A stretch of 63,326 bases of DNA, counting the filler. It is 9 parts of 9 records of this genome, joined end to end, with 100 filler letters (N's around TTAATTAATTAA, not from the genome) between each part and the next. Parts side by side here need not be neighbours in the genome. Positions count along the whole stretch, not along the records: positions 1 to 5,612 come from SRR31156797_60205; 8 more parts are not named here. One strand, written 5' to 3'. This document shows, piece after piece, positions 1 through 63,326 of this stretch (within the stretch, counting starts at the first letter, position 1; each line of letters starts with the position of its first letter). The notes beneath the pieces are model-generated. The model had not been told where the DNA came from and ran no database searches. It worked only from the letters and a program-made list of their open reading frames with translations. The translations under genes and the position numbers were made by a program.

Positions 1-324
1 GAAACCGGCAGCGCTCCCATCGCCCCGTCAGTAGCTTTGGATTATGATCAAATCGAGCGGGACGGGCTGGAAGTGTTCAATTCGCCCATGCTCGGCGTGT
101 TTTATCGTGCGCCCAGCCCGGGCGCCGATCCATTTGTTAAAAAGGGCTCACAGGTAAAAAAAGGGGAAACCCTTTGCATAATAGAAGTTATGAAGCTGTA
201 TACCAGCATCGCCGCCGGCGCCCGGGGCGAGATAGTCGAAATATATGTTGAAGACGGCCAAATGGTTGAATATGGGCAGCCCCTGTTCCTGATAAAACCT
301 ATTACAGAGTCGGACGGCGAATAA
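1..324 (+). CDS. accB: Biotin carboxyl carrier protein (5' truncated by window start)
   Basis: SPMLGVFYRAPSPGADPFV and EVMKL biotinyl-lysine motif; frame is open from position 1. Confidence 0.92.
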   Translation, partial: ETGSAPIAPSVALDYDQIERDGLEVFNSPMLGVFYRAPSPGADPFVKKGSQVKKGETLCIIEVMKLYTSIAAGARGEIVEIYVEDGQMVEYGQPLFLIKPITESDGE

Positions 325-326
325 AC

Positions 327-1679
327 ATGGCCGCAGATATTTCCAGGGTTTTTATTGCCAACAGAGGCGAGATCGCCCTTCGGATAATAAGGGCCTGCAA
401 GGATTTGGGCCTTGAAACGGTTATTGCGGTTTCCACCGCGGATAAGGAAAGCCTGCCGGCCCGAACAGCCGACAGGGCTGTTTGTATTGGGCCGCATCAA
501 CCCGCCGACAGCTATCTAAAGGCGGGGACAATTGTAACCGCAGCCAAAGGATCGGGATGCGACGCCGTTCATCCCGGTTATGGCTTCTTGGCGGAAAAGC
601 CTCAACTGGCCGGCGCCTGCCTGGAAAACGGACTGATATTCATCGGCCCCAAGCCTGAGCACATCGAAACAATGGGCGACAAACTATTGGCCAGAAAGGC
701 GGCTACGGAATTGGGGATTCCCCTGATACCCGGCTCCGGCAATGTTAACAACCTGGAAGAAGCAAAACTTGAAGCTGATAAGATCGGCTTCCCCGTGCTG
801 CTCAAGGCGGCCGCCGGAGGCGGCGGCAAAGGCATGAAGATAGTGACGGATCCCGGCCGATTCGAGGCTGTTTTCCATGAAGCCCGCGGCGAAGCCCGGG
901 CCGCCTTTAATGATGACCGGCTCTACCTGGAGCGCCTGATCGTCAATGCCCGCCACATTGAAGTTCAGATACTGGCCGATTCGTATGGACGGGCCGTTCA
1001 TTTATTCGAGAGGGACTGTTCGGTTCAGCGCCGGTACCAGAAAGTGATCGAAGAAGCCTTGTCGCCCCTGGTCACCCCTGAAATACGCAAAAAAATATGC
1101 AAGGCCGCGTTGGACATCGCCGGTCACATCAGGTATGAAAACGCCGGCACAGTGGAATTCGTTCTGGACCTGGACCGGCAGGAATTTTATTTCCTGGAAA
1201 TGAACACAAGAATCCAGGTCGAGCATCCTGTCACTGAAATGATCACCGGCATTGATTTGGTCAAGCAACAGATTCTCATTGCGGCCGGGGAGCGGCTCAG
1301 CCTGGAACAGGAACAAATTACAACGGCCGGACACGCCATTGAGTGCCGCATTAACGCCGAGGCGGCCGAGGACGGATTCAGGCCCTGTCCGGGGAGAATT
1401 AGAGAGTGGCGCCCCCCCGAAGGCGAGGGAGTGCGGGTGGACAGCCACTGCTTTCCAGGATACATGGTTCCGCCCTTTTACGATTCCCTGTTGGCCAAGG
1501 TCATTACTTTTGGCCGCGATCGGGCCCAGGCCGTCGACCGCATGCAACGTGCACTGGAGCAGTTCGAGGTTACGGGAATCGAGACTACCATCGCTTTTCT
1601 GAACTCCTTAATGCAACACGAGGATTTTGTCGCCTCAAACATTAACACCGGCTGGCTGGAGAACACGGTTTTACCATGA
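327..1679 (+). CDS. accC: Biotin carboxylase subunit
   Basis: IANRGEIA, HPGYGFLAE, KAAAGGGGKG, ERDCSVQRR, EMNTRIQVEHPVTE motifs. Confidence 0.95.
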   Translation: MAADISRVFIANRGEIALRIIRACKDLGLETVIAVSTADKESLPARTADRAVCIGPHQPADSYLKAGTIVTAAKGSGCDAVHPGYGFLAEKPQLAGACLENGLIFIGPKPEHIETMGDKLLARKAATELGIPLIPGSGNVNNLEEAKLEADKIGFPVLLKAAAGGGGKGMKIVTDPGRFEAVFHEARGEARAAFNDDRLYLERLIVNARHIEVQILADSYGRAVHLFERDCSVQRRYQKVIEEALSPLVTPEIRKKICKAALDIAGHIRYENAGTVEFVLDLDRQEFYFLEMNTRIQVEHPVTEMITGIDLVKQQILIAAGERLSLEQEQITTAGHAIECRINAEAAEDGFRPCPGRIREWRPPEGEGVRVDSHCFPGYMVPPFYDSLLAKVITFGRDRAQAVDRMQRALEQFEVTGIETTIAFLNSLMQHEDFVASNINTGWLENTVLP

Positions 1680-1695
1680 AGAAGGACGGTTTTTG

Positions 1696-3141
1696 ATGAA
1701 AAGAATTTCATTTGTCGATACATCTTTGCGGGATGGGCCCCAGAGTCTCTGGAACGGACGCATGACCACATCCATGATGCTGCCCATTGCGCCGGTAATC
1801 GATCGGGTCGGTTTCGAGGCCCTGGACTTTATGGCCTTGATAAGCATGGACTGGTGCATTCGCAACCTCGGTGAAAATCCATGGGACCGGATGCGTCTCA
1901 TGGCCCGGGCCATGCCCAACACGCCTCTGATAGTGGGCGGAGTGTTACGAAACTTCGGCAACGTTCCAGACTCGATCACCGAATTTTGGACTCTCAAGAT
2001 TGCCGAGGCCGGCGCGTCCAGAATAAGAATAAACGATCCCTGCCATGACACTGCTCAGGTAAAAAAGGCTATCGGCTGGTCTCAAGCCGCCGGCATGACT
2101 ACAATGGTCGCCTTGATTTTTTCCCAGAGCCCGGTCCACACCGATGAATACTACGCCCAAAAGGCCCTGGAATTCGCCCAGGCAGGCGCCGACCGATTGT
2201 TCGTCAAGGATGTAGACGGATTGTTAACGCCGGAAAGAACCCGAACCCTTATCCGGGCCATACGCGATAAAGTGAACGGCCTGCCCCTGGAAATACACGG
2301 CCACTGCACAACCGGCCTTGAGCCTATATGTTACCTGGAGGCCATTAAGCTGGGCGTGGAAACTGTCCATACTGCTGTCGCGCCCCTGGCCAACGGCCCG
2401 TCCCAGCCGTCCGTGGACAACATTATCCACAATGCACGCATGATGGGTTACTCGCATGGCCTGGACGAATCCGCCCTGGCCGAGATGACCGAGCATTTTC
2501 AATACATAGCGCAAAACGAGGGCTTTACATCGGGCGCTCCAGTGGAATATGATCTGTTTCAATACGAACACCAGTTGCCGGGCGGAATGCTTTCCAACTA
2601 CCAGGCCGAGTTGGACAGGCGCGGATTAGGCGACAAATTGGAGGTCCTGCTTAAAGAGGTTGCCCTTATCCGCCGGGAACTGGGTTATCCGATCATGGTC
2701 ACGCCCCTGTCTCAATACATCGGCGCCCAGGCCATACTCAATCATACCCTCGGAGACCGCTATAAAATAGTCAGCGATGAGATAATCAAATATGCATTGG
2801 GCCATTTTGGAGAGTTAATTGCGCCGGTGGAAAAAGAAGTGATGGAAAAAATCAAAAAGCTGCCCCGGACCAGTGAACTGGCCGACTGGCAGCCCGCCCA
2901 AAGGCCTTTGGACGAACTGCGCGAAGAATTCGGCCGGGATTTAAGCGACGACGAATTCCTGTTGCGCGTCCTTTCATCCAACCAGGAAGCCGTGGACAGG
3001 GTTCTGGAAAAAGGCGAGCAAAATTATCATTACCCCGATAAAGATCAACCGTTAATGACTGTTTTGACCAAACTGCTTTCGGATGAGGAAAGGACCTGCA
3101 TCCGGATTGAAACAGAGGGGTTTTCCCTGAGCCTGAATTAA
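1696..3141 (+). CDS. Carboxyltransferase subunit of the pyruvate carboxylase/oxaloacetate decarboxylase alpha family (divergent)
   Basis: DTSLRDGPQSLW, KDVDGLL, HGHCTTG, HQLPGGM, GYPIMVTPLSQ motifs; start placed at the ATG after GAAGGA. Confidence 0.88.
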   Translation: MKRISFVDTSLRDGPQSLWNGRMTTSMMLPIAPVIDRVGFEALDFMALISMDWCIRNLGENPWDRMRLMARAMPNTPLIVGGVLRNFGNVPDSITEFWTLKIAEAGASRIRINDPCHDTAQVKKAIGWSQAAGMTTMVALIFSQSPVHTDEYYAQKALEFAQAGADRLFVKDVDGLLTPERTRTLIRAIRDKVNGLPLEIHGHCTTGLEPICYLEAIKLGVETVHTAVAPLANGPSQPSVDNIIHNARMMGYSHGLDESALAEMTEHFQYIAQNEGFTSGAPVEYDLFQYEHQLPGGMLSNYQAELDRRGLGDKLEVLLKEVALIRRELGYPIMVTPLSQYIGAQAILNHTLGDRYKIVSDEIIKYALGHFGELIAPVEKEVMEKIKKLPRTSELADWQPAQRPLDELREEFGRDLSDDEFLLRVLSSNQEAVDRVLEKGEQNYHYPDKDQPLMTVLTKLLSDEERTCIRIETEGFSLSLN

Positions 3142-3164
3142 AAAATTATCCAGAGGATTATAAT

Positions 3165-4028
3165 ATGAAGCCCGAACAGCACAACAGAAACAACCCGGGC
3201 GATAAAGTGATCATCACCGCCGCCATTACCGGCGGCCGCATCATGCGCGATATCGCCCCGACCATCCCCTACTCTCCCGAGGAAATAGTCCAGTCTTCCA
3301 TCGACGCCTGGAACGCGGGCGCCGCCATAGTTCATATCCACGTCCGCGATCCCGAAACCGGATTGGGCGTGCAGGACCTTGAAATGTTTCGCCGTGTGGT
3401 CGATCCCCTGCGGGAAAAGACCGACCTGGTCCTCAGCCTGACTACCTCGGGCATAGCGGGCCGGAATCTGCCTTATGAAGACCGGCTGGTCCCACTGGAA
3501 CTGGTCCCCGAACTGGCTTCCTTTGACGCCGGCTCGATAAACCTGGGTGGTGGAGTGTTCAGCAATCCTCCTGATTTCCTGGATGTTGCCGCCATAAAGA
3601 TGAAAGAAAAAGGCGTCAAGCCGGAGATCGAAATATTTGACTCGGGCATGATCGTAACCGCTCTCGGCCTGAGGGACCAGGACAAGCTTGATGATCCGCT
3701 GCATTTCCAGTTTGTGCTGGGCACACCCTGGGGCGCTCCGGCAACGCCCAAATCCCTGTTGCATCTTTACGAACATATCCCTGAAAACGCCACATGGTCT
3801 GTCGTCGGCATCGGCAAGGGTCATCTGCCCATGTCCATGATGGGCCTGATTATGGGCGGCCATATCAGGGTTGGATTGGAAGACAATATTTATTACAAGC
3901 GCGGCGTGAAAGCCGAAACCAATGCCCAGTTTGTGGAGAGGATTGCACTCTTGGCCCGCGATTACGGACGGGACGTGGCTTCCCCCCGGGAGACCCGGGT
4001 CATTCTGGGTCTGGCTGAACCAAGGTAG
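3165..4028 (+). CDS. Beta-keto acid cleavage enzyme (BKACE/DUF849, Kce family) 1
   Basis: IITAAITG, HIHVRD, KPEIEIFD, HIRVGLEDN, NAQFVER motifs. Confidence 0.92.
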   Translation: MKPEQHNRNNPGDKVIITAAITGGRIMRDIAPTIPYSPEEIVQSSIDAWNAGAAIVHIHVRDPETGLGVQDLEMFRRVVDPLREKTDLVLSLTTSGIAGRNLPYEDRLVPLELVPELASFDAGSINLGGGVFSNPPDFLDVAAIKMKEKGVKPEIEIFDSGMIVTALGLRDQDKLDDPLHFQFVLGTPWGAPATPKSLLHLYEHIPENATWSVVGIGKGHLPMSMMGLIMGGHIRVGLEDNIYYKRGVKAETNAQFVERIALLARDYGRDVASPRETRVILGLAEPR

Positions 4029-4115
4029 TATCTGTCCATAAATGGTTCTTTTTCTAAATTTTTAGACAGACGCCAAGAAATAAATACCGTAAATCAACAA
4101 AGGAGATAATGGAGC

Positions 4116-4997
4116 ATGGAGATTACAGTTGAAATTGCAAAAATGAAAAAGTTGATTATCACGGTGGCCCAAACCGGAGGCCTCCACAACAAAAGCACCA
4201 ACCCCGCCTTGCCGGAACAGCCGGACGAAATCGCGCAGTCGGCCTACGATTGTTACAATGCAGGAGCTTCGGTTTGCCATATCCACGCCCGGGATTCCAA
4301 GGGGCTGACCACGGGCGACGTGGATATTCATAATGAAATAATCAGTAAAATAAATGCAAAATGCCCCATCATCACCCAGGTGGGAAACGGCATCGGGGCC
4401 GTTACCAAGCCCGATGGAACCAGGGCCGCCGCCAGCCTGGACGAACGTATGGCCCTGACCACGCTCAATCCCAAACCGGACATGCTCACCATTAACATGG
4501 GCACCTTTGAGTTCGACGGTATCGACACCTTTGAAAACCCGATGTGGTGGAATGAGGAATTCGCCCGGAAATGCTACGAGCGGGACATCGCCATTGAGTG
4601 CGAGTGTTATGACATGGGGCACGTATTCAATGCCCTGGAATTGGTAAAAAGAGGCGCGCTCAAGACGCCGGTCCATTTCAGCCTGGTGCTGGGTATTAAC
4701 GGCGGCATGCCGTTCACCCCTAAACTGTTGTCAGCCATGGTCGATCTGCTGCCCGAAGGCTCCAGTTGGCAGGTCATCACCATCAGCAAGATGCAACTGC
4801 CCTCAACCGTGATGGCCATGTGCCAGGGGGCCAATATAAGAACAGGCCTGGAAGATAACATTTATTTCTCCAAGGGCGTGTTGGCCAAAAGCAATGCTCA
4901 ACTTGTGGAGAGGATGGTCAACATAGCCAGGGAAATAGGCCGGGAAGTGGCCACGGTGGACGAAGCCGTGGAAATGATGGGCGTAAAACGCGACTGA
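4116..4997 (+). CDS. Beta-keto acid cleavage enzyme (BKACE/DUF849) 2
   Basis: IITVAQTG, HIHARD, NIRTGLEDN, SNAQLVER motifs; alternative start at 4143. Confidence 0.92.
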   Translation: MEITVEIAKMKKLIITVAQTGGLHNKSTNPALPEQPDEIAQSAYDCYNAGASVCHIHARDSKGLTTGDVDIHNEIISKINAKCPIITQVGNGIGAVTKPDGTRAAASLDERMALTTLNPKPDMLTINMGTFEFDGIDTFENPMWWNEEFARKCYERDIAIECECYDMGHVFNALELVKRGALKTPVHFSLVLGINGGMPFTPKLLSAMVDLLPEGSSWQVITISKMQLPSTVMAMCQGANIRTGLEDNIYFSKGVLAKSNAQLVERMVNIAREIGREVATVDEAVEMMGVKRD

Positions 4998-5062
4998 GGA
5001 GCTAATCGATTTCTTTAATTGATAATCTTTCTTGGAAAACGTTAAATTTAGGGAGGTGCAAG

Positions 5063-5612
5063 GTGAAATTCGACAAGCTGGCATTACTGGTAATGGTTTT
5101 TTGTTTGATTTGTTCTCTCTCGGCGCCGCTGAAGGCAAGCGCCGCAGACGTTATTGAACTGAAAGCTTCTGTTTGGCAGCCGCCCATGCACCCCGTGGTT
5201 CAGGAAGTGTACCTGCCGTGGGGGAAAATGATTGAAGAGCGCACCAATGGCCGGGTCAAAATAAAATGGTTCCTGGGCGGAACCCTGGTCAAGGCCGAAC
5301 AGGGGCTCAGCGCTGTGAAGAGCGGCCTGGCCGACATAGTAATGCCCCTGGGCGTGTGGGCTTACAACAAGCAATTCCCCGCCTCCAACGCCCTGTTCAT
5401 GCCCTTTCAGCTGGAAAGTGAACTTCACGCCACTCAGTCTTTTTATGAATGCTTCCAGCAGGTTCCCGAAATAAGAAACGAATACAAAGGTATGAAGGTC
5501 ATCGGCTTTCTGACCACGGGCATATCCAATTTCCACATGAAGTCGAACCAGATTAAGTCGCTGGATGATTTCAAGAATGAAAAGATCTGGGGCGCCAACG
5601 CTATTGGAGTCA
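5063..5612 (+). CDS. dctP: TRAP transporter substrate-binding protein (3' truncated)
   Basis: Signal peptide (…ASA-AD), W.K.IEERTNGRVKI, GGTL, G.ADI pattern. Confidence 0.85.
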
Positions 5613-5712
5613 NNNNNNNNNNNNNNNNNNNNNNNNNNNNNNNNNNNNNNNNNNNNTTAATTAATTAANNNNNNNNNNNNNNNNNNNNNNNNNNNNNNNN
5701 NNNNNNNNNNNN
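5613..5712. other. Artificial contig spacer
   Basis: N run + TTAATTAATTAA + N run. Confidence 0.98.
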
Positions 5713-5801
5713 TCGGCTCCGCCGAAAATGACCTTGATGATTCCCGGCGTCGATAAAGCCATGTCCGCAACCGGTATGTTTCGGCTGCGGTTGGAGGAAT
5801 A

Positions 5802-6263
5802 ATGAAAGACGTAAAAAAAATACTGGTCGGATTATGCCTTTCGCCTCATGCAAAGGATGTTTTCAACCAGGCCGCTCAGCTAGCTGAAAGCTTCAACGCC
5901 GAAATAATCGCTCTTAACGTCCTTAACATCAGGGATGTCGAAGACGTAAGTTCAATAGAATCATTGGGTTATAATGTAAAATCCGATGACTACCGCAAAA
6001 CGGTCAAGGAAGAAAGGCGAGAGGAAATATCTAAATTAATAGAAGAATCCGGCTTCCCCTCAGAACGGGCCAAAATTGTTATAACCGTCGGCCACCCGGT
6101 CGAAAAAATCCTGGAATACATAAAGGAAGAAAATGCGGATCTGGTCGTAATGGGCGCCAAGGGGAAAAGCAACCTGACCCAGCTTCTGGTCGGGTCGGTC
6201 GCGGAAAAAATCTTTCGCCATTCTCCTGTAACAGTAATCTCCTATCGGGACAAGACCTATTGA
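5802..6263 (+). CDS. Universal stress protein
   Basis: KKILVG at N-terminus, ADLVVMGAKG, GSVAEKIFRHSPVTV. Confidence 0.92.
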   Translation: MKDVKKILVGLCLSPHAKDVFNQAAQLAESFNAEIIALNVLNIRDVEDVSSIESLGYNVKSDDYRKTVKEERREEISKLIEESGFPSERAKIVITVGHPVEKILEYIKEENADLVVMGAKGKSNLTQLLVGSVAEKIFRHSPVTVISYRDKTY

Positions 6264-6703
6264 TTGTTTATTTTTTTCTTAAATAGACCTCATCGGCTCC
6301 CCAATTAGGACGAGGCGCCCGCACCCCCACATTGAACCATCATTCACAAAGGTTGGCGATCTATATCGCTCAAGCCGGAATACCCCAAAAAAATCCGTCA
6401 TGAATAACGTTTATTGGATAATTTTTTTTAAAAGCCGTTTTCCATGCCCGACCATTGAAAAGCACCGTGAACATGTTAAAATGGGCATATGTATATTTTG
6501 TGTTATTTTGCTAATTTATATCAACCCTTAGCCGAATTTGACTTATTGTTGTTCCTTCCTGAATCAGTGTTGAAACCTCTATATGATAGTTTGACTAACT
6601 TCCCTAATTTTCTTTTCTTAACGATTCTTCTTGACAATCAGGCATCGACGTGTAAGAAAAATTTCGCAAAAGTAACCTTAAAAAGATAAGGATAAGAGGC
6701 CCC

Positions 6704-7576
6704 ATGAGTTTTCAGAAGCGGTTAAAATCAGGTGAATTCGTCGTACTGGCTGAAATGGACACCCCCAAGGGAGTGGATATTTCCGAACTGGTCACCAATG
6801 CCCGCCGTATAAAAGGACGGGTTGACGCCGTCATTATTCCCGATATGGGAAACGGAGTCATGCGCATGAGCGCATTGGGCGGCGGAGTTCTAATGCATCA
6901 GCAGGGAATGGAAGCAGTTATGCATATCTGTCCCCGCGACAGGAACAGGCTCGCGCTCCAGGGAGACATCCTGGCCGCCCACGTTCTTGGTATCCAGAAT
7001 ATAATCGTCGTCCAGGGCGAAGATATGTCTTATGGAGACCATCTTGACGCCAAATCCGTGAACGATCTTGATGAATTGGATCTCCTGGGCGCTATTCGGT
7101 CCTTACAAGAAGGCCGCGATCTCGCCGGTATTGAAATATCAGGCAGCCCCTCCTTTGTGGTCGGCTGTTCGCTTTCTCCTTTTGCCGATGACGCGGCAAT
7201 GGAAAAGGAACTCGAATCCGCCTCCAAAAAGATAGAAGCAGGCGCACAGTTTGTTATTTGCCCTCCCGTTTTCGATGTGGACGTATTTTCGTCCTTCATG
7301 GAAAAGGCCAAAGGACTGGGCGTTCCCATAATTCCGACCGTATTTCTATTAAAATCGGTTGGAGTGGCAAGGTATATGGCCGCCAATATTCCCGGATGCC
7401 ACATCTCCGAAGAGATGATCAAGCGTATACGCAAAGCCCCCGACAGAGTCACCGAATGTATCCGCATAGCCGGCGAAACCGTCGCCGCCCTCAAGGGGAT
7501 AGCTCAAGGAGTGCAAATTGTGACCCTTGGATGGGAACACCGCTTGCCGGCCATCCTGGATCATGCCGGCCTTTAA
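6704..7576 (+). CDS. Methylenetetrahydrofolate reductase-like protein (divergent MetF paralog)
   Basis: E..TPKG, HICPRDRNRLALQ, KKIEAGAQF MTHFR motifs. Confidence 0.85.
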   Translation: MSFQKRLKSGEFVVLAEMDTPKGVDISELVTNARRIKGRVDAVIIPDMGNGVMRMSALGGGVLMHQQGMEAVMHICPRDRNRLALQGDILAAHVLGIQNIIVVQGEDMSYGDHLDAKSVNDLDELDLLGAIRSLQEGRDLAGIEISGSPSFVVGCSLSPFADDAAMEKELESASKKIEAGAQFVICPPVFDVDVFSSFMEKAKGLGVPIIPTVFLLKSVGVARYMAANIPGCHISEEMIKRIRKAPDRVTECIRIAGETVAALKGIAQGVQIVTLGWEHRLPAILDHAGL

Positions 7577-7713
7577 TAACATTTCCAGACCATAAACGGA
7601 TGGCCTGCGCCCGGTGATAAGCCATTACGGCATAAATCCGCCGAGCGCGGTCGGTTGCGGTCAAAATCAGTCGCCGTTTCCTGATTTATACGGCGGACAA
7701 AAGTAAGAGAGAA

Positions 7714-10700
7714 ATGCAAGATCAAATCAATTCAGAGCCGAACAACAAAGTACTTGTCGTAGGCGGCGGTGTCGGCGGCATCAAGACAGCCCTGGATCTG
7801 GCTGAAGCCGGCCGGGAGGTCATGCTTGTCGATAAAGCACCTTCAATCGGCGGACTCATGACCCTGCTGGACCGCACATTCCCCACCAATAATTGTGATA
7901 TGTGCACAATTTCGCCCTACCTGGCCGAAAGCGGACGAGACCTCAATATTGATCTTTTGCCCTTAACCGAAATTGTATCGACTGAAGGACAGGCCGGCGA
8001 CTTTACAATCAAACTCCGGACCGCCCCCCGATACATCGATCTGGACAAATGCTCCGCCTGCGGCGAATGCCACAAAAAACATCCCGAATGCGTAAATTTC
8101 ACTCCCGGGCTCGACCACCGCGCCCCTACATGCATGCGCTACCCGCAGGCCACCCCCCTGGCCTTTTCTATTGACGCCGAAAAATGCAGCGCCATGGACG
8201 ACATAGTCGCAGTATGTCCCGATGACGCCATTATTCCCGACGAAGCTGAAAAAATCAGCGAAGTTAAAGTCGGGGCCATTGTCCTGGCCACCGGGGCCTG
8301 TCTCTATAATCCCGACGCCCTGGCCAACTACGGACACGGTATATATCCCAACGTGGTCACCGGCCTGGAATACGAACGCATAATGTCCGCTTCCGGCCCG
8401 ACAGCCGGAGACCTGATCCGTCCTTCGGACAGCAAGCGCCCCCAAAAAGTAGCCTGGATCCAATGCGTGGGATCGCGTAACATCAACCAGGCCGACGCCC
8501 CTTACTGCTCAAGCGTTTGCTGCATGTACGCTCTCAAAGAAGCTATGGTCACCAAGGAACGCTTCCAGGACGATATCGAAGCCGTGGTTTTTTATATGGA
8601 TATGAGAACCTCGGGTAAGGATTACGAACTTTATCTCCAACGCTCCAAGGACGAATACGGAGTCAGGCTGGTTCGCTGCCGGCCGCACACCATTGAGCCT
8701 CAACCCGGAACCAAAGATCTTTCAATCACCTACACCACTGATGACAGCTCAACCCCTCAAAAAGAAGTTTTCGACATGGTCGTCCTTTCCACAGGATTCC
8801 ATGTCCCGCCTGACGTCGTCGATCTGGCCGGCGCCCTGGGTATTGAGCTTAACGAATGGAACTTTGTCAAAACAGACAGTTTCAACCCGGTTACCACAAG
8901 TAAAAAGGGAATCTATGTTTGCGGGCTCCTGGAAAGCCCCAAGGACATCCCCGAAACTCTCGTCCAGGCCAGCGCCGCCGCCGGCATGGTTTCTCACGAC
9001 CTGCCCGCCAAAGACCAACTGGCCGCACATGAGGAATTCCCTCCGGAAAGGGATGTTGCCGGCGAAGAACCTAAATTGGGAGTGTTCGTATACAACTATT
9101 CTTCATACGAAGGCGTCATAAATCCAAATGAAGTGGCAGAATACGCCTCGGGCCTGTCCGGCGTAGCCGTTTCCGAAGTTATTCAACACGGTTCTTCCGA
9201 AGAAACCCTGGGCCATATTCAGGAAACCATTCGAAAAGAACAATTGAACAGAGTAGTAATAGCCGGAACTTCCCCCAGGACCCACGAGACTCTTTTCCAG
9301 GACACCATCCGCAGGGCCGGCCTCAATAAATATCTCCTCGAAATGGCCAATATCCGCGACCAGAACGTCTGGGTGCACAGTGATTCGCCCGAACAGGCGT
9401 CCCAAAAAGCAAATGACCTGGTCCGTATGGCCGTTTCCAGCGCCGCCCAGAGAACTCCGCTTATCGACCACACCATCGACATGAACAAGGAAGTCCTTGT
9501 CATCGGCGGCGGAGTCACCGGTATGAACGCGGCTCTGAACATGGCCGAAGACGGCTTCAAGGTCTTCCTGGTCGAACAGGCCCCCGAACTCGGCGGCCTG
9601 GCCAGGGATCTGCACAAAACTCTCGAAGGAGAAGACGTGCAGGCCTATATGAACGACCTTGTCGAAAGAACAAAAAACCACGATAATATCCAGGTTCTGA
9701 CCGGCGCCATAGTTGTCGATCACACCGGCATGCCCGGCCAGTTCAAAACCGGACTCCAGGTCGGACCGCAAATGTATTACCGCCAGATAAGCCATGGCGT
9801 GACCATACTCGCCACCGGCGCCCTGGCCAACCGTCCCAAGGAATACATGCTCGGCGAGCACGAAGCCGTCATGACCCAACGGGATCTCGATTCCCTGCTT
9901 GAAGAAAACCCCGATAAATTCAAAACCATGGATCGCGTGGTTATGATCCAGTGCGTGGGTTCGCGCGTTCCGGAAAATCCCAATTGCAGCCGCGTCTGCT
10001 GCCAGAGCGCCGTCAAGAACGCGCTCCGCATCCTGGACATTAATCCGGAAATAAAAATATTCGTCCTGTACCGCGATATGAGAACATACGGGTTCCAGGA
10101 AGTGTATTACCGTCAAGCCCGCGAACGGGGCGTTCTCTTCGCCCGTTACAGCCTGGATGACAAACCGGTCGTCGCCGCCTCGGGAGACAAGGTCGAAGTC
10201 ACATTCCACGACGCCATTCTGGATATGAAAATCAGCGTCCCGGTTGACTGCCTCGCTCTGAGCACCGGTTTTATCGCGGACGATGAAGCCACTGAAGACC
10301 TGTCCATGATCTTTCACCTCCCCAGGACCGAAGACGGGTATTTTCTTGAAGAACACGTCAAACTCAAACCCGTAGACCTGCCGGTTCCGGGATTCCTGGT
10401 CGCCGGAACGGCCCACTCGCCCAAGAGCGTCAGGGAAAGCATTACCCAGGCTCATGCCGCCGCCGGTCGGGCCAAGACCCTGCTGGCCCGTGATGTTATC
10501 AACCTCGGCGCTGCCGTGGCTAAAGTCGACGGCGACAAATGCGCGGCCTGCCTGATATGCGTCCGGGCCTGTCCTTTTGACGTCCCGTTCATCAACGCGG
10601 ACGGCTATTCGGAGATTGACCCGGCCAAATGTCACGGTTGCGGAATTTGCGCGGCTGAGTGCCCGGCCAAAGCTATTCAGCTCATGCAATTTGAAGACGA

Positions 10701-10761
10701 CCTTATCCTGGCCAAGGTCGAAGGACTTCTGGACGGGATTTTTATGGAAGGAATTCGTTGA
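7714..10761 (+). CDS. hdrA: Heterodisulfide reductase subunit A-like flavo-Fe-S protein (duplicated architecture)
   Basis: Two GGGxxG FAD motifs, DRTFPTNNC, two QCVGSR…CSxVCC motifs, C-terminal 2x[4Fe-4S]. Confidence 0.93.
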   Translation: MQDQINSEPNNKVLVVGGGVGGIKTALDLAEAGREVMLVDKAPSIGGLMTLLDRTFPTNNCDMCTISPYLAESGRDLNIDLLPLTEIVSTEGQAGDFTIKLRTAPRYIDLDKCSACGECHKKHPECVNFTPGLDHRAPTCMRYPQATPLAFSIDAEKCSAMDDIVAVCPDDAIIPDEAEKISEVKVGAIVLATGACLYNPDALANYGHGIYPNVVTGLEYERIMSASGPTAGDLIRPSDSKRPQKVAWIQCVGSRNINQADAPYCSSVCCMYALKEAMVTKERFQDDIEAVVFYMDMRTSGKDYELYLQRSKDEYGVRLVRCRPHTIEPQPGTKDLSITYTTDDSSTPQKEVFDMVVLSTGFHVPPDVVDLAGALGIELNEWNFVKTDSFNPVTTSKKGIYVCGLLESPKDIPETLVQASAAAGMVSHDLPAKDQLAAHEEFPPERDVAGEEPKLGVFVYNYSSYEGVINPNEVAEYASGLSGVAVSEVIQHGSSEETLGHIQETIRKEQLNRVVIAGTSPRTHETLFQDTIRRAGLNKYLLEMANIRDQNVWVHSDSPEQASQKANDLVRMAVSSAAQRTPLIDHTIDMNKEVLVIGGGVTGMNAALNMAEDGFKVFLVEQAPELGGLARDLHKTLEGEDVQAYMNDLVERTKNHDNIQVLTGAIVVDHTGMPGQFKTGLQVGPQMYYRQISHGVTILATGALANRPKEYMLGEHEAVMTQRDLDSLLEENPDKFKTMDRVVMIQCVGSRVPENPNCSRVCCQSAVKNALRILDINPEIKIFVLYRDMRTYGFQEVYYRQARERGVLFARYSLDDKPVVAASGDKVEVTFHDAILDMKISVPVDCLALSTGFIADDEATEDLSMIFHLPRTEDGYFLEEHVKLKPVDLPVPGFLVAGTAHSPKSVRESITQAHAAAGRAKTLLARDVINLGAAVAKVDGDKCAACLICVRACPFDVPFINADGYSEIDPAKCHGCGICAAECPAKAIQLMQFEDDLILAKVEGLLDGIFMEGIR

Positions 10762-11198
10762 TGGAAAAATTTGAACCAGTTATTGTGGCCTTTTGCTGCC
10801 ATTACTGCGCTTATACAGCCGCGGACATGGCCGGCAGCATGAGGCTGAGTTATCCGCCCAACGTTAAGATCGTCAGGGTTCCCTGCACGGGCAAGGTGGA
10901 TGCGATACATATCATGAAAGCCATGCAAAAAGGCGCCGATGGAGTATACGTAGCCGGTTGTCTCCCGGGCGATTGCCATTATAACGACGGAAACACGCGG
11001 GCCGCACGCCGTGTGGACTATGTCAGGAAAATTCTTGACGACATCGGCATTGGCGCGGAAAGAGTCGAAATGATAAACATGTCCGCGGGCATGGGACAGC
11101 GTTTTGCTCAAACCGCTATCGATTTTACAGAAAAAATCCGGGAAATGGGGCCCAACCCGATAAAAACAGCCGCTGACAACCATGCGGCCGTGGGCTGA
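10761..11198 (+). CDS. mvhD: MvhD/FlpD hydrogenase delta [2Fe-2S] subunit
   Basis: AFCCHYCAY, RVPCTG, GADGVYVAGCLPGDCHY; TGATG coupling to hdrA. Confidence 0.93.
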   Translation: MEKFEPVIVAFCCHYCAYTAADMAGSMRLSYPPNVKIVRVPCTGKVDAIHIMKAMQKGADGVYVAGCLPGDCHYNDGNTRAARRVDYVRKILDDIGIGAERVEMINMSAGMGQRFAQTAIDFTEKIREMGPNPIKTAADNHAAVG

Positions 11199-11222
11199 TC
11201 GCTCGATAAAGGAGAGTCGACA

Positions 11223-11888
11223 ATGATCACAGCAGAACGAAAACCCATGGATGAAATTATCGAATGCGTAAAACCTTACAATCGCATTCTCCTGGCCGGC
11301 TGTAACGAATGCGTTACTGTTTGCGCCGCCGGAGGCCGTAAAGAAGTAGGGATTCTTTCATCCGCCCTGCAAATGGCCTTTCTCCAGAGTGGAAAAACTC
11401 TGGAAGTAAAAGAAATCACGCTCGAAAGACAGTGCGACCCCGAATACGTGGAGCAACTGGTTCCTTATATCGACCAGGTGGACGCAGTGTTGTCCATGGC
11501 CTGCGGCTGCGGCGTTCAGGAAGTCGCCCGCCGTTTCAAGGACAAACCCGTGTTCCCCGCCGTCAACACGCGCTTCATGGGCGCTTCCGAACGCCAGGGC
11601 GTCTGGGCCGAAAGATGTCAAGGCTGCGGCGATTGCATCCTAGGACTTACCGGGGGCATCTGCCCCATCGCCCGTTGTTCCAAAAGACTGTTCAACGGTC
11701 CCTGCGGCGGTTCAACAGGCGGTAAGTGCGAAATCAGCCCCGATGTCGATTGCGCCTGGCAGTTGATCTGGGACAGGATGAAAGCCCTCGGCATCGAAGA
11801 CCGTTATGAAGAAGTCATGGCCGCCAAAGACTGGCGCACCAGCCGTGACGGCGGACCCCGCAAGATTATAAGAGAGGACTTGGTATAA
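11223..11888 (+). CDS. metV: Methylenetetrahydrofolate reductase Fe-S subunit MetV
   Basis: GCNECVTVC, RQC, ACGCG, CQGCGDC…GICPIARCSK…NGPCGG…C.W. Confidence 0.9.
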   Translation: MITAERKPMDEIIECVKPYNRILLAGCNECVTVCAAGGRKEVGILSSALQMAFLQSGKTLEVKEITLERQCDPEYVEQLVPYIDQVDAVLSMACGCGVQEVARRFKDKPVFPAVNTRFMGASERQGVWAERCQGCGDCILGLTGGICPIARCSKRLFNGPCGGSTGGKCEISPDVDCAWQLIWDRMKALGIEDRYEEVMAAKDWRTSRDGGPRKIIREDLV

Positions 11889-12453
11889 TGAAAACGGATA
11901 GCAAACTGGAAAAGATTTTCGCCGCAGGCCACTTTGCAGTCACATCCGAAGTCGGCCCTCCCCGTGGCGCCGACGTCGAAAAGGTCAGGGAAAAAGCTGA
12001 AATGCTGCGCGGAGTGGTCGATGGGATCAATGTCACCGACAACCAGACCGCCGTGGTCAGGATGTCAAGCTGGGCCGCCTGCATCATTCTGAAGCAAATG
12101 GGACTCAACCCTGTCCTGCAGATGGTAACCCGCGACCGGAACCGTCTCGCCATGCAAAGCGACCTCCTGGGCGTCTGGTCCCATGGCGTCGATACAATGC
12201 TCTGCCTCTCGGGCGACCACCCCAAATTTGGCGATCATCCGACCGCGGCCAATGTTTACGACCTTGACTCGGTTCAGCTCATCCAAACAGTAAAAGGCAT
12301 GCGCGACGAAGGTAAATTCCAGGGTGGAGACGACATGTCCAATCCGCCCAAGATGTTCATCGGCGCCGCCGCCAATCCCTTTGCCGATCCTTTTGAACTC
12401 AGGGTCGCCCGTTTAGCCAAGAAAGTCGCGGCCGGCGTGGATTTTATCCAGAC
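11888..12453 (+). CDS. metF: Methylenetetrahydrofolate reductase (3' truncated)
   Basis: EVGPPRG, NVTDNQ, RDRNRLAMQ, LSGDH, KKVAAGVDFIQ; TAATG coupling to metV. Confidence 0.92.
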
Positions 12454-12553
12454 NNNNNNNNNNNNNNNNNNNNNNNNNNNNNNNNNNNNNNNNNNNNTTA
12501 ATTAATTAANNNNNNNNNNNNNNNNNNNNNNNNNNNNNNNNNNNNNNNNNNNN
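12454..12553. other. Artificial contig spacer
   Basis: N run + TTAATTAATTAA + N run. Confidence 0.98.
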
Positions 12554-13852
12554 GCCGCCGGTCTCGGTCTGCCACCAGGTGTCCACAATGGGGCAGCGGT
12601 TCTCGCCGACCACCTCGTGGTACCAGCGCCAGGCTTCGGGATTGATGGGTTCTCCCACAGTGCCTAACAGGCGAAGCGTCTTGCGGCTGTGCCGTGTGAC
12701 GTAGTCGTCCCCCAAACGCATAATGGCCCGGATGGCTGTGGGCGCGGTGTAAAAGATATTAATCTTCCACTTGTCCACAACCTCCCAGAACCTACCTGCG
12801 TCCGGATATGTCGGCACGCCTTCAAACATCAGGGTTTGGGCGCCGTTAAGCAACGGGCCGTACAAAATGTAGCTGTGACCGGTGACCCAGCCTATGTCCG
12901 CCGTGCACCAGTAGATATCTCCGTCATGGTAGTCAAACACGTATTTATGGGTTAATGAAGTATAAACCATGTACCCGCCGGTTGTGTGCAGAACACCCTT
13001 GGGCTTGCCCGTGGAACCTGACGTATAAAGAATGAACAGCGGCGTTTCCGCCTCAACCATTACCGGAGCGCACTCGGAATCGGCATCGGCGACCAGATCG
13101 TGCCAATACTTGTCGCGGCCTTCGGTCATAAGACACTCAAAGTCCCCGCCTACTCGCCGAACCACGACAACATCCTTGACCTCATGCCCTTCGTCCTTGG
13201 AACCCTCCAGGGCATCGTCAGCGATCTGCTTAAGTGGAACAGGCTTGCCGCCGCGATAAGTTCCATCGCTGGTTATGACCAGGGTGCACTCGGAATCCAC
13301 AATGCGGTCCTTGAGAGATTCAGCCGAAAACCCGCCGAATACTACGGAATGAATCACTCCCAGCCTGGCGCAGGCCAGCATGGCTATGCTCAATTCGGGA
13401 ATCATGGGTAAATAGATTGTTACCCGGTCGCCCTGCTTCAGCCCATACCCCTTGAGCACGTTGGCGAACTTGCAGACTTCGGTGTAAAGCTCCTTGAAAG
13501 TCAACACCCGGTCCTCGCCGGGCTCGTTGCCTTCCCACAATATGGCCGGTTGATCGCCCCGTGTTTCCAAATGCCGATCAACGCAGTTGTAGCACATATT
13601 GGTTTCGCCGCCCTGGAACCACTTGATCGAAATCGGCCCCGTGCTTTTGTGGTAGTTGTACTCCAGAACCTTGTCCCATTTCTTTTCCCAGTAGAAATCC
13701 TCTGCGACTTCAGCCCAGAAGCCCTCCGGGTCGTTTATGGAACGATTGTACATTTTCTGGTAGTCGTCCTGGGCGCCTATCCAGGCTTTTTCCGAAAAAG
13801 AAGATGGAGGATAGTAAAACCCGTTTTCCTTGCTGACTTCATCCGCGGACAT
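12554..13852 (-). CDS. acs: Acetyl-CoA synthetase, AMP-forming (3' truncated)
   Basis: [53 protein letters not shown]. Confidence 0.96.
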
Positions 13853-14018
13853 ATCTGCTCCTTTCTTTTAGTTGCTCCCGAGGCCTTTGAAAAACATTGA
13901 TTTTGCCCGGACCTGCAAGTCCAACCCCTGGATCGCCAAAGGGCGCAGTCTTGCAAAGGTCTCGCACCGGGTGTTTTATATTACAGCCAAAAGCAGGCCG
14001 GCCGCGCCGGTCCGCTTA

Positions 14019-14750
14019 CTACCAAATTCCCGATGTTCTTATCAGGTCGCGCAGGCTTCCCCAACCCGCCCTTTCCATTTCCACCAGCAGACGCTGAAAT
14101 ATAATGGCCGTGGCCATGGCGTCCCCGATAGCCGTATGCCTTTCGGGCAGGTCAATGCCGAACCTTTCAGTCAGGGCATCCAGGCTGCAGCGCTTGGCCC
14201 CGCGCCTCTGACCATAAGGGTCTGCTTCTATAACAACCTGGCGGCACATCAAAACCGTGTCCACCACCAGGTTCTGAAGCCTGAAGCCGTATTGTTCCTT
14301 CATAACCCGGTTTATGAAAAACAGGTCGAACCTGGCGTGATGGGCCACTAAAATATTGTCGCCCAGAAACCCCAGAAAATCCTCCATAACTTCCCAGGCC
14401 ATCCGCGCGCTACGGATCATATCCGGCATGATGGCATGAACATGGATCGATTCCACAGGGATTGATCTTCCCGGATTAACCAACTCGTCAAACACTTCTC
14501 CCAGTTGAATTTTGCCGTCCACTATACGAAAAGCCCCCACGCTCACCACCCTGTCCTTTTTCGGATCCATACCCGTGGTTTCCAGGTCAACAACCACGAA
14601 ACTGTGGGAACGGGCCGGATCGTTGGGCCTTATGTTGTCCAGGGCGTTAAGGTTGGCCCGGGCGCGCGAATTTAGATGGCGGCGCGACATCATCAAACGC
14701 ACCCATTGGTTGAGGATTTTCGAACCCATTATATTCAATTCAGTTTCCAT
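14019..14750 (-). CDS. DEDDh 3'-5' exonuclease (DnaQ-like)
   Basis: VVVDLETTG, HHARFD, RHTAIGDA motifs. Confidence 0.9.
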   Translation of the reverse strand: METELNIMGSKILNQWVRLMMSRRHLNSRARANLNALDNIRPNDPARSHSFVVVDLETTGMDPKKDRVVSVGAFRIVDGKIQLGEVFDELVNPGRSIPVESIHVHAIMPDMIRSARMAWEVMEDFLGFLGDNILVAHHARFDLFFINRVMKEQYGFRLQNLVVDTVLMCRQVVIEADPYGQRRGAKRCSLDALTERFGIDLPERHTAIGDAMATAIIFQRLLVEMERAGWGSLRDLIRTSGIW

Positions 14751-16689
14751 GCCCCCCTGACACGCGGCCTATTATCAATTTCTGAAACCTGTCGATTACC
14801 GCAAAGCAGTCTTTCAATATCTTTCGTTGGAACGTATTCAAGTCCGCCGGATCCACCACACGGTCCTTTTGATCGGTCGACGCCGTCTCCAGATACCGGG
14901 AAACCTGTAAAATGGTCATGTAGCTGAATGCCTCGTGAAGGTCGTCTTCAAGTTGTTTGTTTATTGATAAATGTTCCGCCGTCTGCTTGAGCCGGCCTAA
15001 AGTATTGGTTTCGGGAACCCGAGCTTCCAGCGCCAGCACCCGGATGGAAGAGGCCAAGGGTTCAATGCCCATCAGCTCCAGGTCCAGTTGCTTGGAACGT
15101 TCGCCGTTTCTTTCCAATAACTCGTTGCGGAAAAAACAAAGCGGCGGTTTCCGTTCAACAGCGTTTTGGGCCATATATTTCAGAATTTCCCGGCTCTCAT
15201 CCACCCCTTGCCATAGCACGCCTCTAAGTTCCTTGATAAAAGCCGACTCTCCATGGATGGCCCTGAAGTCGAAAATTCTGCCCAAGTTCCCGTTCCCGGC
15301 CTCGGCCGGCGAACGAACCCAACCCGCATACGCCTTTTTCCATTCTTCCGCACTACGGCACCACTCCGAACCGATGCCAAGATTTTCATAAGGCTTGGCG
15401 TCAAACCCCCATCGCCTCATGGCATCTCCGACCCTGCGGGCGAACCCTATGAACCACTCCCGGACCTGCCCCGCGTTTTCGCGCGGAACATCCGCATATA
15501 CAACTGCGAAATCCTGCTGAAAAGGAGGCGCCTGTTCCTTACGCCCCGCCCTTCCAAGCGCCAGCCAAGAATACCGCGCCGGGGCCGGCCCCAACCCGTC
15601 CTCGACCATGGCTGCTTCGCATAATTCAAAAAGACGGATAAACAGAAGATCCATGAACTCATTGAGCAGATCCATCATGTATTCGGCCGAACTTCCCATC
15701 AACAAAAGAGATTCAAGAACCCTCCGGATGCGTTCGGGAAATCTTTTCATTCCCTCCAGGGATTCAATTTTCTCTATATTCCGGGCCAATCCCACGGGCG
15801 TGCTGCCGGTTATCATCTTTATGTCGTGGTCGCTTACCACTCCCTGAACCCGGCCGCCCTCCCCGACCAACAAGTGGTGAACCCCGTACCTGGTCATCTC
15901 AAACATGGCTTCAAAAGCGTAAGCGCCGGGCGATATGGTCAGCGGCGGTCGGCTCATGATGCTCTCCACCGGTGCATCCGGACTCAACCCGGCTGCCAAA
16001 ACCCTGGCCCGGAAATCCGTGTCTGTTACCAATCCCAAGGCTTCCCCGTCTCCATCAGTAATTACAATCGAGCCCACTTTACGCCGGGTCATTTTCCGGG
16101 CCGCCTCCTGTATGCTCGCTCCGGGGGAGCAGGTCAAAACATGGGCGCTCATCAAATCGGAAACCCGCCCCCTCATCTGTGAGGATATCTCACGGAAGGC
16201 GTCGGCGCTGTTGGCCTGACCGTTTAAACTGAAGGCCTGGACCCTGGACGCCCTGAGATATTGGGCCAGCGAACGGCCGAAATGATCCTGAAACGCTGTA
16301 TGGGCCTCCAGCAGCTTCTTGAACTCGATTCCGGGAAGCATGAAGGTCAAAAGATCCTCATGGGCGGTGACATTGAACATGGCTGTAAGGCTTCGGAGCA
16401 GGCTCACCGAACCGAAAAAATCACCCTCGCCCCGCATGTCGACCAACTGATCCTCGCCCGATTCAATGGGCGCGGTAATCTTCACCGAACCTGAGTGGAT
16501 TATGTACAAATATTCCGCGGGAGGTCCGCCTGCCTGAATTATGGGGGTTCCCCTTGGATGATACGCCAATTGCATGTGACGGACCACTGCGCTCAACTCT
16601 TCCCTATCAAGTTTGTTGAAAGGGAAAACTCTTGATATGAAATCAACGATTCGAACCAGTGGAAACCGACTCATTTTGTTTGTGTCCAT
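14740..16689 (-). CDS. cNMP-binding/CBS-pair/DUF294 nucleotidyltransferase-like protein
   Basis: N-terminal cNMP domain (LYIIHSGSV, GDFFG), CBS pair, DUF294 region (W.ALG..GRKEQ, IFDFR.I.G). Confidence 0.88.
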   Translation of the reverse strand: MDTNKMSRFPLVRIVDFISRVFPFNKLDREELSAVVRHMQLAYHPRGTPIIQAGGPPAEYLYIIHSGSVKITAPIESGEDQLVDMRGEGDFFGSVSLLRSLTAMFNVTAHEDLLTFMLPGIEFKKLLEAHTAFQDHFGRSLAQYLRASRVQAFSLNGQANSADAFREISSQMRGRVSDLMSAHVLTCSPGASIQEAARKMTRRKVGSIVITDGDGEALGLVTDTDFRARVLAAGLSPDAPVESIMSRPPLTISPGAYAFEAMFEMTRYGVHHLLVGEGGRVQGVVSDHDIKMITGSTPVGLARNIEKIESLEGMKRFPERIRRVLESLLLMGSSAEYMMDLLNEFMDLLFIRLFELCEAAMVEDGLGPAPARYSWLALGRAGRKEQAPPFQQDFAVVYADVPRENAGQVREWFIGFARRVGDAMRRWGFDAKPYENLGIGSEWCRSAEEWKKAYAGWVRSPAEAGNGNLGRIFDFRAIHGESAFIKELRGVLWQGVDESREILKYMAQNAVERKPPLCFFRNELLERNGERSKQLDLELMGIEPLASSIRVLALEARVPETNTLGRLKQTAEHLSINKQLEDDLHEAFSYMTILQVSRYLETASTDQKDRVVDPADLNTFQRKILKDCFAVIDRFQKLIIGRVSGGHGN

Positions 16690-16944
16690 GCTATTGAATA
16701 TGACTTTAGGATATGAAAATCACTGGCCTTCCGGCTATAGGGGGAACGCAGTATTTCCAAGGGGGAGATTCCTACTTCGGGAGATCACGTATGTCTTATT
16801 TTCTTTCTTCGGAAGTGTGTGGAACTATAAAAAATTAAAACCTTTGGTCAGGAGAGCCCGGAATCGTTCGTATGAGTTTGGGCAGCGTGATGACGCCCGG
16901 CAAAAGATTGGAAATTTAATAAATGACCAAAATAACATGCATGT

Positions 16945-19900
16945 TTATGGCTTCACTGTATATGGCTGCCCCAGAAATATAAAAGCACCCCAAAAAAGTG
17001 GGTGGGCGAGGCCGTAACGCTTTTTCACAACTTCCATCTCATGCAGTGCGGCATGGCGGATTGCCTGGGCTTTATTCATTTTACCCCCAAGGATGTTTTT
17101 ATAGAACCGGACCATCAGCTCCTTGGTCTCTTTATCCGGGACGCTCCACATGCTCATCACCAAACCCTTGACCCCGGCCTGAATAAAAGCACGCCGGAGT
17201 CCATATACGCCTTCGCCGCTTCTGACCTCGCCCATGCCGGTATTGCATGCGGATAAAACCACCAATTCCGTGCCGTGAAGCCTCAGACCGAGGACTTTTT
17301 CGGCTGTTAGCAGACCGTCACATTGTTTTGTATCATCTGATTTTAATGCATTGTTGGCGCCTGCAAGGGCCAGGCCGGAGCGCAGAAGCGGATTCTCGAA
17401 CCTGATATCGGGGTTGGCGGGGATTTTTTTCTTGGGGTCAGCGAATAACTCCAGACCGTAACTATTTGAATTAAGGAAAATATTAAGCTGCTGGTCGGAT
17501 AGAAAGAAACCGTGAGTGGCTATATGCAGGATTCGCGGCGGCTCTTTCAGCCCAACCAGAACCTCTTCTAGCGCCTCTCGACCGGTTCGTGTTATAACCA
17601 TGTCATAACCAAGAAGGGCTTGGATTTCATTTATTTCCTCCCTGGTCCCGGGTAGTTTGTTGAATTGAATGCCGCGCATATCGGCCGATCGCATTTCATT
17701 AATATTTTCATTTAACTGATCCATCCCGCTCAATTGCCGCAGGGCTTCCGCCTTTTCATCAACTCCAAGATTAAAGTCCGGATCGCCAATAAGCAGAGGG
17801 GGCCCCGCTTTCCCGTCGGTTTGTCCGAATAAAAGAATGTCGCGGCCGGCCGCAAGATAGTTGAAGGTGTAATCTTCGATCAGATATCTTCCATCCGGAC
17901 CCTGTAGGATCTCGAAAGGAATAAGATTCAGATCTCCGTCCGGGGAGATATAAATTTCACGAATTTGGCCGAGTTGTTTCCTGATCCGTGCAAAAACCAG
18001 ATTATAAAGTTTTACTGACGCACTTGCGGTTTTTTTCTGTTTCTTAGGGTTAATTACCGATCTCTTTAAACTTGCCGCGGCTTGGTCAATTGGGTCCGCC
18101 GGTCCCAGGTCGAAAAGGCCCGCCTGATCTTTATCTCCGGCTTTGACAATAAATACCAGATACTTGGCGGGTAACCATTTTTCCTCTTTACCTTTTGCCT
18201 TGAAGTCGAACACATTTATGCGAGCGAACTCAATCAGGGCGGAATCCGGTGGAAGGGCTTCGGCTAATGTTGCAAAATCGGCGCGTTTCACTTTTTTTTG
18301 AAGAGCATAGGTCCGGCTCAAACGGCTCAACCTGGCTTCCAGTTCTTCTATCTCGGATTGCAGGTCGGTTATGTTATTACGGTATGTTTCAGGGTCGCCC
18401 GATCCGGGTCCTTTGAATGTCAGTCGCGACAGCCTGGCCCGGCGCTGTGCTAATTGATGTAAAACTCTCGCCGCCTCCGGGTTGTCGGAGTAAACCAGGG
18501 CTTCCTGAAACCGCTTTTGGGCTTCGAGGATAATTCCCTTGCGATGCAGCCACCAGTTTAAGGCGTTTACCCTGGCTTGCTCGTTTTGGCGCAAAAATGA
18601 TGAAACCAGGCATAAAGAAGAATCCAGTGTGCGCCTGCGATCTCTAAGGAACTTTAACATCCTGTCCGCGGAACTAAAGCCCATAACATGATCGATGGTC
18701 CGTTTATCAATCTCCAGGGCCTGACCGGCCAAATCATTCGCCCGTTCATAAAGACCCATGGCTGTATATAGCAAGGCCAGGTTGTGTAAGCTGGCCGCAG
18801 TTTCAGGGTGGAGCTTCCCTAATACCTTTTCCCTTATAGCAAGCGCTCGTTGATGCAAGGGCTCGGCCTTTTCATACTCACCCCTCGTTTTATAAAGCCC
18901 TGCCAGATTGCTCAGGCTAGTTGCAAAATCGGGATGCTCCTCGCCAAGAGCCTTTTCGCAAGAGTTCCGAATACGTTTCAACAAGACTTCCGCTTTGTCG
19001 TAGTCTCCGGTTTTTAAATAAATCAGGCCTAAGGTAGTCAACTCCCTGTGCAGGGCGTGATGTTCCGGCCCCAATGCCTTTTCCATAATGCCCAGGGAAC
19101 GTTTTGCCATATAGGCCGCCATTTTGTAATTTCCTTGTGAACGGTACAACTCGGCCAGGTAGCTTAATCCAAGCGCCGTATGGGGATGCTCCCGCCCAAG
19201 TGTTTTTCTTGAAATCTTCACTGCGTTTTTAAAAAGCGTTTCGGCTTTTTCGTAGTCCCCCAGCGAATAATGGAGAAAGGCCAAATTGTGCAGGCCCGCG
19301 GCCATGCCGGGATGCTCGGTCCCATAAGCCTTCTTCTTAATATCCAGGGCCTTTTCTAAATGATATTCCGCCTTTTCATATTCACCCGTGTATATATAAT
19401 GTTCACCAAGGTTGTTATGACCTACCGCCGTTTTCGGATGATCGGGGCCAAGTGTTTTTATTTTTATCGTCAAGGCGCGTTTATAGAGTCTTTCCGCCTT
19501 TTCGTACTCTGCTGTTGTTTCATAAAGGACTGCAATATTGTTCAAGGCGGCCGCCACAGCTGGATGATCAGGTCCCTTTATTTTTTCCAGGATGCTCAAA
19601 GCACGTTTATAGTGCGCCTCTGCGATTGTATAGTCTCCTTTGGCCTTATAAAGCAGAGCCAACGTGTTCAAATCCGAGGCCGTGTATTCATGTTCCGGTC
19701 CAAAGTGTTTTTCGTCAATGCCTAAGGCGCGTTCTCCTAGTTGAATTCCTTTGTTATAGTCGCCTGTACGATAGTAATGTTCAGCAAGGTTGTTCAGGGC
19801 TGTTGAAACTTCCGGATGATGCTGTCCATAGACGCTTTCAAGAATAACCAACCCGCGTTTGTAAAGCGGATCCGCATCGTCATTGCGGCCGGCCTTGCTG

Positions 19901-19983
19901 AACAGCATGGCCAAATCATTCAAGTATATGGCTACATCCGGATGATTTGCGCCCAATACCTTCTCGGTAATTGTCAAGGCTTC
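16945..19983 (-). CDS. TPR-repeat + CHAT (caspase-like) domain protein (5' truncated)
   Basis: About ten 42-aa TPR repeats (HP..A..LNNLA..Y…G.Y..A); CHAT motifs ISPDGDLNLIPFE, LHIATHG, LSACNTG, WGAF. Confidence 0.92.
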   Translation of the reverse strand, partial: EALTITEKVLGANHPDVAIYLNDLAMLFSKAGRNDDADPLYKRGLVILESVYGQHHPEVSTALNNLAEHYYRTGDYNKGIQLGERALGIDEKHFGPEHEYTASDLNTLALLYKAKGDYTIAEAHYKRALSILEKIKGPDHPAVAAALNNIAVLYETTAEYEKAERLYKRALTIKIKTLGPDHPKTAVGHNNLGEHYIYTGEYEKAEYHLEKALDIKKKAYGTEHPGMAAGLHNLAFLHYSLGDYEKAETLFKNAVKISRKTLGREHPHTALGLSYLAELYRSQGNYKMAAYMAKRSLGIMEKALGPEHHALHRELTTLGLIYLKTGDYDKAEVLLKRIRNSCEKALGEEHPDFATSLSNLAGLYKTRGEYEKAEPLHQRALAIREKVLGKLHPETAASLHNLALLYTAMGLYERANDLAGQALEIDKRTIDHVMGFSSADRMLKFLRDRRRTLDSSLCLVSSFLRQNEQARVNALNWWLHRKGIILEAQKRFQEALVYSDNPEAARVLHQLAQRRARLSRLTFKGPGSGDPETYRNNITDLQSEIEELEARLSRLSRTYALQKKVKRADFATLAEALPPDSALIEFARINVFDFKAKGKEEKWLPAKYLVFIVKAGDKDQAGLFDLGPADPIDQAAASLKRSVINPKKQKKTASASVKLYNLVFARIRKQLGQIREIYISPDGDLNLIPFEILQGPDGRYLIEDYTFNYLAAGRDILLFGQTDGKAGPPLLIGDPDFNLGVDEKAEALRQLSGMDQLNENINEMRSADMRGIQFNKLPGTREEINEIQALLGYDMVITRTGREALEEVLVGLKEPPRILHIATHGFFLSDQQLNIFLNSNSYGLELFADPKKKIPANPDIRFENPLLRSGLALAGANNALKSDDTKQCDGLLTAEKVLGLRLHGTELVVLSACNTGMGEVRSGEGVYGLRRAFIQAGVKGLVMSMWSVPDKETKELMVRFYKNILGGKMNKAQAIRHAALHEMEVVKKRYGLAHPLFWGAFIFLGQPYTVKP

Positions 19984-20083
19984 NNNNNNNNNNNNNNNNN
20001 NNNNNNNNNNNNNNNNNNNNNNNNNNNTTAATTAATTAANNNNNNNNNNNNNNNNNNNNNNNNNNNNNNNNNNNNNNNNNNNN
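19984..20083. other. Artificial contig spacer
   Basis: N run + TTAATTAATTAA + N run. Confidence 0.98.
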
Positions 20084-20770
20084 CTTTTTATCTGCGGGGT
20101 AAAGGCCCAGCAGATCGGACTGGTGGAATACCTGTCCGACCCCTATGAGCTGGAGTATGTGCTGGAGCTTATGAAGCAGCACCTGTACCTGGTGGGAACG
20201 AGCATGTTTTTTGCGACCCTCATCGGACTTGGCGCCGGCATTCTCCTGACCCGGGACAGGTTCCGGAAATTTTCCCCCACGGTGATGTACGTCATCAGCC
20301 TGGGCCAGACCATCCCCTCCCTGGCGGTGATCGCCCTGGCCATGAGCGCCCTGGGCATCGGCACCCGGCCGGCCATCTTCGCCCTGCTGATCTACTCGGT
20401 GCTGCCCATTGCCCGGAACACCATGGCCGGCATCAACGCCGTCTCCCCCGGAATCATCGACGCGGCCCGGGGAATCGGGCTCACCCCCCTTCAGATCCTG
20501 TTCTCGGCCGAGCTGCCCAATGCGGCCTCGGTGATTCTCACCGGTTTCCGGATCGCCCTGGTGATCAACGTGGGCACCGCCCCCCTGGGCTTTCTCGTGG
20601 GCGCGGGGGGCCTTGGCGACCTGATCTTCACCGGCATTGACATGATGGAGCCCACAAAGCTTCTGGCCGGCGCCATCCCCACCACGCTTCTGGCACTGGC
20701 GGGGGATTACCTGTGTGAACTCCTCGGGTTGGCGCTGATTCCCAAAGGACTACGATTACAGAACACCTAA
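20084..20770 (+). CDS. Osmoprotectant (glycine betaine/choline) ABC transporter permease (5' truncated)
   Basis: QTIPSLA, LPIARNT, DAARGIG EAA loop, GAGGLG; frame open from contig start. Confidence 0.9.
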   Translation, partial: LFICGVKAQQIGLVEYLSDPYELEYVLELMKQHLYLVGTSMFFATLIGLGAGILLTRDRFRKFSPTVMYVISLGQTIPSLAVIALAMSALGIGTRPAIFALLIYSVLPIARNTMAGINAVSPGIIDAARGIGLTPLQILFSAELPNAASVILTGFRIALVINVGTAPLGFLVGAGGLGDLIFTGIDMMEPTKLLAGAIPTTLLALAGDYLCELLGLALIPKGLRLQNT

Positions 20771-20799
20771 GTTCAACCATAGAAAACAAGGAGAAACAA

Positions 20800-21714
20800 A
20801 TGCGTACCCGTTTTAAAAAAGGACTGATTGGTGTGATCGGCCTGTTGTGCCTCACCGTGTTTACGGCTTCCGGCGCCATGGCGGAAAAGGCCATCACCAT
20901 TGGCGGAAAGAACTTCACCGAGCAGTACATCCTGCCGGAGCTTGCCAAGCATCTGCTGGAAAAGAACGGCTTCACCGCCACCCTGAAAACCGGGGTGGGG
21001 ACCTCCATCGCCCGGAAATCCCTGGAAACCGCCCAGGTGGACGTCTATTTCGAGTACACCGGCACCGCCTATACGGTATTTTACAAGGGAAAAGATGCGG
21101 CGGTGATGACCGATCCCCAGAAGGTGTATGACTGGATGAAGCAGAAAGACGCCGCCAAGGGGCTGGTCTGGCTGGACATGGTGGCCCTGAACGACACCTA
21201 CACCCTGATGATGAAAAAAGATGCGGCCGACCAGGCCGGGATCAAAACCATCGGCGATTTTGCCGCCGCGGTCAACAAGGATCCCAAAAAGCTTGTGCTT
21301 GCGGTCAACTCAGAGTTCTGGGAAAGACCGGACGGCATCAAGAAGCTGATGAAAATCTACGGTTTTCGGGTACCCATCTCCCAGATCAAGAAGATGGATA
21401 CCGGGTTGACCTATATGGCCCTTAAAAACGGGGATGTGGATGTTGCCATGGGTCTTTCCACCGATGGCCGCATCTCCGCCTACGGCTTTTGCAACCTCGA
21501 GGACAACAAAAAGTTCTTTCCGGCATACAATCCCGCACCCGTCATCCGAAAGGCGGTCCTGGATCAATATCCCGAAATCCGGGAGATCCTGAAGCCCCTG
21601 GCGGAACAGCTGACAACCGAAGAGATGCAGAAACTCAACATGGCCGTGGATGTGGACCATAAGAAAGTATCCGATGTGGCCCGGACCTGGCTGAAGGAAA
21701 AGGGTCTCCTCTAG
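20800..21714 (+). CDS. Osmoprotectant ABC transporter substrate-binding protein (OpuAC/OsmX-like)
   Basis: Signal peptide, GGKNFTEQYIL, EYTGT, STDGRI, FFPAY. Confidence 0.92.
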   Translation: MRTRFKKGLIGVIGLLCLTVFTASGAMAEKAITIGGKNFTEQYILPELAKHLLEKNGFTATLKTGVGTSIARKSLETAQVDVYFEYTGTAYTVFYKGKDAAVMTDPQKVYDWMKQKDAAKGLVWLDMVALNDTYTLMMKKDAADQAGIKTIGDFAAAVNKDPKKLVLAVNSEFWERPDGIKKLMKIYGFRVPISQIKKMDTGLTYMALKNGDVDVAMGLSTDGRISAYGFCNLEDNKKFFPAYNPAPVIRKAVLDQYPEIREILKPLAEQLTTEEMQKLNMAVDVDHKKVSDVARTWLKEKGLL

Positions 21715-21735
21715 GAAACCCAATCCGCATTAAAA

Positions 21736-21776
21736 AAAATGGCAACAGTAAGCCCATGTTTTACTGTTGCCATTTT
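21736..21776. terminator. Intrinsic terminator hairpin
   Basis: Perfect 16-bp inverted repeat AAAATGGCAACAGTAA/TTACTGTTGCCATTTT just after the ABC operon. Confidence 0.8.
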
Positions 21777-21916
21777 CTTATTCCCCCGAAGGTAATTCCC
21801 CGCTGAACCCATGATTTTTCTCAAGTCTTTCCGCCCCTGACACTATTGACCGTTCCCGCCCCCCACCACCTCCACAGCAAGATCCCATCTTTCGACATTT
21901 TTATGCCCCCAGGGGG

Positions 21917-21944
21917 TTGATCCCGGCCAGGAAAGGTGTATAAT
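21917..21944 (+). promoter_or_regulatory. Sigma70-type promoter for queDECF
   Basis: TTGATC-16 nt-TATAAT about 110 nt upstream of queD. Confidence 0.65.
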
Positions 21945-21960
21945 TCCAGTTTGTATTTTT

Positions 21961-22001
21961 GGCGGACGAGTGGAATCCCGCCCTATAAATTCTCCCTCAC
22001 T
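21961..22001 (+). promoter_or_regulatory. Candidate preQ1-I-like leader structure
   Basis: 5-bp stem GGCGG/CCGCC, 12-nt loop ending AUC, followed by CUAUAAA; lies in the 5' UTR of queD; deviates from the consensus. Confidence 0.35.
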
Positions 22002-22052
22002 ATGTTAATTTAAACGCATGCGCAGGTTACAGGACAGCATGCAAAGGTGGCT

Positions 22053-22457
22053 ATGCTTACAATTACCAAAGAATTCAGATTTGATGCGGCCCACCGGCTG
22101 TATCTCAAAGATCTCACAGAAGAAGAAAACCGTGGGATCTACGGCAAGTGCAGTTATTTCCACGGACACACCTACCGCCTCCAGGTCACGGTTTCCGGCA
22201 AGGTTCAGCCCACCGGCATGATCATCAACTTCACCGATCTCAAGCAGATTGTCGTGGAGAAAATCATTTCGCGGTACGACCACGCCTGCCTCAACGACCT
22301 TGCGGAATACAGGGACCTGCCCACCACGGCGGAGAATATGGTCCTCCATATGTTTGGGGAACTTTCCGCCTGCCTGGAAGAAAAGGGTATCACCGTCACC
22401 CGGGTGCGCCTCTATGAGACCCCGGATTCCTGGGCGGAGGTGACCCATGATGCCTGA
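22053..22457 (+). CDS. queD: 6-carboxy-5,6,7,8-tetrahydropterin synthase
   Basis: FDAAHRL, C…HGHTY, DH..LN, TAEN, YETP. Confidence 0.93.
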   Translation: MLTITKEFRFDAAHRLYLKDLTEEENRGIYGKCSYFHGHTYRLQVTVSGKVQPTGMIINFTDLKQIVVEKIISRYDHACLNDLAEYRDLPTTAENMVLHMFGELSACLEEKGITVTRVRLYETPDSWAEVTHDA

Positions 22458-23109
22458 GAGCCCCGGCGACAGCCATGAAATGTCCCTGGATGTCACGGAG
22501 ATCTTTACCTCCATCCAGGGGGAAGGCCCCTTCATGGGGCGTCCCGCCGCGTTTGTGAGGCTCAGCGGCTGTATCGCCCCCCTTTGTCCCTGGTGTGACA
22601 CCAAACAGGCCTGGGACCCGGGGGAATCCATGCCCGTGAACCGGGTGGCGGACACGGTCCTGGGACTTGGCAACGACCTGGTGGTGATCACCGGCGGCGA
22701 ACCCCTTCTTCAATGGACCTCCGGCCTGAATCATCTGGAAGACCTTCTCATCAAAAAAGGGCTGACGGTTCAGTATGAAACCAGCGGCAAGGTCCTGATA
22801 CCGGCCGCATCCAAAGGGTTCAAGGTCTGCTCCCCCAAACACCTGGATGGCCGCTGGCATTACATTCAGGACAACACCCAACGGGCGGACTGTTTCAAGT
22901 TTGTTGTCAGGGAGAATCCAACCTGTGTGGCAGAATTTGTGAAAGACCAGGGCCTTTCCCCCAACCGGGTATGGATCATGCCCCAGGGCGACCATGGGAC
23001 GGATCAGCTGGCGTTGTCACCCGGCCTGTGGGAGTTTTGCGTAAAAAACCGCTTTAATTTCTCCCCCCGGCTTCACACCCTTTTTTTCAACAATCAACAA
23101 GGAGTTTAG
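22447..23109 (+). CDS. queE: 7-carboxy-7-deazaguanine synthase (radical SAM)
   Basis: EIFTSIQGEG, FVRLSGC…CPWCDT, ITGGEP, ETSG, SPK, PRLH. Confidence 0.92.
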   Translation: MMPESPGDSHEMSLDVTEIFTSIQGEGPFMGRPAAFVRLSGCIAPLCPWCDTKQAWDPGESMPVNRVADTVLGLGNDLVVITGGEPLLQWTSGLNHLEDLLIKKGLTVQYETSGKVLIPAASKGFKVCSPKHLDGRWHYIQDNTQRADCFKFVVRENPTCVAEFVKDQGLSPNRVWIMPQGDHGTDQLALSPGLWEFCVKNRFNFSPRLHTLFFNNQQGV

Positions 23110-23110
23110 C

Positions 23111-23770
23111 ATGATCGATTCGGTCATCGTATTGTCCGGCGGCATGGATTCGGCCGTGCTGCTGGCCCACACCCTGAATCAGGGAAAAACCGTTGAAGCG
23201 GTCAGCTTTGATTACGGTTCCAAACACAATGATCGGGAACTGCCCATGGCAGCAAACCTGTGTGAAGCATATGGCGTGAAGCACCAGGTGATCCGGCTGC
23301 CGTTCATCAACGAGCTCTTCTCCTCCAGCCTGCTCACAAGCGGGGAGGCGATTCCCGACGGCGCCTACATGGAAGCCAACATGAAAAGCACGGTGGTGCC
23401 CTTCAGAAACGGCATCATGCTCTCCATTGCGGCCGGGTATGCCGAATCCGTCAAGGCTGGGGAAGTGCTGCTGGGCTCCCATGCCGGGGATCACCATATC
23501 TACCCCGACTGCCGACCCGAATTCAACCAGGCCTTTGCCCGGGCCGTTGATCTCGGAACGGACGGCCAGGTGAAGATCCGGTTCCCCTTTTCCAATATGG
23601 ATAAACGGGATATCGGCGACCTTGGCAGGACCCTGGGACTCGATTTCAGGAAAACATGGACCTGCTACAAGGGCGGCGAGCACCACTGCGGCACCTGCGG
23701 GGCCTGTGACGAGCGGAAATACGCCCTGAGACATGACCAGGGACTTGATGTCACCACCTATCTGGCCTAG
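23111..23770 (+). CDS. queC: 7-cyano-7-deazaguanine synthase
   Basis: SGGMDS PP-loop, VPFRN, YPDCR, TWTCY…HCGTCGAC. Confidence 0.95.
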   Translation: MIDSVIVLSGGMDSAVLLAHTLNQGKTVEAVSFDYGSKHNDRELPMAANLCEAYGVKHQVIRLPFINELFSSSLLTSGEAIPDGAYMEANMKSTVVPFRNGIMLSIAAGYAESVKAGEVLLGSHAGDHHIYPDCRPEFNQAFARAVDLGTDGQVKIRFPFSNMDKRDIGDLGRTLGLDFRKTWTCYKGGEHHCGTCGACDERKYALRHDQGLDVTTYLA

Positions 23771-23783
23771 GAAGGAGCCCCCC

Positions 23784-24608
23784 ATGAACGACACCTTGAA
23801 TAAAACCATCCCCCTGGGCAAAAAAGTGTGCCACAGTGAGACCTACGATCCCACCCACCTTTTTTCCGTACCCAGGGAAGCGTCCCGGAAAGAGTTGGGG
23901 ATCGGCGCATCCCTTCCCTTTCACGGGGAAGACATCTGGAATGCCTACGAGCTCTCCTGGCTTACTCCAAAGGGAAAACCCTGTGTGGCCATGGGGGAAA
24001 TTTCATTCCCCTGCACAAGTGAGCACATTGTCGAATCAAAATCCCTGAAGCTCTACCTGAATTCCTTTAATCAGACCCGTTTCGACGCGCCGGAGACCGT
24101 GGCCGAGACCATCCGGAAAGACCTGAGCGACGCCGCCGGCGCCCGGGTGGAGATGAAACTCCTGATGCCCGAAGCATTTGGAAAAATGCAGATCCAGTCC
24201 CCCCATGGAACGTGCCTGGACGGCCTGGACCTTGGGATGGATACCTACGCCCGGGAACCCGCCTACCTGACCACGGGCACCGGCAAGGCCGAAGAACTGC
24301 TCTACTCCCACCTGTTGCGAACCAACTGCCCGGTCACGGGCCAGCCCGACTGGGCAACGGTGATGATCGCCTATTCAGGCAAGGCCATGGACCATGAAGG
24401 CCTGCTTCGCTACATCGTTTCCTTTCGCCAGCATACCGGGTTCCACGAGAACTGCGTTGAACGCATCTTCATGGATATCCTGAACCGCTGCCAGCCGGAC
24501 CGGCTGACGGTGAGCGCCCGGTTTACCCGGCGGGGGGGGCTCGATATCAACCCCCACCGGTCCACGGATCAAACCCATTGCCCCAACAGACGACTTGCAA
24601 GGCAATAA
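23784..24608 (+). CDS. queF: NADPH-dependent preQ0 reductase (two-domain type)
   Basis: WNAYELSWL, VESKSLKLYLNSF, NCPVTGQPDW, FHENCVE, RRGGLDINP; start after GAAGGAG. Confidence 0.95.
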   Translation: MNDTLNKTIPLGKKVCHSETYDPTHLFSVPREASRKELGIGASLPFHGEDIWNAYELSWLTPKGKPCVAMGEISFPCTSEHIVESKSLKLYLNSFNQTRFDAPETVAETIRKDLSDAAGARVEMKLLMPEAFGKMQIQSPHGTCLDGLDLGMDTYAREPAYLTTGTGKAEELLYSHLLRTNCPVTGQPDWATVMIAYSGKAMDHEGLLRYIVSFRQHTGFHENCVERIFMDILNRCQPDRLTVSARFTRRGGLDINPHRSTDQTHCPNRRLARQ

Positions 24609-24713
24609 CCCCCGGGGGCAGCCCCTCCAGTTCATCTCCGCCCACCGCCCTGACAGGCGGTATGGGGATACCCAGTGACTGGAGGACAGCATGCCCCAGG
24701 CCTGTTGCCCCCG

Positions 24714-25202
24714 CTATCCGGAAGAAAACTCCGCGGGGGGCGGCAACAGCTCCATGTCCGGCGATACTTCCCGGGTTGGGCCGGGGGGCTCCGGACGTTT
24801 CCCCTTGGCCCCCTTCCCTTGTCCGCTCACCCCCACCACGGTGGAAAGGGTCTCCACAACAGCGCTGATCTGCCTTGCCTGCACCTTCATCTCCTCTGCC
24901 GCAGCCGCATTTTCCTCTGCATTGCCGGCATTCTGCTGGATCAGTTTATCCATTTCGCTGGTGGCGTTGCTGATCTGCTCGATCCCCTGGGCCTGCTCTT
25001 CAGAGGCTGTGGCAATCTCGCTGATCACATCCCCGACGCTTGAGAACACCTCATTGTTCGTGGTCAGGGCCTCCACAAGCTGGCCGTTCAACTGATCGGC
25101 TTCCACGATTTTGCCATTGGCCGTTTCGATCAGGGTGGCCGTAAGCTTTGCGGAATCCGCAGCACGGATGGCAAGATTTCTCACCTCATCGGCCACCACG
25201 GC
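24714..25202 (-). CDS. Methyl-accepting chemotaxis protein, C-terminal part
   Basis: AVVADEVRNLA hairpin tip, EQAQGIEQI, QQNA..AEE. Confidence 0.92.
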   Translation of the reverse strand, partial: AVVADEVRNLAIRAADSAKLTATLIETANGKIVEADQLNGQLVEALTTNNEVFSSVGDVISEIATASEEQAQGIEQISNATSEMDKLIQQNAGNAEENAAAAEEMKVQARQISAVVETLSTVVGVSGQGKGAKGKRPEPPGPTREVSPDMELLPPPAEFSSG

Positions 25203-25302
25203 NNNNNNNNNNNNNNNNNNNNNNNNNNNNNNNNNNNNNNNNNNNNTTAATTAATTAANNNNNNNNNNNNNNNNNNNNNNNNNNNNNNNNNNNNNNNNNN
25301 NN
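25203..25302. other. Artificial contig spacer
   Basis: N run + TTAATTAATTAA + N run. Confidence 0.98.
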
Positions 25303-25464
25303 AAAAATCCCTCATTTCTGGGCAGACACTATTTTAGAACCCTTTGAAATTCAAAATTTGTTGAAATAAATCACTCAAAACCTATCAACACCTATTTATA
25401 GCAAACTGACTGTTATTAACGTCCGATATCCGTTTATGCGCTGTCGATTATGGAGGTTCAAACT

Positions 25465-26700
25465 ATGAGCGACGAACAGGTTAAAATTTACGGTTACCGA
25501 TGGATCGCCCTATTTGCCTTTTCCCTGGTACAGGGAGTTATGCAGGTGCTTTGGATATCATTTGCCCCGATTACCGGTGAAGCAGCTGCGTTTTACAATG
25601 TCACGCCCCTGCAAATAGGCCTGCTGTCAATGATATTCATGATTGTGTATCTTTTTGTTTCCATACCCGCTTCATGGGCGGTCGACACATGGGGAATTAG
25701 AAAAGGCGTGGGCGCCGGAGTAGTAATCATGGGCGCTTTCGGGCTGGCCAGGGGATTTTTCGGACAAAGTTATTCCCTGGTCCTGTTTTCCACCATTATG
25801 ATCGCCGTGGCTCAACCATTCATATTAAACAGCGTTACCGCCATGACCGCCAGGTGGTTCCCATTTAAAGAAAGAGCAACCGCCGCCGGCATTGCGGTTC
25901 TTTTTCAGTTTATCGGCATTGTCGCTGCCATGGCCCTTACTCCGCCGTTGTTTCTGGCCTACGGCATGTTGAATATGCTTAAAATTTACGGCGCGGTTGC
26001 AGCGGTCAGCGCGGTGTTGTTTCTTTTACTGGTCAAGGAACGCCCGCCCACGCCTCCCGGTGGAGACGCTGATGACGAAAGAACTCTTGTTTTGGACGGG
26101 CTCAAACATATTTTCAAACAAAAAGATATGATACTGCTGCTGATAATATTTTTTATCGGGTTGGGAACGTTTAATGCCGTAACCACCTGGATAGAACAGA
26201 TGATAGCCCCGCGCGGCTTTGACATAACACAGGCCGGAACCCTGGGAGCGGTCATGATGATCGCGGCAATAATCGGGGCAATTATTGTTCCCATTCTGTC
26301 GGACAGGTCTCAAAAAAGGAGAATATACGTCATTATCTGCCTGATAGGAGCCGTACCCGGATTAGCCGGTCTGACGTTTTTTAATAACTATACATTTCTG
26401 CTGCTTTCCGGGGCCGTATTCGGATTTTTTCTGACCGGGTGCGCTCCGGTTATTTATCAGTATAGCGCCGAAATCTGCCGTCCCGCGCCCGAAGCCACTT
26501 CCCAGGGCCTGCTTTTACTGGCCGGCCAGATATCGGGAATAGCCTTCATTTTCGGAATGGATATCTTCAAGGCGCCTTCCGGATCCATGACGCCTTTCAT
26601 TATTGTCATGATGGGGCTGACCCTGGCCGGAATACCCCTGGCTCTCCGGATGAAGGAATCCTCAATGGCGTCCGCTGCAATCGTAACGCCTGATAAATGA
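25465..26700 (+). CDS. MFS transporter (FLVCR-like)
   Basis: About 12 hydrophobic segments, YGYRW, D.WG.R, WFP.KERATA; start after GGAGG. Confidence 0.88.
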   Translation: MSDEQVKIYGYRWIALFAFSLVQGVMQVLWISFAPITGEAAAFYNVTPLQIGLLSMIFMIVYLFVSIPASWAVDTWGIRKGVGAGVVIMGAFGLARGFFGQSYSLVLFSTIMIAVAQPFILNSVTAMTARWFPFKERATAAGIAVLFQFIGIVAAMALTPPLFLAYGMLNMLKIYGAVAAVSAVLFLLLVKERPPTPPGGDADDERTLVLDGLKHIFKQKDMILLLIIFFIGLGTFNAVTTWIEQMIAPRGFDITQAGTLGAVMMIAAIIGAIIVPILSDRSQKRRIYVIICLIGAVPGLAGLTFFNNYTFLLLSGAVFGFFLTGCAPVIYQYSAEICRPAPEATSQGLLLLAGQISGIAFIFGMDIFKAPSGSMTPFIIVMMGLTLAGIPLALRMKESSMASAAIVTPDK

Positions 26701-26780
26701 ATTTATTCGATTTTTCAGTAAACCATATTTAAAAAGGGGAGCGCTTTACTACTTGTTCTAGTTCATGGATGGGGTAATAA

Positions 26781-28601
26781 ATGCAGGAAAAGCAGTCGTT
26801 ATGCGATAAGGAAAAAAGAAAAGAAGCGGAAAAAGAACTTGTCCAAAGCGAAGCCCGGTGGCGCTCCCTGGTGGAAAACGCCCCCAATTTCATAACTATT
26901 GTCGGCCCGGACAGAAAAATCCAGTATATCAATCACCCGAGGGAAGGAATAAACCGAGAGAATGTAATCGGACGCAACGTATTTGATTTTATATCCAGCG
27001 ACTACCGCAAAATTGCCGCCGAATCCTTGGATGGAGTTTTTGAAACAGGCCGTCCCGGTTTTTGTGAATCCATGGCCGTAGGCCCCCATGGCCGCATGAG
27101 TTGGTATGAAAATTCCCTTGGCCCTATAATCATAGAGGGAAAAGTAACTGCCGTCACCATTATCGCCTTGGATGTCACCCGGCGCAAGGATATTGAAGAA
27201 GAGCTGAGAAGGCAAAATATAGACATGAAAAGAGCCCAGGGAATATCTCAAGTTGGTTCCTGGGAATGGGACGTCTGTACAAATTTATTCAGATGGTCGG
27301 AAGAAATGTTCAGAATTCTCGATTTTAATCCGGAGCAGTTTACGGCAACCCATGAAGACTGGAACAAGGTCAATTACCATCCCGACGACCTGGAAATAAT
27401 AAAGGAAGCTACGGAAAACTACCGTTACAGGCAAACTCCGGTCAGAACCGAGTACAGAATAATACGGCGGGACGGCTCGATCCATTGGCTGGTGGGCGAA
27501 GGTGAAACCGAGCGCGACGAATCGGGAACAATAATCCGGCTTTACGGCACGGTTCAAGATATCACTGAAAGAAAACAGCAGGACACCGCCCTGAGAGAAA
27601 GCGAGGAAAAATTCAGAAAAGCTTTTGATAACGCCAATATCGGTATGGTGCTGGTAAGTCCGGACGGCGCATACCTGAGAGTCAACCGGTCGTTTTGTCA
27701 AATGCTGGGCTACACCAGGAGCGAACTGGAACAATTAAGCTTTCGAGACGTGACCCTGCCCCGGGACATACCAATGTCCGATGACCTGTTCGAAGGAATC
27801 CGGGCCGGAGAAATATCATCCACCACCAACATTGAAAAGACTTACCTGCACAAGGATGGAAGCGAAATCAGGGCTCACGTAGTCAGCTCTCTAATACGGG
27901 ACGATGATGGGCAGGCCCGGTATTTTATAACCCATATTCAGGATATTACGGAACGAAAGCAGATTGAAAATAGAATCAGGTCCGCTCTGGATGAAAAGGA
28001 AGTGCTGCTCAGGGAAATACACCACCGGGTTAAAAATAATATGCAGGTAATCTGCAGCCTCCTGCAACTCCAGGCAAATGTGACTGATAACGAAGCGTTT
28101 CAGGATGCCCTGGCCGACAGCCAAAACAGGGTTATGGCCATGGCCGCGGTCCACGAAATACTTTTCAGTTCTGAAAACGTCGCCCTTATTGAATTGGAAC
28201 ACCTTATCAGCCGCCTTGTTTCCAATATCTCCCAGGCCTTTCGTGGATACAAGGGGCATATTGATTTCCATACTGATGTGATAAACGTCCCCATCCAAAT
28301 AGAACAGGCCGTTCCCTTGGCCCTGGTCATTAACGAATTGGTCACCAACTCCCTTAAACATGCTTTTCCTGAAGGCCGTCCCGGCAAAATAGGGGTATCC
28401 GCACAAATAAATCCGGATAAATATCTTGAAATAAGAGTTTGGGACGACGGCGTTGGAATGCCGGGTTCGGTAGACCTTAAAAAGCCGGCTACACTTGGCC
28501 TGAGACTAATTCGGACCATTGTTATGGACCAATTGGACGGCGACGTTCTGGCAGTCGTGGGCGAAGGAACAAAATACACTATTAATTTCAAACTGTTGTA
28601 A
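26781..28601 (+). CDS. Multi-PAS sensor histidine kinase (HisKA_2 type)
   Basis: Three PAS/PAC domains (DVT/DITERK), EIHHRVKNNMQ, NELVTN..KHAF, DDGVG. Confidence 0.93.
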   Translation: MQEKQSLCDKEKRKEAEKELVQSEARWRSLVENAPNFITIVGPDRKIQYINHPREGINRENVIGRNVFDFISSDYRKIAAESLDGVFETGRPGFCESMAVGPHGRMSWYENSLGPIIIEGKVTAVTIIALDVTRRKDIEEELRRQNIDMKRAQGISQVGSWEWDVCTNLFRWSEEMFRILDFNPEQFTATHEDWNKVNYHPDDLEIIKEATENYRYRQTPVRTEYRIIRRDGSIHWLVGEGETERDESGTIIRLYGTVQDITERKQQDTALRESEEKFRKAFDNANIGMVLVSPDGAYLRVNRSFCQMLGYTRSELEQLSFRDVTLPRDIPMSDDLFEGIRAGEISSTTNIEKTYLHKDGSEIRAHVVSSLIRDDDGQARYFITHIQDITERKQIENRIRSALDEKEVLLREIHHRVKNNMQVICSLLQLQANVTDNEAFQDALADSQNRVMAMAAVHEILFSSENVALIELEHLISRLVSNISQAFRGYKGHIDFHTDVINVPIQIEQAVPLALVINELVTNSLKHAFPEGRPGKIGVSAQINPDKYLEIRVWDDGVGMPGSVDLKKPATLGLRLIRTIVMDQLDGDVLAVVGEGTKYTINFKLL

Positions 28602-28854
28602 GCAAATTGGTCGAGATAATCGTTTATCTTTATAAGGACATCCATAAGATGTTATGGCCCATTTTGCACGTTATTTGTCAGTTATGCCGCTTTTCTTTTA
28701 CAACCGCCGATTCTATATAATAAAAAGGTAAATTTTTATTTAAAAACAAGTGACAGTGCGGTCCTGAACGGAATTCGGCGGTTCGGCCGCAAGAAGAGAA
28801 AAGAAAAGCCTGCGGGATGACCCGCATCGCCAGATCGGCAAATAAGGAGGCCCC

Positions 28855-31095
28855 ATGAGTCAATGGTATAAAACAGGATGTGTATTGTGCGCTCAAAACT
28901 GCGGCTTGGAAGCCCTGGTCGAAGACGGGCGCATGACCCGCATTCGCCCTGATAAGGATAATGTAAAAAGTGAAGGTTATGTCTGCCGCAAGGGATTGAA
29001 TGTCATTTACCACCAGTATCCCAAGGATCGGCTGACCCAACCTCTCAAGCGCGTCGGCGACAAGTTTGAACCAATATCCTGGGAACAGGCTGTTGATGAA
29101 ATTTCCGAAAAAATGGGTTCTCTGGTCGAAAAACACGGGCCGCGCTGTCTGGCTTACATGGGCGGAGGCGCCCAGGGAGGCCACTTCGAAGCGGCTTTCG
29201 GCGTCCGAATGATTCGCGCCTTGGGGTCCCAATACTACTATTCCTCGGCCGGCCAGGAATTCAGCGGCCATTGGTGGGTGACCGGACGGGTGCTGGGCAA
29301 GCAATACAACATTGCCGTCCCGGACGAGCACAACACCGAAATGATGATTGCCTGGGGCTGGAACGGCATGATGAGCCACCAGATGCCCCAGGCCCGTAAG
29401 GTCCTTAAAGGATTCAGCAAGGATCCCGACCGGCTCCTGATTTCCATCGACCCGCGCAAAAGCGAAACCGCGGCCATTGCCGATATGCATTTACCGGTCA
29501 GGCCGGGAACCGACGCCCTATTGATGAAAGCCATGCTGGCCATAATCATTGAAGAAGGGTGGGAAGATAAGGAATACATAGAAAAAATCGTGGAAGGATG
29601 GGACGTGGTCCGACCGTGGTTTGAAGGTTTCGATTACAAGGCCGCCCTTGACGTCTGTACGCTGGAATACAACCAGGTCAAGGAACTATGCCGCCTGATG
29701 ACTACAAGGAAATGCAGCCTGCATCCCGACCTGGGCATATACATGGGCCGCACCAGCACGCTTAATTCATACCTTCTGCACATTTTGGGGGCAGCCTGCG
29801 GCGTTTTCGGTGAAAAAGGCGGAAATGTCATTCCGGGCATGATCATGCCCATGGGCTACCATGCCGACGAAAGGGATCCCAAGGTCTGGAAAACCATGGC
29901 CGCGGAAATGCCTCCTGTTGCGGCCGGCTCCTTTCCGCCGGCGGTAATGCCTGAAGAAATAATGAGCGATCATCCCGAGCGTCTTCGCGCCGTGTACATT
30001 AGCGCCTGCAACCCTTTACGGGCCTATCCCGACACCACCGCGTATGAAGAAGCATTTGCCGAACTTGATCTTTTAGTAGTAAATGAAATCGTAATGAGCG
30101 AAACAGCGCGTTTGGCTCATTACGTTCTGCCTTGCCGCACCTTCTACGAGGCCTGGGACGGCACTTTCTTTCCCATGACCTACCCGGGCGTCCATTTTCA
30201 AATGAGAAGGCCTATTGTCGACCCGCCGGGGGACTGCCTGGAAGCCTCTCAGATATTTACAAAAATCGCCGACAAGCTCGGCCTGATTCCGGATATACCC
30301 CAAGAGCTGCAAGATGCCGCCGAAGGAGACCGTCTTACCTTTGGCGCCAAACTGATGGAATGGGCCGGGACCGAGCCCAAGGCCCTTCCCAACATGCCCT
30401 TTGTTCTGGCTAAAACCCTGGGCCGCGTCTGGGGCAGCGCCAACAAGGCCGCCCTGTGGGGCATGCTTATGACCGCGCCCAAGGCCTTTAGAAAAAACGC
30501 GGCCCGCGCCGGCTTTGAACCTGGTCTGGATCAGGGAGACAGAATTTTTCAGAAGATTATTGATACGCCGGAAGGGATCTGGGTCGGCCAAGCCGATGAA
30601 GATGACCTGACGTCCAATTTCAAAACGCCCTCCGGCAAGGTTGAAGTTTTCATTCCGGAAATGGAAGAACAAGCCAAAAACCTCAATCCTGCAAGTGAAC
30701 TGGAAGCCCTGAAAATGCCGGAACAATACCCGCTCATTCTCAACGCCGGGCGTCACATGGACTACAACGCCAATACGCTCATGCGCAACCCGGAATGGAA
30801 CAAGGGGAAAAGGGCCTGCACCGTGGCCGTCAATCCTGCCGACGCTCAGGCCCTTAAACTGGAAGACGGCGCCAGGGTGACGGTCTTTACCGAAGCCGGG
30901 TCCGATACCGGCGAACTTCAGGTCACCGAACAGGTCCGGCAAGGCATGGTTCTTATTCCACACGGCTTCGGCCTCATTTACGGCGACGACGAAGTCTACG
31001 GCATAAATGTGAATAGGTTGACCAAAAACACGCATCGCGACTCCCTGGGAACGCCTCTGCACAGATACGTTCCCTGCCGGGTGGAAGCGGCATGA
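28855..31095 (+). CDS. Mo/W-bisPGD (DMSO reductase family) oxidoreductase, cytoplasmic
   Basis: CVLCAQNCG…C [4Fe-4S], RLTQPLKR, IDPRKSETA, PGTD, VNPADA..L, C-terminal cofactor domain; no Tat signal. Confidence 0.92.
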   Translation: MSQWYKTGCVLCAQNCGLEALVEDGRMTRIRPDKDNVKSEGYVCRKGLNVIYHQYPKDRLTQPLKRVGDKFEPISWEQAVDEISEKMGSLVEKHGPRCLAYMGGGAQGGHFEAAFGVRMIRALGSQYYYSSAGQEFSGHWWVTGRVLGKQYNIAVPDEHNTEMMIAWGWNGMMSHQMPQARKVLKGFSKDPDRLLISIDPRKSETAAIADMHLPVRPGTDALLMKAMLAIIIEEGWEDKEYIEKIVEGWDVVRPWFEGFDYKAALDVCTLEYNQVKELCRLMTTRKCSLHPDLGIYMGRTSTLNSYLLHILGAACGVFGEKGGNVIPGMIMPMGYHADERDPKVWKTMAAEMPPVAAGSFPPAVMPEEIMSDHPERLRAVYISACNPLRAYPDTTAYEEAFAELDLLVVNEIVMSETARLAHYVLPCRTFYEAWDGTFFPMTYPGVHFQMRRPIVDPPGDCLEASQIFTKIADKLGLIPDIPQELQDAAEGDRLTFGAKLMEWAGTEPKALPNMPFVLAKTLGRVWGSANKAALWGMLMTAPKAFRKNAARAGFEPGLDQGDRIFQKIIDTPEGIWVGQADEDDLTSNFKTPSGKVEVFIPEMEEQAKNLNPASELEALKMPEQYPLILNAGRHMDYNANTLMRNPEWNKGKRACTVAVNPADAQALKLEDGARVTVFTEAGSDTGELQVTEQVRQGMVLIPHGFGLIYGDDEVYGINVNRLTKNTHRDSLGTPLHRYVPCRVEAA

Positions 31096-31150
31096 ATGAG
31101 ATAGACCGATAACCCGACCCGGACGACCAACTCGGAAATGGAGGAGACTT

Positions 31151-32239
31151 ATGGCTGAAAATGTCTACTTGAAACTGGCGGAATACCTGGATCAATTTCC
31201 CCTTGGCTACCCCAAAACGTCGTCCGGAGTCGAAATCCGGATACTTGAGCGGCTATTCACTCCTGAGGAAGCGGAAACAGTGATGCTTCTCAGCCCGCTG
31301 CCCGAAGATACGGCAACAATTGCGGCGCGCACCGGAATGGACCCCGGCCCTCTGTCCGGCATGCTGGAAAACATGGCCGACAAAGGCCTTGTATTTCGCA
31401 TTCGTCGCAGGGGCAAAACTCTTTTTCGGTCCGCGCCCTTTATGATCGGGCTGTATGAATATTCAGTCAAAAGAATAGACCGGGAATTGGCTGAACTGTT
31501 CAAACAGTATTATGACGAAGCCTACCAGACCGAAATGGGCCTGAGCAACATTCCCGGATTCAAGGTCATTCCCATTCAGGAAAGATTGCCCGACAATATA
31601 ACCCTGCTTCCGTATCAGAAAATCGAAGAAGGCATACGTACGGCCCGAGTCATTTCCGTGGCTGACTGCGTTTGCCGCAAGGAAAACAAACTGTCCGGTC
31701 ACGACTGCGGGCATCCCCTGGAAACCTGTCTCAGTTTCGGGGCTGCCGCCGAATTCTACATAGAAAGCGGGCTTGGCCGGGAAGTTTCCGCGGATGAAGC
31801 AATCAGCATCTTAAAAAAAGCGGATGACGCCGGCCTGGTTCATGCCGGGGCCAATGCCAAGCATCTTTCCAACATCTGCAATTGCTGCCCTTGCTGTTGC
31901 GCGTCCATGAAAGGCATGGTTGAAAAAGGCCATGACAAGCGTAAATACATGAACGCGGTGTTTGAAGCTATTATTGACGAAGACCTTTGCACTCTGTGTG
32001 AAAACTGCCTGGATCGCTGCCCGGTCAAAGCCATAAGCATTGAAGATACGGCAATCGTTAACCGCGACGTATGCCTTGGCTGCGGCCTTTGCGCCGGCGT
32101 CTGCCCCTCGGAGGCAATAATAATGCAGCTTCGTGAGGATCGAGAAGAACCTTACGAAAAAGCCGCGGACCTTTTCCTGGCGATATTGGAAGCGAAAAAG
32201 CGGAATATGGCTACGGACGAAAGTGAGAATCCAGTGTAA
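31151..32239 (+). CDS. Polyferredoxin/4Fe-4S binding protein with N-terminal HTH-like region
   Basis: CVCRK…C…CL, NICNCCPCCC, two CxxCxxCxxxCP motifs. Confidence 0.88.
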   Translation: MAENVYLKLAEYLDQFPLGYPKTSSGVEIRILERLFTPEEAETVMLLSPLPEDTATIAARTGMDPGPLSGMLENMADKGLVFRIRRRGKTLFRSAPFMIGLYEYSVKRIDRELAELFKQYYDEAYQTEMGLSNIPGFKVIPIQERLPDNITLLPYQKIEEGIRTARVISVADCVCRKENKLSGHDCGHPLETCLSFGAAAEFYIESGLGREVSADEAISILKKADDAGLVHAGANAKHLSNICNCCPCCCASMKGMVEKGHDKRKYMNAVFEAIIDEDLCTLCENCLDRCPVKAISIEDTAIVNRDVCLGCGLCAGVCPSEAIIMQLREDREEPYEKAADLFLAILEAKKRNMATDESENPV

Positions 32240-32378
32240 ATTGATCGGCGGAGTTATTGCCCTTTTGCCTCTCGAAATATTTTCAATATTAGTGTATGAA
32301 AAGGGATGTTGATTTGCCTGGCTTACGGGGGGCATCCCGTGAAGGGTGTATTCGGGTCATTTTCGGCGGAGCCGAATA

Positions 32379-32478
32379 NNNNNNNNNNNNNNNNNNNNNN
32401 NNNNNNNNNNNNNNNNNNNNNNTTAATTAATTAANNNNNNNNNNNNNNNNNNNNNNNNNNNNNNNNNNNNNNNNNNNN
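32379..32478. other. Artificial contig spacer
   Basis: N run + TTAATTAATTAA + N run. Confidence 0.98.
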
Positions 32479-32479
32479 C

Positions 32480-34330
32480 CACCCGGACCAGGAGCGGATC
32501 GTGTCCTCGGATGCCAGGAAGAACGTGCTGGTGCTGGCGGGGCCGGGCTCGGGCAAGACCCGGACCGTGGTGCACCGCTGTGCCTGGCTCCTCAGGGTCA
32601 AGCGGGTGGCCCCGGGATCGGTGCTCATGCTCTGCTACAACCACAATGCCGCCACCCTGATCCGGAAACGGCTGTTCGCCCTTGCCGGCACCGATGCCAG
32701 GGGCGTGTCGGTGATGACTTTCCACGGCCTTGCCCTGAACATCACGGGACGGGCCCTGGAGGGAAAGGACCCGGATCTCACCGCCTGGTTCGAAGGGATC
32801 ATTGTGGAGGCGGGCGATATCCTTTCGGGCAAAAAGGAGCTGCCGGGGATAGCGCCGGACGAAATCCGGGATCGAATCCTTGCGGGCTATGAATACATCC
32901 TCGTGGACGAGTACCAGGACATTGACCAGGCCCAGTACGACCTGATTTCGGCCGTGGCCGGCCGCACCCTGAAAGACAAGGGCGGCAAGCTTGCCATCAT
33001 GGCGGTGGGGGACGACGACCAGTCCATCTACGGGTTCAGGAACGCAAGCGTCCGGTTCATCCGAAAGTTCCGGGAGGACTACAACGCCACCGTTTTCCAT
33101 CTCACCGACAACTTCCGGTCGGGCAGGGACCTCATCGAGCTCTCCAACACATTGATCCGGGCCAACACCGACCGGATGAAGACCGGCTTTCCCATTCGCC
33201 CGGCAGGCAAGGTTGAAAAGGGGGGTGGGGAGATCCGCTGCTATCTTGCCCAAAGCCCGTTGCACCAGGCCGGTATCCTCTGCCGTGAGATCCGCGGTCT
33301 CAGGGGGGCGGGGGAGAAATTTGATTACAGCGGAGTGGCGGTGCTTTCACGGAACGGCATGGACCATGACATGCTTGCCTTTGCCCGGAGCCTGCTGGAA
33401 CGGGAGGGGATTCCCGTGAGCATTCCCCTGCCGCGAAGCAGCGGCTTTTCTCCCTTTAAAGTCAGGGAAATCGTCGAATACCTTGCCATGCTCCTTGAGC
33501 GCCAGGACGCGCTTTCCCGGGCGTCCGTACTCATGGCGGAATACAGTGAACGTCTGGCAGGTCCCCCCAACACCTGGCAGCGGCTCATCCTGGAGGGACT
33601 TTCCTCGTTTCAGGCGGAGACCGGGGATGCCGAGGTCTCCCTGTTTCTGGCCCACCAGTTTTTAACCCGGCTGCTGGCGGAACAGAAGCGGGAACAGCGC
33701 CTGGGTACCGGGGTGTTCCTCGGAACGGTCCACAGCGCCAAGGGCCTTGAGTTCTCCCATGTGTTCATCCTGGACGGGGGGTGGGGATCGCCATTAAAAC
33801 TTGAAGAGATGGAGGAGGAGCGGCGGCTCTTTTATGTGGCCATGACAAGGGCCAAACGCTTTCTCGGCCTGTTTCGCCTCGCTAACCAGTGCAACCCCCA
33901 CCTTGCGATCCTTGACCGGGACCATGATCTGATATTCGTGTCTTCCCCGGTCCGGCAGGATGCCCAGGCCCCGTCCCTTATGGCCCACCGGATTATCGGG
34001 CTCAAGGAGCTCTTCCTCGACTTTGCGGGCCGCTGCCGTTCCGGCCATCCGGTGCACACCGCCCTGGCGGGCCTCAATGCGGGAGACGACTTAGGGCTTG
34101 ATGTTGTCAACGAAAGGCTCTGCCTGGTAACCCCGTCCGGAACGCCCGTGGCAGTCCTTGCCGCCGGTGCCCGGGAAGAGTGGGGCAGGCTTTTGACACG
34201 GGTCCGGCAGGCACGGGTGATCGCCATGGTGAAGCGGCGCCGGTCGGATTGCAGCGGCGGATTCGAGGAAAAGATCCTGTGCGACGCCTGGGAGATCCCC
34301 ATTGTCGAGGTGGGCCTGGCGTCCTCCTGA
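32480..34330 (+). CDS. UvrD/Rep-like SF1 helicase domain (5' truncated; possibly the C-terminus of a larger fusion)
   Basis: AGPGSGKT, VDEYQD, VGDDDQSIYGFR, NFRS, TVHSAKGLEF, EERRLFYVAMTRA; frame open from contig start. Confidence 0.9.
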   Translation, partial: HPDQERIVSSDARKNVLVLAGPGSGKTRTVVHRCAWLLRVKRVAPGSVLMLCYNHNAATLIRKRLFALAGTDARGVSVMTFHGLALNITGRALEGKDPDLTAWFEGIIVEAGDILSGKKELPGIAPDEIRDRILAGYEYILVDEYQDIDQAQYDLISAVAGRTLKDKGGKLAIMAVGDDDQSIYGFRNASVRFIRKFREDYNATVFHLTDNFRSGRDLIELSNTLIRANTDRMKTGFPIRPAGKVEKGGGEIRCYLAQSPLHQAGILCREIRGLRGAGEKFDYSGVAVLSRNGMDHDMLAFARSLLEREGIPVSIPLPRSSGFSPFKVREIVEYLAMLLERQDALSRASVLMAEYSERLAGPPNTWQRLILEGLSSFQAETGDAEVSLFLAHQFLTRLLAEQKREQRLGTGVFLGTVHSAKGLEFSHVFILDGGWGSPLKLEEMEEERRLFYVAMTRAKRFLGLFRLANQCNPHLAILDRDHDLIFVSSPVRQDAQAPSLMAHRIIGLKELFLDFAGRCRSGHPVHTALAGLNAGDDLGLDVVNERLCLVTPSGTPVAVLAAGAREEWGRLLTRVRQARVIAMVKRRRSDCSGGFEEKILCDAWEIPIVEVGLASS

Positions 34331-34376
34331 GGGGCGTTTATTGTCTGCGAATTTATAACCAACAAGGAAAATACCA

Positions 34377-36407
34377 TTGAAATCCAACCATATGTATGAA
34401 CGCCATAATGAAGTGTTCAAGTCCGAATATGAAACCCGCCTTAAGGCAATCCACGCCATCGTGGCGGCATCCAGAGCGCAGGAGGATCCCTTTGGGGCCT
34501 ATTTTGCGGCGACCGGGGAGCGGCTCATCCAGGCCTCCCAACTGGAAGCGGGGCTGAAAGATGGCACCCGGGCGGACATGGACCTGGAGCAATTGAAAAC
34601 GGAGAACCTTGAGCGGTACGGGGACCTTTTGCCGGGAAATTATGGCAGGAGCCTTGCCAATCCCGTCCATTGCGTGGAACGGTTCGGAGACGCCTTTGGC
34701 CCGCTGTTGTCCCATATCCATGTGCAGGTCCGGCAATGTTTCGCATATGCCCATGACCATAAACGATTCCGAATGGCCGGGGTGTTTTCCCTGTTTCTCC
34801 ATGCCCATGACGCCGTGAAAAAACAGGACGTAAAGGCGTTGAAGCAGGCGGTGATCGATTATCAGGATGACCGGATTCCCTTTGATGCCGAAGCGCTGAT
34901 CCGGGAGACCCATGGGGCACAGAACATGCGGTTGACGGATATTACCTTGAATGCCGATCTGTCGGACCTGCGGTGTCTGTACGATTACGGGGTGTACATT
35001 ACGGACCATGAGATCCGGACCGCAACCTTTTTAAGCCGGTATCCCGGGGACAAGCTGGAAAAACTCGCAAGTACGATTGTAAAGGCATACATTGAGGGGT
35101 TTCGGCGGGAGAACAAGGATATCAGTCTGCGCCATAATGTGCGGATCGTTGCCAATGCCGGCCAGGAACGGCTCACCCGCCGCATTATTCAGCTGATGAA
35201 GGAGAACGATCTGAACGGGTATGTGGGCGAAATCGCCACCACGGCCGTCAACCGGCAGTACGGGTATGATCATAAATTTGACATGGGGCTGTACCTCACG
35301 GACGCCTATGTCCAGGCGTCCCTGAACTCGAGACGGGAAAAAGCGAACGCCTTTGAACCCCTGATCCGGGATTATTCCGGGGTTCTCTTTGTGGAGCGGT
35401 TTGGTGAAGCCCCTTTCACGCCGGAGGGCAACCGGGCAAGGGTGACCCTGACGGCGAAACAGCAGGGGCTCTTCCAGAAACTGATGGGGGAACATCGCCG
35501 GCTCATTGAAGCGTATGTTCCGGAAAAGGAGCGCAGCTTCTGTATCGTGGCGTTTCCAACCCCTGAAATCGGAGCGCGGTTTGAAGCGATATTTGAAGAT
35601 ACGGCCCGGATCAATATGCAAAGCAGCCATGCGTTTGAGAAGGTTCAAAAGCGGATCATCGACGCCCTTGACAAGGGCTCAAGGGTCCATGTGCTTGGCA
35701 GGGGAGCCAATGAGACGGACATGGTCGTTGCCCTGGGCACCCTTGAAAATCCTGAAAAGCAGACCAACTTCGCCAATTGTGTGGCCGACGTCAACATCCC
35801 GGTGGGGGAGGTGTTTACATCCCCTGTCCTGAAAAATACCCAAGGGATGCTTCACCTTGAAACCGTGTACCTCGACGGGTTCAATTACAAGGATCTCAAG
35901 CTCACCTTCCAAGACGGCTATGTCACGGATTACACCTGTGCCAATTTTGAGGATGAGGCCGCCAATAAAAAGTATATTCAGGAGAACCTGCTGTTTCCCC
36001 ATGAGACCCTTCCCTTGGGCGAGTTCGCCATCGGCACCAACACCCTGGCCTATGTGATCGCGGAGAAATACGATATCCGGGATAAGCTGCCCATCCTGAT
36101 CGTGGAAAAGATGGGGCCCCATTTTGCCCTGGGGGACACCTGTTTCTCTTTCTGTGAAGACAATCCGGTCCATAACGCCATCGACGGCAAGGAGATCGTG
36201 GCCCGGGACAATGAGCGGTCCATTCTCCGCAGGGAAGATATCGCTAAGGCGTATACCAATTGCCATACGGATATTACGCTTCCCTATGGGGGCCTGGCGC
36301 GAATTGCGGTCCTGACGGACGCGGGCGATGAAATAGAGATTCTCCGGGACGGCCGGTTCGTTCTCGACGGCACTGGGATGCTGAACGAGCCCTTTGATCA
36401 AAAATAG
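34377..36407 (+). CDS. Aminopeptidase (M29/thermophilic metallopeptidase-like)
   Basis: NIPVGEVFTSP, GEFAIGTN, EK.GPHFALGD, HTD in the C-terminal half. Confidence 0.8.
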   Translation: MKSNHMYERHNEVFKSEYETRLKAIHAIVAASRAQEDPFGAYFAATGERLIQASQLEAGLKDGTRADMDLEQLKTENLERYGDLLPGNYGRSLANPVHCVERFGDAFGPLLSHIHVQVRQCFAYAHDHKRFRMAGVFSLFLHAHDAVKKQDVKALKQAVIDYQDDRIPFDAEALIRETHGAQNMRLTDITLNADLSDLRCLYDYGVYITDHEIRTATFLSRYPGDKLEKLASTIVKAYIEGFRRENKDISLRHNVRIVANAGQERLTRRIIQLMKENDLNGYVGEIATTAVNRQYGYDHKFDMGLYLTDAYVQASLNSRREKANAFEPLIRDYSGVLFVERFGEAPFTPEGNRARVTLTAKQQGLFQKLMGEHRRLIEAYVPEKERSFCIVAFPTPEIGARFEAIFEDTARINMQSSHAFEKVQKRIIDALDKGSRVHVLGRGANETDMVVALGTLENPEKQTNFANCVADVNIPVGEVFTSPVLKNTQGMLHLETVYLDGFNYKDLKLTFQDGYVTDYTCANFEDEAANKKYIQENLLFPHETLPLGEFAIGTNTLAYVIAEKYDIRDKLPILIVEKMGPHFALGDTCFSFCEDNPVHNAIDGKEIVARDNERSILRREDIAKAYTNCHTDITLPYGGLARIAVLTDAGDEIEILRDGRFVLDGTGMLNEPFDQK

Positions 36408-36484
36408 ATTACGAATTGACATGACGCCTGATTCTGATACAAGGGGGCAGGATTTATTTTAACCCCCAATAGCGGAGACAACCC

Positions 36485-36847
36485 ATGATTGATAACGGCG
36501 GAGCACCCAGCAGTAACGATTTTGTAGTGGACAAGGATAACCTCTATCGTGAGGAGTCTGTCACAGACCTCAAGATTGCCACCATACGGCAGCTGGTGCC
36601 TGTGAAGCTTGACGGCTCCAGGGACACCAGCCGGGAAATCATTTTCCTGGGCAGCACCCAGCTCGGCACCCCCCAGGGTCCGATCCCCATGCAGGCAACC
36701 CTTGAAGCCACCACACTTGAAGAAGCCCTGGATCAGTTCCCGAAAGCCATGGAAGCCGAAACCAAGCAGGTCATCGAGAATCTGAAGCGGCTCCATGAGC
36801 AGCAGAAAAAAGCTGACGACTCCAGGATTATCATGCCTGGAATGTAA
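36485..36847 (+). CDS. Conserved hypothetical cytoplasmic protein
   Basis: GGAG RBS, NLYREE..TDLK, C-terminal SRIIMPG; fills the gap between genes. Confidence 0.75.
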   Translation: MIDNGGAPSSNDFVVDKDNLYREESVTDLKIATIRQLVPVKLDGSRDTSREIIFLGSTQLGTPQGPIPMQATLEATTLEEALDQFPKAMEAETKQVIENLKRLHEQQKKADDSRIIMPGM

Positions 36848-36915
36848 TCCGGCGGTGTAATTGGCCGAAAATATCTGAATTGATATGGAGTCCCCTGTCA
36901 TCTTGATTTTTTGAA

Positions 36916-37152
36916 TCAATGACCCGGGGACTCTTTCCTTAAATCCCTGACCAGCTCTGCCAGGTCAAGACCGTATTTCTCCGCCACATCTTCAAGGGTA
37001 TCAAACAGGGCATTACAGCAGATGCACTCTCCGGCCATGGCATCGTAGCGTTTGAACACTGCCTGGGTTGCGTTATGGGCTGCCACCACATCCAGGACCG
37101 TCATGGAAGGAACGATCACGGGTTTTTTATGATGTTTTTTATCCTGTTTCAT
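36916..37152 (-). CDS. Small Cys-containing protein (DUF1858-like)
   Basis: MTVLDVV…VF…ECICC..LFDTLEDVA..YGLD; overlaps the upstream gene. Confidence 0.7.
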   Translation of the reverse strand: MKQDKKHHKKPVIVPSMTVLDVVAAHNATQAVFKRYDAMAGECICCNALFDTLEDVAEKYGLDLAELVRDLRKESPGH

Positions 37153-38008
37153 TAGCGTTCAGCACCTGGTCAAGGGCCCTTGGTATTTCCCGGATCACTT
37201 CAATGATTTGGGTGGCGGGGGTGGGATCGGCATGGAATCCGGCCAGCCGGTTGGCCTTTGCCGCCATCCGTGCCGCTTTGGGAATGGCCATCCCTGCGGC
37301 CACCAGGGCCGTTGCAATGCCGGTCAGGGTGTCCCCGGTTCCCCCCATGGCCTCCATGGCCGCCACCACCGGGGCGTTCACCGTGGCGATCACCCCGCCT
37401 GCATCGGCCACATGGTCCTCACCTCCCTTTACCAGGAGATACCGGGCCCCGTTTTCATGGAGATAGGCCCGTTGGATGAGGTCTTCCACCTTATTGTTAT
37501 CATGGAGAATGAATCCCCGGGTGTAAAAGGGGTGGGGGGCGGTCTCATCGGCCAGGAAGGCAAGCTCCCCCGCATCCGGGGTGAAAAGGTCGTAGAACCC
37601 GGCCTGGCCGCTCATCTTGGCCGCATACATGAACCCTGCGTCCGCAATCATCACCGGTTTTTTCGCCATGGCCTCCACGGCAAACACGATCTTGTTGTGC
37701 CAGTCCACATCCGGTTGCAGGTAGTGGAAGGCCATGGTGTGAATCGCCATTGCTGGAAGGGTTTCGGTGAGGTGGCGGTAGAGTTTCCGGCTGCCCTTGC
37801 CAAGCCCGGTATCCCCCACCAGGAATCCTGTGACGTCTCGACCGCCCAGGGCCTCACAGGTCTTTATGGCGGCCCCGAGCAGTGCGGGGGTGCCCCGGTT
37901 CACCAATACATTTTTGCCGTCAATGGTAAGCGTGCCGTTCTCCAGGGTCACTTTGCCGGACACCAGGGGAAATTCCAGGTCCGGGACGGTTCCTATGATT
38001 GCAAGCAT
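37139..38008 (-). CDS. YjeF-C/ribokinase-fold protein (NAD(P)HX dehydratase- or sugar kinase-like)
   Basis: IADAG, FTPDAGEL, LLVKG, GGTGDTLTG. Confidence 0.75.
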   Translation of the reverse strand: MLAIIGTVPDLEFPLVSGKVTLENGTLTIDGKNVLVNRGTPALLGAAIKTCEALGGRDVTGFLVGDTGLGKGSRKLYRHLTETLPAMAIHTMAFHYLQPDVDWHNKIVFAVEAMAKKPVMIADAGFMYAAKMSGQAGFYDLFTPDAGELAFLADETAPHPFYTRGFILHDNNKVEDLIQRAYLHENGARYLLVKGGEDHVADAGGVIATVNAPVVAAMEAMGGTGDTLTGIATALVAAGMAIPKAARMAAKANRLAGFHADPTPATQIIEVIREIPRALDQVLNANETG

Positions 38009-38553
38009 TGTCTCTCCATTTCCTGGAGGGCAAGTTCCAGGGCGTAGCCGCAGAGGGTATGCCCCTTGGCGGCGGGCCGGGGCGCGGTTTCAAGGGATTG
38101 GCCGACCATTATTTGGGCAAGGTAGGGGACGTCCGGGCACCCGCCCCCGGAGACATTGACGATCATCCGGCTTTTTTTCTCCACGGTCAGCTTCATGTTG
38201 GCCGCCCTCACCATGAGATAGTCCCCGAAATCCTTGAGATGAAAGAGGTCCACCGGTGTCAGCAACGGGTCTGTCACCGGGACCATTTGAATGGGGGGGA
38301 TGCCTTCTTGCTCAAGGAGCCGGCAAAGGTGGAGCTCCTCGATCAGGGGAAACTCGATCACAAGATCGCATCCGGTCCGGAGCTCCGGGGGCGGCCCCAT
38401 CACCCGGATTTGCCACCCCTTGGCCTTGAGAACCCGTTCGGCCTGGATCACTTCGCTGGTGTTTTCGAACACGAGGATACCGAGATCCTCCCCCTTTTTT
38501 TTCGGCTGCTTGCTTTTCTTTTTCTTGAACAGACCCTTGAACAAAACGGTCAT
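37993..38553 (-). CDS. DUF3343 domain protein
   Basis: FENTSEVIQAE..LK…PPPELRTGCDL, plus GGGCPD and TLCGY. Confidence 0.75.
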   Translation of the reverse strand: MTVLFKGLFKKKKSKQPKKKGEDLGILVFENTSEVIQAERVLKAKGWQIRVMGPPPELRTGCDLVIEFPLIEELHLCRLLEQEGIPPIQMVPVTDPLLTPVDLFHLKDFGDYLMVRAANMKLTVEKKSRMIVNVSGGGCPDVPYLAQIMVGQSLETAPRPAAKGHTLCGYALELALQEMERQCLQS

Positions 38554-38566
38554 CCTCCGGCGATGA

Positions 38567-38785
38567 TTAATTCCTTACAATGGAGATCCGGTATTCCTCC
38601 CCATCCTGGGAGACCTCCCTGACCCGGCAGCCCTGGGTTGCGGCCGCCCGGGAGACGTTCTCCCTTGAGGCTTCGTTGTCCACCACTACGATGATTTCGC
38701 TGTTATTTCCTTTTTTGATCTCGTCCATGGTCATCAGGACCGGCTGGGGACAGGAGAGTCCCCTTGCATCGATGGTTGTACTCAT
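38567..38785 (-). CDS. TusA/SirA/YedF family sulfur (selenium) carrier
   Basis: IDARGLSCPQPV, VVDN..S.ENV. Confidence 0.92.
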   Translation of the reverse strand: MSTTIDARGLSCPQPVLMTMDEIKKGNNSEIIVVVDNEASRENVSRAAATQGCRVREVSQDGEEYRISIVRN

Positions 38786-38795
38786 TTTTTGGCTC

Positions 38796-39549
38796 CTAGG
38801 CTTTTTTTCTCATGGTAAATCCGATAAACAGGCAGATGGCAAGGCATACGACCACGGCCGCGATGCCGTGGGGCCCCACCCCTTTGGGGGAGCTTGCCAG
38901 CCCGAAATTGTGGGCAATGGCGGCCCCCGTTATCATGCCAAAGACAAATACGGCGGCGTCCCCGTCCCCTTCACCGGCCAGGAAGAGCTGACGTCCGGGG
39001 CACCCGCCCGCCAGGGCAAAGGCAAGCCCCGCAACCACCATCCCGGCAAAGTTCCACAGATGCATGGTGTGGGCCACGGGCTGGCCGGCAAATCCCGGAT
39101 GGAACTGGCCCAGCAGGAGGTTGGTGCCAAAGGCGAACACCAGAAGGGCGATAAATCCCGACAGCAGGTGAACCTGGCGGAACAGGATCAGGTCCCGTAA
39201 TGCCCCCATGGTGCAGAACCGGCTTCTCTGGGCCAGGAACCCAATGACCAGGGCGGCCCCGAGGGAGACCAGGATGGGCGCATGCATGGCCCCCGGGCCT
39301 TTGACGCTGTAGAAGAGCACCCCGTTTTTGGCCTGGGCTTCCCCCCCGGGATAGATGAGCATGAGCACAAGCAGGCCGACCATGAAAAGGGGCAGCATAA
39401 ACCCGGCAGCCCTGGGGTTTGCCTGGGTTCTGCCGAGGGTGTACCCGTTTTTCAGGAACTGCGTCCCGATAAAGATGCCGGTGGCAAGGCCGAGAAGCCC
39501 GACAATGGCGTTGCCGTCACCGCCGGCCAGGCGAAGCACGGCCCGCCAG
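38796..39549 (-). CDS. yedE: YedE/YeeE family putative sulfur/selenium transporter (5' truncated)
   Basis: LRLAGGD.NA, GPGAMHAP, QRSRFCTMG, GGCPGRQ; multiple TM segments. Confidence 0.88.
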
Positions 39550-39649
39550 NNNNNNNNNNNNNNNNNNNNNNNNNNNNNNNNNNNNNNNNNNNNTTAATTA
39601 ATTAANNNNNNNNNNNNNNNNNNNNNNNNNNNNNNNNNNNNNNNNNNNN
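39550..39649. other. Artificial contig spacer
   Basis: N run + TTAATTAATTAA + N run. Confidence 0.98.
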
Positions 39650-40900
39650 TTCATCTACTTCAACACCTTTAGGCGTTCCAGGACATTCGTCCAGATAGTC
39701 CGGTACGCCATCTCCATCCGAATCCAGGGGGCAGCCGCGTTTATCCACTTCGACCCCTTTGGGGGTTCCCGGACATTCATCAAGGTAATCCGGCACCCCA
39801 TCGCCGTCTGAATCCCTCAATGTGGCGGGATCCACAAACATCTGAGCAACAGCCCTTGAGAGTGCCCAGTCACAGCTGACATATAGTTCGGGAGAGATGT
39901 TGGTGGACTTGAAATTTCGTACCTGTTCCTGCAGGGTTTGGACCTGAAGGTTCAAGGTGCAACCCACATCATGAAAATTCCAGAAAAGATGAACATGGTC
40001 GATGGCAAGCTGAAGGATTTGCGGAGGACCTTCTATCATGAGCAGGTCCCTGTTTTCAAGGGCTTCTTCAAGTTTCCAATGGGCCTCTTTCCATTTTTCA
40101 GCGGTTGTGTTAAAAGTGAATACATTGGTTTTGGATTCGGTGATGGTAATGTTTTCCTTTTGAAGTTCAGTCTTCATGAGCTGTATCACAGCGTTTGGAG
40201 GGTCCTGGCCCGCGATTGAAAAATAGGTCGTCTTGCATCCGGGCTGATTATCTGAAAAGCGCCACCAATCAGAATCGGCTCCTGCCCTAGAGGGTGCCTT
40301 CTTTTCTTCCTTTTTCTTTGGGTTGACCTCCTTTTTTTCTTTGGGTTTGCCAGCACATTGATCTTTGTAGTCCGGGATTCCGTCCCCATCTGTGTCAAGC
40401 GGACATCCTTTACGGTCCACTGCAATCCCTCGAGGAGTTTCTGGACACTGGTCATTTGCGTCAAATACTCCATCTTGATCGGTATCCAGGGGACAACCAA
40501 CTTTATTAAGATCTGTAAAAAGGGTACCGGTGATATCACCGGAGCTATCTGTGCAAATTCCAAGCGCAAACACCGTGGCTGCATCGACATTTACGATTTT
40601 ACCACGATTCTTTAGTTCAGTTTGAAGTATCTCTATGGCAGCGTCCGCCCAACGGTGGTAATTGGCCCACCAGTCGTGGGTGTAGGCGCCGATAAAAATA
40701 TCTTTATCGATGGCTTGATTAACCAGGTTCACATATCTGTGGGTATTGAATTCGGGATTTAAAACTTTTTTGGCTGAAATGGGTTGGGCTTTCGGAATAT
40801 AGAAACGATCAGGGGTTCCCGCACAGCCTAAAAAAGCAATCAGCATGAAGAGGGACAAAAATTTGCACAATGTCTGGAATGTGTATTTGGGCATGATCAA
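39650..40900 (-). CDS. Lipoprotein with thrombospondin type 3 Ca-binding repeats (3' truncated; OmpA domain may follow)
   Basis: Lipobox AFLG-C; four D.DGDG(V/I)PD..D.C(P)-type repeats. Confidence 0.8.
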
Positions 40901-40964
40901 AAACCTTGTAAGAGTGTTTTGGGTCGCTCTTTCTTGATGTTTGAGTCGGTGTCAGAATATTCTC

Positions 40965-41693
40965 TTATCTTTCGTCTTCTAAATCTCGGATCACATCCTC
41001 GTTGGGAACCCATCGGCTTCCTTTTTCTTCGCATTCTTTCTTGTCTATGGCTTTTGGAAGCCAGGTGCCGCCCCGCTCTTCACATGCCCTTTTGTCCGCA
41101 GCCTCAGTCATCCATGTATTGCCCTGCTTTTCGCATGTGGGTTGGTCTATGGCGGGCATCCATTTTCCGCCATTTGCCTTACATTCTGTTCGATTATTAC
41201 CTGTCGCATTGTTGCAGGAGGCTTGTCCTACAGGATTGCCGAACTGGTCTTCACAAAAACCGACATCCCGCCTGCCGTCCTCGCCCATGCAAAACGCTTC
41301 ATCCGGTTTTCCGTCAGGTCCGATGCAGTAAGCACAGAAATAGGCTTCGCCGATAAGAAAAGGCCCGTCCCCCATGTTGACAAAGACGTGGCTCGCGCCC
41401 AATTCGGCGGCATTGTCCATAAGTTCATTGAGTGCGCCGGCATAAAATGTATCTCCCAGAAATCCCCAGGAAAAAACACAGCAATAGGGAAAGAGCGCGG
41501 AGCCCCTGACGTTTCCCAAAAAATCGCATTGATTGACAACTTTTCGGATTTGTTCAACATTGACCAGGTGAACTTGAGAAGCTCTCGTGGAAAGCGGCGG
41601 TCCGCAGGAAGTAAGTGTGATTAAAAGGAGGATAAGGAATAGAGCCAAAAGCCCTGTTTTAATTTTTAACGCCAAATTCTTATTATTCAGCAT
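40965..41693 (-). CDS. Cys-rich repeat lipoprotein (DUF4156-like N-terminal domain)
   Basis: Lipobox LTS-C; C.FLG.V.G…AAELGASHV…GEAYFC; four C-x3-G-x2-W repeats. Confidence 0.72.
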   Translation of the reverse strand: MLNNKNLALKIKTGLLALFLILLLITLTSCGPPLSTRASQVHLVNVEQIRKVVNQCDFLGNVRGSALFPYCCVFSWGFLGDTFYAGALNELMDNAAELGASHVFVNMGDGPFLIGEAYFCAYCIGPDGKPDEAFCMGEDGRRDVGFCEDQFGNPVGQASCNNATGNNRTECKANGGKWMPAIDQPTCEKQGNTWMTEAADKRACEERGGTWLPKAIDKKECEEKGSRWVPNEDVIRDLEDER

Positions 41694-41836
41694 AGAGCCC
41701 TCTCAAAATTCCTAGCAGATAAATGTATTGACAGATTTGCATTTGGAAGTTTACGACTCATGGTATCACCCACCGGAAACATTGGGCAATTATGGCCTAA
41801 CATGCATTACATGTCAACAAACCTGTCCTGATAAAT

Positions 41837-42934
41837 TCAAAGACTCGGAATGCTCCCGTATATGGGAAGATGAACCGCATCGCTGATATCTTTTTCGTGC
41901 CGAATAGGCCCTTTCAAGAAATCAAAAATCAGTATTATGGCGACTCCAACCGCAAGGGACATCATGATGCCCACCAAAAGAACTTTTTGTTTGGCGCTTT
42001 TTGAAGGACGAAGTGGGATCATGGGGGCGCTTAAGACTCGGATATTCACCAAAACACCGGCTTCCCTTACCTTGGCCTCGAGATAAATGCGATCCAAACG
42101 GTCGTAATGCTCCTTGGCCATTTCATAATTGGACAAAAGCGTATCCAGTTGGGCTTGAATCTCCGTATCAGGCGTCATTTTTAAATCCGCTGGGATCTGA
42201 TAGTGATTTCGGAATTTGACCAATTCCTGCTCGGACTTATCCAAGGTTTGTTTAGCAGCGTTTCTCTGTTCCATTGTAAAATTGATTTTTCCTTGAACGC
42301 CTTCTTTGTTTTCCTCCAAGTTCATGGCCAATAGAACATCCAAATAACTTTTTACCAGTATAGGTGCCAGATTTTTTTCAAGGGTTGCGCCGGTGATCCA
42401 GATCATGGCAATACCGGAATTAACCCGGATGCCGACCCGTTTCTCCAATTCCTGCAAATGTCTGTTGTCTTCATCCGTTGTAGAACCGGGAAGCTCTTTT
42501 TTGTCGTCGGATTTCTTGCTTCTGCCGAGGATCGTTTTGGCCAGGTTCCGAAGTCCGGCCAAGATCTGGGATCGCAGATCAAGTGGGAGTTTCAGATCCT
42601 GTTTCACGTCATCGGGTAGAATTTTTAAAACCTCTTTTGCAAAGGACTTGCTCTTGAGTTTTTCTTCCACCGCGAGAACATAGCCCGCCGAAGCTTTTCT
42701 GGGAGACATGGTCCCCTGGCGTATGGATGCCGCTTCATTGAAAGGTTCTTCAATTTGAAGGGCGGCTTCGCTGATGAACTGGGGTTTGATAAAGGAAGAG
42801 AGGAGCAGCGTAATCAAGAGGCCCGCTACAAAAAAAATGATGATAATCCATTTGTTTTCCAGAAGCGGAATGCCGAATTTGGCGATATAAAAGGAAACGT
42901 CAAGTTTCTTGGTGGTTTCTTTTTTTTCTTCCAT
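41837..42934 (-). CDS. Polysaccharide co-polymerase (Wzz/GumC-like)
   Basis: Two TM segments flanking a coiled coil, Pro-rich motif before TM2, C-terminal LPIYGSIP. Confidence 0.85.
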   Translation of the reverse strand: MEEKKETTKKLDVSFYIAKFGIPLLENKWIIIIFFVAGLLITLLLSSFIKPQFISEAALQIEEPFNEAASIRQGTMSPRKASAGYVLAVEEKLKSKSFAKEVLKILPDDVKQDLKLPLDLRSQILAGLRNLAKTILGRSKKSDDKKELPGSTTDEDNRHLQELEKRVGIRVNSGIAMIWITGATLEKNLAPILVKSYLDVLLAMNLEENKEGVQGKINFTMEQRNAAKQTLDKSEQELVKFRNHYQIPADLKMTPDTEIQAQLDTLLSNYEMAKEHYDRLDRIYLEAKVREAGVLVNIRVLSAPMIPLRPSKSAKQKVLLVGIMMSLAVGVAIILIFDFLKGPIRHEKDISDAVHLPIYGSIPSL

Positions 42935-42947
42935 TGTTTCAGCCCAA

Positions 42948-44252
42948 CTAAAATTGGCGATTGTAGACGATACCGTCTATTTTTCCGCCATCACGGGTGA
43001 TGGCCTCAACGCTGTCTGTTATCTGCTCTGATGAGGTCCGTTTGTCCTGAACCACCATGACGACCATGTCGCAGGTGAAGGATAAAAAAATCGGGTCCAC
43101 ATTGTTTCTGTTTTTGTTGAGTACGGGCGATGAGTCCATCAGGATCAGATCATATCCAGCTTTCATTTCCTGAAACATCTTTTCCATGAAATCCGGTGTC
43201 ATTTTAAGGTATAGTTCATTATCCCAGCTGCCGGCTGTGATCACCTTCAGTTCAGAAAAACCCGTATCTTTGACGGCATCCTGCCAGGTCAAAGAGCCGG
43301 AAACAACCTCCGTAAATCCCTGCTCCCGCTCCAGCCCGAAAGGGATGTGGAGCTGTGGCCTGCGCATATTTAAATCCACCAGCAGGGTTTTCATCTGTGT
43401 AAAATAGGCGATATTGAAACCGAGCAGGCTGATCAGAAAGGTATTCCCTGCATCGTCATGGGGAGTGACAAATACAATGGTTTTGTCGTTGGATTTTTCA
43501 AGAACATTGACGATATTTTCCCTGATGCGGTTCACTTCCGAATATACGCACCCGGCTTTCAGCCGGGCGGCGGAAAGGGCTCTGGCTGCTGCCTGGGGAT
43601 CTGTGGATGGCGGTGCTCCGTTTTTCTTTCCCGGTGTTTTGATTTTACCGAAGAGGTCTTTGGCAAAGGCGTTTGCCTTGTCAGAGAGGCTTGAAACCTT
43701 TTTCAAGCTCTTAACGAGAGATGGTTTTGCAGGAGGCTTTTTAAAAGATTTACCGGGTGCTGTTTTGGGTGCGTGCGCCTCCTTTATTTTAACTTTGCGA
43801 TCATCGGAAGGTGTTGTTTCGGGGGGTTCAGCCGGCAGTGGTGTTTTTTCGATTTCAGATGTTGCATCCTTCGAGGAAGGATAGGCTTTTTTTACACTGA
43901 TGTAGTCTGTATCGACGCCGTTTAAAGAAACGAGGTCTTCTGACTGCGGTGCCTTTACCGGCTCAACAGTACCCCCGGAGATGTCGGCAATGTCAAAACC
44001 TCCCATTCGGTTGAATTCATCAAAAACAACCCCCTCTTCATCCTTTTTCACAGGCTTCCGAAGGACATTGATGGCTTCCATGTCGATCCCTTCAAAGGGG
44101 TCCACATCAATGGGCTTTGGAATGGATCCAAACAAGTCCTTGGTGGTTACTTTGCCGTCGCTACTGCTCTCTGTCGGCTTCTCTCCGGACAATTTCGATG
44201 ACCTCCTCTGCCAGCGCAGCGTGATCTTTTGCCCCATATTTGCTCGGATCAA
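42948..44252 (-). CDS. CpsD/CapB-like tyrosine kinase-fold protein with long low-complexity N-terminus (start uncertain; ATG at 44081 is an alternative)
   Basis: LLVDLNMRRPQLH, YDLILMDSSP, GIVYN; degenerate Walker A. Confidence 0.75.
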   Translation of the reverse strand: MIRANMGQKITLRWQRRSSKLSGEKPTESSSDGKVTTKDLFGSIPKPIDVDPFEGIDMEAINVLRKPVKKDEEGVVFDEFNRMGGFDIADISGGTVEPVKAPQSEDLVSLNGVDTDYISVKKAYPSSKDATSEIEKTPLPAEPPETTPSDDRKVKIKEAHAPKTAPGKSFKKPPAKPSLVKSLKKVSSLSDKANAFAKDLFGKIKTPGKKNGAPPSTDPQAAARALSAARLKAGCVYSEVNRIRENIVNVLEKSNDKTIVFVTPHDDAGNTFLISLLGFNIAYFTQMKTLLVDLNMRRPQLHIPFGLEREQGFTEVVSGSLTWQDAVKDTGFSELKVITAGSWDNELYLKMTPDFMEKMFQEMKAGYDLILMDSSPVLNKNRNNVDPIFLSFTCDMVVMVVQDKRTSSEQITDSVEAITRDGGKIDGIVYNRQF

Positions 44253-44829
44253 ACTCGAATATGGTTTTTCGTTTCATATGGGCCCTGTCAATGTCAATAT
44301 TGATCCGTATGGTTGTTTCAAAAACATTAATCCCTTTGGCATCAAAAAAGTGGATAATTCTGTCACGGTTTTTGACATAAATGTTGGCCCGAGAGTCATA
44401 TTTGGTCAGAAGTACGCCCATTAATTTCAATTTACCGTTCTGGCTGCGCATATTCTGCAATATTCGAAGGAAGGTGGCCAGCCCATCCAGGGCGAATTGG
44501 TCGGAGGTGGGTATGGGAATAATGGCGTAGTCGGATATCATAAGTGAGTTGTTTACCATGCAACCGATATTGGGCGGCGTGTCAATCAGCACAAAATCAT
44601 ATTTGTGAAGCCCTTTATCGTTTCGGGTGAGTCTTAAAAACCCCAGGATTGAATCCGGCGTATTGGCAGCAGTTCTTTCCCAGAGCATGCAACGGATGGT
44701 ATTGGGGATAATGTCCACATTATCATTGGAGGTGCCGCAGGCCATTGAAGACATGTCTGTTTCTCCGATTGGAGCTTCCAATGCCTTTACCAGCGAAAAT
44801 TGTTCTCTCAGAGCGATCTCTTTTAAAAG
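44161..44829 (-). CDS. ParA/Soj family ATPase (5' truncated)
   Basis: YDFVLIDTPP, IIPI…FALDGL, GVLLTKYD.R, F.T.IR. Confidence 0.88.
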   Translation of the reverse strand, partial: LLKEIALREQFSLVKALEAPIGETDMSSMACGTSNDNVDIIPNTIRCMLWERTAANTPDSILGFLRLTRNDKGLHKYDFVLIDTPPNIGCMVNNSLMISDYAIIPIPTSDQFALDGLATFLRILQNMRSQNGKLKLMGVLLTKYDSRANIYVKNRDRIIHFFDAKGINVFETTIRINIDIDRAHMKRKTIFEFDPSKYGAKDHAALAEEVIEIVRREADREQ

Positions 44830-44830
44830 A

Positions 44831-44930
44831 NNNNNNNNNNNNNNNNNNNNNNNNNNNNNNNNNNNNNNNNNNNNTTAATTAATTAANNNNNNNNNNNNNN
44901 NNNNNNNNNNNNNNNNNNNNNNNNNNNNNN
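44831..44930. other. Artificial contig spacer
   Basis: N run + TTAATTAATTAA + N run. Confidence 0.98.
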
Positions 44931-45194
44931 GGTTTCATTTATATCAAGCAGAATCCGCGTAGTTGTAAGATCCACTCTCTCACCACCTGCATGACGGAGA
45001 TTGACTGTGTCCGAATTAACGTCTACCCAGGCCTGTATATCTGCATGAACCTGTTCCTGTGGATCTGCATACGAAAATATGGTCACCGCGATAACAGAAA
45101 ATATAAGTACAGCAATTGCTGTGAGCAGTATTTCACCGATAATTTCGGAGACTGCTTCGGTGTTATCGATAAATGTACTTTTTTGAATGACCAT
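44931..45194 (-). CDS. Archaeal type IV pilin (DUF1628-like; 3' truncated)
   Basis: Class III signal A|VSEIIGEILLTAI followed by a hydrophobic helix; H.GGE motif. Confidence 0.85.
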
Positions 45195-45540
45195 GGGAAT
45201 CTGTTGAGTCTGTTATATTTCTGTTATTGGAGTTGTTGTCAAAGCAAGCGCTTCTCTAAAACTGTGATCAAAGAAATTATTTGCAAAGAAAGCTTGTAAT
45301 ATCTTTGCACCAATGAGCTAGCCTTACTATACAATTATTGTTATGCATATATAAAAAGTATGGTATTAATTTTGGATACGTAACATAGAGAGAATATATT
45401 TCTTTCCGTAACAATATCAGGTTTTATTTTTATTTTCTAACAAAACGTTTTCATAAATTTTAAGTATATTCTGCGAGTTTAATTAATTCTTAAAAACTTG
45501 CAGATATCAGAAACCTGCCGTTAAATAAGGAAGATAAACA

Positions 45541-46506
45541 ATGGTTGTAAAAAAAGATCTTTCAGGACTCCGTATACTTGTCACTGGTGGAACCGGATTT
45601 ATTGGAAGTCATGTAACTGACAGACTTATGGAAATGGGAAATAAAGTCACTGTTTTTGATAATATGAGTTCAGGAAGAATGGAATTTATAAAACATCACC
45701 TAAACAATCCGGATTTTGAATTGACAGAGGGAGACCTGCTGGACACCAGAGCCATTGAAAATGCCTGCAAAGGAATAGATTTTGTATTCCATATTGCCGC
45801 AAACCCTGATGTTCGCCTGGGAGTAAGTGACACAAAGGTTCATTTTGATCAGAATATAACGGCTACCTACAACTTACTGGAAGCTATGCGTAAAAACGAT
45901 GTAAAGGGCCTGGCTTTCACATCCACTTCAGCTGTCTATGGAGAAGCGACAATAATACCCACGCCTGAGAACTATGGGCCTTTGATACCAATTTCACTTT
46001 ACGGTGCATCCAAGCTTGCATGCGAGGGACTGATTACCTCATATTCACATACCTTCAACATGAATTCCTGGATTTTCCGTTTTGCAAATATAATAGGTGA
46101 CAGAGGAACACACGGCATAATTGTTGATTTCATTGAGAAGCTCAGAAATAATCCCAGGGAGCTTGAGATACTTGGTGATGGAAAACAATCCAAATCATAC
46201 CTCCATGTAAGGGAATGTGTGGATGCTATGGTATTCTCGATAACAAATACAGGAGCTGAAGTCAACATCTTTAACATTGGATCTGAAGATGCTACAAATC
46301 CTACGCTTATCGGTGAGATAATAGTTGAAGAGATGGAACTGGATTATGTCAAGTTTAATTATACTGGTGGCTCAAGGGGATGGAAAGGAGATGTCCCTAA
46401 AATGATGCTGAGCATTGATGAACTTAAAGCCCTTGGATGGAAGAATGAGTGGGAATCTGAAAGAAGTGTCAGGGAAACTGTGAAGGTGCTTTTAAATAGT
46501 AAATGA
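45541..46506 (+). CDS. NAD-dependent epimerase/dehydratase (GalE-like)
   Basis: GGTGFIG, HIAANPDVR, STSAVYG, YGASK. Confidence 0.92.
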   Translation: MVVKKDLSGLRILVTGGTGFIGSHVTDRLMEMGNKVTVFDNMSSGRMEFIKHHLNNPDFELTEGDLLDTRAIENACKGIDFVFHIAANPDVRLGVSDTKVHFDQNITATYNLLEAMRKNDVKGLAFTSTSAVYGEATIIPTPENYGPLIPISLYGASKLACEGLITSYSHTFNMNSWIFRFANIIGDRGTHGIIVDFIEKLRNNPRELEILGDGKQSKSYLHVRECVDAMVFSITNTGAEVNIFNIGSEDATNPTLIGEIIVEEMELDYVKFNYTGGSRGWKGDVPKMMLSIDELKALGWKNEWESERSVRETVKVLLNSK

Positions 46507-46523
46507 ATTCAATAAGGTGTAAC

Positions 46524-47900
46524 ATGAAATCTCTAATACTTGCCGGCGGTAGTGGTACGCGGCTCTGGCCGCTTAGTCGTGAGGAAGATCCTAAACAATT
46601 CCTCAAACTTGGTGAGAAATCGCTTTTCCAGGAGACTTTTATTCGCTGTCTTGAAATATCCAAAGCTGATGAAATATTTGTTGTAACCAATAAGCAGCAG
46701 AGGTTCTTTGTAGGTGGCCAGGTGGAAGAACTGGGCTATGAGATACCAGCTGAGAATCTCCTTGTCGAACCGGTGGGTAAGAATACACTCCCTGCTATCA
46801 CCTACGGTATGAAAGCAATTAAAGGAAAATATGGTCCTTGTGATGTTGCAATCTTTTCATCGGATCACGTACTTGACACTGAGGCTATGAAAGTAATAGA
46901 AAATGCAGAGGAACTTTCCAAAGAATATCTTGTCACCTTTGGTATAGCTCCGGGGTATCCAAACACCGGATATGGCTACATCAAACCTGCAGAATCTATT
47001 GGGATCGGATATAAAGTTGCAGAATTCAGGGAAAAGCCGAATATTGATACTGCACGCAAATATATCGATGATGGGTGTTTCTGGAATAGCGGCATGTTTC
47101 TGTTTAATACTGAACTTTTCTTTAGTGAATTGAAAGACCAGTCGCCTGATATCCACAAATTGTTTAGTGATTCCGATGATCTTAAGGGAATTTTCAGAGA
47201 TGTTGAGTCTATATCTGTAGATTATGGAATTATGGAGCATTCTGATAAAGTGGCAGTAGTGAAACTGGACTTTAAGTGGAGCGACCTTGGAGATTTCTCT
47301 GCAATTTATAAGGAATTTGATAAAAATGGTGATGACAATGTCATCAATAATTCAGACGCAGCTTTTATAGGTTCTAAAGGAAATCTTGTGCATTCAAAAT
47401 CCGGGAAACTTGTTTCTCTTATTGATATAAATGATCTTGTTGTCATTGACACAGCAGATGCACTAATGATATGCCCTATGAAAAGCACTCCAAAAGTAAA
47501 AGACGTTGTTAACGATCTTAAAGCCAAAAATGACGAACGTACCAAGTTAGGTCAGACAGTTTACAGGCCATGGGGAACATATACAGTGCTTGAGAATAGC
47601 GGCAATCATGTCATAAAGAATATTACTGTACTACCTGACAAAAAGCTGAGTCTTCAGATGCACTATCATAGAAGTGAACACTGGGTAGTCGTTAAAGGTA
47701 TGGCATGTGTTCAGGTTAATGATAAAAAGTTCTTTGTCAGGCCAGGGGAGAGTACATTTATCAGGGCAGGCGAGAAGCACAGGCTTTCAAATCCAAGCAA
47801 GGTGCCTCTGGAGATTATTGAGGTTCAATTGGGAGAGTATGTGGACGAGAGTGATATTGTTAGGTTTGACGATGATTTTGGCAGGGAGACGAAGAAATAG
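46524..47900 (+). CDS. manC: Mannose-1-phosphate guanylyltransferase/mannose-6-phosphate isomerase
   Basis: LAGGSGTRLWPLSR..PKQF, WNSG, WSDLG, RPWG, SLQMHYHRSEHW. Confidence 0.95.
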   Translation: MKSLILAGGSGTRLWPLSREEDPKQFLKLGEKSLFQETFIRCLEISKADEIFVVTNKQQRFFVGGQVEELGYEIPAENLLVEPVGKNTLPAITYGMKAIKGKYGPCDVAIFSSDHVLDTEAMKVIENAEELSKEYLVTFGIAPGYPNTGYGYIKPAESIGIGYKVAEFREKPNIDTARKYIDDGCFWNSGMFLFNTELFFSELKDQSPDIHKLFSDSDDLKGIFRDVESISVDYGIMEHSDKVAVVKLDFKWSDLGDFSAIYKEFDKNGDDNVINNSDAAFIGSKGNLVHSKSGKLVSLIDINDLVVIDTADALMICPMKSTPKVKDVVNDLKAKNDERTKLGQTVYRPWGTYTVLENSGNHVIKNITVLPDKKLSLQMHYHRSEHWVVVKGMACVQVNDKKFFVRPGESTFIRAGEKHRLSNPSKVPLEIIEVQLGEYVDESDIVRFDDDFGRETKK

Positions 47901-48199
47901 TTCTGTCTTTTCAGGGTTAACCCCATGTTTTCTTTTTAGGGTAACTTTTTGATTATGTTTCTTCTTTGCAGGCTCCTGTTTATACAGCTATAACAATGTA
48001 AAAGTACTTACTTAAATCTTAAAGTAGATGCTTTTTTATCTATTTTGTCCTGTATGGCCTATGATGAGCAGATGTTCCAGCTATTGAACTATCAATAGTC
48101 TTTTTGAAGAAAAAATCTTACCTATGGGTTTGCCTTTCATTATTTTTCTGAACAAATATGTTTTTATCAGCCACAAGCAAGCAGTTTCATTTACCAAAC

Positions 48200-48207
48200 T
48201 TTAAATA
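48200..48207 (+). promoter_or_regulatory. Putative archaeal TATA box
   Basis: TTTAAATA preceded by a BRE-like CCAAA, about 70 nt upstream of the small ORF/symporter operon. Confidence 0.4.
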
Positions 48208-48275
48208 TAGTGCTATGCTAACGGATGATATATTAAAATTATCATCATTTATAGTAACAAATGGAAGGATAAAAC

Positions 48276-48392
48276 ATGCTTGGAATAGATGACCCGCAAA
48301 TATGGGTTGCTTATGTGTTATGTTTTGTAAGTGCCATTGGATGTATAATCTATGGCATTTTGCACTGGAACGATAAAGAGGAAGATTGCTGA
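48276..48392 (+). CDS. Small (38 aa) single-TM symporter accessory protein, absent from the ORF track
   Basis: Translated by hand: MLGIDDPQIWVAYVLCFVSAIGCIIYGILHWNDKEEDC*; RBS-like GGAAGGA; TGATG overlap with the symporter. Confidence 0.85.
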   Translation: MLGIDDPQIWVAYVLCFVSAIGCIIYGILHWNDKEEDC

Positions 48393-49934
48393 TGGCAGTC
48401 AGTACCCCTATTCTCGGATTGGCTGTACTGGCCTACATGATGGTGGTTTTCTACCTGGGCTGGGTAGGCTATAAACAAACAAAGGACAATGACGATTACA
48501 TGCTTGCAGGAAGGAAAGTTAATCCTTTCGTGCTGGCGTTCTCCTATGGTGCTGCATTTATCAGCACATCGGCGATCATAGGATTTGGAGGATATGCCGC
48601 TGCATTTGGTCTTGGAATACTGTGGCTGGTTTTCATGAACATCGTTGTGGGAATCTTCATTGCTTTTGTAGTATTCGGATCACGAACCAGACGCATGGGT
48701 GCAAACCTTAAGGCTGTCACTTTCCCGGAACTGATAGGAAAGAGATTCCAGTCAAGGTTCATCCAGGGTTTCTCAGGTGCACTGATCACATTGTTCATGC
48801 CGCTCTATGCAGGCAGTGTACTGATCGGTGGTGCACGCTTCATGGAAACCGCCCTTAATATTGATTATAATATTGCTATCCTTATTCTTGCTATTATAGT
48901 CGCAGCCTACGTAATTACAGGCGGACTTATTGCTGTTATGTATACCGATGCGCTCCAGGGCGTACTGATGTTTATTGGAATGGCCATATTGCTTATCTTT
49001 ACTTACTCAAAGCTTGGAGGAGTGACTGAAGCGCACCAGGCCCTCACAAATCTGGCCCCCCTTGTGCCGGATAACCTTGCAGCCATCGGACATACCGGAT
49101 GGACGACCATGCCGGAATTCAATTCACCGACCTGGTGGACACTGGTATCAACCATCATTCTTGGTGTTGGTATCGGAGTACTTGCACAGCCACAGCTTGC
49201 AGTTCGTTTCATGACCGTAAGGAACACCCGTGCACTGAAAAGAGCAGTTCTTTCAGGTGGACCTTTCATCTTCATGATGGCAGGTGTAGCATATATCGTA
49301 GGAGCACTGTCAAATGTTTACTTCTTTGACACCCAGGGAATGATATCCCTTGAAGTTGCAGGCGGCAATATTGACAAGATAATGCCTGAATATATCAACA
49401 CTGCAATGCCGGATTATTTCGTGGTCTTCTTCCTGCTGACCCTGCTGGCAGCAGCCATGTCAACCCTGAGTTCCCAGTTCCACGCTATGGGTACTGCTTT
49501 TGGACATGACTTCTACCGCGAAGGTATTATGAAAGGTAAGATCGGAAAGACGATCAACGTTACAAGAGCCGGTATCGCTGCAACGATCTTCATCAGCGTT
49601 GTACTTGCATACATTCTCCCACCGGGAATAATCGCAAGGGCAACAGCGATCTTCTTCGGACTCTGTGCAGCAGCATTCCTGCCAATGTATTCAGGAGCTA
49701 TCTTCTGGAAACGCATGACAAAGCAGGGAGCAACTGCAAGCCTGCTTGTGGGAACCTTTGCAAGTCTTTTCTGGCTCACATTCGTACATGGAAAGGAAGC
49801 AGCAGCACTTGGAATCAGCCAGGCAATCTTTGGTCAGGCAACCCTGCTCACCGGAACATGGACCGTGATCGATCCAATCCTTGTGGCTACACCACTGTCG
49901 TTTTTGGTTGCTATTGTCGTAAGTCTCATGACAA
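48392..49934 (+). CDS. Sodium:solute symporter family protein (3' truncated)
   Basis: DYMLAGR, STSAIIG, GGLIAVMYTDALQ, QPQLAVRF, LAAAMSTLSS. Confidence 0.93.
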
Positions 49935-50034
49935 NNNNNNNNNNNNNNNNNNNNNNNNNNNNNNNNNNNNNNNNNNNNTTAATTAATTAANNNNNNNNNN
50001 NNNNNNNNNNNNNNNNNNNNNNNNNNNNNNNNNN
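49935..50034. other. Artificial contig spacer
   Basis: N run + TTAATTAATTAA + N run. Confidence 0.98.
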
Positions 50035-50225
50035 TCCATTTTCAACTGCCGGACGGTCATCGTCGTCAGCGTGCGAACCAGCGGCAGTTCGCGGTCGTTG
50101 ACATTGGTCAACTCGCCGCCCAGCCGCGAAATCGAGAAGACCGCAACGCCTGCCACCGCGAGGGTGATCGCGAAACCGACAATGACCAAGGCAACCAGGC
50201 GGGTCGATATTTTCATTGTTTTCAA
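50035..50225 (-). CDS. N-terminus of a membrane sensor (MCP-like; truncated)
   Basis: MKISTRL + TM helix + start of a four-helix sensor (…DRELP). Confidence 0.6.
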
Positions 50226-50352
50226 GATCCGCGAATAGCCGGGGCACCGGCCCCTGTCACATTCTCTTTATACGCCATTTCGAGGCGTGCCCGGCATGGC
50301 ATGTTTTATCTGCGGCCCCGGTTTGCAACCGGGGGCTGATCCGTCGCGCTTC

Positions 50353-50733
50353 CTAGGCCGGGGTTTTGCCGCCGATGAAGCCCTCGACGGTTTCGCCGAA
50401 GGTTTTGGCATCGAGCGGTTTGACGATATAGCCGTCGGCACCGAATTCGCGGGCCCGTTCCTGCCAATATGGGTTTTCGCGGGCTGAAACGAAGACGATG
50501 GTCATGGCGCCGAGGTCCTTTCGTGCCCGCAGTTCCGCACACAGATGCAGCCCGTCCAGTTCGGCCATCATCAGGTCGGTCAGAACGCAGTCCGGCTTCT
50601 GTTGGACGATCTTCGGGATGGCGTCGGTCCCGGCAAGACTGGATTCGACGCGGTGTCCGCGCGCCTGCAGCATCACGGTCATGATCTCGATCATATCCGG
50701 ATCGTCGTCGACGATGAAAATTCTATGGGCCAT
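50353..50733 (-). CDS. Single-domain response regulator
   Basis: IVDDD, TDLMM..LDG, FVSA, YIVKP. Confidence 0.92.
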   Translation of the reverse strand: MAHRIFIVDDDPDMIEIMTVMLQARGHRVESSLAGTDAIPKIVQQKPDCVLTDLMMAELDGLHLCAELRARKDLGAMTIVFVSARENPYWQERAREFGADGYIVKPLDAKTFGETVEGFIGGKTPA

Positions 50734-50767
50734 GCGGTATCGGTCTCCTTCAAAACGACCGAGAGCG

Positions 50768-51928
50768 TTACTTGGGGGTTGCCTCGCGGCGGGCCACCGC
50801 GGCATTCGCCAGAACCGTGTTCGATTCACTGCGGCGGTTCAGAGTCCTCAGGATTGCGACATAGTTCTGCGTCGCCCGGCGGACCGCCCGGTGATTCGGC
50901 CCGAAGGCCTTCTGGCGGATTTCCATCACTCTCTTGAACAGGGGCTCGGTGGCTTCCGTCCTGCCGGTGCGCCGCAGCAGCTGCGCCAGATTGTTCAGGT
51001 CGCCGGCGACGTCGGGATGGTCGCCGCCGAGTGCTTTTTCATCGATGGCGAGGGCCCGGCGGTACAGCTTTTCGGCTCCTTCGACGTCACCCATGGCGTT
51101 GCGGATCGCCGCTTGGCGGCTCAAGGCCCGGGCCAGGTCCGGATGACCGGCGCCGACCTCGCCGGCCGTCGTGCGGATCGCCTTTTCCATGATCGCGGTG
51201 GCTTCCTGATGGTTGCCGGCGCGGAACAGGGCGGTTCCGTGTTTGGTCAGAATCGGGGCCAGGCCGTCGGACCCGTCCTTTTGCACGTATTCGGCAGCCC
51301 GTCCGAAATGCCGGGCTGCGGCCTCATAGTGGCGCCGGGCCATTTCCAGGTCGCCGGCAAGGACGGCGGTGCGGACGGCCTGGGCCCGCTGGTTTTCCGA
51401 CAACCCGGCCGAGATGCGCGCCATCGCGACAAGGCGGCCGCGGGTCTGATCGAGCATGGATACGGTGCCGTCAAGGTCGCCTTCGTCGAGACAGCGTTCG
51501 GCGGCGCCGACCAGAGGCGACGTTTCCGTGTGTCCTTCCGACAGCGATTTCAGCGTCTCGCGCACGGTTCCGAGGGTGCCGTCGAAGGCGCGAAGGCGCA
51601 TGTTCAAGTCGGCCCCCGTCAGCCCCTGTTGTTCAAGTCCCCGGCGCAAAGCCTCGCGCGCCGGTGTCGCCGAAACCGTCTTCGGCGCCGGCAGCATTTC
51701 CATCGGCGGTGGCGGCGGTTCCTGGTGGCGGCGGCGGCCGACCACCATCCCCAGCAGGATGCCGAAGACAAGTGCCGCAACGGTGGTTGCGATCAGGGCG
51801 ATTCCGGCCGGGGTCGCGGCGCTTTCCGCAATTGCCTTTACGGTCGGATCGTCGGCAATATTCTGCCAAGGCGCAGTATCGATAAATTGGTGCCAGCCGG
51901 CGACGATGCGGTCGAACCATTCGGCCAT
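50768..51928 (-). CDS. Membrane-anchored TPR protein
   Basis: TM segment, Pro-rich linker, C-terminal TPRs (HPDVAGDLNNLA); start uncertain. Confidence 0.8.
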   Translation of the reverse strand: MAEWFDRIVAGWHQFIDTAPWQNIADDPTVKAIAESAATPAGIALIATTVAALVFGILLGMVVGRRRHQEPPPPPMEMLPAPKTVSATPAREALRRGLEQQGLTGADLNMRLRAFDGTLGTVRETLKSLSEGHTETSPLVGAAERCLDEGDLDGTVSMLDQTRGRLVAMARISAGLSENQRAQAVRTAVLAGDLEMARRHYEAAARHFGRAAEYVQKDGSDGLAPILTKHGTALFRAGNHQEATAIMEKAIRTTAGEVGAGHPDLARALSRQAAIRNAMGDVEGAEKLYRRALAIDEKALGGDHPDVAGDLNNLAQLLRRTGRTEATEPLFKRVMEIRQKAFGPNHRAVRRATQNYVAILRTLNRRSESNTVLANAAVARREATPK

Positions 51929-52049
51929 GTGGAGACGCCCTAGCTCTTTGAAAACAAACGCGATCATACTTGCATGACGGAACGCTGGCAACCGGTCGGT
52001 CGACGCGTGGGCATTGACGGGCAGGTCCAAGATCAGCAGACTTCCGGCC

Positions 52050-53060
52050 ATGTTTTCCTACGGCATTTTTGGCGGTGTCTACGGATTCGATCCGGCGGTC
52101 CTGTTGCTGTCGGCGATGGCGCTGGATGCCGCGCTCGGCGGGTTTACCGCGGTTTTCCGGCGCTTTCCGCATCCCGAGGCGTGGCTGCGGGGGTTCGTTT
52201 CCGGGCTTGAGCGCAAGCTCAACCGAGAAAAAAGAACCGCCCTGGACCGGGCCGTCCGCGGTGCCCTGGTCGCCGTAATCGGGGTTGCGGCGGCCGTCGC
52301 CGTCGGTGGTGCCGTCGCCTGGCTTGGGCGGAATCACGATTTCGGCTGGATCGTCGAGTTGCTCCTGATCGCCGTCCTGATCGATCAGCGGGCCTGCCAA
52401 ACCCGTATTCGCGCCGTTGGCCGGTCGCTCGCCGACGGCAGCCTCGAACAGGCGCGCGAAAACCTGCAGGCGCTGACCTTCCGCGATACCGCCCGAATGG
52501 ACGATCACGGCGTCATCCGGACGGCCCTGGAGATCGGCGCCGAGAACGTCTGTTCGGGGGCGGTCGCGCCGATCTTCTGGTATGCCGTTTTCGGCCTGCC
52601 GGGAATGGCGCTGTGTCGGGCCCTGACGGTCATGAACCGCACGATCGGGCATTCGTCGGCGCGCTATCGCGCCTTCGGCATGACGGCGGCCCGCCTCAAC
52701 GATGTCGCCCAGTTGGTGCCGGCCCGCCTGACCGGGTTGTTCCTGGCCGGCGCCGCCGTTTTTGCGCCGACGGCGCGCCCCGGCGCCTCCTTTTCGACCA
52801 TGCTCCGCGAGGCCCGGAAATACCCGGCGCCGGGTGCCGGCTGGCCGGTTGCCGCCGTTGCCGGGGCGCTCGGCCTGTCGCTGGGCGGGCCGCGCCACTA
52901 TGCGGAACGCACGACCGAGGACGCCTGGATCGGCACCGGCACGGCCCGGGTCGAGGCCGGCCATCTGCGACGCGGTCTCTATCTGTTCGCGGTGGCGCGT
53001 CTGATCAACGTCATGCTGGTGGCGGTGTTCGCGGTGTTGCGTTACGGCGTCGCGCTTTGA
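52050..53060 (+). CDS. cobD: Adenosylcobinamide-phosphate synthase CbiB/CobD
   Basis: LD…G…HP, RDT..MD, E..AEN…VAPIFW, FG..AARL.D…PARL, AGWP.AA.AGALG..LGG. Confidence 0.85.
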   Translation: MFSYGIFGGVYGFDPAVLLLSAMALDAALGGFTAVFRRFPHPEAWLRGFVSGLERKLNREKRTALDRAVRGALVAVIGVAAAVAVGGAVAWLGRNHDFGWIVELLLIAVLIDQRACQTRIRAVGRSLADGSLEQARENLQALTFRDTARMDDHGVIRTALEIGAENVCSGAVAPIFWYAVFGLPGMALCRALTVMNRTIGHSSARYRAFGMTAARLNDVAQLVPARLTGLFLAGAAVFAPTARPGASFSTMLREARKYPAPGAGWPVAAVAGALGLSLGGPRHYAERTTEDAWIGTGTARVEAGHLRRGLYLFAVARLINVMLVAVFAVLRYGVAL

Positions 53061-53073
53061 CGGCGTTCGGGTT

Positions 53074-53769
53074 CTATCTCAACTGAAGCGATTGCCGCAG
53101 GCCGTCGGCCCGGGGATTGGCCAGGGTGCCGCCGAAGAGGATGGCTTCCGGCGTCGCCCCGGTCCCGTAGAAGGCTTGGTTGTAATCGTTGCGGCGGGCC
53201 AGCACGGCGCCTTCGACCGAGCCGCCGGCATAGGCCCCGGCCGAATAGGAAAAGGCGACGACGTCGGCGCCGATATTGGCGGTGGTCGCCCCTTCCATGC
53301 CGCCGCCGATGGTGCCGACCGTCACTTCGACGTCGGCGCCCAGTTTGCCCTGGTGTTCGACGATGGCCCGGACCGCATCCTGCGACCGGATGACGAGAAC
53401 CATTTCGGTTACCTGGCCGCCGATCTGAAAGCCGATGCTGCCGGCCCCCATGGTGTAGAAGGCCGGCGCGCTCCAGCCGCCGTCGGGCGTGCGCGACAGC
53501 AACACGCCGTCGCCGTATTCGGCGCCGATGATGAAGCCGGCCTTCAAGGCGCCGGGGAAAATGGCCACACCCTGGGCGTCGGCCATCATGTCGCGGAACA
53601 GCTGCATCTGCTTGTCGCGGCGCTGTTTGAAGGTCTCGACGGTCCAGCGCGCCTTGTCGATCAGGGCTTCGGCCTTGGTCGTGACGGGAACCGAGCGGCT
53701 GCACGCGGTCAGCGCCAGGAAGGCCGCGAGGATGACGGCAACGACGGAAATCTTTCGCATTTTGGACAC
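53074..53769 (-). CDS. Lipid-binding SYLF (Ysc84) domain lipoprotein
   Basis: Lipobox LTA-C; KAGFIIG.EYG.G, WSAPAF, GSIGFQIG, N.AFYG. Confidence 0.9.
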   Translation of the reverse strand: MSKMRKISVVAVILAAFLALTACSRSVPVTTKAEALIDKARWTVETFKQRRDKQMQLFRDMMADAQGVAIFPGALKAGFIIGAEYGDGVLLSRTPDGGWSAPAFYTMGAGSIGFQIGGQVTEMVLVIRSQDAVRAIVEHQGKLGADVEVTVGTIGGGMEGATTANIGADVVAFSYSAGAYAGGSVEGAVLARRNDYNQAFYGTGATPEAILFGGTLANPRADGLRQSLQLR

Positions 53770-53879
53770 TCCCCGGCGGGGTTGAAGGAGATGGGCTCGT
53801 CGATGTTCCGAACCGGTGTCAGCCTAGCACGCCGCCGCCGTGCTGGCCAGCCGATGCGACGGGAAACGAGCAAGCCGAT

Positions 53880-55163
53880 TCACGCCGCGGTGGCGAAATC
53901 GGCAAGGGTGAAGACTTCCTGCTCGTGGCCGACGCCGCGCAGGCTGTGATGGCCCAGCGATACATAGTTTTCCGGTAAGACGCGGGCCAGTTCGGATGAA
54001 ATCAGCAGCGGCTGGCCCAGGGGCTTGCACATGGCTTCGATGCGCGACGCTTCGTTGGCGGCGGCGCCGATGACCGAAAATTCAAGGCGTTCCGGCACCC
54101 CGATATTGCCGTACATCACCTCGCCCAGATGCAGCCCGATGCCGAACCCGAGCGGCGGCTGGCCGTCGGTGTCCCGGCGCGCGTTCAATTCGCCGATCCG
54201 GGCCATGGCGCCGCGCGCCGCTTTCAGCGCCGATCGGCAGGCCGCCCGGTGTTCCGGGCACAAATCGGGCCGGTCGGTCTGCGACGAGATCGGAAAGATC
54301 GCCAGGACCGCGTCGCCGATGAAGCGCAGGACCTCGCCGCCCTCTTCGAGGACGGCGCCGGCCATGCATTCGAAAAAGCCGTTCAGCAGGTCGAGGAATT
54401 CGGCCCGCAGCATCGAATCGGCCAGCGGCGTCGAGCCGCGCAGGTCGCAAAACCAGATGATGGCGTGGATGTCGTCGCCGTCGCCGCGCTTGATCGATCC
54501 GTTGAGGACCCGCTCGCCGGTCTGCCGTCCGAGATAGGTATCCAGGATGCTGCGCGCCGTATGGCGCATGGAATGGACCTCGATGATCCGGCCCAGCGCC
54601 GGCAGCATACCGTACAGATGTTCGAGCTCGGACGTCGTCAGGCCGCCGGGGCGATCGGCCGTAAAGGTGATGACGTTGATCTTGCCGTCGCAGAACAATA
54701 CCGGCATGGCGACGTAGTCGGTGGCGCCCTCGTCGCGGAGGTCCTTAAGGATGGGAAAGTCCAGGACCGCGTCGGGGATGTCCAGGCGCCGCCGGATGGC
54801 GCCGGCGCCGTTGAAGATCTCGGCATAGGGGCTGTTCAGGTAGGCGTCGGATTCAAGGACGCTGTAAGGTGCCGAATATTCCTCGATGTCGTCGCTGCCG
54901 CGCTGCCAGGTATAGCTGGTGCCGATCACCTGCGGATGCAGGACCCGGATGTTGATGCGGACCCGCGTCAGCGGCAGGCCGAGTTCTTGCATCTGTTGGC
55001 AAAGCCGGCGGGTGAAGTCCTTCGGGTCGGGGATTTGCCAGCCTTCATCGAGAATCCAGGAAACCAGCGGATTGGCATGAACGGTTCCGAAAAAGCTCGC
55101 CGGAGTGGCGACGGCGGTGGTATCGGCCATGGTGTCGGTCCCTCTCGCTCGGGCCGTCATCAT
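53880..55163 (-). CDS. Class III adenylate/guanylate cyclase with N-terminal GAF-like domain
   Basis: FCDLRGST, FIGDAV, GIGLHLG, FSVIGAAANEASRIE. Confidence 0.9.
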   Translation of the reverse strand: MMTARARGTDTMADTTAVATPASFFGTVHANPLVSWILDEGWQIPDPKDFTRRLCQQMQELGLPLTRVRINIRVLHPQVIGTSYTWQRGSDDIEEYSAPYSVLESDAYLNSPYAEIFNGAGAIRRRLDIPDAVLDFPILKDLRDEGATDYVAMPVLFCDGKINVITFTADRPGGLTTSELEHLYGMLPALGRIIEVHSMRHTARSILDTYLGRQTGERVLNGSIKRGDGDDIHAIIWFCDLRGSTPLADSMLRAEFLDLLNGFFECMAGAVLEEGGEVLRFIGDAVLAIFPISSQTDRPDLCPEHRAACRSALKAARGAMARIGELNARRDTDGQPPLGFGIGLHLGEVMYGNIGVPERLEFSVIGAAANEASRIEAMCKPLGQPLLISSELARVLPENYVSLGHHSLRGVGHEQEVFTLADFATAA

Positions 55164-55253
55164 CTCGGGCCCGATTCCTGTGCCAACATATGGTTATGTT
55201 TGATCGCTTTTTCGATGCTCCCGGGCGCCGCCGAAGCGGTCGCCGGCGGCCTT

Positions 55254-56084
55254 CTATTCGCCCTGCTGCAGAAGCAGGCCGCGGGTCCGGGCTTGCCGGA
55301 ACATGAACAGGAAAAAGGCCGTGCTCAGGCCCAGGTAAAGAATGTTGAAGCCGACGGCGCCGGCGAACAGGACCCAGTCGAACCGGTTGTCGAACAGCAC
55401 TCCGCGCATGCCCTCGAAGACGTAGGCCGACGGCAGCGACCAGGAAACCGGCTGTAGCCAGCCGGGCAGGGTGGCGATCGGGTAATAGACGCCGCTGATC
55501 GGCGCCAGGAAGAAGATCCCCAGCCAGCACAGGCTTTCCATGCCCAGCCCGTAGCGCATCAACAGGCCCGACACGATCAGGCCGACGCTCCAACCAAGCA
55601 CCAGCAGGTTGGCGAAAAAGGCGATCAGCGGAGGCCCCATCGAGAACACCCAGACGTCGTAGAACGGCAACGCCAACAGGGACGCCGGCGTGATGCTGAT
55701 GGTCGTGCGGATCGTGCTCATGATCATCAGCGCCGCGACCATTTCGTAGGGCCGCAACGGGCTGACGAAAAGCTGCCCCAGGTTGCGCGACCACATCTCC
55801 TCGATAAAGGAAATCGACAGGCCGAGATTGGCCCGGAACAGCACGTCCCACAGCAGTACGCCGGAAATCAGAACCCCGGCCGCCTGCGCCACCCAGGAAC
55901 TGTGCGACAGGAAAAAGACGGTGATGAAGCCCCACAGGATCATCTGCATGGTCGGCCAATAGGCCAGCTCGATGATGCGCGGCCACGACCGCCGCAGCAC
56001 GTACAGGTGGCGCAGCAGCATCGCCCAGATGCGGCGCCACGAGAACCAGCGGATTCTGACGATCTTTTTTTCCTGCGGCGTCAT
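55254..56084 (-). CDS. ABC-2 type transporter permease
   Basis: Six TM segments, EE.WSRNL, SGVYYP…LP.WLQ. Confidence 0.9.
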   Translation of the reverse strand: MTPQEKKIVRIRWFSWRRIWAMLLRHLYVLRRSWPRIIELAYWPTMQMILWGFITVFFLSHSSWVAQAAGVLISGVLLWDVLFRANLGLSISFIEEMWSRNLGQLFVSPLRPYEMVAALMIMSTIRTTISITPASLLALPFYDVWVFSMGPPLIAFFANLLVLGWSVGLIVSGLLMRYGLGMESLCWLGIFFLAPISGVYYPIATLPGWLQPVSWSLPSAYVFEGMRGVLFDNRFDWVLFAGAVGFNILYLGLSTAFFLFMFRQARTRGLLLQQGE

Positions 56085-56899
56085 GGTGTCGGCGCCCCGG
56101 CCGGTTCGCCGGTCCCGGATCTTCGGTTGCGGGCGATGTCGAGAAACACTTCCTCGAGGGTGTCACGGCCGTAACGGGAAATCAGATCGGGCGGCGATCC
56201 GGCATCGACGATCCGCCCCGTGCGCATCATCAGGACGCCGTCACATAAACGCTCGACCTCGGCCATGTTGTGCGATGCCAACACGATGGTGGCGCCGGTT
56301 TGCCGCCGATAGGTTTCCAGATAGCCGCGTACCCAATCGCCGGTGTCGGGATCGAGCGACGCCGTCGGTTCGTCCAGCAGCAACAGGTCGGGCTCGTTCA
56401 AAAGCGCCTTGGCCAGGGCGACCCGGGTTTTCTGGCCGGCCGACAGGGTGCCGGTCGGCTTTTTCAGAAAGGCCGCGATGTCGAGGTCCCGGGCCAACAC
56501 GTCGATGCGATCGCGAACCCGGTCCAAACCGTACAGATGGCCGTACACGGTCAGGTTCTCGACGACGCTCAGGCGGCGCGGCAGATCGACATAGGGCGAT
56601 GAAAAATTGAGCCGCGGCAGCACCCGGTGGCGATGCCGGGCCATGTCTTCGCCGAACACCCGGACCGACCCGCCGCTCGGCAGCAGCAGGCCCAGCATCA
56701 TCGAAATGGTCGTTGTCTTGCCGGCGCCGTTGCCGCCGAGAAGGGCGACCGTCGATCCGCGCGGAACGACGAAAGAGAGGCCGTCGACGGCGCGTACGTC
56801 GCCGAAAACCTTGCTCAATCCGTCGGCGATGACGACGGCGTCAGCGTAAGTGTCCGGGCCGGCTGGATCGCCGGCCGTCTGCGGCAGGGGGTGGCTCAA
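56081..56899 (-). CDS. ABC transporter ATP-binding protein
   Basis: GGNGAGKTT, LSAGQK, LLLDEP, ASH; TTG start just after the upstream stop. Confidence 0.92.
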   Translation of the reverse strand: MSHPLPQTAGDPAGPDTYADAVVIADGLSKVFGDVRAVDGLSFVVPRGSTVALLGGNGAGKTTTISMMLGLLLPSGGSVRVFGEDMARHRHRVLPRLNFSSPYVDLPRRLSVVENLTVYGHLYGLDRVRDRIDVLARDLDIAAFLKKPTGTLSAGQKTRVALAKALLNEPDLLLLDEPTASLDPDTGDWVRGYLETYRRQTGATIVLASHNMAEVERLCDGVLMMRTGRIVDAGSPPDLISRYGRDTLEEVFLDIARNRRSGTGEPAGAPTP

Positions 56900-56901
56900 G
56901 G

Positions 56902-58161
56902 TCAGCTCCGTTCGATCCGCCGCTTGAGCCGCAGAAGCTCGCGCCGCCGGCCGTCCTCGGCGATCAGGCTTTCGATGTGCCGGCCCTGATAGAACTGAAC
57001 CCCGATCGATTGTCCGAAATCGACGGCCTCGCGGTCGTCGCAACGGCACATGACGACGCGCGACTGGCCGGCCCGGCGGACCATGGCGCGGATATGCTCC
57101 TGCATCTCCTCGCCGCCGTCGACCATTTCCGGATCCCACACCAGCTTGACGAAATCGGCGCCCAGGCGTTCGCGGTCGAGAAGCTGCATGGTCTGATAGG
57201 TCAGGCCGTCGATGCAGATCCGATAGCCGCGCTGCTGGACGAAGTTGCGGGCGAAAAGATAGGCCCCGAGATCGGCGAAGACGTCGGTTTTTTCGATCTC
57301 GACGACCAGGGAACCGCGGCGGCTCGCCGTGACGCTGTCGTCGAAGGCCAGGAAGTCGGGCGACAGCACGGTCGAAACGTTGAGGTTGAAACTGATGTCG
57401 CCGGAAATGGTGATCTGATCGGTTTTCGAGAGCATTGCCAGCATCCGCCGGTCCAGGCTTTCCGTCAGATGGTGGAACAGCCACCGGTTGCCGGTCAGGT
57501 TGACGCCGGGAAGCAGGGTTTCGCGAAGATCGTGGATCGAGATGAACATCTCGCTGAAGGCCGGCTCGGGAACGCCCTTCGGCGTCACCCCGCAGACGAA
57601 CTGGCGGCGCACCATGTTCGACAGGTCGGCCCTGGCCAGGGCGGTTTCGACCCGGTCCAGGACATCCGGAGTCAGCGGCGATCCTTTCGACTGCCTGGAC
57701 TTCAGGGCGGATCGGGTATCGCGTCGGCGGCGCGCCGCGTCGGCATCACCTTTGTCGTTGTCGGCGACGTTTTGGGCGATGCGAAGGATTTTGTCGAACT
57801 CCTCGGCGACGTCGTACCAGGCGGCGAACTTTTTCGATCCTTCGTCTTCCTCGGCCAACAGCGGATCGTCGCTGAACAGGTAGCGGATCTTCTGGATGGC
57901 GACCTCGACGGCGCTTTGCGATTCGGATTTATAGATGAAAAACAGATCCGAACTTTTCAGCGTGAAAAGCTGGCCGGCGAGGCCCTTGATCAGGGGCTCG
58001 AAGCTGTCGGCGGCAACCCGGATGTGATGTTCGCGCCGATTGAACGGGCGCAGGCCGGACAGGTGGATATGAACGGCGCGCCGGCCTTCCTTATGCTTTT
58101 CCAGGCGGCGGACATAGTCCAGCAGCAGGTTTTCCTGACTTTGTCCTTCCTGAGGCGCCAT
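56902..58161 (-). CDS. Degenerate EAL-like domain protein A
   Basis: ISFNLN, LVVEI, GYRICIDG, DFVKL, QG EAL scaffold; EAL and DDFGTG motifs absent. Confidence 0.75.
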   Translation of the reverse strand: MAPQEGQSQENLLLDYVRRLEKHKEGRRAVHIHLSGLRPFNRREHHIRVAADSFEPLIKGLAGQLFTLKSSDLFFIYKSESQSAVEVAIQKIRYLFSDDPLLAEEDEGSKKFAAWYDVAEEFDKILRIAQNVADNDKGDADAARRRRDTRSALKSRQSKGSPLTPDVLDRVETALARADLSNMVRRQFVCGVTPKGVPEPAFSEMFISIHDLRETLLPGVNLTGNRWLFHHLTESLDRRMLAMLSKTDQITISGDISFNLNVSTVLSPDFLAFDDSVTASRRGSLVVEIEKTDVFADLGAYLFARNFVQQRGYRICIDGLTYQTMQLLDRERLGADFVKLVWDPEMVDGGEEMQEHIRAMVRRAGQSRVVMCRCDDREAVDFGQSIGVQFYQGRHIESLIAEDGRRRELLRLKRRIERS

Positions 58162-58174
58162 GCCGTGCCTCTCC

Positions 58175-59401
58175 CTAAATCAGGCCTTTGGCGGCCATCG
58201 CGTCGGCCAATTTATCGACGAAATAACCCTGGAAACGGTGAATACCCAGCTTCAATCCCCAGCCGATTGCCTCTTCCGTTTCGACCCGGGCGAGAACGAT
58301 TTTGTCCGATCCGACATAACTGACCATATCGCGCAGTTCTTCGTACTGAATGGCGCCGGCGTCTTCCGCGAGGTCGGGGCTCCAGGCGATCTTGATCAGG
58401 TCGGGCTCCAGTATGCCGGGATCGAAATACTGCAGGGTCAAGGGATACAGCCCGTCGATGAGGATGCGGTAACCCTGGTCGCGCAGCCATTTTTTGGCGT
58501 AGTTGAAGGCCCCCATGTCGGAAATCACGTCGATCATCTGAACCTCAACGATGATCTTGTCGGTATGGGGCCGGATCTGGTCGTTGAAGACCTGGAATTC
58601 CGCCGACATGATCGTGCCGATGTGCAGGTTCAGGCTGATCGCGTCCATCTGGTCGTTGAAGTCCGTGCGTCCAACGACGGCCAGGACCCGCCGATCCAGG
58701 ATGTCGGTGACATAGTGGAACAGCCAGGGACTGGCGAACAGATCGACACCGGGCGCCACCTTCGATGCCAGTTCGGCCATTGCCACATAATGTTCGGTGA
58801 ACAGGATCCGGCGGCCGCTGCCGGGCATGACATCGATGGCCGGCTGCTGGCGCAGCAGATCGCCCAGCCGAATCGACTGCAGGCGCCGGTCGACCTGGAC
58901 AAGCGTTGCCGCGTCGAGCGCCGGTTGCAGTCCGCCGTCCGCCGATCCCCGCCGCCGGCTTTGTGCAAGCAGGCCTTTGGCGACGGTTTCGAAGGACGCG
59001 TAATCGCCGTTGTCGGAAAGATCGTACCAGGTGGCGAATTCCTCCGGAACGTCGCCGAATTCGGTCGTCGCCAGCGGGTCTTCGGCGAACAGGGCCTGCA
59101 GCTTGAAGATGGCGGTGTCGATGTCCTCGACCGTGACTTCCCGGCAGATCAGCGCCATGTCCGAATTGGACAGCACGTAAAGGGTGGCGTCCCGGTTGTT
59201 GACCAGGGTGTCGAAGGCACGCGCCGCGATGCGGACGAAATTCGGTTTTCGATAGGGGGCCTGCAGTTCCGACAGATGGAAATGAACGGCGCAGCAGCCG
59301 ACGCGCGACCGTTCGATGCGCCGCAGATGGTCGAGGACCAGGCCTTCCTCATTGACGGCCCCGATATTCGGGGTGGCAGCCGAGGCGCTGATATCCGCCA
59401 T
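58175..59401 (-). CDS. Degenerate EAL-like domain protein B (paralog of A)
   Basis: ISLNL, IIVEV, GYRILIDG, DLIKI, RVET, FQGY. Confidence 0.75.
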   Translation of the reverse strand: MADISASAATPNIGAVNEEGLVLDHLRRIERSRVGCCAVHFHLSELQAPYRKPNFVRIAARAFDTLVNNRDATLYVLSNSDMALICREVTVEDIDTAIFKLQALFAEDPLATTEFGDVPEEFATWYDLSDNGDYASFETVAKGLLAQSRRRGSADGGLQPALDAATLVQVDRRLQSIRLGDLLRQQPAIDVMPGSGRRILFTEHYVAMAELASKVAPGVDLFASPWLFHYVTDILDRRVLAVVGRTDFNDQMDAISLNLHIGTIMSAEFQVFNDQIRPHTDKIIVEVQMIDVISDMGAFNYAKKWLRDQGYRILIDGLYPLTLQYFDPGILEPDLIKIAWSPDLAEDAGAIQYEELRDMVSYVGSDKIVLARVETEEAIGWGLKLGIHRFQGYFVDKLADAMAAKGLI

Positions 59402-59622
59402 TCGATCCTATTTCCCGTTGTCTGCGGAAGCTCCCCCAACCGGACCAACCGCGAAATAAACTTCCCGAAAAAGGGAAAAGCTGCGGCACCGCGACTTTCC
59501 GCCCGGTGCCGGTACACAAAGCTCATCGCACCCATCGGACACGGCTTGAGGGCGCGGCTCGGTTCGGCGATGATAATCGCAGAAACTGTGCCGGTCCAAC
59601 AAAAGGAAGGAGTTCGGGTCAC

Positions 59623-60345
59623 TTGCCTTTACCGCAAATCCCCGAAGGATGCCTGATCTACGCCGTCGGAGACCTCCACGGGCGGTTCGATCTTTTGTGC
59701 CGACTCCACGACAGAATCGTCGACGATGCGGCGAATGCCGGCGATGCCTCGAAAATCATCGTCTATCTGGGCGACTACGTCGATCGCGGACCGCAAACGT
59801 TTGACATCGTCGAGGCGCTGACCGGCGAACCGCTGCCCGGATTCGATCGGGTTTTCCTGAAAGGCAATCACGAGGACATGCTGCTCGGTTTTCTCGATGC
59901 CGGCGACTATGCCGATACCTGGCTGGCCAACGGCGGCGTCGAAACGCTGGCCAGCTACGGCATCGAAGCGGATCGCTTTTTATGGACGGCCGGCGCCATC
60001 GAAGACCTGCGCCGCCAATTCGCGGCGGCTATTCCCGACACCCACATGCGGTTTTTTCGCGGCCTCGAACTGTACCGGGTCTTCGGCGACTATGTCTTCG
60101 CGCATGCCGGACTTCGCCCCGATACCGCGCTGGCCGACCAGCCGAAGCGCGATTTCATGTGGATCCGCCACGAGTTCCTGCAATGCGAGTCGCCCTTCCC
60201 GGGCATCGTCGTGCACGGTCATTCGATTTCGCCGCAACCGGAATTCCGGCGAAACCGGATCGGCATCGATACCGGCGCCTATCGCAGCGGACAGTTGACC
60301 AGTCTGGTGCTCGACGGCGGGATGCGCCGCATCCTGCAAACCTGA
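59623..60345 (+). CDS. Ser/Thr protein phosphatase-family metallophosphoesterase
   Basis: GDLHG, GDYVDRG, GNHE, HAG, HGH, IDTGA; TTG start after AGGAG. Confidence 0.92.
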   Translation: MPLPQIPEGCLIYAVGDLHGRFDLLCRLHDRIVDDAANAGDASKIIVYLGDYVDRGPQTFDIVEALTGEPLPGFDRVFLKGNHEDMLLGFLDAGDYADTWLANGGVETLASYGIEADRFLWTAGAIEDLRRQFAAAIPDTHMRFFRGLELYRVFGDYVFAHAGLRPDTALADQPKRDFMWIRHEFLQCESPFPGIVVHGHSISPQPEFRRNRIGIDTGAYRSGQLTSLVLDGGMRRILQT

Positions 60346-60438
60346 CGGCGCCGATTTCTTTTCTTTTTCATTGGGGCGGTCCGGTGCTAATTTCGCCGGC
60401 GCAAGCCAACGGAAACCGGTCGGGGAAGCGGATAAAAC

Positions 60439-61383
60439 ATGCCTACCAAAAAAAGGGTTCTGGTTACGGGCGGTGCCGGGTTTCTGGGGTCGCATTTGTG
60501 CGAACGCCTGCTCGCCGAGGGCAACGACGTGCTGTGCGTCGACAACCTGTTTACCGGCGACAAGGGAAACATCGCCCATCTGTTGAACGATCCCTATTTC
60601 GAACTGATCCGCCACGACATCACCTTTCCGCTCTATATGGAGGTCGATGAGATCTTCAATCTGGCCTGTCCGGCGTCGCCCGTGCACTATCAGTACGATC
60701 CGGTGCAGACCACCAAGACCAGTGTCCACGGCGCCATCAATATGCTGGGGCTGGCGAAACGGACCGGGGCGAAGATTCTACAGGCGTCGACCAGCGAGAT
60801 TTACGGCGATCCCGAAATCCACCCGCAGACCGAAGACTATCGCGGCAGCGTCAATCCAATCGGGCCCAGGGCCTGTTACGACGAAGGCAAACGCTGCGCC
60901 GAGACGTTGTTTTTCGATTACAAGCGCCAGCACGACCTGAACATCCGGGTCGCCCGTATCTTCAACACCTACGGTCCGCGCATGCGTGCCGACGACGGCC
61001 GGGTGGTCTCCAACTTCGTCGTCCAGGCGCTCAAGTCGGAACCCCTGAGCATCTACGGCGACGGTTCGCAAACCCGGTCCTTCTGCTTCGTCGACGACCT
61101 GATCGACGGCCTGATCCGCCTGATGAACGCACCCGACACCGTGACCGGCCCGATCAACCTGGGTAATCCGGACGAACTGTCGATCGGCGAACTGGCCGAA
61201 CGCGTCGTTGCCATGACCGGGTCGGGTTCGAAGATCGAATATCATCCGCTGCCGGCCGACGATCCGGTTCAGCGCTGCCCGGATATCTCGCTGGCCCGCG
61301 CCGAACTCGGCTGGTCGCCGGGCGTGCGCCTGAAGGACGGGCTGGCCAAAACCATCGACTATTTCAAGGAACGCGAAGCCTGA
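60439..61383 (+). CDS. UDP-glucuronic acid decarboxylase (SDR family)
   Basis: [50 protein letters not shown]. Confidence 0.94.
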
Positions 61384-61411
61384 AACCGCACCGGCGGATA
61401 TCGGCAATCGC

Positions 61412-61900
61412 CTATTCGAGGATTACGCCGACCGGCAGGATGGTCGTGTAGTCGACGCGCGCGTTGGTCAACTGATCGGCGGTCAGGCCGGTGACATCGC
61501 CAAGATTGGCGCCGCGCAGATCGGCTCCCTGGAAGTTGGCGCCGGTGACGTCGGCGCCGCGCAGGGTGGTGTCGGTCAGGATCGCATTCGAAAAATCGGC
61601 ACCGGCAAGGTCGGCCGATTCCAGGACCGCGCCGGTCAAATCGTTGCCCGAAAAATTCTGTCCGGAAAAATCGATGCCGATGAAACCCGATTGGGTCGGA
61701 TTGTTCAGGCTATCGGCATCGGCCGGGTTGACCGCTGCCTGGGCGTTCAACAACGCTTCGGCGATGGGGCTCAAGACGACCTGATCCTCGATCACCCGGC
61801 CGGCCGCCGTCGTTCCCGCCGGCACCACCGGCGAGCGTGCCGAAACCTTCAGATAGGTTCCGTTGATGGCGTTCAGATAGGCGTTGATGCTATCGACCAA
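61412..61900 (-). CDS. Pentapeptide repeat protein
   Basis: Run of A(D/N)LxG/A(D/N)F repeats; GGAGG RBS before TTG start. Confidence 0.85.
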   Translation of the reverse strand: MVDSINAYLNAINGTYLKVSARSPVVPAGTTAAGRVIEDQVVLSPIAEALLNAQAAVNPADADSLNNPTQSGFIGIDFSGQNFSGNDLTGAVLESADLAGADFSNAILTDTTLRGADVTGANFQGADLRGANLGDVTGLTADQLTNARVDYTTILPVGVILE

Positions 61901-62019
61901 CCGGGCTTCCTCCGCCGGGTTCTTCCGTCGCGCGTGGAATATTATAAGATGGAACCGGGTTTTCCGGGATCAACAAATTTCGCCGAAAAATCCGAATAGG
62001 ATGGGCGAGGGGATCGGAC

Positions 62020-62697
62020 ATGGGGCTTCGCGGCAAGGGCGCGCTTATTTTCTGGCATGACATCGGCGACGGAACCGCCGGCGACTACGAGGCTTGGCAC
62101 AGCCACGAACATATGAAGGAGCGCCTGGGCGTGCCCGGCTTTCTGCGCGGCCGGCGCGGCGTACGTGCGGAGCCGGAAGGGCCGCAGTATCTGATTCTCT
62201 ACGAGGTCGAGGACGTATCGGTCCTGACCTCGGCACCCTATCTGGCCCGCCTCGACGACCCGAGCCCGTGGACCCGGCGCGTCGTCGCCAATTTCATCGA
62301 CACCAACCGGACCATCGCCCGCATCACCGCCAGCGCCGGCACCGGGATCGGCATCTTCGTGCTGACCCTTCGCTTTTCGCCGGCCGCCGGCCGCGAGGCC
62401 GCCCTGCGCGACTGGCTGTCGCAGATCGTCTTTCCCGAGTTGGCGTCGCGGCCGGGATTGACCGGCGCTCACCTGCTCGAATCCGATGTTTCGGCCAGCA
62501 ACACGGACACCGGCGAAAAAAAGCTGCGTGACGGGCCCGACGATGTCGCCGACTGGGTGGTTCTGCTCGAAGGCTATGAAGAGGACGCGGTTGCCGAGGC
62601 CGGGACATGGATTGCCGAAAGCGATTCCTATACCGGACCGGCCGCCATCGAAGCGCCGATCGGCAACCGGTTTTGCATCGTCCACAGCGTTTCCTAG
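62020..62697 (+). CDS. Hypothetical protein, EthD/DUF4286-like barrel
   Basis: YEAWH..EH..ERL.VPGF..G.R, YL.LYE. Confidence 0.65.
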   Translation: MGLRGKGALIFWHDIGDGTAGDYEAWHSHEHMKERLGVPGFLRGRRGVRAEPEGPQYLILYEVEDVSVLTSAPYLARLDDPSPWTRRVVANFIDTNRTIARITASAGTGIGIFVLTLRFSPAAGREAALRDWLSQIVFPELASRPGLTGAHLLESDVSASNTDTGEKKLRDGPDDVADWVVLLEGYEEDAVAEAGTWIAESDSYTGPAAIEAPIGNRFCIVHSVS

Positions 62698-62843
62698 GTT
62701 TGCGGCCGGTGGTTCGGGATTTCCCGAATAGCCGTTTTGGTAACCATCCGTTATCCTTTTGCGATTAAAAAAATATGCCGAAACAGGCAATGTTCCGCGC
62801 TGTCGGGGGAGATGGCGCCCAGGAAATACGGGTCTATACCGAA

Positions 62844-63242
62844 ATGTCCGAGCACAACGGTTTCGAACGCGTTACCGTCAAAGCCGGTGATTTTCTCTTC
62901 AACGAAGGGGAAACCGGCGAGGCCGCCTATCTGATCGTCAGTGGGCTGGTTGAAATCCGCACCGGCGCCAAGTCGGATGCGCCGCGCACCGTCGCCAAGC
63001 TGGGGAAAGGCGATATCGTCGGCGAGATGGCCCTGTTCGACCGCAAGCCGCGCATGGCCTCGGCGATCGCCGCCGAGGACACCGTCTCCATCCGGATCGC
63101 CGAAGCCGAATTCCGCGCCCGCCTGGAACACACCGATCCGGTGATGCGCAGCATCATCACGATTCTGGTCAAACGCCTGCGCGAAATGAGCGATCAGGTC
63201 GCCGAACTGAAATCGATGGATTGGCGCTCGCCCGGCGCCTGA
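62844..63242 (+). CDS. Standalone cyclic nucleotide-binding domain protein (alternative start 62775)
   Basis: LFNEGE.G..AYLI.SG.V, GEMAL…PR.ASA. Confidence 0.88.
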   Translation: MSEHNGFERVTVKAGDFLFNEGETGEAAYLIVSGLVEIRTGAKSDAPRTVAKLGKGDIVGEMALFDRKPRMASAIAAEDTVSIRIAEAEFRARLEHTDPVMRSIITILVKRLREMSDQVAELKSMDWRSPGA

Positions 63243-63296
63243 GGGTGTCGCGGGCCGTATCGGCTAAATTCCGGAAAAACCGCCGGCGCAAAAAAA

Positions 63297-63326
63297 TGGC
63301 GCGCCCGGCAGGATTCGAACCTGCGA
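63297..63326 (-). tRNA. 3' part of a tRNA, probably tRNA-Arg (truncated by window end)
   Basis: Reverse complement TCGCAGGTTCGAATCCTGCCGGGCGCGCCA gives a T-arm, acceptor 3' strand CGGGCGC, discriminator G and CCA; anticodon not visible. Confidence 0.85.

Follow-up and report, generated by a model that had tools for sequence, protein, structure and literature searches.

Six genes of an uncultured sulfate-reducer-type bacterium, arranged like an operon, encode the three separate polypeptides of a biotin-dependent carboxylase, two different BKACE paralogues and a DctP-type solute-binding protein. We put it at a little short of an even chance that they form one pathway, in which a carboxylase of the Xcc/Hpe/Acv type, dependent on ATP and biotin, would feed a beta-keto acid to BKACE. 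The genes occupy the first part of the window, meaning the whole stretch of DNA that was analysed (63,326 nt, filler included), as follows:

1..324, + strand: BCCP, 3' part; 107 codons, the 5' end cut by the start of the stretch
327..1679, + strand: biotin carboxylase (BC) subunit, AccC-like; 450 aa; PF00289, PF02786 and PF02785
1696..3141, + strand: carboxyltransferase (CT), PycB/OadA-like; 481 aa; PF00682 and PF02436
3165..4028, + strand: BKACE1; PF05853, E 9e-93
4116..4997, + strand: BKACE2, second BKACE paralogue; 293 aa; PF05853, E 4e-88
5063..5612, + strand: DctP-type TRAP solute-binding protein, 5' part, truncated where the contig ends; ~183 codons; PF03480 positions 5-139 of 286
5613..5712, no strand: artificial contig joint, not biology; 44 N, TTAATTAATTAA and 44 N

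From BCCP to DctP the intergenic gaps measure 2, 16, 23, 87, and 65 nt, and no terminator-like site was found on the + strand between the six genes. The order BCCP-BC-CT-BKACE1-BKACE2-DctP recurs in loci L001, L002, L003, L093, and L140, so the arrangement is not due to chance. A previous sequence-only reading had listed all six genes as co-directional with short gaps, which is what we found, although its "TRAP" is a DctP fragment of ~183 residues only. The 100-nt linker at 5613..5712 occurs eight times in the window; because it is artificial, the genes beyond 5712 come from a different contig, and the Usp, MTHFR-like, and HdrA-like genes located there were rejected as cluster members.

Domains and catalytic motifs were intact in all five complete proteins. 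The BCCP translation matched PF00364 (E 1e-21) and positions 66-155 of 156 of TIGR00531 and carries the biotinyl-lysine motif EVMKL, while BC scored 646 bits against NF006367 (cut-off 597) and 618.5 against TIGR00514 (cut-off 626.5). BKACE1 and BKACE2, which are 36% identical to each other, both matched PF05853 (DUF849) over its full length (profile positions 1-274). The best solved relative of each was 2y7d (E 4e-65 and E 1e-46, respectively), with which the HxH and E-D motifs of both proteins align (HxH and EDN in BKACE1); in BKACE these motifs bind Zn.

Family placement of the carboxyltransferase

The CT had previously been called PycB/OadA-type, and its domains bear this out: it has a PycB/OadA-like TIM barrel and a C-terminal extension, without a BCCP domain (no PF00364). 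Its start was set at ATG 1696 in preference to TTG 1627 because homologs are 481 aa long. None of the NCBIfam PycB/OadA/5S models reached its curated cut-off with this protein (NF006761, 331.7 against 402; NF008985, 310 against 718; TIGR01108, 302 against 756; NF008984, 243 against 827). With BCCP, BC, and a carrier-less PycB-like CT as three separate polypeptides, the operon matches the architecture of Xcc/Hpe/Acv-type biotin-dependent ketone carboxylases.

A tree of 88 CT sequences was built by a quick search, with SH-aLRT support only, no mixture model, and long-branch warnings. Here, 86 BCCP-less CTs split from OadA/PycB (SH-aLRT 100), and the operon CT fell into a clade of its own (21 rows, SH-aLRT 100) beside, not inside, the clades containing plasmid relatives of the Hpe and Acv carboxylases. 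Operon CT, Hpe-like, and Acv-like rows thus make up one superfamily of separate clades, the branching order of which is weak in this quick tree with its long-branch warnings. Identity to true OadA/PycB was 31-35%, and to Hpe/Acv-like CTs 35-40% over the full length. The analogy with Xcc drawn in the sequence-only reading is therefore apt, in that the CT shares the BCCP-less superfamily with the plasmid relatives of Hpe and Acv; the phylogeny that it had proposed set the CT apart from PycB/OadA but, in the quick tree, also kept its clade separate from the Hpe-like and Acv-like rows.

Residues R12, D13, H201, H203, and T336 were conserved in 88/88 aligned CT sequences and K171 in 86/88; Thr882 has been called "catalytically essential" in print. 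The motif LLRGQN(LLGYR) is present in 2nx9, 5ks8, 1u5j, L086, and L087. Its Arg presumably binds the substrate carboxylate, a role for which our literature search yielded no paper. In all 21 members of the operon-CT clade, LLRGQN is replaced by a three-residue deletion and IVGGV (IVGGVLRNFG), and a shifted Arg, R85, occurs in 20 of them. Since the Hpe-like CT (L082) keeps the Arg column, as do 14 of the 88 sequences overall, loss of this Arg is an unreliable substrate marker, and it was dropped as decisive proof against pyruvate.

These features bear on an alternative that we consider unlikely, if well short of negligible, namely that the trio of BCCP, BC, and CT is a variant three-subunit carboxylase of pyruvate (or another central 2-oxoacid) that is anaplerotic and does not feed BKACE. 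Its proximity to BKACE would then reflect the need for oxaloacetate during growth on a substrate ending in acetyl units. Conservation of the metal ligands and the catalytic Thr favors pyruvate, but the CT is closer to Hpe/Acv-like CTs than to OadA/PycB, branches within the BCCP-less superfamily, has lost LLRGQN, and stays under the cut-offs of the pyruvate models. Further support for the pyruvate alternative comes from five Dehalococcoidia genomes with a trio 66-69% identical to that of the operon. In these five, the trio stands alone among variable neighbors, BKACE was found in 0/5, and the trio CT is the sole PYC_OADA protein in 5/5; PEP carboxylase and PEPCK_GTP were each found in 0/5, and PEPCK_ATP was clear in only 3/5. 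However, of the three carboxylases of this kind that are known, Hpe and Xcc work without BKACE, using ligase and thiolase or hydrolase according to the published accounts, so that BKACE-less Dehalococcoidia are no argument for pyruvate. Five cluster-bearing genomes each encode a second, canonical PYC_OADA protein (48-49% identical to PycB in the three examined), which makes the cluster CT an extra enzyme in those genomes.

Linkage of carboxylase and BKACE genes across loci

A BKACE gene lies within 10 kb of the CT gene in 8 of 20 CT orthologs (L001, L002, L003, L004, L006, L007, L012, and L020), all from Desulfobacterota-like MAGs, and usually a 3HCDH-type dehydrogenase as well as a TRAP transporter is encoded there too. 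Among the loci labelled Desulfobacterota, together with two from deltaproteobacterial or unclassified-Proteobacteria MAGs, L019 alone was without BKACE. BKACE follows the CT in seven loci and precedes it in L020, and in the paralog locus L022, whose CT is 47% identical to the operon CT, BKACE is upstream of BCCP-BC-CT. This variation in gene order argues for selection on the linkage. In the wider CT family, BKACE adjoins the CT in 10 of 80 loci; conversely, 6 of 27 well-flanked BKACE1 ortholog loci contained a CT, and among these six the pairs L099/L101 and L104/L105 each look like one contig sampled twice. The sequence-only reading had held that rarity of CT homologs beside DUF849 genes would count against it, and the outcome is mixed: BKACE adjoins 8 of 20 CT orthologs, 10 of 80 loci of the wider family, and none in the five Dehalococcoidia genomes, and on the BKACE1 side the figure is 6 of 27.

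It is in our view improbable that carboxylase and BKACE/TRAP genes form two unrelated modules whose common operon is a historical accident of a single lineage. Restriction of the linkage to Desulfobacterota-like MAGs and its partial nature in both directions would suit such an accident; yet members of two CT clades (84-62% and 47% identity) show the linkage, with BKACE on either side of the CT, in loci whose other neighbors differ, and the same carboxylase-BKACE pairing exists in aerobes. The majority of BKACE1 orthologs being without CT also favors the pyruvate alternative, against which the 23-nt gap between CT and BKACE1 and the linkage in two gene orders look like a single pathway.

Genes for TRAP or TAXI-TRAP transporters occur in L001-L004, L006, L012, and L020. 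In L002/L003, the DctP orthologs are full length (358-369 aa) and followed by fused DctQM; naming the substrate through a full-length ortholog was rejected because its best solved relatives, 5im2, 7nr2, and 4n6d, match it too remotely (E 1e-22 to 1e-26) for their ligands to be carried over. L002, L003, L004, L006, L007, L012, L020, and L022 each carry a 3HCDH-like gene (cluster c11). Its product was rejected as an L-carnitine dehydrogenase because the carnitine models gave 110-117 bits, far short of their cut-offs and less than the acyl-CoA dehydrogenase models gave. Other neighbors vary (GntR/isochorismatase/ABC, AMP-ligase/Tct, amidase, CN-hydrolase, M20 peptidase, LarA-like, Ldh_2, AcnX, OFOR), and as no single compound fits them all, naming the substrate from neighbor genes was likewise abandoned. 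In L012, L099/L101, and L104/L105, the carboxylase is directly adjoined by a 2-oxoacid:ferredoxin oxidoreductase that has three subunits and a GltD-like partner. This again favors pyruvate as the substrate, pyruvate synthase plus pyruvate carboxylase being the textbook route by which anaerobes go from acetyl-CoA to oxaloacetate.

AcnX-type dehydratase genes in L002, L003, L006, L093, and L140, a 2-hydroxyglutaryl-CoA-dehydratase-like gene in L006, and the nearby di-/tricarboxylate transporters (TRAP, TAXI, Tct) are relevant to another alternative, to which we give little credence. Every BKACE reaction releases acetoacetate, which is also the next homolog of pyruvate. The carboxylase might convert it to 3-oxoglutarate, from which one BKACE with acetyl-CoA would yield malonyl-CoA and acetoacetate, or it might recapture acetoacetate lost from imported C5-dicarboxylates via unstable 3-oxoglutarate. 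The two different BKACE paralogs are also in keeping with this idea, and R85 might accommodate a keto acid with one more carbon. Nevertheless, the cycle would bring no net gain, amounting to acetyl-CoA + CO2 + ATP -> malonyl-CoA; the loci showed no gene that uses malonyl-CoA; and BKACE2 is missing from L004, L007, and L020.

A putative anaerobic route from ketone to CoA ester

In the carboxylase-to-BKACE pathway that we prefer, the TRAP transporter of the syntenic loci would import an anionic keto compound other than pyruvate, and the carboxylase would add CO2 beside its carbonyl to give a beta-keto acid. BKACE1 and/or BKACE2 would then convert this acid and acetyl-CoA to an acyl-CoA and acetoacetate, a route that would require neither CoA ligase nor thiolase. 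The analysis establishes what the genes are, that their linkage is conserved and to which families they belong; we infer the class of substrate, the direction in which the pathway runs, and the identity of carboxylase product and BKACE substrate. The 3-hydroxyacyl-CoA-dehydrogenase-like enzyme may oxidize the matching alcohol to the ketone; alternatively, it may turn a beta-hydroxy acid into the same labile product, the beta-keto acid, and the carboxylase would then recapture ketone arising from spontaneous decarboxylation, as proposed in Sphingobium. No aryl-ketone kinase (AcvAB/HpeHI or MarK-like) and no HAD phosphatase was found among the annotated neighbors in L001-L004, L006, L007, L012, and L020; hence, the mechanism known for phosphorylated aryl ketones is not simply transferable. 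A more specific version, which we hold only tentatively and think rather doubtful, is that in sulfate-reducer-type anaerobes a kinase-independent biotin carboxylase activates a non-aromatic anionic keto compound that BKACE brings to the CoA level. Candidates for this compound are a levulinate-like omega-1 keto acid (giving 3-oxoadipate), an osmolyte-derived amino- or sulfo-ketone, and acetoacetate.

Ketone activation by strict anaerobes is only partly known. Nitrate reducers possess ATP-dependent, biotin-free acetone and acetophenone carboxylases, and Desulfococcus uses a thiamine- and B12-dependent route. To our knowledge, Hpe and Acv are the only proven biotin-dependent ketone carboxylases, both recent finds from aerobic lignin degraders and both needing a phenol kinase first. 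The kinase-less CT clade described here is widespread in sediment MAGs, where it is associated with BKACE, TRAP, and dehydrogenase genes. If the proposed pathway is correct, biotin-dependent ketone carboxylases would extend to anaerobes and to new substrates, and the short route from ketone to CoA ester, driven by ATP and acetyl-CoA, would be relevant to pathway design. Should the non-aromatic version hold, it would represent a general ligase-free and oxygen-free ketone activation, not described for sulfate-reducer-type anaerobes. Were the trio instead a pyruvate carboxylase lacking the canonical Arg, the point would be smaller and enzymological.

Comparison with known carboxylases and BKACE enzymes

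PycAB, OadA, and transcarboxylase 5S (5ks8, 2nx9, and 1u5j) have a fold in common with the operon CT, which keeps the equivalents of their metal-binding and catalytic residues R12, D13, K171, H201, H203, and T336. The operon CT differs from them in having no fused BCCP, in the replaced LLRGQN, in scoring below all curated cut-offs, and in ~100 extra C-terminal residues that cannot be aligned to theirs. For BKACE1, the best solved and curated relative is Kce, the 3-keto-5-aminohexanoate cleavage enzyme of lysine fermentation (2y7d; NF052387). Such a role was rejected for BKACE1, since BKACE1 (311 bits) and BKACE2 (276 bits) both stay below the Kce cut-off of 382 and lysine-fermentation genes are absent from the annotated loci.

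Among ketone carboxylases, XccABC of Aromatoleum aromaticum EbN1 also belongs to an anaerobe, and its likeness to the operon is drawn indirectly, via Hpe/Acv, not by XccABC sequence. The steps downstream of XccABC reportedly involve a ligase and a thiolase. XccABC has been proposed to be a three-subunit biotin carboxylase that acts on 4-hydroxyacetophenone (10.1101/2022.04.28.489975, PMC9618137), the genes of which cluster with hpeHI-like kinase genes (PMC9618137).

HpeCBA of Rhodococcus rhodochrous GD02, a phosphophenylethanone carboxylase, resembles the operon in its separate BCCP, BC, and PycB-like CT; with ATP and bicarbonate it carboxylates a methyl ketone, and the product is a beta-keto acid, a type of reaction that the operon carboxylase may share (PMC9618137). 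In vitro, it carboxylates 4-phospho-acetophenone with 1 ATP per turnover (PMC9618137). The Hpe CT was placed in the BCCP-less superfamily of the operon CT by way of a plasmid relative, L082 (38% identical to the operon CT over the full length). Unlike the operon CT, the Hpe-like CT belongs to a different clade and keeps the Arg. Kinase HpeHI acts before HpeCBA and phosphatase HpeD after it, neither of which was found in the syntenic loci here, and the product passes to a CoA synthetase and a hydrolase, whereas the operon carries BKACE (PMC9618137). Hpe is aerobic and actinobacterial, in contrast to the sulfate-reducer-type host of the operon.

The closest parallel in pathway logic is AcvCDE with VceA/VceB of Sphingobium sp. 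SYK-6, where, as proposed here, a carboxylase supplies a beta-keto acid for acetyl-CoA-dependent formation of an acyl-CoA. AcvCDE makes vanilloyl acetic acid, and VceA with acetyl-CoA turns this into vanilloyl-CoA; as vanilloyl acetic acid decays spontaneously to acetovanillone, recapture of the ketone by the carboxylase was proposed (10.1101/2022.04.28.489975). Both enzymes have also been engineered into Pseudomonas (10.1101/2022.04.28.489975; 10.64898/2026.08.18.745639). A natural counterpart is plasmid pBAR1 of Sphingomonas bisphenolicum AO1 (L081), in which thioesterase-BKACE-kinase-BCCP-BC-CT-HAD genes form one string, so that a BKACE gene (PF05853, E 7.5e-72) and BCCP-BC-CT genes share a single operon. 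Given the VceA reaction and this pBAR1 gene, we take VceA to be a BKACE-family protein. The sequence-only reading knew of no description of such a coupling, a statement that the published AcvCDE-VceA route and the pBAR1 operon contradict; our literature search on BKACE and carboxylase found no paper on a natural cluster, and the main text of the NetSyn preprint on BKACE contexts contains neither "carboxylase" nor "biotin". Identity to the operon proteins is 36% for the CT and 32-34% for BKACE. The partners of Acv comprise a kinase, which is either AcvAB or a Tm-1-like protein, together with a HAD phosphatase and a thioesterase; operon-type loci instead bring a TRAP transporter and a 3HCDH-like dehydrogenase along with a second BKACE. 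The pairing of carboxylase and BKACE is thus already known from aerobes; what is new here is an anaerobic variant, free of kinase and phosphatase, that probably acts on an imported anionic keto compound.

Gene content of the cluster and contig limits

Profile searches and translation placed six co-directional genes in window positions 1–5612, bearing out the closely spaced set described in the sequence-only reading:

1–324, + strand: biotin carboxyl carrier protein (BCCP), 3′ part, with the biotinylation motif EVMKL
327–1679, + strand: biotin carboxylase (BC)
1696–3141, + strand: carboxyltransferase (CT), 481 aa, with an HMGL-like barrel and a PYC_OADA domain, without a biotinyl domain
3165–4028, + strand: BKACE1, a BKACE/DUF849 protein
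4116–4997, + strand: BKACE2, a BKACE/DUF849 protein
from 5063 to the contig joint at 5613, + strand: DctP, 5′ part

Intergenic spacings were 2, 16, 23, 87, and 65 nt in gene order, and no terminator-like site was found on the + strand between the six genes of window 1–5612. BKACE1 and BKACE2 share 36% identity. The DctP reading ends at 5613, where 44 N, TTAATTAATTAA, and a further 44 N follow. This identical 100-nt linker occurs eight times (5613–5712, 12454–12553, 19984–20083, 25203–25302, 32379–32478, 39550–39649, 44831–44930, and 49935–50034), hence the window consists of nine artificially joined contigs. Gene neighborhood across the linkers is artificial, and the Usp, MTHFR-like, and HdrA-like genes beyond 5613 are therefore not neighbors of the cluster. 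These genes, on the next contig (5802–10761), encode a universal stress protein, an MTHFR-like protein (290 aa), and an HdrA-like flavoprotein (1015 aa) that combines two FAD/NAD domains with a 4Fe-4S part, a MetF/HdrA-type set like that of anaerobes with the Wood-Ljungdahl pathway.

Family and active site of the carboxyltransferase

Relatives of the CT number in the thousands, the best 120 being nearly all 481 aa and encoded by Desulfobacterota-like, Dehalococcoidia, and other uncultured bacteria. A CT 97% identical to that of the window (P0007) is encoded on a longer contig, of 14 kb. Curated models for pyruvate carboxylase B, OadA, and transcarboxylase 5S all scored far under cut-off for the window CT, and alignment to the best solved structures, OadA (2nx9), PycB (5ks8), and 5S (1u5j), was limited to residues 1–386 to 1–414. 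Alignment was full length, at 35–40% identity, with plasmid CTs encoded in BCCP-BC-CT strings of Sphingomonas bisphenolicum, Pseudomonas putida, Rhizobium, and Rhodococcus. These strings adjoin PEP-utilizing or Tm-1-like kinases and HAD phosphatases, a layout characteristic of the acetovanillone and 4-hydroxyacetophenone pathways.

For phylogeny, 88 CTs were used: one from the window, 80 from genome loci, five from plasmids, and two OadA/PycB outgroups. A quick IQ-TREE run with the LG+G4 model, SH-aLRT being its sole branch support, gave warnings of long branches. A long branch separated all 86 BCCP-less CTs from the outgroups (SH-aLRT 100; quick search), with the window CT in a separate 21-member clade (SH-aLRT 100; quick search). 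Beside this clade stood a pair resembling HpeCBA and a trio resembling AcvCDE, both three-subunit ketone carboxylases, together with a small Desulfobacterales clade and a large Binatia-rich clade, their branching order being unsupported in this quick, long-branched tree. On the phylogenetic comparison proposed in the sequence-only reading, this quick tree sets the BCCP-less superfamily apart from the OadA/PycB outgroups and places the window CT in a clade beside, rather than within, those of the Hpe- and Acv-like CTs. Binatia MAGs (L035, L042–L049, L051, L053–L058, L062, L064–L065, L068–L069, L071–L072, and L076–L080) encode several CT paralogues of this superfamily per genome, in one case at three loci on a single 5.36-Mb chromosome; BC and BCCP genes are absent within 10 kb of these loci, which often have an amidase-family gene cluster nearby. 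A basal member on a Burkholderia sp. THE68 plasmid (L083, 2070–17446) shows the order CT-accB-accC, near genes annotated for acetoacetate decarboxylase, an acetate symporter, carbonic anhydrase, and biotin synthesis.

R12, D13, H201, H203, and T336 were conserved in all 88 aligned CTs and K171 in 86. Given that these metal and catalytic residues are kept, the window CT is predicted to be active. From the VTPxSQ motif, we take T336 to be the equivalent of Thr882 in Rhizobium etli pyruvate carboxylase. The latter residue is described as catalytically essential (PMC5895798). Where OadA, PycB, and 5S share the strand LLRGQNLLGYR, 21/21 members of the window's clade have lost three residues and read IVGGVLRNFG, and KDMAG has become KDVDG. 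The Arg of this strand binds the pyruvate carboxylate. As an argument against pyruvate, this loss is weaker than it appears, because the Hpe-like CT, which is no pyruvate user, retains the Arg, as do 14 of the 88 CTs overall. Around CT residues 13–17 (window 1708–1722), the sequence is RDGPQS in the window CT and its three closest relatives but RDAHQS in most of the clade and in the pyruvate carboxylases; His15 is replaced by Pro in 6 of the 21 members.

Genomic association of the carboxyltransferase with BKACE

BKACE was sought within 10 kb of the CT in 20 genome loci whose CT was 62–84% identical to that of the window. It was found in eight, all from Desulfobacterota-like MAGs (L001, L002, L003, L004, L006, L007, L012, and L020), following the CT in all except L020, where it precedes it, and was absent within this distance from eleven Dehalococcoidia loci, L010, and L019. 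Across the wider CT set, BKACE was nearby in 10 of 80 loci, L022 and L032 being the additions. At the paralogue locus L022, it lies upstream of BCCP-BC-CT, and BKACE1 is 77% identical to that of the window, the CT just 47%. In the reverse search, a BKACE1 relative of at least 60% identity marked 61 metagenome loci; the CT was present in 8 of these and in 6 of the 27 with at least 1.5 kb on each side, two pairs among the six resembling one contig sampled twice. For the search for CT and DUF849 co-occurrence suggested in the sequence-only reading, the outcome is mixed; that mere accident joins the carboxylase and BKACE genes we regard as very unlikely. Directly 3′ of the CT in L012 (11500–12720), the BKACE1-like match splits into three overlapping segments in separate frames (48%, 42%, and 64% identity), suggesting that the BKACE1 gene is frameshifted or has decayed; further on (13722–14627) lies a different BKACE, which is intact.

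Conserved partners include a TRAP system (DctP with fused DctQM, or a TAXI protein with a fused membrane protein), whose full-length binding proteins include the DctP of L002 (13322–14398) and the TAXI protein of L004 (12449–13543), and a 3-hydroxyacyl-CoA-dehydrogenase-family gene occurs in L002, L003, L004, L006, L007, L012, L020, and L022. Some loci also hold genes for a sigma-54 activator, a split AcnX dehydratase, and LarA-like, Ldh_2, or amidase proteins, and no kinase or HAD phosphatase of the Hpe/Acv kind was found among the annotated neighbors of the syntenic loci. BKACE1 loci without CT hold class-III aminotransferases, Glu/Leu/Phe/Val-type dehydrogenases, glycine-reductase-like components, Tct transporters, enoyl-CoA hydratase, and acyl-CoA dehydrogenase. 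BKACE1 thus looks like a general module raising beta-keto acids to the CoA level, whose substrate may be supplied by a beta-amino acid, by a beta-hydroxy acid or, here, by carboxylation. In L095, L103, L118, and L120, BKACE1 orthologues (78–83% identical) adjoin genes for GRDB, Gly_reductase, and a GrdC-like DUF5940 protein (glycine/sarcosine/betaine-reductase-like), and Tct transporter genes. L104/L105 combine a sigma-54 activator, BKACE1, a GltD-like protein, and a three-subunit 2-oxoacid:ferredoxin oxidoreductase with BCCP-BC-CT; L100/L102 share this frame with MFS transporters and a second BKACE in place of the trio.

Such an oxidoreductase adjoins the carboxylase in L012, L099/L101, and L104/L105. 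Anaerobes usually reach oxaloacetate from acetyl-CoA through pyruvate synthase and then pyruvate carboxylase; the trio could therefore be a pyruvate carboxylase of unusual type that merely accompanies a catabolic operon. Five Dehalococcoidia genomes (3.8–4.7 Mb) fit this reading, encoding a 66–69% identical trio amid variable neighbors, with the window-type CT as the sole PYC_OADA protein in all five, BKACE, PEP carboxylase, and GTP-PEPCK in none, and ATP-PEPCK clear in three. However, CT family placement and the replaced LLRGQNLLGYR motif point elsewhere, the 23-nt gap between CT and BKACE1 suggests a single pathway, and each of five cluster-bearing genomes encodes a second PYC_OADA protein, canonical in the three examined. 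Nor is the missing BKACE telling, since Hpe and the Aromatoleum carboxylase Xcc also operate without one (PMC9618137). We consider a pyruvate carboxylase unlikely.

Proposed pathway and known ketone carboxylases

Our preferred, still tentative, reading is that the operon is an anaerobic, kinase-less variant of the carboxylase and BKACE scheme. The three-subunit biotin carboxylase would carboxylate the carbon beside the carbonyl of an imported anionic keto compound, and BKACE1, BKACE2, or both would convert the resulting beta-keto acid and acetyl-CoA to acyl-CoA and acetoacetate. In the syntenic loci, the dehydrogenase may make the ketone or, alternatively, the same labile beta-keto acid, the carboxylase then recapturing the decarboxylated part; spontaneous decay of a beta-keto acid to the ketone is described for the acetovanillone pathway (10.1101/2022.04.28.489975). 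The transporters argue for a charged substrate, on which, by analogy, a carboxylate or sulfonate could take the role of the phosphate for Hpe. Levulinate (giving 3-oxoadipate), amino- or sulfo-ketones, and acetoacetate are guesses at its identity; an acetoacetate/3-oxoglutarate cycle seems very doubtful.

The sequence-only reading held the coupling of carboxylase and BKACE to be undescribed, which is wrong. Plasmid pBAR1 encodes in one string a thioesterase, a "3-keto-5-aminohexanoate cleavage protein" that is a BKACE (PF05853, E 7.5e-72), a Tm-1-like kinase, BCCP, BC, CT, and a HAD hydrolase. VceA, the acetyl-CoA-dependent enzyme after AcvCDE, is presumably also a BKACE member, consistent with its reaction. 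The scheme is already in print for Sphingobium sp. SYK-6 (10.1101/2022.04.28.489975): AcvCDE yields vanilloyl acetic acid, which VceA turns with acetyl-CoA into vanilloyl-CoA, and AcvE shares 26% identity with PycB and 55% with the Aromatoleum protein XccA. Eight genes are reported jointly to convert acetovanillone in Pseudomonas (10.1101/2022.04.28.489975; 10.64898/2026.08.18.745639), and HpeCBA of Rhodococcus rhodochrous GD02 to carboxylate 4-phospho-acetophenone and 4-phospho-acetovanillone at one ATP each (PMC9618137). A literature search, limited to main texts, returned no description of the window's CT clade, its anaerobic hosts, the kinase/phosphatase absence, the second BKACE, or the TRAP and dehydrogenase partners. 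Biotin-dependent ketone carboxylation, with or without a BKACE step after it, is already known; from the Acv/pBAR1 system, the cluster differs in sequence distance, its CT being 36% and its BKACEs 32–34% identical.
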